Source: Aquificota bacterium
Lineage (GTDB): Bacteria; Aquificota; Aquificia; Aquificales; Hydrogenothermaceae
Direction of reading: 5' to 3'
DNA length: 24,405 bases
Assembly: GCA_013153795.1 (NCBI GenBank)
Contig: JAADDV010000087.1
Span: 1-24,405 of the forward strand
Part shown: positions 1-24,405 of the stretch, piece by piece
Position numbering within the stretch: position 1 is the first letter of the stretch
How the letters are laid out: every line of letters begins with the position of its first letter
Notes under the pieces: generated by a model
What the model was told of the DNA's origin: nothing
The model's input: only the letters and a program-made list of their open reading frames with translations
Databases searched by the model: none
Program-made: the position numbers and the translations under genes

Positions 1-192
1 TTTCTTATTAAGTTTAAAAATCACTGTTTCTATTCTAGCTTCAGTTAAACTTTAAAGTAAGATTCAATATCTACTTTTATTCTTTATCAATTATAGATAC
101 AACAGTTCTAAATAGCCCTATTTTTGTAAGATTATGAATCTAATTTCTTATATGGAACTTAAAATTAAATTTAAATAAAGAGGAATAAAATC

Positions 193-1311
193 CTACTTAC
201 TTAAATATTCTCTTAATCTTTTTACTCCTTCTTCCATATGGTCTATACTTCTTGTATATGCAAAACGTATATATTTTTCTGTGTTGTTGTTTCCAAAATC
301 TATTCCTGGGGTTACTGCAACGTGGATTTTTTCAAGAAGCTCTTTTGCAAACTCGTATGAGTTATCTGAGTATTTTTCTATATTTGCCCAAAGATAAAAA
401 GCACCTTCTGGTTTAGCATCTATAGTAAAAAGAGAGGAAAGCTCTTTATAAAGAAAATCTCTTCTTTCTTTATATGTTTCTGTTATAAGAGAAAGGTGGT
501 TCCAGTCAAAGGCTCCTAGTGCTCCATACTGGCTTAATGTTGGTGGAGATATAAAAACATTTTGCATAACTATTTCTGCTTTTCTTACTAAATCTTCAGG
601 AAGAATAATCCATCCTAATCTAAAACCGGGCATACAAAAATATTTAGAAAAACCATTTATTACAATAGCTTTATCTGAAAACTCTAAGGCTGTGCTTTCA
701 TACTGGTCATAAACTAGCCCATGGTATATTTCATCTGAGATAAAATATATATTGTTTTCTTCACAATACTCTATAAGTTCTTTTAAAACATTTTTTTGGT
801 ATATATTTCCTGTTGGATTATTTGGAGAAGAAATCTGAACGGCTTTTATATCTTCATATTCTTTTAAATGGTCAACTGTAAGTTGATAGTTAGTAGTTTT
901 ATCTACTGGAATTAAAACAGGCTCTATATCTAGAATATGTGAAAAATTTTTATAACATGGATAGGAAGGGTCAGAAAGGGCAAGCTTTTCTCCACTATTT
1001 AAAGTAATTGTATAAGCAACAAGAAAACCTCCAGAGGTTCCAACTGTAAGAGCTATTCTTGAAGGAGAAACATCGACTTTATATTTCTCATGATAGTATT
1101 CAGCTATTTTTTCTCTTAGCTCTGGTAAGCCTAGACTTTCTGTATAGTGGTTTACCCTATTTTTTACAGCTTTTTCTGTTTCTTCCCAAACAGATGGAGG
1201 TGGCTGCAGGTCTGGTTCACCAATTTCGAAATGAATAGCATCAGGAATTTTCGATGCTTCTCGGAGAATGTCCATTACAATAAAAGGAGAAACTTTATCT
1301 AATCTTCCCAT
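193..1311 (-). CDS. PLP-dependent aminotransferase class I/II (aspartate aminotransferase-like)
   Basis: 372-aa ORF with EIGEPD, SDPSYPCY, SPNNPTG, ISDEIYHGL and GFSKYFCMPGFRLGW (PLP lysine) motifs. ATG directly follows the thiO stop (TAGATG). Confidence 0.9.
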   Translation of the reverse strand: MGRLDKVSPFIVMDILREASKIPDAIHFEIGEPDLQPPPSVWEETEKAVKNRVNHYTESLGLPELREKIAEYYHEKYKVDVSPSRIALTVGTSGGFLVAYTITLNSGEKLALSDPSYPCYKNFSHILDIEPVLIPVDKTTNYQLTVDHLKEYEDIKAVQISSPNNPTGNIYQKNVLKELIEYCEENNIYFISDEIYHGLVYDQYESTALEFSDKAIVINGFSKYFCMPGFRLGWIILPEDLVRKAEIVMQNVFISPPTLSQYGALGAFDWNHLSLITETYKERRDFLYKELSSLFTIDAKPEGAFYLWANIEKYSDNSYEFAKELLEKIHVAVTPGIDFGNNNTEKYIRFAYTRSIDHMEEGVKRLREYLSK

Positions 1312-2406
1312 CTATTTTTCCTCAAATCTTTTATATGAGAAAATATCAAAATATCTACTTCTCTTTCCATATTTAAACAGGTCAACAAAAAGTTTTGAAG
1401 TAATAGGTGCTAAAAGGATACCGTTTCTATAGTGTCCTGTCGCATAATAAAGATTCTCATATTTTCCTTCACATATAATTGGTTCTGTATCTGGAGTCCC
1501 TGGCCTATATCCATACCAAAATTCCTGAACATTCCTTTCTACCATATGAGGAAGAGTATCTTTTAATCCATTTAATAACTGTAAAACTCCTTTTACTGTG
1601 TTTCCATCTTTAAAGCCAACATTTTCTTCAGTAGCTCCTATTACAAGTCGTGTATAGCTTTTTCTTGGAATAAGATAGGCTCTACTACCAAAGAAAACTC
1701 TATCTATATCATCAGGCTCAATATCTGTTGCTATCATTTCTCCTTTTACAGGAAAAACAGGAATATTATCTATTTCTCCTGACCATGCTCCTGCAGCAAT
1801 AATACATGCATCTCCTACAAGAAGTCCCTTATCTGTTTTAACCCCTTGAAATTTTCCTTTATGATGAATAATTTCAACAGCTGTTGTCCCTTCGTATAAC
1901 TTTACCATTGTTTTTCTTCTTATGTAATTTTCAAGAGCAAGCATAAGTAGTCTGTTATCTACCTGACTATCGTCAGGATATAAGACACCTCCTATAATAT
2001 CTGGTCCTAAAGATTTATAAGCATCTTCTATTTCTTTTCTATCTAACCATCCTCCTGTAAGACCATATTTTCGGTATTCTTCTAATTTTCTTTTAAGCTC
2101 TTCTGCTTCTGCTTCTGAGTAAGCTGGACAGAAAATACCACTTTCCCAATAATCTACTTTGATATCTGTATCATTTTCAATAGACTCAGCATAAGATTTA
2201 TACATATCTCTTGCTTGTATACAAAAATCAAAGAAAGGATTGATAGGAAGTCCTTCTGACTGGGGTGCTAGCATTCCTCCAGCAACCCATGAAGCGCCGC
2301 GTCCTATTCTTTCTCTTTCAATAATAACAACTTCAAACCCTTCCTTATATAGGTCTCTAGCTATTGAAAGACCTATAATTCCTCCTCCAATAATCAAAAT
2401 TCTCAT
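1312..2406 (-). CDS. thiO: Glycine oxidase ThiO (FAD-dependent, DAO family)
   Basis: GGGIIG FAD motif, GASWVAGGML, PVKGE, GYRPGTPD and GHYRNGILLAP, all typical of ThiO. Confidence 0.85.
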   Translation of the reverse strand: MRILIIGGGIIGLSIARDLYKEGFEVVIIERERIGRGASWVAGGMLAPQSEGLPINPFFDFCIQARDMYKSYAESIENDTDIKVDYWESGIFCPAYSEAEAEELKRKLEEYRKYGLTGGWLDRKEIEDAYKSLGPDIIGGVLYPDDSQVDNRLLMLALENYIRRKTMVKLYEGTTAVEIIHHKGKFQGVKTDKGLLVGDACIIAAGAWSGEIDNIPVFPVKGEMIATDIEPDDIDRVFFGSRAYLIPRKSYTRLVIGATEENVGFKDGNTVKGVLQLLNGLKDTLPHMVERNVQEFWYGYRPGTPDTEPIICEGKYENLYYATGHYRNGILLAPITSKLFVDLFKYGKRSRYFDIFSYKRFEEK

Positions 2407-2423
2407 TTCTCTTCTCCTTCCTT

Positions 2424-3191
2424 TTAGAAGCTTACTCTCATCCCATCTTCAGCTGCAAATACCCTGTTTCCACTCTCCCTTCCTAACCATGAGGCGATTG
2501 CTTTAGGATTTGATTTTAACATTTCTAAACTAAAATGTGTAATAACAGCTTTCTTTGGCTGATAAACTTTTAACATTTTTAATACATCTTCTGCTGACAA
2601 ATGCTGGATATTTTGTTTTGGTTTTACAAAAGTTGTGTTAAATATCATTAAATCTGCCCCCTTTGAATAACCAGTTAGCATATCTTCAAAAAATTTTCCA
2701 CATGGGACATAACTGATTTTTTTATTTTTACTACTAAATTCTAATCCGTATGTCTGAGCCCCTTTATGAATATGTTTTAACTTTATTTCTATTAATATAT
2801 TTTTAAAATTGAAGCTTTTCCCTTCTTTTGCAATTGCAAAATTTTTTACACTTTTTCTAAGATATTTTAATAGAATTGGCTCTTCTCCTGAAATAACATC
2901 TTCAGGAGCTACAAGCATTTCTATTGGCTTTTTTGTGCTTTCAGTAGCAGATTCTAAGACTGCATTTAAATCTGAGCTATGGTCTAAATGTCTATGGGAA
3001 ACAACAATAATATCTATATCTCGTGTGTCAAATCCTTTTTCAAAAATTCTTACTAAAGACCCAGGTCCTGGGTCTATTAAAATATTTATTCCTTCTAAAT
3101 TTAACCACATACCTCCAGAGTGCCGAAGCTGTCGAAAAACAACAACTCTTCCTCCTCCTGTTCCAAGGAAAGTGATTGTATTTTTCAGCAA
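2424..3191 (-). CDS. Metallo-beta-lactamase-fold hydrolase
   Basis: FLGTGGG, IDPGPG, SHRHLDH (HxHxDH), downstream His motifs and THFS. TTG start overlaps the SDR stop. Confidence 0.85.
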   Translation of the reverse strand: MLKNTITFLGTGGGRVVVFRQLRHSGGMWLNLEGINILIDPGPGSLVRIFEKGFDTRDIDIIVVSHRHLDHSSDLNAVLESATESTKKPIEMLVAPEDVISGEEPILLKYLRKSVKNFAIAKEGKSFNFKNILIEIKLKHIHKGAQTYGLEFSSKNKKISYVPCGKFFEDMLTGYSKGADLMIFNTTFVKPKQNIQHLSAEDVLKMLKVYQPKKAVITHFSLEMLKSNPKAIASWLGRESGNRVFAAEDGMRVSF

Positions 3192-3910
3192 AGTAATCTA
3201 CCTCCCTCAACAGGAAGAAAAGCACCTGTTGTAAACTCAGTTTCAATTAAATATTTTACTCCCTTCCAAACCTCTTTTTCTCCTGCCCATTTTTTTAAGA
3301 GGGTTTTTTTCAAAGGTGTCTGGGTATCTTCTGTTTTTTCAGCAGGGATAATAGGACCAGGAAGAATAGCGTTTACAAGAACATAAGGAGCAAATTCTTT
3401 GGCAAAAACTTTTGTCATAGTAAGCATTGCTCCTTTTGAAATTATATAAGCAGAGAAATCTTTATAAGGTCTTAAAGGAGCATAATCAACAATATTTATA
3501 ATTCTTCCTTCTTTATTTTCATACATTTTTTTTCCAATTTCTTTAGATAAAAAGAAAGGAGCTTTAACATGTATTGAATAAAAAATATCAAGGTCTTTTT
3601 CTTTTACTGTATCTAAAGGTGTAGGATAGTAAATAGAGGCATTGTTTATCAAGATATCTATCTGTCCAAAAAACTGTAAAGAATTTTTTATTAAATTTTT
3701 TATATCTTCCATTTTTAACAAATCTGCTTTTTGAAGTAATGTTTTTACTCCAAAATGTTTTATTTCTTTTTCAAGTTTTTTTATTTCATCTTCAGAAGAT
3801 TTATAATGTAAAACAAGATTTGCTCCTTCTTTAGCAAGGTTTATAGCTATTTCTTTCCCTATTCTTCTTCCTGCCCCTGTTATTAAAACATTTTTTCCTT
3901 TTATATCCAT
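3185..3910 (-). CDS. Short-chain dehydrogenase, pteridine reductase/FolM-like
   Basis: TGAGRRIG, LHYKSS, NNASIY, YIISK (YxxxK), VNAILPG and C-terminal GGRLL. Confidence 0.8.
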   Translation of the reverse strand: MDIKGKNVLITGAGRRIGKEIAINLAKEGANLVLHYKSSEDEIKKLEKEIKHFGVKTLLQKADLLKMEDIKNLIKNSLQFFGQIDILINNASIYYPTPLDTVKEKDLDIFYSIHVKAPFFLSKEIGKKMYENKEGRIINIVDYAPLRPYKDFSAYIISKGAMLTMTKVFAKEFAPYVLVNAILPGPIIPAEKTEDTQTPLKKTLLKKWAGEKEVWKGVKYLIETEFTTGAFLPVEGGRLLC

Positions 3911-3925
3911 ATAACTTACTCCTTG

Positions 3926-3965
3926 TGTTAAAAAATTTTAACAGTTATTTAATAATTACTTAACA
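3926..3965 (+). promoter_or_regulatory. Pho-box-like operator upstream of the porin
   Basis: TGTTAA(3926)-N6-TTAACA(3938)-N5-TTAATA(3949)-N5-TTAACA(3960), an 11-bp period. The same layout recurs upstream of pstS. Confidence 0.65.
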
Positions 3966-4023
3966 GAAATTTTCTAAAATTCTTGCTCTTGAATAAATTA
4001 CATATTCTCGATGGAGGTTTTGA

Positions 4024-5400
4024 ATGAGAAAAATCCTACTTTCCTGTCTAGGTTTAGGTCTTTTAGAAATCGGTTTAGCTGCTGATATTGAAAATCCTGT
4101 AATTAGAAAGCTTTATGAAAAAGGAATTTTTACAAAAGAAGAAGCTATTAAACTTGAAAAAGAAATTAAAAATGAGCATAAAAAGAAAATAAAAAAAATA
4201 GAAAAAAAACTTGTTAAACATGCTTCTGTTATAAATCAAAAATCTCCTGAGTTTTTACTTGGAAAAGAGACAGGACCTAATATAAAAATAAGAGCTTTTG
4301 ATAATCCTGATATGTATATAAAAGTTGGTATAAGAATTCAAGGTACTTTTGAAAACTATAAAGTAGATTATAAAGACCCTACAAAGTCAGATATAGATAC
4401 ATGGGATGCATATCTTAGAAGAACAAGGCTAGAAATAGGAGCAGGTTTTGGAAAGCATACTTCTTTTACAATGGATATAAGAAACGATAAAGCTAACTAT
4501 CAAGATAAAGGAGAGCAAGAATTTAATGTAGGAGATGCTTACCTGAAAATCAAAAAACCTTTTGGAACATCATTAGTAAACTTTAAGTTTTATAGAGCAA
4601 AAATAGATGTATCACGAACAGAAACAGTAAAATCTGCTTGGGTAGTGCATTATGATAGACCCCATGTTGCAGATGAAGCTGCTCAGTTTATATCCCACAA
4701 CAGACGTGCAACTAACGCCCAGATTTATGGAAACTGGCACAAGAAGATTCACTACCAACTTGCCTTTGGAGATGCTGTATATTCTGGAAAGTTTTATGAT
4801 GCTATAAACCATAAATCCCTTTCAGATTATGGCGGAAAAATAGTAGAACAGGATTTCTTTTACGGTGGGAAAATAATACTGTCGCCTATCCCTGGGTGGG
4901 AGGAAACAAAAAGAACAGAAACTTATTTTGGAGTAGGAAAGCATGTATCTGTTGGTATTGGTTATTGGAGAGTTCCTAAAATAAAATTTTCTTTAAACTC
5001 TAATACATATGAAATAGACAGAACTCTTTTAAACTACGAGTTTTCAGCTCATTACAAAGGAGCATTTATACAGGCAGAGTATTTTGATTTTGATGGTGTT
5101 GTGAAAGACTGGACTGCTATAGATTTAGAAGTTGGAAAATCAAAAGGATGGTATATAACTGGTGAATACGTATTTCCAAACTTTTATTACATAGCTCCTT
5201 TTGCAAGATATGAAGAGTGGAAAAGATGGGACAGTGGAGAAGGAGATTACAAACTTAAATCAACAATCTTTGGTCTCAATTGGTATCTAAGAGGAAATAC
5301 AACAAAAATTGGCATTTCTTATCAGAAAGACAAATACGGAAAAGATATAGGAGATAAAGATATAGATAGGCTAAAGTTTACCTCTCAATGGTTTTTCTAA
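4024..5400 (+). CDS. Phosphate-selective outer-membrane porin (OprO/OprP-like)
   Basis: 458 aa with signal-peptide-like N-terminus, LYEKGIFTKEEA helical segment, amphipathic beta strands, YLRRTRL and terminal Phe. Lies directly upstream of pstS. Confidence 0.8.
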   Translation: MRKILLSCLGLGLLEIGLAADIENPVIRKLYEKGIFTKEEAIKLEKEIKNEHKKKIKKIEKKLVKHASVINQKSPEFLLGKETGPNIKIRAFDNPDMYIKVGIRIQGTFENYKVDYKDPTKSDIDTWDAYLRRTRLEIGAGFGKHTSFTMDIRNDKANYQDKGEQEFNVGDAYLKIKKPFGTSLVNFKFYRAKIDVSRTETVKSAWVVHYDRPHVADEAAQFISHNRRATNAQIYGNWHKKIHYQLAFGDAVYSGKFYDAINHKSLSDYGGKIVEQDFFYGGKIILSPIPGWEETKRTETYFGVGKHVSVGIGYWRVPKIKFSLNSNTYEIDRTLLNYEFSAHYKGAFIQAEYFDFDGVVKDWTAIDLEVGKSKGWYITGEYVFPNFYYIAPFARYEEWKRWDSGEGDYKLKSTIFGLNWYLRGNTTKIGISYQKDKYGKDIGDKDIDRLKFTSQWFF

Positions 5401-5401
5401 T

Positions 5402-5441
5402 TGTTAAGTTTTCTTAACAATTTTTTAATAATTTCTAAACA
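5402..5441 (+). promoter_or_regulatory. Pho-box-like operator upstream of pstS
   Basis: TGTTAA(5402)-N6-TTAACA(5414)-N5-TTAATA(5425)-N5-TAAACA(5436), with spacing identical to the porin site. Confidence 0.7.
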
Positions 5442-5489
5442 GTTTGGAGTTAATATATACTAAGCTCCAAATAAAACGGAGGTTTTAAG

Positions 5490-6497
5490 ATGAAAAAATT
5501 ATTAACAGGAATAATAACAACAGCTATACTGACTACTATGTCGATAGCTGGAGAAACAATAAATGGTGCAGGGGCTACATTTCCGTATCCTGTATATGCA
5601 GCCTGGGCTTATATGTATTACAAAGAAACAGGCATCAAGGTTAACTATCAATCTATTGGTTCAGGAGGAGGTATAAGACAGATAAAAAATAGAACTGTTG
5701 ATTTTGGAGCTTCTGATGCACCTTTACCTCCAGAAAAACTTGATGAATATCAACTATATCAATTTCCAGCTATTATTGGTGGAGTTGTCCCAGTAGTAAA
5801 TATACCTCGTATAAAAGCAGGGCAGTTAAGATTAGATGGATATACTTTATGTCATATATACTTAGGAGAGATAAAATATTGGGACAATCCAAAAATAAAA
5901 GCCTTAAATCCAGATTTAAATTTACCTCATCAAAAAATAAAGGTTGTTAGAAGAGCTGATGCTTCAGGGACAACTGCTATCTTTACTACATATCTTGCTG
6001 AAGTTTGCCCTGAATGGAAAGAAAAAGTAGGAGCAGGAAAAGCTGTAAAGTGGCCAGTAGGTATTGGTGGAAAAGGAAATGAAGGAGTAGCAAACTACGT
6101 TAAAAGACTAAAATACTCTATAGGATATGTAGAGTTTGCGTATGCAAAACAAAACAGACTTAAATATACTCTTCTTAAGAATAAAGCTGGAAATTTTGTT
6201 GAGCCATCTATAGAGACATTTAAAGCTGCAGGAGCAACAGCAAACTTTGACCCTAAAAAACATTTTTATCTTTGGATGGTCAATGCTCCAGGAGAAAAAG
6301 CATGGCCTATTGCTGGTGCATCTTTTATCCTTGAGGCTAGAGAAAGAAAAGAAGTCAACAAAAAAGTAAATAGATTTTTCAAATGGGCTTTTGAAAAAGG
6401 TGATGAAATAGCTATAAGGCTTGATTATGTTCCTCTTCCAAAAGAATTAAAGGAAAAAATATATAAATATTGGGAAGAACATGATATAGCTCCATGA
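5490..6497 (+). CDS. pstS: Phosphate ABC transporter substrate-binding protein
   Basis: GAGATFPYP, YQSIGSGGG, DFGASDAPL, RRADASGTT, GKGNEGV and GSIGY-like YSIGYVE motifs. Confidence 0.95.
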   Translation: MKKLLTGIITTAILTTMSIAGETINGAGATFPYPVYAAWAYMYYKETGIKVNYQSIGSGGGIRQIKNRTVDFGASDAPLPPEKLDEYQLYQFPAIIGGVVPVVNIPRIKAGQLRLDGYTLCHIYLGEIKYWDNPKIKALNPDLNLPHQKIKVVRRADASGTTAIFTTYLAEVCPEWKEKVGAGKAVKWPVGIGGKGNEGVANYVKRLKYSIGYVEFAYAKQNRLKYTLLKNKAGNFVEPSIETFKAAGATANFDPKKHFYLWMVNAPGEKAWPIAGASFILEARERKEVNKKVNRFFKWAFEKGDEIAIRLDYVPLPKELKEKIYKYWEEHDIAP

Positions 6498-6525
6498 TAT
6501 CTTCCTGTCTTATTCTATTTCTTTT

Positions 6526-6546
6526 AGGGCTGAAAAGCCCTTTTTT
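6526..6546 (+). terminator. Intrinsic terminator/stabilising hairpin after pstS
   Basis: AGGGCT-GAAA-AGCCCT followed by a T run. This is the typical position for setting the pstS excess over pstCA. Confidence 0.8.
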
Positions 6547-6587
6547 GTTATAATTTCTAAAATATATGGAGGCAAAGAAACACTATA

Positions 6588-7529
6588 ATGAAAAAAATAA
6601 GAAAGCTTCCTTTATCAGACCTTATTTTTGCTCTTATTTCCTTCTCTGCGGCATTTGTAGTTCTAACTCTTATTTTCTCAACAATTATTGTTCTGTATAA
6701 TGAGTCTTCTTTAGCTATTCATAAATTTGGAATTTTGAATTTTATTTTTACTGTTGACTGGGACCCTGTTAATGAAGTTTTTGGAGCTGCTGCATCTTTA
6801 TATGGAACCCTTGTTACAACAGTTTTATCCCTGATTCTTGCAATTCCTCTTGCACTGGGAATAGCTATATTTTTAACAGAAATATCTCCTCATATCCTTA
6901 AAACTCCTATAGGAATAGCTATAGAGATGCTTGCTGCTATTCCAAGTATTATTTACGGAATGTGGGGACTGTTTACCCTTGCTCCTATAATGGCTGAATA
7001 TGTAGAACCAATGCTTCAAAAAACCCTTGGACAGGTTCCTGTTATAGGAATTCTTTTTCAAGGAGACCCTCAAGGAATAGACCTTTTTACTGCAAGTGTT
7101 ATTCTAGCTATTATGATTGTTCCATTTATAACAAGTATTGCTAGGGATTCTTTAAACCTAACTCCAAACATAATGAAAGAATCTGCTTATGCTCTTGGTG
7201 CAACAAAATGGGAAGTTGTTAAAGATATAATGATTCCTTATGCAAAGCTTGGTATCTATGGTGGTATTGTTTTGGCTTTAGGAAGAGCTTTAGGGGAAAC
7301 AATGGCCGTTGCTTTTGTTTTAGGAAATAACCATCAGATAACAACGTCTTTATTTGATGCTGCCGCAACTATTACGGTGACTTTAGCTAATGAATTTACA
7401 GAAGCAGATACAGATATATATCTTTCTTCTCTTTTCTACCTTGCTCTTATTCTGTTTGTTTTAAGTTTTGTCATTCTTGCAGTAGCTAAATTTTTCCTTT
7501 TAAAAGCTGAAAGAGGATACTCAAGATGA
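6588..7529 (+). CDS. pstC: Phosphate ABC transporter permease PstC
   Basis: Hydrophobic. AAIPSIIYGMWG, EAA-type loop ESAYALGATKWE and RALGETMAV. Confidence 0.95.
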   Translation: MKKIRKLPLSDLIFALISFSAAFVVLTLIFSTIIVLYNESSLAIHKFGILNFIFTVDWDPVNEVFGAAASLYGTLVTTVLSLILAIPLALGIAIFLTEISPHILKTPIGIAIEMLAAIPSIIYGMWGLFTLAPIMAEYVEPMLQKTLGQVPVIGILFQGDPQGIDLFTASVILAIMIVPFITSIARDSLNLTPNIMKESAYALGATKWEVVKDIMIPYAKLGIYGGIVLALGRALGETMAVAFVLGNNHQITTSLFDAAATITVTLANEFTEADTDIYLSSLFYLALILFVLSFVILAVAKFFLLKAERGYSR

Positions 7530-8611
7530 ACACAAAAGATATTTATAAAGAAAGTCCTATTGTAAAAAGAAGAAAACTTATCAGTTTCTTTGCCTTATCC
7601 CTTTCAACAGCAGCTGCTATATTTGGTCTTTTTTGGCTTGTGTTTATTCTTTTTGATGTTTTAAGACACGGAATTCAGGGAATAAACTGGGAACTGTTTA
7701 CAGAAGACCCTGCACCACCTGGTATTCCAGGTGGTGGACTGAGAAACGCCTTTGTAGGACAACTTGAGATTGTTTTCTTTGCAACAATAATGGGTGTTCC
7801 TTTAGGTATCCTTGCTGGAACATTTATAGCTGAGTATGCAAGAGGGACAAAATTTGCAAAAACTGTTTCTATCCTTTCAGATATTATGGTCAGTGTCCCT
7901 TCCATTGTTGTAGGCACATTTATATACGCAATACTTGTAAAACCTATTGGACATATAAATCTTGGTGGAGTTGTTGCTGTAGGTTTTCTTTCTGCTATTA
8001 TTGCTATTATATTTGGTGGAATTTTAGGATTTATTGTTAATAAACTTTTTTCTATAAAAAATCCAGCTACTGGAAGATTTATAAACCTTCTAATAACCCT
8101 TTCTTCTGTTTTATTTGGGCTTTTTTCTTTCCTTTATCTTATGCCAAAGTTGGTAGATAAAATTCAGGGATTTAATGGATGGGCAGGAGCTGCAGCCCTT
8201 GCTTTTATCATGATTCCTGTTGTTTTAAGGACAACAGAGGATATGCTTTCTCTTGTTCCTTGGACACTTAGGGAAGCTGCTTTTGCTTTAGGAGCTTCAT
8301 ATTTTAGGGTTATAAAAGATATAGTATACAGAGCTGCTGCTACAGGGATTTTAACAGGGGTTATTCTTTCAATATCAAGGGTAGCTGGAGAAACGGCTCC
8401 TCTACTTTTTACATCTTTTAACAACTCTTACTTTACTATGAATATGAATGAGCCTATAGCATCATTAACAGTTACTATCTTTAACTACGCTATGGGACCT
8501 TATGAAGACTGGCATACAAAAGCCTGGGCAGCATCTTTTGTTATTACATTTTTTATCTTAATTGTTACAATACTTTCAAGGGTTATTATAAGCTGGAAGT
8601 ACAAAGGCTAA
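7526..8611 (+). CDS. pstA: Phosphate ABC transporter permease PstA (with about 72-aa hydrophobic insertion)
   Basis: SVPSIVVG, RTTEDML, LREAAFALGA and RVAGETAPLLFT. ATGA overlap with pstC. Confidence 0.93.
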   Translation: MNTKDIYKESPIVKRRKLISFFALSLSTAAAIFGLFWLVFILFDVLRHGIQGINWELFTEDPAPPGIPGGGLRNAFVGQLEIVFFATIMGVPLGILAGTFIAEYARGTKFAKTVSILSDIMVSVPSIVVGTFIYAILVKPIGHINLGGVVAVGFLSAIIAIIFGGILGFIVNKLFSIKNPATGRFINLLITLSSVLFGLFSFLYLMPKLVDKIQGFNGWAGAAALAFIMIPVVLRTTEDMLSLVPWTLREAAFALGASYFRVIKDIVYRAAATGILTGVILSISRVAGETAPLLFTSFNNSYFTMNMNEPIASLTVTIFNYAMGPYEDWHTKAWAASFVITFFILIVTILSRVIISWKYKG

Positions 8612-8623
8612 TGGAGGCTTGGT

Positions 8624-9649
8624 ATGAAAATATATTTTTTTGGTGTTGATGACTGGGAAAAACTTCATTTAGAGAGAAAACTAAAAGAGTATGGCATAGA
8701 AGGAGAATTTCTTTTCACAAAAGAAGCCTTAAATGAAACAAATGTAGACCTTTACAAAGATGCAGATATAATCAGTGTTTTCATATATTCAGAAATAACA
8801 AAAGAAGTTATAGATAAAATGCCAAATCTAAAATTTATTGTTTCAAGGGCGGCAACATACGAGCATATAGATGTTGAGTATGCTAAAAAGAAAGGAATTT
8901 TAGTTTCATATGTTCCAGGATATGGAAATAACACTGTTGCAGAGTTTACTTTTGCCATGATTTTAGCTTTAGCAAGAAAGTTAAAACCTATGATAAAAAA
9001 CACTATAGAAGGAAAATTTACAAGAGAAGGTCTTATGGGGATAGACCTTTTGGGGAAAACAATAGGTATTATAGGAACAGGAAGAATAGGAGCTCATGTT
9101 GCAAGACTTGCTTATGGATTTGGCATGAATATCCTTGCGTATGATAGAACAAAAAAACCAGAGCTTATAGATAAATATGGCGTTGAGTATGTAGGACTTG
9201 AAGAACTTTTAATGCGCTCGGATATTATAACAGTTCATCTTCCTTATACCAGAGCGACAAAATACACTTTAAATAAGTTTAACCTTAAGCTTACAAAACT
9301 TGATGCTATGCTTATAAATACCTCTAGAGGAGCTGTTGTTGAGATAGAAGCTGTTGTAGAAGCTTTAAAAGAGGGAAGACTCGCCGGAGGAGTTGCTTTA
9401 GATACTCTAGAGGAAGAAATAGGAAAAGAAGAAGAACTTTTAAAAAGAGACCAAGTTCCAGCTATAAAGATAGAAAAAGCAGCAGAAAAATACTATCTTC
9501 TAAATGAAGACAATGTTATTCTTTCTCCTCATCTTGCTTATTATACTAAGGACGCTTTAGAAAGAATTCTTGATATTTCTGTTGAGGAGATAAGCCTATT
9601 TATAAAAGGAGAAAAGCCTAAAAACCTTGTTCCTGAGTTTAATACTTAA
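8624..9649 (+). CDS. D-isomer-specific 2-hydroxyacid dehydrogenase (D-lactate dehydrogenase-like)
   Basis: GTGRIG NAD-binding motif with LAYD, NTSRG (Arg), LDTLEEE (Glu) and SPHLAYYT (His). GGAGG RBS lies just after the pstA stop. Confidence 0.88.
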   Translation: MKIYFFGVDDWEKLHLERKLKEYGIEGEFLFTKEALNETNVDLYKDADIISVFIYSEITKEVIDKMPNLKFIVSRAATYEHIDVEYAKKKGILVSYVPGYGNNTVAEFTFAMILALARKLKPMIKNTIEGKFTREGLMGIDLLGKTIGIIGTGRIGAHVARLAYGFGMNILAYDRTKKPELIDKYGVEYVGLEELLMRSDIITVHLPYTRATKYTLNKFNLKLTKLDAMLINTSRGAVVEIEAVVEALKEGRLAGGVALDTLEEEIGKEEELLKRDQVPAIKIEKAAEKYYLLNEDNVILSPHLAYYTKDALERILDISVEEISLFIKGEKPKNLVPEFNT

Positions 9650-9884
9650 AATAATAACCTAAAAGTTTTATAGTCCATGCAAGAAAAATAAAAACCAGCC
9701 AAAAAACTATAATAAATCCTATATTGTATTCTAAAGAGCTAAAAATTAAGTTCCATCCTTGAACAAACAAATACGGAACAACAATCAAAACAGAAACAAA
9801 AGAGATAAAAACAAGAAAGAGGACAAAAAAAGCAAGGAGATACTGCTTTAATGTCCTCTTTTCTTCCACTGGAAATTTTTTCAT
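9639..9884 (-). CDS. Small hypothetical membrane protein (2 TM)
   Basis: 81 aa with two long hydrophobic stretches. ATGA coupling with the moeA stop. Confidence 0.6.
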   Translation of the reverse strand: MKKFPVEEKRTLKQYLLAFFVLFLVFISFVSVLIVVPYLFVQGWNLIFSSLEYNIGFIIVFWLVFIFLAWTIKLLGYYFKY

Positions 9885-11125
9885 AGCTCTTTGTTTAAGA
9901 AAGATGTATCAAATAGCATAACGTCTATATATTCTCCGTCCTTTATCTCTGTTACGCCTATATCAACAATACCAAATCCGTTAGCAAAAACCATCCCTGT
10001 AAGGATGTTAGACCCTTGTTTACCAAAAGCTTTTGCAATAAAACCTTCATCAGTAAGCTCAACAGAAACCCTTATGAACTCTTTCCTCCCTCCTTTTTTC
10101 CTTTTGTATCCTCCAATAAGCTTTGCTTTTATAACAGGATTTAAAACTTTTGTCTCTCCTCTCATTTTTCTTATGGCAGGTTTTACGTAAGCTTCTGTTA
10201 CAAACATAGCAGCTACAGGATTTCCTGGTATTCCAAAAAACAGTTTTCTTTTATCTTCTCCCCAAATGCCAAAAGCAAGAGGTTTCCCTGGTTTTTGGGC
10301 AACTTTCCAGAAAAGAATCTCTACCCCAAGCTCAGTGCATACAAAATCTTTAACAAGGTCGTAATCTCCAACAGATACGCCTCCTGTTGTAAGGAGAATA
10401 TCACAGGTAATAGCATTCCTAAGTTTTTCCTTTAAATCCTCTGGATTATCTTTAGCAAATCCTAAAATAACTGGCTCTCCACCAGCTTCTAAAATCTGTG
10501 AATACAAAGCATACGTGTTTGACGTTCTTATTTGAGAAGGAGAAGTAATAGGCTCTCCAATGTCTAAAATCTCATCTCCTGTTGTAATAATGCCGACTTT
10601 AGGTTTCTGATAAACATAAACAAAAGCTTTATTTGCAGAGGCAAGGATACCTGTTTCTGCTGCCCTTATTTTTGTTCCCTTTTTTAGAAGAATATCTCCT
10701 TTTTTATAGTCCTCTCCTTGTTTTCTTATATTTGCCCCTTTTTTTAACTCTTGAAAAATAAAAACTTTTCCATCTTCAACCTTTGTAAGTTCCTTTTGAA
10801 CAACTGTGTCAGCTCCTTCTGGGATAAGACCTCCTGTATATATAGCAGCAGCTTTTCCTTTTTCTATAGCAGGAGGCTCTCCTCCAGCTTTTGCTTCTCC
10901 TACCAGCTCTAAAACTGCTGGATTTTCTTCAGTAGCTCCTTTTATATCCTCATATCGAACAGCAAATCCATCCATACCACTATTATCAGCTGGTGGCTGG
11001 TCTCTATCAGCAATAACATCTTCTGCTAAAACTCTTCCAAGGGATTCTATTATAGAAACTTTTTCATAAGGAAGAGGCTTCATGTTTTCTAAAACTATTT
11101 TTAAAGCTTCTTCAAACTTTATCAT
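9881..11125 (-). CDS. moeA: Molybdopterin molybdotransferase MoeA
   Basis: SLGRVLAED, DNSGMDGFA, IYTGG, TTGDE, TTGGVSVGDYD, KPGKP and GIPGNP. Confidence 0.95.
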   Translation of the reverse strand: MIKFEEALKIVLENMKPLPYEKVSIIESLGRVLAEDVIADRDQPPADNSGMDGFAVRYEDIKGATEENPAVLELVGEAKAGGEPPAIEKGKAAAIYTGGLIPEGADTVVQKELTKVEDGKVFIFQELKKGANIRKQGEDYKKGDILLKKGTKIRAAETGILASANKAFVYVYQKPKVGIITTGDEILDIGEPITSPSQIRTSNTYALYSQILEAGGEPVILGFAKDNPEDLKEKLRNAITCDILLTTGGVSVGDYDLVKDFVCTELGVEILFWKVAQKPGKPLAFGIWGEDKRKLFFGIPGNPVAAMFVTEAYVKPAIRKMRGETKVLNPVIKAKLIGGYKRKKGGRKEFIRVSVELTDEGFIAKAFGKQGSNILTGMVFANGFGIVDIGVTEIKDGEYIDVMLFDTSFLNKEL

Positions 11126-11254
11126 TTTTATCTCCTATCTCCTTATATAAAACATTTTAAACTAAAGTTAGCTTTTTTATAGAGGTTATTTTGATAATGA
11201 TATAATAAACATTATTTTAATTGCCTCAAAAAATCCTTCTCAGGAGAATTTAAT

Positions 11255-12691
11255 ATGGCTGGAACAAAAAAGATTAAAAAGGTTCTTGTGGCTAACCGTG
11301 GTGAGGTTGCTACAAGGATTATAAGGGCATGTAAAGAGCTGGGTATAAAAACAGTTGCTATCTATTCTGAGGCAGACACAAAAGGTATCTGGGTAAAGAA
11401 AGCAGACGAAGCTTATATGATACCGGGAGACCCAATACAAGCTTATCTAAACTTCTATAAAATTGTAGACCTTGCAAAACAAACAAAGTGTGATGCTATT
11501 CATCCAGGATATGGCTTTTTATCTGAAAACGCTGAATTTGCTGAATACTGTTTGAAAAAGGGAATTATTTTTATTGGCCCTAAACCTGAACATATCGCCT
11601 TATTTGGTGATAAGGTTGCCTCTAAAAAAGCTATGAGAGAAGTTGGTGTTCCAGTTTTACCAGGGACAGATGAACCTATTAAAGATATAAACGAAGCAAA
11701 AAGAGTAGCAAAAGAGATAGGATTTCCTGTTATTATCAAAGCTGCTTATGGTGGTGGTGGTAGAGGAATGAGAATTGTTGAAAAGGAAGAAGATTTTGAG
11801 AAGCTGTTTGAGTCTGCCACCAACGAAGCTAAAAAGTTTTTCGGAAAAGGGGATGTTTTTATAGAAAAATATGTAAAAAATCCAAGACATATAGAAATAC
11901 AAGTAATGGCTGATAAATATGGAAATGTTATACATCTTGGAGAAAGGGACTGTTCAATCCAGAGAAGACATCAAAAGGTGGTAGAAATAGCTCCTTCCCC
12001 AAGACTCAGTGAAGAAGTTAGGAGGGAGCTTTACAGGGTTGCCGTCAAGGCAATGTTTAAACTAGGATATGAAAGTGTAGGGACATTAGAGTTTTTAGTA
12101 GATGAAGATGATAACTTTTACTTTATAGAGATGAACACAAGACTTCAGGTTGAACATACTGTAACTGAAACAGTTACTGGAGTAGACCTTGTCCAGAGAA
12201 TGATTCAGCTTGCTGAAGGTATGAAACTTCCGTTCTTACAAGAGGATATTAAGTTTAGAGGATATGCTATTGAGTTTAGAATAAATGCAGAAGACCCTGC
12301 TAAAGACTTTGCTCCTTCCCCTGGAAGGATAACATCTTACTACTCTCCAGGAGGTCCTGGTGTAAGGATAGATGCAGCTGTTTATAAAGACTATATCATC
12401 CCTCCATACTACGACTCTATGATAGCCAAACTTACAGTTTGGGCTTTAAGCTGGGAACAAACTGTAAACAGAGCAAAAAGAGCCTTAGATGAATTCCAGG
12501 TTAGAGGTGTTCCTACAAATCTTCCTCTTTTAAGGCAGATAGTAAGAGACCCTGATTTTATGGCAGGCAAGTTTGATACTTCTTATATAGATAAAAAACT
12601 TCCAACATTTAAACTCAAACCAGACAAAGAAAATCCTGAAGATTTAGCTACTGTAATAGCAGCTGCTATAGCAGCTTATCACAGACTTTAA
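11255..12691 (+). CDS. pycA: Biotin carboxylase subunit, most like subunit A of two-subunit pyruvate carboxylase
   Basis: ANRGE, HPGYGFLSEN, GGGGRG, RDCSIQRRHQK, EMNTRLQVEH and RINAED. The C-terminal IAAAIAAYHRL tail is typical of PycA/CfiB-type subunits rather than AccC. Confidence 0.75.
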   Translation: MAGTKKIKKVLVANRGEVATRIIRACKELGIKTVAIYSEADTKGIWVKKADEAYMIPGDPIQAYLNFYKIVDLAKQTKCDAIHPGYGFLSENAEFAEYCLKKGIIFIGPKPEHIALFGDKVASKKAMREVGVPVLPGTDEPIKDINEAKRVAKEIGFPVIIKAAYGGGGRGMRIVEKEEDFEKLFESATNEAKKFFGKGDVFIEKYVKNPRHIEIQVMADKYGNVIHLGERDCSIQRRHQKVVEIAPSPRLSEEVRRELYRVAVKAMFKLGYESVGTLEFLVDEDDNFYFIEMNTRLQVEHTVTETVTGVDLVQRMIQLAEGMKLPFLQEDIKFRGYAIEFRINAEDPAKDFAPSPGRITSYYSPGGPGVRIDAAVYKDYIIPPYYDSMIAKLTVWALSWEQTVNRAKRALDEFQVRGVPTNLPLLRQIVRDPDFMAGKFDTSYIDKKLPTFKLKPDKENPEDLATVIAAAIAAYHRL

Positions 12692-12694
12692 TAA

Positions 12695-14390
<1,696 letters not shown>

Positions 14391-15024
14391 ATTTATCCCA
14401 TATAGATACATTCTTATTTGATTTAGATGGAACACTGGTAGATTCAAGTGATGATATATATATGGCAGTTGCCCATACACTTAAAGAACTTGGATTTGAG
14501 CCTCTGCCAAAAGAAGAAGTTATAAAACATGTTGGATACGGAGCTAGAAAACTTTTAGAAGGTGTTTTAAACACAAAAGATGAAAAGCTTTTGGATAAAG
14601 CTGTAGAAATTTTTAGAGATTACTACTTTAAAAATCCTGTTGTTTATTCTAAAACATATGACGGTATAAAAGATTTATTAAAAACCTTAAAAGAAAAAAA
14701 CAAAAAAATAGCAGTTGTTACTAACAAATACGAAGATATTTCCTGGGAAGTTGTAAACGGCGTAGGAATAGGTGAGTATATAGATTTTCTTGTAGGTGGA
14801 GATACAACGCCTGAAAAAAAACCTTCCCCTATCCCTGTTTTGTATGCCCTTGAAAAACTAGGTGGCAAGAAAGCTGTTATTATTGGTGACAGTGAAACAG
14901 ATATAAATGCTGGTAAAAAAGCTGGGATAGAAACATGTCTTGTTATGTATGGTTTTGGAAAAAAAGATTTAGCTCTTGCTTCAAATCCTGATTATATCAT
15001 CGAATCTATAAAACAGATAATTGT

Positions 15025-15825
15025 TTAATAAACAGGGTGTTTTACAAACCAATAAACAATAAAAGCAAAAACTCCTCCTGCTATTGTCAGATAAGCTGCT
15101 TTTATTCCTTTTTCATGTTTTATCACTCTAATATGGAGTAAAAATCCATAAAAAATCCATAAAAGAGATAAAGCTATCTGTTTTGGGTCCCATATCCAGT
15201 GTTTCCCAAGGTATACACTAGACCAAATAGAAGAAGCTATAAGGGCTAAGGAAAGGGTTATAAAAGCTAAAACTGTTGATTTGTATTCTACCTCTTCAAG
15301 TAAAGCTAAAGAAGAGGAAAATTTAGAAACAAAAAATGAATCCAGTTTTTTTCTCTTTAGGTCTCTATGGGTAAGAATATATATTACAGCTACAACTGTT
15401 GAAGCAATAATAAAGGCGTAAGCAACCATAGAGAGAATAACATGGGCATAAAACCAGAAGTTTTTATAAACCTGCGCTTGCTCCCCAACATTAGGTAGTG
15501 TCATAGCTATAAGAAAAACGTTTATTGGGGCAAATATAGAACCAAAATCTTTTAGTTTTTTCTTATATTTTATAGAAAGTCCGTAATATACAACTCCTAT
15601 AAGGAAAGCTAAGAAAAAAGGAAGCTCCTGCTGGGTTGCAACAGCAAATGTTTTTTCTTGGAAATCTTTTATGCCTATATATATAAGTTGAATAAGAAAT
15701 CCAAGTCCAAAGAAAGAAAATCCTATTTTTGTTCCAATCTCTTTTTTAGTAAAAAGATACATCCAGAAACCAAATGAAGAAAGGAAATAAGCCATCAGTG
15801 CTGCTATTAAAACAAGTTTCAGCAT
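15025..15825 (-). CDS. ccsA: Cytochrome c biogenesis protein CcsA/ResC-like
   Basis: Multi-TM with a conserved His (HVILS) and tryptophan-rich WSSVYLGKHWIWDPKQ motif. Confidence 0.85.
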   Translation of the reverse strand: MLKLVLIAALMAYFLSSFGFWMYLFTKKEIGTKIGFSFFGLGFLIQLIYIGIKDFQEKTFAVATQQELPFFLAFLIGVVYYGLSIKYKKKLKDFGSIFAPINVFLIAMTLPNVGEQAQVYKNFWFYAHVILSMVAYAFIIASTVVAVIYILTHRDLKRKKLDSFFVSKFSSSLALLEEVEYKSTVLAFITLSLALIASSIWSSVYLGKHWIWDPKQIALSLLWIFYGFLLHIRVIKHEKGIKAAYLTIAGGVFAFIVYWFVKHPVY

Positions 15826-15867
15826 CTATCTATCCTTAGTCTGTTTTAGATTTAATTTGTTTTTCAT
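15826..15867 (-). other. 13-codon mini-ORF (MKNKLNLKQTKDR*) between lepA and ccsA
   Basis: AGGAG SD 5 nt before the ATG. Its TAG abuts the ccsA ATG in the same frame. Confidence 0.3.
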
Positions 15868-15885
15868 TTTTTCTCCTGTAAAGCC

Positions 15886-17688
15886 TTACTCTGCTTTTAG
15901 AATACTTAGGAAAGCTTCCTGAGGAAGTTCAACCTTTCCAAGCTGTTTCATTCTCTTTTTACCTTTTTTCTGCTTTTCAAGAAGTTTTTTCTTTCTTGTT
16001 ATATCTCCTCCATAACATTTTGCTAAAACATCCTTTCTAAGAGGTGGTATTCTGGCAGATGCTATAACCTTTGAGCCTATAACAGCCTGTATTCTAACCT
16101 CAAAAAGCTGTCTTGGAATAACTTCTCTCATTTTATCTACAATACTTCTTCCTGTTCTGTAGGCTTTATCTCTGTGGACTATAAATGAAAGGGCATCTAC
16201 AGGTTCTCCATTTATGAGGATATCCATCCTTACAAGGTCTCCAGGTCTGTAGTCTTTAAACTCATAATCAAAGGAAGCATATCCCCTTGTTGCAGTTTTT
16301 AGTTTGTCATGGAAATCAAATAAAACCTCTGCCATAGGAATATCATATCTGAGGATAACTGTTTTTTTATCTATATACTCAAATCCTTTTTGAATACCTC
16401 TTTTGTCCTGAACAAGCTGCATTATAGCTCCGACATAGTCGTTAGGGGTTATGATATTTGCCTCTATATAAGGCTCTAAAATTTCTGCTATTTGGGACGG
16501 GTCTGGCATCTGGGAAGGATTTCTTATCTCAAGCTCTTCTCCTTTCTTTGTTCTTACTTTGTATATAACGTTTGGTGCTGTTGTAATAAGCTCAACATCA
16601 TACTCTCTTTCAAGTCTTTCCTGAACAATTTCCATATGAAGAAGTCCTAAAAAACCACATCTAAAACCAAGTCCTAAAGCTGGGGAGCTTTCCATTTCAT
16701 ATGTTAGGGCAGCATCATTTATTGAGTATTTTTCAAGGGCATCTCTCAGGTCTTCAAAGGTTGTTGAGCCTGTAGGGTATAAACCTGCATAAACCATAGG
16801 TTTTGCTGGTCTAAAACCAGGTATAGGCTCAGGGGTAGGATTTTTTGCATCTGTTATAGTATCCCCAATACGTATATCTCTAACATCTTTTATAGCTGCA
16901 GCTATGTATCCAACATCTCCAGCTTTTAAACTTTCCAGCTCTGTCATATGTGGTGTCTGAGCTCCAACCTCTGTAACATCAAACTCTTTTCCTGTAGACA
17001 TAAGTTTTATTCTTGTTCCTTTTTTTACTTCTCCATCAAATATCCTTACAAAAGCAACAGCTCCTCTATATGGGTCATAGTAAGAGTCAAAAATTAGAGC
17101 TTTTAAGGGCTTGTTCTCTTCTCCTTTAGGAGGAGGGATTTTGTTTACTATAGCCTCAAGAATGTCCTCTATCCCTATTCCTGCTTTTCCTGAGGCAAGG
17201 ATTGCTTCGTCTGGGTCTAGTCCTAAAACATCTGCTATCTGTTCTTTTATTCTGTCAACATCTGCAGAAGGAAGGTCTATCTTGTTTATAACAGGAATTA
17301 TCTCAAGGTCTTGTTCTAATGCCTGCCAGAATGTGGCTATAGTCTGGGCTTCTATTCCCTGGGTTGCATCTATAAGAAGAAGTGCCCCTTCACATGCTGC
17401 TAAAGAACGGGAAACCTCATAACCAAAATCAACGTGCCCTGGTGTATCTATAAGGTGGAGAGTATACTCCTGACCATCTTTTGCTTTGTATTTAAGTCTA
17501 ACAGCCTGAAGTTTTATTGTGATTCCTCTTTCCCTTTCTATATCAAGGGTATCTAAAAGCTGGTCTTTTTTTTCCCTTTCTGTTATAGCCCCGGTAAACT
17601 CCATAAGTCTGTCTGCAAGGGTAGATTTTCCATGGTCAACATGGGCTATAATAGAAAAGTTTCTTATATGTTTTAGCCTTTCACTCAT
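15886..17688 (-). CDS. lepA: Translation elongation factor 4
   Basis: [39 protein letters not shown] and [18 protein letters not shown]. Confidence 0.98.
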
Positions 17689-17761
17689 TTGCTGTCCTCG
17701 TTATATAATGTTTTGCTACAAAACAGATAAACTATTTTATCAAGTTATTTGAAGGAGTTTT

Positions 17762-18670
17762 ATGTTAGAAAATCTATTTTCTGTAATTTTATATTTTAGT
17801 TTAGGATATTTTTCAAGGAAAAAAGGTATATTTAAGGAAGACGCATCAGATATTCTTATAAAATTTATTATCTATTTTTCTTTTCCAGCTCTTGTTATTT
17901 ACAACATATACCACTTAAAGGTTGATTCATCTATTTTCTTTATTGTTTTCACAGGGTGGGCAGTAGTTATTTTTTCTATTTTTCTTTCCTTCTTTGTAGG
18001 AAAGCTTTTAAGATTTAACAAAGCTACCCACGCTTCTTTTATTATGATGGCTACCTTTGGAAATACCTCTTTTTTAGGTTTTCCTTTTCAGCTTGCTTTT
18101 TTTGGTGAGGAAGGTCTTAGATATGCCGTTATTTTTGATCAGCTTGCATCTTTTTTACCTGTTTCTCTACTTTCTCCTTTTATTCTTGCCTATGGACAGG
18201 GCTCAAAAACTATATCTATTGACTGGAAAAAGATAATCACATTTCCTCCATTTGTAACACTGGTCTTTGCTTTTTTAATAAAACCTTTTTTTTCTATTCC
18301 AGAGTTTGTTTTGAATGCCCTTCATACCCTTGGAATGACTGTTATACCTTTAGCTCTTTTTTCTGTAGGATTTAATCTTAGATTTTCTGCTGTAAGGGAA
18401 AGATTAAGAGATGTTTTAATAGTTTTATTTATAAAAATGATATTTGTTCCTTTTGTTGTTGTTTTAGTGCTGGTTTTTCTTGGAATAGAATTTACCCTTC
18501 CTGTGAAATCTACCCTTTTAGAGATTGCTATGCCTCCTATGGTTTTAGCTTCTATTTTTGTTATTGGTGCAAAACTAGATAAAGACCTAGCTGTATCTTC
18601 TGTAGGTCTTGGAATAATAGCAAGTTTTATAACTGTTCCTATTTTTGTCTGGATTATTAATCATTTTTGA
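17762..18670 (+). CDS. AEC (auxin efflux carrier)-family transporter
   Basis: About 10 TM, with FSFPAL, FGNTSFLGFP, PLALFSVG and EIAMPP repeat motifs. Confidence 0.85.
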   Translation: MLENLFSVILYFSLGYFSRKKGIFKEDASDILIKFIIYFSFPALVIYNIYHLKVDSSIFFIVFTGWAVVIFSIFLSFFVGKLLRFNKATHASFIMMATFGNTSFLGFPFQLAFFGEEGLRYAVIFDQLASFLPVSLLSPFILAYGQGSKTISIDWKKIITFPPFVTLVFAFLIKPFFSIPEFVLNALHTLGMTVIPLALFSVGFNLRFSAVRERLRDVLIVLFIKMIFVPFVVVLVLVFLGIEFTLPVKSTLLEIAMPPMVLASIFVIGAKLDKDLAVSSVGLGIIASFITVPIFVWIINHF

Positions 18671-18753
18671 TTAAAATATGGTTTAAAAACAAAAAAAATG
18701 GTTTAAATTTTTAAAACTTTAAAATAAAAACTTAAAATTTAAGGTGCTTTAAT

Positions 18754-20079
18754 ATGGCAAAAGTAGCTGTTATTGGTGCTGGTCTTGCTGGAAGTGAGGC
18801 AGCGTATAAAATTGTAAATGAAGGTTTTAGTGTAGACCTTTATGAAATGAGACCTGTAAAAACTACCCCTGCCCATAGGACGGAAAAGTTTGCTGAGCTT
18901 GTTTGTTCAAACTCTTTAGGAGGCAAAGAAATAACAACAGGAGCAGGTCTTTTAAAAGAAGAGATGAAACTTTTAGACTCTCTTATTGTAAAAACTGCTG
19001 AGGAGTTTAATGTTCCAGCAGGAGGAGCTTTAGCTGTAGACAGGGAAAAATTTTCTCAAAAAATAACCGAGATTTTAGAAAATCATCCAAACATAAATGT
19101 TATAAGAGAGGAAGTAAAAAAAATCCCTGAAGGATATGATGTTGTCATTATAGCAACAGGACCTTTAACTTCAGAAGATTTATCTAAAGAAATCCAGAAA
19201 CTAACTGGTGCAGAACATCTTTACTTTTACGATGCTATAGCACCAACTGTAGATGCAGAGACTGTAGATTTTTCAAAAGGTTTTTGGGGAGATAGATACT
19301 CAAAAGGAGAAGGAGACTATTTTAACTGTGTTTTGACAGAAGAAGAGTATGAAAGATTTTATGAAGAACTCTTAAAAGGGGAACAGGTTCCTTTAAAGGA
19401 TTTTGAAAGGGCTGTTTTTTTTGAAGGTTGTCTTCCTATAGAAGAAATAGCAAGAAGAGGAAAACAAACACTTCTTTTTGGTCCTATGAAACCAGTAGGC
19501 TTAGTTGACCCAAAAACGGGAAAACAGCCTTTTGCCGTTGTTCAGCTTAGAAAAGAAAACAAAGAAGGAACACTTCTTTCTATGGTAGGATTTCAGACAA
19601 AGCTTAAATACCCAGAACAAAAAAGAATCTTCAGGTTTATACCAGCATTAAAAGATGCCACTTTTGTTAGACTTGGTTCTATACATAGAAATACTTTTAT
19701 CCAGTCCCAAAAAGTTTTAAAACCTACTCTTCAAATGAAAGATAAACCAAACATTCTTTTTGCAGGACAGATAACAGGAGTAGAAGGATATGCTGCTTCT
19801 GCTGCAACAGGAATCCTTGCAGGGATAAATGCCGCTAGGATGTTAAAAGGGGAGGAACCTGTTGTTCCACCTGAAACAACAATGCTTGGAGGTTTGGTCA
19901 GGTATATAACAGAGCCTAAAGAAGAACTTCAACCAATGAATCCAAATTTTGCTCTTTTACCTGACCTAAAAGGAAAAAAAATAAAAGATAAAAGAAAAAG
20001 AAAACTTTTAAAAGCTGAAAGAGCTTTAAAAGATATGAAAAAATTTGTAAACGAACTAAATAAAGAAAAGGTTGGTTAA
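18754..20079 (+). CDS. trmFO: Methylenetetrahydrofolate-tRNA-(uracil-5-)-methyltransferase
   Basis: [51 protein letters not shown] and QPMN. Confidence 0.97.
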
Positions 20080-20159
20080 TATATAAACGAAAAAGATTTG
20101 AAAAACCGACACATTAGTATAGAATAGTTTCGGTGTTTTTAGATATAGTTTGTTGAAAC

Positions 20160-20430
20160 AAGAATAAGAAAAAAGCGAGTGTTTATTGAAAATATGATTT
20201 AAATCATATTTAATTTTTCACCAAAATTTTTGATAAAAGTAGACTAAGAATTTTTGTAAGTTATTGAAATAAAGAGAAAATTCAAATTATAAGATGACAA
20301 TAAAGCGATATAGTTTGGGATGCATATCGAAAATTAGGAAATGCTTGAATATCAAGCATTAGAAGGAGATATAAAAGGTTATTGCAAATTAATTGCATTT
20401 GCAAAATGCTCGCTGAACATATTAAATACA
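20160..20430 (+). promoter_or_regulatory. AT-rich, palindrome-rich tract, possibly a CRISPR leader
   Basis: Non-coding. Palindromes at 20190-20211 (22 bp, perfect), 20340-20360 and 20382-20404. Sits directly before the repeat-like relic and cas6. Confidence 0.35.
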
Positions 20431-20433
20431 AGC

Positions 20434-20594
20434 TCTTGCTCTTACCCGCCTTCTTGAGGGTATTGCGACCCTTCTTAGTATTTTTATTCCAGATATAGCG
20501 TCTGTACTTGCTCTTATCTGTTTTAGAAGTTGGGATAAATTCTTATCTCTGTTGTCAGCTTGGGATTTGTCCCAGTTTTTAAGGGTATTACAAT
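20434..20594 (+). CRISPR. Degenerate CRISPR repeat relic (one convincing repeat-like unit, two eroded copies)
   Basis: 20434-20469 has an ACCC...GGGT stem followed directly by ATTGCGAC. Partial copies lie at 20506 and 20559-20594. Not an intact array. Confidence 0.35.
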
Positions 20595-20782
20595 ACTTGA
20601 AATACTTAACTTTTTACGAAAAAACTCAGCTTACTTTTATCTATTTTGAAAATTGCCAGAAAACCTTAACCAAGTAAAACTCTTTATTTAATGTTTATTG
20701 AGCCATAATTTTTTTTAAATCTCAGTTTAATCAATTAATTTCATATTTGCATTGTTTATCTATAGAGAGCTAGTTAATAGAT

Positions 20783-20808
20783 ATAATTTGCAAAGCTTTG
20801 TAAATTAT
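20783..20808. promoter_or_regulatory. 26-bp near-perfect palindrome (operator candidate) upstream of cas6
   Basis: ATAATTTGCAAAG|CTTTGTAAATTAT with one mismatch. It overlaps a TATAAT at 20782-20787. Confidence 0.55.
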
Positions 20809-20835
20809 GTTTACAATTTTTGAAGGGGGAGAGTT

Positions 20836-21588
20836 ATGAGGCTAAAATTAGTACTATCTTCAGATAAAAACTATATATCACTTCCTTTACATCATAATTA
20901 TGCCCTTCAAGTAATGCTATATAAAAGCCTTCCAAATTTTTTATCTAATTTTCTACATAGTATTGGTTATTTTTATAAAGGAAGAAAATTTAAGCTATTT
21001 ACTTTTTCAAAAATACAATCGAAACATTTTATTTTCTTAAAAGAGAAAAAAATAATTAAATATCAGACACCAATTACTCTATATGTATCTTCAGGAATTT
21101 CAGATATAACAAAATCTTGGGGAGAAACTTTTTTGAAAAAAGATAAAGTAATTCTTGGTAAAAATGAGCTTTATCTTGAAGAAATAGAGATACTAACATC
21201 TCCAATTTTCAAAGAAGAAATGCTTATAAAAACCCTTTCTCCTATAACTGTTTATAGAACGTTTGAAAATGATAAAAAATACTATAGATATTACTCACCA
21301 AATGAAAAAGAGTTTCAAGAGCTAATTAAAGAAAATATAAGAAAAAAATACCAGATAATAACAAGAAAAGAACTAAAAGACTTTCCATTTGAAATAAAAC
21401 CACATGAAAACATAAAAAAAGTCCTTTTTAAATATAAAAATTTTCCAATAGAAGCTTACGAAGGAATTTTTAAAATAAAAACAGACCCGGAAATATTTAA
21501 AACCGTATACGACACAGGCTTAGGCGCTAAAAACTCCCAAGGCTTTGGGATGATTGAGGTGATTGAGAATGATAAAGCTAACTTTTGA
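20836..21588 (+). CDS. cas6: CRISPR-associated endoribonuclease Cas6
   Basis: FKLFTFS, TLSPITVY and C-terminal G-rich loop GLGAKNSQGFG. GGGGGAG RBS. Confidence 0.95.
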   Translation: MRLKLVLSSDKNYISLPLHHNYALQVMLYKSLPNFLSNFLHSIGYFYKGRKFKLFTFSKIQSKHFIFLKEKKIIKYQTPITLYVSSGISDITKSWGETFLKKDKVILGKNELYLEEIEILTSPIFKEEMLIKTLSPITVYRTFENDKKYYRYYSPNEKEFQELIKENIRKKYQIITRKELKDFPFEIKPHENIKKVLFKYKNFPIEAYEGIFKIKTDPEIFKTVYDTGLGAKNSQGFGMIEVIENDKANF

Positions 21589-22618
21589 ATGTGAAATTAT
21601 AACTCCAATGTTTATGTATGGTGGAGATGGACGCACACTAGAACTTCGTCCATCTGAATTTAAAGGAATGCTTCGCTTTTGGTGGAGGGCATTACATCCT
21701 GATTTGTCTCTTAAAGAATTAAAAGAGAAAGAAAATGAAATTTTTGGTAGCACAAATAGAAAAAGTGGTTTTAGGATAGTTATTAAACCAATTAATGAAA
21801 TAAGGAATACAAATAAAAATATTAAACATATTAAATTTGATGACAAACAGATTAGTTTAAGTTACTTATTTTACTCTATGTTTTTAGGAGATAATAAAGA
21901 TAAAGAACATTTTTCACCTAATACAACCTTTGAAATTATTTTCTACTTTAAAGATAAAAATCAAGTTAAGGATATTTTACAAGCATTTTGGCTTTTAATG
22001 TATTTGGGTGGTCTTGGAAGTAGAAATAGAAGAGGTGCAGGAAGTTTTATTTACAATAGAATAATTGATCCTGATAATATTTTATCCTTACTTTATTTCA
22101 AGTTTAGGAATAATTTCAAAAATATTAATGATTTAAAAGAATACTTAATTAGCAATTTAATAAGTTTTGGTATATATCCTTCAAAGGAAATTCAAGATTA
22201 CATAAACTTCAAAGGATTTGAGCTATTTTTAGGAAAGAGAACATCAAGAAACATATGGAAAGCTTTACAATATACACAAGAAATTTTAAAGGAATATGAA
22301 GATAAGAATTGTAAGAAAGCTATCTTAGGGTTACCTAGAAAGAATATAAAAATATTAAAGCTAAACAAAAATAGCAAATTAGATGTTAAAAGAAGTGGTT
22401 CTCCATTATTTTTTAAAGTTTTTAGATTAAATCAAAATGAATATGTATTATTAGCCCTTTTATTTTATAAAGAACTTTTACCTAATGGATTTTCAATAGA
22501 TATATGTGAAAGGACAAATAAGGATTTAAAAGAATACATGAAAGATAGATATAAAAATTTATCTAAATATTTAGTATCAAAAAGTCTAGAAGGAATTATA
22601 GGGGTTAGAAATGGATAA
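21569..22618 (+). CDS. cmr1: Type III-B RAMP protein Cmr1 (likely start ATG 21569; ORF track starts at 21563)
   Basis: IITPMFMYGG, ELRPSEFKGMLRFWWRA, IFGST, LGGLGSRNRRGAGS, LGLP and SPLFFKV. GAGGT RBS at 21556. Confidence 0.9.
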   Translation: MIKLTFECEIITPMFMYGGDGRTLELRPSEFKGMLRFWWRALHPDLSLKELKEKENEIFGSTNRKSGFRIVIKPINEIRNTNKNIKHIKFDDKQISLSYLFYSMFLGDNKDKEHFSPNTTFEIIFYFKDKNQVKDILQAFWLLMYLGGLGSRNRRGAGSFIYNRIIDPDNILSLLYFKFRNNFKNINDLKEYLISNLISFGIYPSKEIQDYINFKGFELFLGKRTSRNIWKALQYTQEILKEYEDKNCKKAILGLPRKNIKILKLNKNSKLDVKRSGSPLFFKVFRLNQNEYVLLALLFYKELLPNGFSIDICERTNKDLKEYMKDRYKNLSKYLVSKSLEGIIGVRNG

Positions 22619-22833
22619 AAATGAATATCTTTTTATTTTTACAATAACGCCAGTTCAAAGCTTTATAGCACAAGCTAGGAAAACAAGAGATTTACATGCA
22701 GGAAGTCGGATTTTATCAGAGTTAATTAAGAAAGCCAATAGAAAGAGCACAAAAATATAATGTAGAAATGATAATGCCTCGTTTAGAAGAGAATGAAGAT
22801 TTAAATAAAATATTTTCTATAACAAATAAGTTT
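22611..22833 (+). pseudogene. cmr2: cmr2/cas10 5' remnant, frameshifted and truncated
   Basis: ATG 22611 gives MDKNEYLFIFTITPVQSFIAQARKTRDLHAGSRILSELIKKA, the Cmr2 N-terminal signature. After a +1 shift near 22737 it reads IERAQKYNVEMIMP...SITNKF (SLPNRF-like). There is no Palm/GGDD domain. Confidence 0.85.
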
Positions 22834-23205
22834 TATGTAAATATGGAAAATCAAGAGCTGTTTGACAGGCTAATAAATTCAGTGCAAAAAAAAGAAAGCT
22901 ACTACACTCTTTCCCTTGGACTTGCAAATCTACTGGCAAACTTTAGATATGTAGGTCTATACGATGCTAAACATGTAGAAGAAGCAACAGAACTTCACTC
23001 TATAGTTTTGGCAGAAAACATAAAAGAGCTTGAAGTAGAAGAGGGCAAACAATATTCAAAAGAAAAACTGCCAATGGATATGAACTCTAATAAAGAAGTT
23101 TTAGCTTATAAAGATGTAGTTATGGAAGTGCAGGGGAAGAGTTTAAGGGGAGTATTTAGAGATTTAGTTCTACTGAATGAGAATAACATAATCTGCATTT
23201 ATTGA
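22834..23205 (+). pseudogene. cas5: 3' half of type I-B cas5, fused in frame to the cmr2 remnant
   Basis: YVNMENQELFDRL...YYTLSLGLANLLANFRYVG...EKLPMDM...Y matches the C-terminal half of Cas5 (I-B/Hmari type). The N-terminal G..GHF/TYxxPP motif is missing. Confidence 0.75.
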
Positions 23206-23214
23206 GGAAAGAAA

Positions 23215-24093
23215 ATGGGGAACTGTGAAAATGCTATGATTCTATCAGCTAAAGTGTGCAAATTTGTAGAAAGTGGTGCTATGGAAGAAAGCATTACTGA
23301 TTATATAATATGGAAAATACAAGAATGGGCACCTCTTGAAGTCTATAGTATAAATATAAAAAAATTTACTCGTATAGAAGAAAATAAAGAAACCGGTGCA
23401 GACTTGGAGATTGTTTTTATTGATTCTGATAAAAATTTATCTTTATCTTTAGTTATACAAGCGAAAGTAACTGTTGAAACTTATAAAAGATACTGTAAAG
23501 AAATAGGAAGAAATGGAGGTTCACAGGTAGAAACCTTAATAAATTATTGTGTTTCAAAAGGAAAAATACCTCTTTATATGTTTTATTCTAATCTAGATGT
23601 AAATATAAACAACTTTTGTTGTAGAAGCTATATATACACTATTGAATGCTATACTTCTGGTTGTATAACTCTTCAATCTGCTTTAAGAGTAAAAAGTGTT
23701 TACAAAAAGAAGTGCCAAAGAAATAAAAAGCTAAGCAAATATGAGCTTACAAATTGGGGAATACTTTTTTCTTGTTTATTTTGTTGTCCAATTACACAGA
23801 GAAATAATCCTAGTCCTATAGAACATCTTTTAGAATTTTTTGAAATTTTTTATCTAGATGTTTTAGAAAAAATAGGAAGAGATAAAATATTAAAGAAAGA
23901 AATACCAGAATATGTTAAAAAGATAATTGACAAAAGTTTGGAAAATGAACTGAAAGAAGTTCTAGAAGGAGAAGAAAATTCTAACAAAAATATAGAAGAT
24001 ACACTAAGAAAATACGGTCTTTTATATAAAAGAGATAATATAAAGTTTTATCCATCAAAGATATTAGTAATAGATTTAAATAAGGAAAGATGA
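23215..24093 (+). CDS. Cys-rich putative PD-(D/E)XK-fold nuclease (DUF6615-like)
   Basis: EESITD(24-29), FTRIEE, GAD63...QAK84, SQVETLI and PLYMFY pattern. The family name is from recall and was not searched. Confidence 0.6.
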   Translation: MGNCENAMILSAKVCKFVESGAMEESITDYIIWKIQEWAPLEVYSINIKKFTRIEENKETGADLEIVFIDSDKNLSLSLVIQAKVTVETYKRYCKEIGRNGGSQVETLINYCVSKGKIPLYMFYSNLDVNINNFCCRSYIYTIECYTSGCITLQSALRVKSVYKKKCQRNKKLSKYELTNWGILFSCLFCCPITQRNNPSPIEHLLEFFEIFYLDVLEKIGRDKILKKEIPEYVKKIIDKSLENELKEVLEGEENSNKNIEDTLRKYGLLYKRDNIKFYPSKILVIDLNKER

Positions 24094-24405
24094 GTCGTTT
24101 TCTTCTCTCCCATCCCAATAAACCAATGCACATTCACATAACAAATGTGTGGAAAACGGCCGTCTCTTTTTTTGAGAAAGAAGGGATAAATGATGAGATT
24201 TTAAAAGATATTTTAACGATTATCACATTTGCCCATGATTTTGGAAAAGCTACAGATTATTTTCAGCAGTATATAAAAGGCGATAAATCTTTAAAAAACA
24301 AACCAGAAACCAGACACGCCCATATTGGGGGATTGTTAGGATTTTATTTAGTTGAAAAATATTTAGAAAGTAAAAATATAGACAATCTTTTCTTATTTAA
24401 ATCTA
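24090..24405 (+). CDS. cas3: Cas3, N-terminal HD nuclease domain (runs off window; absent from ORF track)
   Basis: MSRFLLSHPNKPMHIHITNV...AHDFGKATDYFQQYI...ETRHAHIGG, open to the window end. ATGA overlap with the upstream gene. Confidence 0.88.
   Translation, partial: MSRFLLSHPNKPMHIHITNVWKTAVSFFEKEGINDEILKDILTIITFAHDFGKATDYFQQYIKGDKSLKNKPETRHAHIGGLLGFYLVEKYLESKNIDNLFLFKS

Follow-up and report, generated by a model that had tools for sequence, protein, structure and literature searches.

The window analysed here, 24,405 nucleotides in length, is contig C31 in its entirety. A fragmented, Persephonella-like metagenome-assembled genome (MAG; 1.57 Mb, 84% complete), referred to below as the bin, has 201 contigs, and none of them is longer than C31. 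The runs that contain window DNA are hydrothermal vent metagenomes, with several related strains in the community. Logan contigs of four vent metagenomes, among them the runs named X1, X2 and X3, were aligned on window positions 20000–24405; X2 belongs to another study, and its strain is approximately 96% identical to the window across the cmr2 stub described below. At 20836–24405 the window carries, on the forward strand, the order cas6-cmr1-cmr2 followed by cas5-cas3, which matches the order in the relatives G011 and KM09-Lau-8. The cas6 gene (20836–21588, 250 aa) is intact (TIGR01877, E = 1.4e-43; Pfam Cas_Cas6_C, E = 4.9e-39) and stands where cas6 stands in the composite loci of relatives. 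An intact cmr1 follows (21563–22618, 351 aa; TIGR01894, E = 7.7e-23; PADLOC Cmr1, E = 1.7e-35), whose product is 44–46% identical to the Cmr1 that Persephonella relatives carry at full length (363 aa). The next stretch, 22611–23205, is listed as two open reading frames, one of 49 aa (22611–22760), which is a broken cmr2 start, and one of 145 aa (22768–23205), which runs from an internal cmr2 methionine across the junction that is the subject of this work. A DUF6615 gene (23215–24093; Pfam PF20320, E = 1e-15) lies between cas5 and cas3, and the HD-domain start of cas3 (24090–24405; TIGR01596, E = 9.9e-12) is cut by the contig end. No cmr3–cmr6, cas8b or cas7 was found in the window by open reading frames and profile searches, and cmr2 and cas5 are present as fragments only, so that neither effector set of a composite III-B and I-B locus (cmr2–cmr6; cas8b, cas7 and cas5) is complete in the window. 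An Rfam search of the window gave no match.

The cas3 gene has a second copy in the bin on contig C35, to which the window copy is 91% identical at the nucleotide level, and its remainder beyond the window was sought in the bin without being found. Window positions 24395–24405 and C35 (L019:5909–5952) stop within approximately 50 bp of the same cas3 point, which is also where the 91% similarity between the two ceases. Such a common end suggests that the assembly broke here on account of related copies of cas3 or related strains.

The cmr2 (cas10) remnant occupies 22611–22833 and comprises codons 1–74 plus one extra base. Its 49-aa product matches positions 2–37 of both Pfam Cmr2_N (PF12469; E = 1.7e-12) and TIGR02577 Cas10/Cmr2 (E = 2.3e-13), and in the latter these are the only positions matched out of 510, with a score of 49.9 bits that falls short of the cut-off (79.4). 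The palm/cyclase part of Cas10/Cmr2 is missing from the window; the Cmr2 proteins of relatives have 614–629 aa and contain Cas10-Cmr2_palm2. The window cmr2 stretch is a gene fragment and encodes no Cmr2 protein. By DNA alignment, GCC at 22734–22736 is one base longer than in the cmr2 of three relatives, and the +1 insertion sits in CC (22735–22736), away from any long homopolymer. An X2 contig with intact cmr2 omits one base at 22735, and an X1 contig over 22467–22749 has the extra C, with 0 differences and 0 gaps relative to the window. The insertion, which the initial annotation had placed near 22734–22737, closes the cmr2 frame at TAA 22758–22760. Given that the frame stops after 49 codons, a 197-aa fusion would not be made from the sequence as it stands. 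Removal of one base from 22611–23205 does give the continuous frame that had been predicted from ATG 22611 to TGA 23205, namely 594 nt or 197 aa and a stop. Residues 1–74 of this read-through correspond to Cmr2 residues 1 to approximately 70 of the relatives G011, G009 and G001, and over the stretch reaching the junction 47/72 to 47/76 residues are identical.

The remaining part, 22834–23205, is a 3' remnant of cas5b that spans codons approximately 109–231. Residues 22–114 of the 145-aa product match positions 109–201 of the 241 in TIGR02592 Cas5b (E = 9.2e-9), and residues 21–142 match positions 99–220 of the 223 in the PADLOC Cas5b model PDLC02096 (E = 3.1e-23); read-through residues 75–197 correspond to Cas5 residues 109–231. 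Against residues 107–216 of the C35 Cas5, 89 of 110 residues (81%) are identical, and at the DNA level the two cas5 copies share 86% of nucleotides over window positions 22826–23166. The C-terminal half of the Cas5b fold is present in the window according to these profile matches, with 35.3 bits for TIGR02592 against a whole-protein cut-off of 97. The N-terminal Cas5 domain TIGR02593 has no match in the cas5 remnant; the C35 Cas5 matches it at residues 3–45. Profile searches of the two halves agree with the initial annotation that the 145-aa frame is not one gene but a Cmr2 N-terminus joined to the C-terminal half of a Cas5, and that the 3' half is of the Cas5 family. The coordinates given in the initial annotation were all correct, including those of a run of eight A at 22886–22893.

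The switch between the two genes had been expected at about 22831–22836, and the breakpoint falls at 22832/22833. X2 contig 12 tracks the window over 22677–22833 and then continues as GTTGCAAAATTTGAAAATG, read as ..NKF|VAKFENVNEEE, which is the normal Cmr2 continuation. At the point where this contig leaves the window the Cmr2 of G009 has NKFVAIFENIEEE, and an intact cmr2 allele would run on past the breakpoint as ...AAGTTT|GTTGCAAAATTT. From the other side, X2 contig 13 joins the window at 22832 and agrees with it from there; ahead of this point the contig reads ..GAGCCAGCTTACAGGC, the sequence of intact cas5. At 2 of 25 bases C35 departs from this pre-junction sequence, and it supports the cas5 side. 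Since cmr2 homology stops at 22833 and cas5 homology starts at 22832, the crossover lies inside the TT (22832–22833) that both parental sequences share, and the codon phase is equal on either side of it, so that the junction is in frame. These parental sequences are proxies, with X2 contigs that are 92–96% identical to the window and C35 at 86%. Placed in register around the junction, the proxies match at 14 of 22 positions, where the background is 6.6 ± 2.2 and 14 or more matches occur in 0.18% of random registers. Such patchy similarity would fit assisted illegitimate recombination, although the two genes share many patches of this kind and this one is not strong evidence by itself.

A junction of this kind could also be made by the assembler, through misjoining of cmr2- and cas5-bearing fragments from different places or strains. 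The bin is fragmented and comes from a multi-strain community, it holds a second cas5/cas3 copy that is 86–91% identical (C35), and the junction is seen in a single public run, X1, at approximately fourfold depth, which may itself be the source of the bin; we count this last point against the junction. However, the two sides share only 2 nt, and a k-mer graph could not join them without reads that cross. In X1, contig 5 (287 nt, 22753–23039) bridges the junction with flanks of 80 and 206 nt, no gaps and three differences, and its depth of 3.8 is in line with the 3.5–6.4 of the adjoining X1 contigs. With those three differences it is no copy of the bin's contig, and the junction is therefore present in an independent assembly. 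When we queried 60 nt in which every 31-mer crosses the junction, 3/3 sampled 31-mers were found in X1 and in no other indexed run. An assembly artefact is thus a quite improbable explanation.

The order from which the junction departs can be read from relatives. In the isolate Persephonella sp. KM09-Lau-8 (GCA_000703085.1), the locus lies at approximately 777.9–792 kb of JNLL01000001.1, a 1.9-Mb contig, and reads cas6, cmr1, cmr2 (629 aa), cmr3, a CARF gene, cmr4, cmr5, cmr6, a SAVED gene, cas8b, cas7, a small nucleotidyltransferase gene, cas5, a gene for 231 aa of unknown function and cas3. It is like the window in having cas6-cmr1-cmr2 at the start and cas5, a cargo gene and cas3 at the end, and the products are 46% (Cmr1), 59% (Cmr2 N-terminus) and 52% (Cas5 C-terminal half) identical to those of the window, the last two in read-through. 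Between the points that are fused in the window, KM09-Lau-8 carries the rest of cmr2, cmr3, the CARF gene (Cas_APE2256), cmr4, cmr5, cmr6, the SAVED gene, cas8b, cas7, the nucleotidyltransferase gene and the 5' part of cas5. The distance from the equivalent of cmr2 residue 74 to that of cas5 residue 109 is 11,024 bp in KM09-Lau-8, and on its coordinates the lost piece would be about 11 kb. The gene order in G011 agrees up to cas7, where the G011 contig stops, and gives an estimate of approximately 10 kb. The initial annotation had proposed comparison with the closest intact locus as a way to size the deletion and find microhomology; the length is taken here from these distant relatives, and the 2-nt TT from the X2 contigs and C35.

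A near-identical intact locus was sought through Cmr1 scans of genome and metagenome contigs, in which full-length relatives were no more than 44–46% identical and a single 1.7-kb contig reached 84% identity across 70 residues. In a search of 5.8 billion proteins the best full-length match to Cmr1 was 46% identical, and exact-protein look-ups of Cmr1 and the 145-aa frame returned no record. Taken together, these searches put the best full-length Cmr1 relatives at 44–47% identity. Hence, the size of the deletion and the ancestral adjacency of the modules rest on the more distant KM09-Lau-8 and G011. Among other relatives, G009 has the same cmr lineage and no I-B genes in the approximately 2.3 kb of locus beyond cmr6, which suggests that adjacency of cmr and I-B genes may not be universal. 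In Hydrogenothermaceae the place in the I-B operon after cas6 and before cas8b takes varying type III modules, and is filled by a III-B module in G011 and KM09-Lau-8, by a III-A module (csm1–csm5 and a CARF gene) in G014 and by a Csx11-containing module in G016.

Three further features of these loci were noted in passing. The Cmr6 of G011 (L016:9632–10828) has an N-terminal cold-shock domain, in which residues 12–75 match CspE/CspA models (E = 1e-10). The cas6 of G009 (L017:1902–2258) encodes 118 aa only, which match Cas6 residues 1–54 and 132–203, and looks like the product of an internal deletion, which would make it a further decayed cas gene in the family. The window Cmr1 (21563–22618) looks mosaic, with its first approximately 70 residues 77–84% identical to several database proteins and the remainder approximately 45% identical to the best full-length relatives.

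Variable cargo genes also occupy the neighborhood of cas5. The DUF6615 gene of the window lies outside the deletion and is unrelated to the KM09-Lau-8 cargo gene between cas5 and cas3; in place of 23167–24101, C35 has 45 bp. High-depth X2 and X3 contigs lack it (joints 23151->24105 and 23144->24098), and a lower-depth X2 contig (23330–24191) carries it. The DUF6615 gene is a presence/absence polymorphism. At the cas5-cas3 and cas7-cas5 junctions of relatives the cargo genes are unrelated: C35 has MntA/HepT, G016 has MntA/HepT and a cyclase-domain gene, and KM09-Lau-8 has the nucleotidyltransferase and 231-aa genes.

We consider it very probable that 22611–23205 is a pseudogene, the scar of a deletion in a composite III-B/I-B locus. 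The ancestor would have read cas6-cmr1-cmr2-cmr3-CARF-cmr4-cmr5-cmr6-cas8b-cas7-cas5-cas3, with the III-B module placed within a I-B operon, after cas6 and before cas8b. Illegitimate recombination, by replication slippage or end joining at the 2-nt TT microhomology inside a short patch of imperfect similarity, would then have fused cmr2 codon 74 to approximately codon 109 of cas5. The piece lost, of approximately 11 kb, would comprise most of cmr2, cmr3–cmr6 together with whatever accessory genes were present, cas8b, cas7 and approximately 108 codons at the start of cas5, and so all the genes that the two effector complexes of the locus require. The extra C at 22735/22736 would be a separate insertion, from before or after the deletion. 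The gene content that the initial annotation had assigned to the loss agrees with the gene order of the relatives, and both complexes of the locus are abolished, as it had stated, given that the genes between cmr2 codon 74 and approximately codon 108 of cas5 are gone. That one deletion removed them all is the simplest reading and fits the order in the relatives; this part of the earlier claim is plausible but not proven.

The deletion looks recent. In the surrounding locus cas6, a full-length cmr1 and the start of cas3 are undamaged, and the +1 insertion is the sole further lesion. Between the cas5 remnant and C35, dN/dS is 0.19 at a dS of 0.45, near the 0.14 obtained when two intact cas5 genes are compared, which suggests that nearly all of the divergence is older than the loss. 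The same ratio could be taken as a sign that the junction made a new gene, with the 145-aa frame, or a 197-aa product of frameshifting, working as a truncated Cas5-like protein; the junction is in frame and 22768–23205 is open. However, an in-frame junction is expected by chance in one of three cases, the low dN/dS is accounted for by divergence that predates a recent deletion, and no identical protein is on record elsewhere. Given also that the upstream cmr2 frame is broken, that the N-terminal domain of Cas5 is lost and that Cas7 and Cas8b are missing at the locus, the remnant is probably without function, and a working new gene is extremely improbable.

The pseudogene reading does not by itself say why the locus was lost, and the initial annotation had offered escape from self-targeting as a motive. 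The bin has nine or more CRISPR arrays, which fall into three types by their repeats. None of the 72 extractable spacers matched the bin outside arrays (0/72; contig ends truncate the arrays, and the bin is 84% complete), and none matched the cas loci of relatives (0/72), so that the suggested motive finds no support in them. As a separate observation, the leader-like element upstream of cas6 (20076–20469, forward strand), which ends in a 36-nt CRISPR-type repeat and has copies at 85–91% identity in at least six other contigs, is part of a multi-copy cassette of which window positions 20076–20600 are one copy. The cassette consists of approximately 360 conserved nt, the 36-nt repeat ending ATTGCGAC, approximately 36 variable nt and degenerate repeat copies, and it occurs in at least six bin contigs (C31, C44, C57, C172, C174 and C185) at 85–91% identity. 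Contigs of X1–X3 contain joints of repeat, 35–38 nt and repeat with differing inserts, and true arrays with the cassette repeat therefore exist.

The bin also holds other CRISPR systems. C35 carries a separate, complete I-B effector operon, cas6-cas8b-cas7-MntA/HepT-cas5-cas3, and C69 carries cmr1-cmr2-cmr3 of a divergent III-B system; the bin has one cas1, and Cmr4 was sought across the 84%-complete bin and not found. The C35 operon is like the window locus in its cas5-cas3 order and in DNA identity (86% in the 3' half of cas5, 91% at the start of cas3) and unlike it in that cas8b follows cas6 directly, Cas5 is full length (231 aa), and there are no cmr genes and no DUF6615. On whether the two are alleles, C35 has a Yip1-domain gene upstream, and the cas6 genes are 70% identical but the cas3 genes 91%. 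If C35 and C69 share a cell line with the window, genome-level immunity is not necessarily lost.

Selection for the deletion, on the grounds that it ended CRISPR autoimmunity or another cost of the locus, is nonetheless to be weighed. Mutation of the cas operon is a documented way for cells to escape the toxicity that chromosomal targeting causes (Vercoe et al. 2013, PMC3630108), both effector modules appear to have gone in one event, and the deleted allele is apparently the sole form of the strain in X1, where the junction has the same depth as its flanks and the contigs listed include no intact form at that identity. Against this stand the spacers without a match and the retained I-B set of C35, which, if in the same cell, would keep I-B interference going after loss of the window locus and leave self-targeting through shared crRNAs unrelieved, and this weakens the autoimmunity idea. 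An adaptive inactivation is accordingly unlikely, and autoimmunity escape, though possible, is unsupported here. It is similarly doubtful that the scar records a selected, population-wide inactivation of the III-B/I-B locus in natural vent Persephonella that rely on the second I-B and III-B loci. Were that so, it would be a natural example of the pruning of a composite CRISPR locus, possibly after Cas3-induced damage repaired via microhomology.

The scar is a well-documented yet ordinary case of CRISPR-locus decay, and a fresh instance of a known phenomenon. Its value lies in being a clean natural case of CRISPR-cas decay whose breakpoint is placed to within 2 nt, and in which one microhomology-mediated deletion would have removed both of the effector complexes served by a single cas6. 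The scar further points to a locus design of Hydrogenothermaceae, with a type III module (III-B, III-A or Csx11-type) between cas6 and cas8b and variable cargo genes next to cas5. For annotation, 22611–23205 should be labeled a pseudogene (a cmr2/cas5 fragment pair), and neither a 145-aa hypothetical protein nor Cas5. Among known systems, the cas-operon mutants of Vercoe et al. 2013 (PMC3630108) differ in that their link to a self-targeting spacer was demonstrated experimentally, whereas no self-targeting spacer was found in the bin; they are like the window locus in that interference genes were lost through mutation or deletion in the cas operon.

Follow-up and report, generated by a model that had tools for sequence, protein, structure and literature searches.

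The analysis of a 24,405-nucleotide stretch of DNA (here called the window) reveals an intact gene of the Pfam family DUF6615 (PF20320) lodged between cas5 and cas3 of a type I-B CRISPR-Cas operon, with its translational coupling to both neighbours preserved. In our judgement, the encoded protein is probably an autonomous and horizontally mobile PD-(D/E)xK nuclease, likely serving innate defence, for which the cas operon would provide expression only. An independent mobile nuclease is favoured over a new CRISPR component because relatives of the gene elsewhere are found without cas linkage. DUF6615 is a catalogued yet uncharacterised family, and the window protein is a new member of it; a literature search on DUF6615 and PF20320 returned no paper naming either.

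The DUF6615 gene within a decayed cas operon

The features of the cargo-bearing operon and its insert, given as positions in the window, are as follows.

20836..21588, + strand: cas6, first gene of the cargo-bearing operon (Cas6b PDLC01782, E=3e-74; TIGR01877, 150 bits)
21563..22618, + strand: cmr1, a type III-B RAMP gene (TIGR01894, 81.5 bits against a cut-off of 28.65; PADLOC Cmr1, E=2e-35)
22768..23205, + strand: cas5b C-terminal fragment, a deletion stub (Cas5b profile positions 99-220 of 223 only)
23167..24101, + strand: inserted segment of about 935 bp, replacing 44 bp of the paralogous cas5-cas3 junction (blastn against contig C35)
23204..23208, + strand: Shine-Dalgarno-like GAGGA sharing bases with the cas5 stop codon; spacing of 6 nt to the ATG at 23215
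23215..24093, + strand: DUF6615 gene, 292 aa, ATG start, intact (PF20320, 58.4 bits against a cut-off of 23.8)
24090..24404, + strand: start of cas3 (HD domain), truncated at the contig end (TIGR01596, 45.3 bits; Cas3b PDLC01759, E=2e-18)

The 292-residue reading frame is coupled to the operon at both ends, as the original prediction had described. Its GAGGA lies over the stop codon of the cas5 fragment (TGA at 23203-23205, read from the sequence), and its own TGA (24091-24093) shares an ATGA overlap with the start codon of cas3 (24090-24092). The coordinates of this arrangement were confirmed and are further strengthened by independent public contigs spanning the junctions: a 1056-nt contig from run X2 covers 23079-24134 and bridges both, and one assembled in a second study (X4) runs from 23047 to 23244. 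No terminator-like site was found between cas6 and cas3, and the locus was not found in any RNA run. Judged from sequence statistics, the reading frame lies far beyond chance (26% GC DNA, Pfam E=1e-15, homologues E=7e-62).

The surroundings of the gene are those of a broken system, and the description of an intact gene beside broken effector genes proved accurate. Specifically, this locus has lost cas8b, cas7 and most of cas5, and cmr1 is the remnant of a III-B module. The part of cas3 that lies in the window, up to the contig end, amounts to 105 aa. The gene had also been described as lower in GC than its neighbours. This holds against the cas5-homologous part (33.4%) and the cas3 part (30.6%), but the 26.5% GC of the DUF6615 reading frame resembles that of cas6 and cmr1 (25-26%).

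Family membership, predicted fold and conserved residues

The resemblance to DUF6615 that the original prediction had proposed is borne out by Pfam, whose profile aligns above the gathering cut-off (positions 29-234 of 289) with residues 24-258, and a whole-genome profile scan repeats this assignment for the 23215-24093 protein. Neither PADLOC v2 nor NCBIfam held a model matching it. Family members number 227 cluster representatives at E<=1e-3. Across 91 aligned members, G61, D63, Q82, K84 and Q104 are invariant, and conservation reaches at least 90% at E24, E25, T28, D29 and E56, so that the predicted pattern of E24, D63 (GAD) and Q82-A-K84 is present and is invariant, or nearly so, in the family. 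The window protein has every family-invariant feature (the EESITD helix, G-A-D, Q-A-K, Q104, and CLFCCP / C..CxxCC) and carries P231-x-Y233 in its helical C-terminal part. It shares with typical DUF6615 proteins a full-length match, the invariant residues, the length (~270-300 aa) and the architecture, whereas it belongs to a small, divergent hydrothermal-vent group (41-44% identity to its nearest relative), has seven extra cysteines and is located inside defence operons instead of at ordinary intergenic spacing. As sole query against a metagenome collection the window protein returned no match, and a PDB sequence search with the family profile gave chance matches only (PLA2, E 0.17; Rep15, E 1.3).

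The AF2 model of the window protein, a confident one (pLDDT 88.4, pTM 0.89), orders its elements as H24-36, E42-47, E64-70, E75-85, H93-115 and E118-124, an alpha-beta-beta-beta-alpha-beta arrangement that supports a predicted PD-(D/E)xK-type core at about residues 20-125, in agreement with the variant core that had been proposed. In the secondary structure of this model, D63 stands directly before E64-70 (beta2) and Q82/K84 lie inside E75-85 (beta3), and owing to this element order D63 and the QxK motif occupy the canonical PD-(D/E)xK places. The putative active site would draw E24/E25 from helix 1, D63 from the beginning of strand 2, Q82-x-K84 from strand 3, and Q104 from the helix after it. 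The closest solved folds are Hjc-like Rep15 (Z 8.1), RecU/PrfA (Z 7.4; 1y1o, 141 residues aligned) and Hjc (Z 5.2-5.8), followed by ~20 type II restriction endonucleases (Z 2.5-4.3). Foldseek on the AlphaFold model, one of the checks that had been suggested, matched RecU/Hjc with probabilities of 0.75-0.92 (E 0.03-0.1). Moreover, AFDB clusters titled 'restriction endonuclease' or 'Mrr domain' matched at E 1e-5 to 1e-4, and an ESM Atlas search returned RecU and Hjc clusters. The fold scores (Z 5-8) are moderate and show the fold class, not the activity. A homodimer prediction with two copies reached 0.20 where the mark is 0.42, which counts neither for nor against a dimer.

DUF6615 was also compared with groups of characterised nucleases. 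With RecU/PrfA and Hjc it has in common the alpha-beta-beta-beta-alpha-beta core and the acidic and lysine residues on strands 2 and 3; it differs in having Q rather than E at the third catalytic position, in being ~170 residues longer (a cysteine-bearing insertion plus the helical C-terminal part), in its sporadic and accessory rather than housekeeping occurrence, and in its lack of sequence similarity to either. Like Mrr-like type IV restriction enzymes, DUF6615 stands alone with no cognate methylase, has the D...QxK variant, often lies beside type I R-M genes and matches an AFDB 'Mrr domain' cluster (E 7.5e-5); unlike them, it has no N-terminal winged-helix reader domain. The Mrr-like character suggested for the protein received no support at the sequence level, with no match to Mrr_cat (PF04471) at E<=1 and an hhalign probability of 0.7% against a 16-sequence Mrr_cat alignment, a weak test because that alignment came from a narrow taxon sample.

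All 12 cysteines of the window protein were located (positions 4, 15, 94, 112, 135, 136, 145, 150, 167, 187, 190 and 191), including the CC pairs at 135/136 and 190/191 and SCLFCCP at 186-192. Thus the Cys-rich description stands for this protein, but only five of the 12 (C4, C135, C187, C190 and C191) are conserved in the family, and with seven further cysteines beyond these the character is partly lineage-specific. Each of the five is a cysteine in 79-85 of the 91 members (87-93%), and 61 of the 91 retain all five, with His or Asp as an occasional substitute. This conservation marks the five residues as a candidate metal site, at which a structural metal (Zn or Fe-S) is probably bound. A Cas4/RecB-type Fe-S nuclease was considered and rejected: C4...C135...C187-x2-C190-C191 and Q104-x3-L108 differ from C...CxxCx5C and QhxxY, and Cas4 (4ic1) ranks 42nd among fold matches with a TM of 0.11.

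Filled and empty junctions in defence operons

The boundaries of the insert were defined by comparison with contig C35, which carries a paralogous cas5-cas3 locus in the same genome bin with no DUF6615 gene at its junction. Homology by blastn stops at 23166 and restarts at 24102; on either side, the cas5b fragment (22826-23166) is 86% identical in nucleotides to the intact cas5 of C35, and the cas3 part in the window is 91.5% identical to its cas3. The final 13 codons of the cas5b fragment fall within the inserted DNA. Joints between cas5 and cas3 without the DUF6615 gene (23144/23151 to 24098-24108) are present in public contigs, with a contig depth ~10x higher in the same samples. The cas5|cas3 junctions of two relatives (G014 and G020) are empty, and sister genomes carry unrelated cargo there, either a protein of UDG fold or Phd/YefM paired with RelE/YafQ; by hhalign, DUF6615 shows no similarity to the 231-aa cargo of a sister genome. 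In the second I-B locus of this genome, an MNT/HEPN-like pair lies between cas7 and cas5.

A second pair of filled and empty alleles was observed for the nearest relatives of the window protein, which sit with equal tidiness inside a type II R-M system, between M and R. M and R of this TdeIII-type system abut in G014 and G012 (empty junction), while in G009/G033 the DUF6615 gene lies between M and R of the same system (80-92% aa identity to that of G014), where 911 bp replace 5 bp. The M|R insert of 911 bp holds a 903-bp reading frame, as the 935 bp at cas5|cas3 hold one of 879 bp, and an ATGA stop/start overlap with the downstream gene is found once again. Between two loci of this kind (L007 and L010), the DUF6615 gene is 47% identical and the flanking R gene 70-83% identical. 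Each of the three close cases has broken effector genes alongside. The flanks of the DUF6615 insert show no direct or inverted repeats and no recombinase that would suggest a transposon, and the cas5|cas3 and M|R target junctions have no evident common sequence. Filled and empty alleles with precise boundaries, a pattern expected of free-standing homing endonuclease genes, are observed at both cas5|cas3 and M|R.

Family distribution and the explanations weighed

A search of about 185,000 species genomes with a DUF6615 subfamily alignment recovered 243 relatives (~0.13%), distributed over many phyla as well as archaea, and 2.9 million viral contigs yielded 13 relatives only. Among related genomes, three of 61 carry DUF6615, the window genome included, and the other two (of 60) have it without adjacent cas genes. 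Crude tblastn with I-B/III-B Cas proteins detected no Cas homologue in 167 other family loci (92, plus 62 metagenome and 13 viral loci; ~1.4 Mb), and a crude k-mer array finder detected no CRISPR-like array in the 92 family loci scanned. In 58 dereplicated loci there was no recurrent neighbour family beyond one Nostoc synteny group, no conserved adjacent antitoxin-like small gene and no conserved cognate methyltransferase; the methyltransferase adjacent to the gene in L007 has its partner in a TdeIII-type R gene at the same locus. The 102 immediate neighbours represent 79 Pfam families with at most three members each, and neighbour-family tallies from the alignments are too flat for an enrichment figure. 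Two candidate classes were rejected on these 58 loci, a type II R-M endonuclease for want of a conserved methyltransferase neighbour and a type II TA toxin for want of a conserved partner gene.

Defence genes do occur around the family. In a sample of 12 lineages (the nearest with Pfam-annotated neighbours), six have type I R-M, type II R-M or BREX/GmrSD genes within one or two genes, and most of the other six adjoin PADLOC candidate-defence matches or integrases. In the broad 'GADWEWW' subfamily, type I R-M/BREX matches lie within 6 kb in ~4-5% of loci by crude tblastn. Since the crude tblastn count gave type I R-M or BREX matches in 6 of 155 loci, no strong family-wide R-M linkage is claimed. 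Several family loci lie among housekeeping genes, and in the typical locus the DUF6615 gene has ordinary intergenic spacing of 50-300 nt and is not at an operon junction. Overall, the defence-island association of DUF6615 is real, but neither strong nor uniform.

These distributions bear most directly on the suggestion that the gene is a new ancillary effector of type I-B or hybrid I-B/III-B systems, a nuclease serving Cas3/Cascade or type III signalling. Its position between cas5 and cas3, with translational coupling to both in an operon without an internal terminator-like site, speaks for such a role; however, the crude tests detected no cas neighbour at any of the 167 other family loci, and the 58 dereplicated loci have no conserved neighbour, so that the recurrent cas5-X-cas3 placement to be sought among homologues did not emerge. 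The junction is empty in the paralogous locus on C35 and in G014 and G020, and is occupied by unrelated genes in other relatives; cas8b, cas7 and most of cas5 are lost; and it is an R-M operon that harbours the closest homologues. A CARF/SAVED domain is absent, as had been anticipated: Pfam shows neither this nor any other signal-sensing domain, and the one CARF3 match is insignificant (14 bits, 52 residues, E 0.006). The neighbourhood survey brings the ancillary role close to refutation, and we consider it hardly tenable. A housekeeping DNA-repair or junction-resolving enzyme, a RecU/Hjc analogue present here by chance, would agree with the Holliday junction resolvases RecU and Hjc being the best solved structural neighbours, but a gene found in three of 61 related genomes and about 0.13% of species genomes, with variable and often mobile or defence neighbours and no sequence similarity to the RecU or Hjc families, makes this very improbable.

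The possibility of an addiction or toxin-type module, in which a toxic nuclease cargo stabilises its DNA segment as TA pairs do at such junctions, draws on Phd/YefM and RelE/YafQ, which a sister genome carries as a pair between cas5 and cas3, on the MNT/HEPN-like pair of the other I-B locus, and on the CRISPR-Cas-coupled TA modules documented in two publications (PMC12737573, PMC9458426). CreTA and other such modules resemble the DUF6615 case in being non-cas cargo embedded among cas genes and co-expressed with them. CreTA is an RNA toxin-antitoxin regulated by Cascade, whereas the DUF6615 gene would encode one protein nuclease and lacks a partner, at a locus that shows no sign of Cascade control and whose local Cascade genes are deleted. 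The 58 dereplicated loci hold no conserved small partner gene, neither Pfam nor PADLOC gives a toxin-family match for the window protein, and the single DUF6615 gene is widespread without a partner, which leaves an addiction module quite improbable.

A selfish homing-type nuclease gene, which would cut empty junctions (cas5|cas3, M|R) and be copied in at repair with no host benefit, accounts for a different set of observations: two independent empty/filled pairs with very tidy boundaries and a recreated ATGA overlap, no recombinase or repeats in the flanks, a nuclease fold with the PD-(D/E)xK homing enzyme I-Ssp6803I among its matches (Z 3.7), sporadic spread across phyla, a DUF6615 gene that diverges faster than the flanking R gene between L007 and L010, and broken neighbouring effector genes in three of three close cases. 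It would nevertheless require frequent encounters of filled and empty alleles, and it sits uneasily with the 50-300 nt intergenic spacing at most family loci, the mere 13 relatives among 2.9 million viral contigs, and two target junctions without evident common sequence; that the second cas5-cas3 junction in the same bin remains empty, with flanks 86-91% identical, is a weak counter-argument. On balance such a gene seems unlikely. A more elaborate version, in which the vent-clade DUF6615 genes are self-propagating homing-type bare-ORF cassettes specialised on defence-operon junctions, their arrival goes with effector decay, and cas5|cas3 serves as a dedicated site at which DNA-targeting innate-immunity cargo is exchanged (nuclease, UDG-like glycosylase, TA pair), is likewise rather unlikely.

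The best-supported reading is the other one that the original prediction had offered, a stand-alone defence gene for which the cas operon serves as the site of expression. By this account, a bare cassette of about 935 bp with a single ORF would have entered a Persephonella-like genome bin exactly at cas5|cas3, in a type I-B module otherwise decayed, and the gene would be co-transcribed and translationally coupled with the cas genes. The operon would provide expression only, the protein not being a CRISPR component. It would most likely act alone as a Mg-dependent DNA endonuclease, a probable solitary, methylase-less innate-defence enzyme functionally like a type IV or structure-specific nuclease, and its gene would travel between genomes as accessory cargo.

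Such findings carry a caution, in that a gene inside a cas operon is not automatically a CRISPR accessory. The two empty/filled comparisons highlight that whole genes slot into immune-operon junctions with coupling kept and no visible mobility machinery, and DUF6615 and the cas5|cas3 cargo present a small natural system for studying cargo movement. If the homing explanation were true, the vent-clade DUF6615 would be a selfish element specialised on immune loci. For the family as a whole, DUF6615 gains a predicted fold class (Hjc/RecU-like PD-(D/E)xK), a candidate active site and a candidate five-Cys metal site, together with a genomic behaviour that is solitary and sporadic and, in the nearest lineages, often set in defence or mobile islands. 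On these grounds it is a sensible single-gene choice for anti-phage screening.

Placement of the DUF6615 gene within the cas operon

The window, which is the entire contig C31 (24,405 bp), derives from a genome bin that is 84% complete and is considered Persephonella-like because G001, a neighbour genome placed in the same genus, carries a protein 100% identical to one of Persephonella sp. KM09-Lau-8. The gene under study lies in the following setting:

Farther upstream of the Cas5b fragment: cas6 and cmr1
22768-23205, + strand: Cas5b, C-terminal half only (profile positions 99-220 of 223)
23204-23208, + strand: GAGGA, overlapping the upstream ORF's stop codon and lying 6 nt 5' of the DUF6615 ATG
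23215-24093, + strand: DUF6615 ORF, open over 292 codons, 26.5% GC
24091-24093, + strand: DUF6615 stop TGA, overlapping the downstream ORF's ATG at 24090-24092
Downstream of the DUF6615 ORF: start of the Cas3 HD domain, the gene being truncated by the contig end

The translational coupling to cas5 and cas3 described in the original prediction is thus seen at both ends, as a GAGGA/stop overlap and a stop/ATG overlap. From cas6 to cas3, no terminator-like site was found on the + strand, and cas8b, cas7 and the 5' half of cas5 are all missing from this locus. The final 21 nt of the contig (24385-24405) form a 95% inverted copy of 24071-24091, and public contigs diverge from the window beyond ~24395 (loose ends in the sequencing runs X1-X3); an assembly artefact probably accounts for the last ~10 nt.

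A second contig of the same bin, C35, holds a paralogous I-B locus ordered cas6-cas8b-cas7-[two small genes]-cas5-cas3. By blastn, window 22826-23166 aligns with C35 5229-5571 at 86% and window 24102-24395 with C35 5616-5909 at 91.5%, and from the gap between these blocks it follows that ~935 bp in the window occupy the place of 44 bp in C35. The insert consists essentially of the 879-bp ORF, ~48 bp upstream, from which the RBS and 13 new codons at the end of Cas5 derive, and ~8 bp downstream. C31 and C35 both break at the identical place in cas3. Both insert junctions are spanned by public assemblies from two studies:

X2 record 12: covers window 23079-24134
X1 record 6: covers window 23330-24191
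X4 record 27: covers window 23047-23244

The gene-less form is present in the same vent metagenomes (X1, X2), where contigs link ~23144-23151 straight to ~24098-24108 at a depth of 160-220 versus 13-25 for the filled form, a roughly ten-fold ratio that is indicative only, as depths pool related strains. The DUF6615 gene between cas5 and cas3 is therefore a real arrangement and an insertion.

A second insertion pair and other operon cargo

The closest homologue (41-44% identity) occurs in G009 and G033, two genomes of the same bacterial family as the bin, where it is placed between a type II MTase gene (M) and a TdeIII-type REase gene (R). The genome G014 carries the same R-M system (amino acid identity to the G009 copy 80% for M and 82-92% for R) with M and R overlapping via ATGA, while G012 has a more distant system (M 54% identical) in which M and R abut; R is intact in both, and the DUF6615 gene was not found in either genome. 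In a nucleotide alignment, 911 bp of G009, including a 903-bp ORF, stand for 5 bp of G014, and the G009 DUF6615 stop likewise overlaps the downstream ATG. The state of R across these loci is as follows:

L007:2803-3803: filled lineage, R downstream of the inserted DUF6615 gene and split at residues 113/127
L010:1119-2132: second filled lineage, R split at 129/156
L118:1267-2274 (- strand) and L117:1486-2271: intact R, no insert (G014, G012)

The cas5-cas3 junction itself is empty in C35, G014 and G020, and is occupied by other genes in two genomes of the bin's genus (G001 and G002), while the intact C35 operon (locus L006) carries its two small genes elsewhere:

L109:803-1495, - strand: 231-aa ORF in G001, overlapping the cas5 stop and cas3 start
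L110:1150-1398, - strand: Phd/YefM antitoxin, 83 aa, between cas5 and cas3 of G002
L110:877-1146, - strand: RelE/YafQ-like toxin, 90 aa, between cas5 and cas3 of G002
L006:4208-4549: nucleotidyltransferase (Polbeta/NTP_transf_2), 113 aa, between cas7 and cas5 of C35; PADLOC PDC-S09
L006:4533-4916: NTase_sub_bind/HepT-like protein, 127 aa, between cas7 and cas5 of C35

The 231-aa protein has no Pfam or PADLOC match, and at least 54 homologue clusters were recovered from diverse bacteria. Its AF2 model (pLDDT 96) has uracil-DNA-glycosylase superfamily members as all of its top 14 solved-structure matches (Z 5.0-7.7), and an NLNPG motif at ~residues 65-70 presumably recalls the MUG/SMUG1 motif; on this modelling, a DNA-glycosylase cargo is possible. 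The two small C35 genes make up an MNT/HEPN-like pair. Given this pair and the varied contents at cas5-cas3, junctions within these I-B operons gather unrelated small cargo genes.

Family membership and predicted fold

The protein is an additional member of the catalogued, uncharacterised DUF6615 family (PF20320; 58.4 bits against a Pfam cut-off of 23.8), with no significant match among PADLOC and NCBIfam models. An exhaustive phmmer search at E<=1e-3 returned 227 cluster representatives, of which just three exceed 40% identity. Across a 91-sequence alignment, G61, D63, Q82, K84 and Q104 are invariant, and E24, E25, T28, D29 and E56 reach a conservation of at least 90%. Five of the 12 cysteines are family-conserved (C4, C135, C187, C190 and C191, each retained as Cys in 79-85 of the 91 sequences). 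The full set of five occurs in 61 of 91 members, some bear His or Asp in place of one, and the family median is 6 Cys versus 10-15 in the five best-matching homologues.

AlphaFold2 modelling from this alignment (pLDDT 88.4, pTM 0.89) gave the element order H24-36, E42-47, E64-70, E75-85, H93-115, E118-124, which in the model is that of a PD-(D/E)xK core, with D63 heading strand 2 and Q82-x-K84 within strand 3. The top or second structural match was Rep15, a human Rab15 effector (PDB 8a4a/8a4c; VIA-align Z 8.1 over 158 residues), whose fold its own authors call Hjc-like (PMC9308819); sequence-level support for DUF6615-Rep15 homology was not found (E 1.3). RecU/PrfA (Z 7.4), Hjc (Z 5.2-5.8) and then many type II restriction enzymes followed in VIA-align. 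Foldseek placed RecU/Hjc at E 0.03-0.1 (probability <=0.92), AFDB cluster matches included the names "restriction endonuclease" or "Mrr domain" (E 1e-5 to 1e-4), the ESM Atlas ranked a DUF6615 cluster first (TM 0.75) with RecU and Hjc clusters next, and BFVD gave weak phage RecU/Hjc matches. These searches agree on the predicted fold class; they bear little on the C-terminal 70-90 residues, in which P231-x-Y233 is conserved. Both the ORF and placement originally observed and the fold proposed for the protein held up. Mrr_cat membership was not supported by sequence, and Cas4 was not a structural neighbour in Foldseek. A separate Mrr_cat protein of ~260 aa occurs in 28 of 36 genomes of the bacterial family (L130-L149) and was not found in the window's bin (84% complete).

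Distribution and a candidate defence role

The DUF6615 family is rare and scattered, being present in 3 of 61 related genomes, in 243 matches among ~185,000 species genomes (Proteobacteria, Cyanobacteria, Bacteroidota, Firmicutes, Planctomycetota, Acidobacteriota and archaea) and in 13 matches among 2.9 million viral contigs. No neighbour family recurs in 58 dereplicated genomic loci except in one Nostoc synteny block; the immediate neighbours (n=102) spread over 79 Pfam families, including TA toxins, resolvases and PD-(D/E)xK nucleases, with PADLOC matches to DISARM, BREX, SIR2, dGTPase and PDC candidates. A context survey of 12 lineages with precomputed Pfam neighbours gave the following arrangements, X being the DUF6615 gene:

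M-X-R, type II system: two lineages
X beside type I R-M: three lineages, one also with GmrSD, another with SLFN and HEPN-AbiU2
BREX PglX-PglZ-GmrSD then X: island carries an integrase
X overlapping a DUF3800 gene that matches PADLOC candidates
Integrase-X-T5orf172/DUF2357
X then a PD-Lambda-2_B-like gene
UvrD-like helicase then X
X in a ParA/integrase element
X in housekeeping context: one lineage

Across the broader subfamily, type I R-M or BREX matches were found in only 6 of 155 loci (a crude tblastn count). Association with defence islands is accordingly clear among the nearest lineages and modest family-wide.

No methylase, antitoxin or fixed partner accompanies the gene, its distribution is patchy, and it often neighbours defence or mobile genes; these features favour an innate-defence nuclease that works alone, in function resembling a type IV or structure-specific enzyme. 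The protein is most plausibly an autonomous PD-(D/E)xK DNA nuclease, probably with a Cys-ligated structural metal, and its gene was probably acquired horizontally and lodged in the cas operon, which would provide transcription and translational coupling. The CRISPR-effector role preferred in the original prediction was not borne out: crude tests found I-B/III-B Cas homologues in none of 167 other family loci (92, plus 62 metagenome and 13 viral) and no CRISPR array in the 92 family loci scanned, leaving a CRISPR-ancillary role close to excluded. The chief alternative is a selfish nuclease cassette of the homing type, which would account for the tidy insertions at gene junctions but is weakened by the persistence of the paralogous empty site and by the ordinary intergenic position of most family members. 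With a solitary defence nuclease as the favoured reading, the DUF6615 gene stands as a testable single-gene defence candidate, alongside two insertions seen cleanly in both empty and filled form and a cargo site within cas operons whose content is polymorphic.
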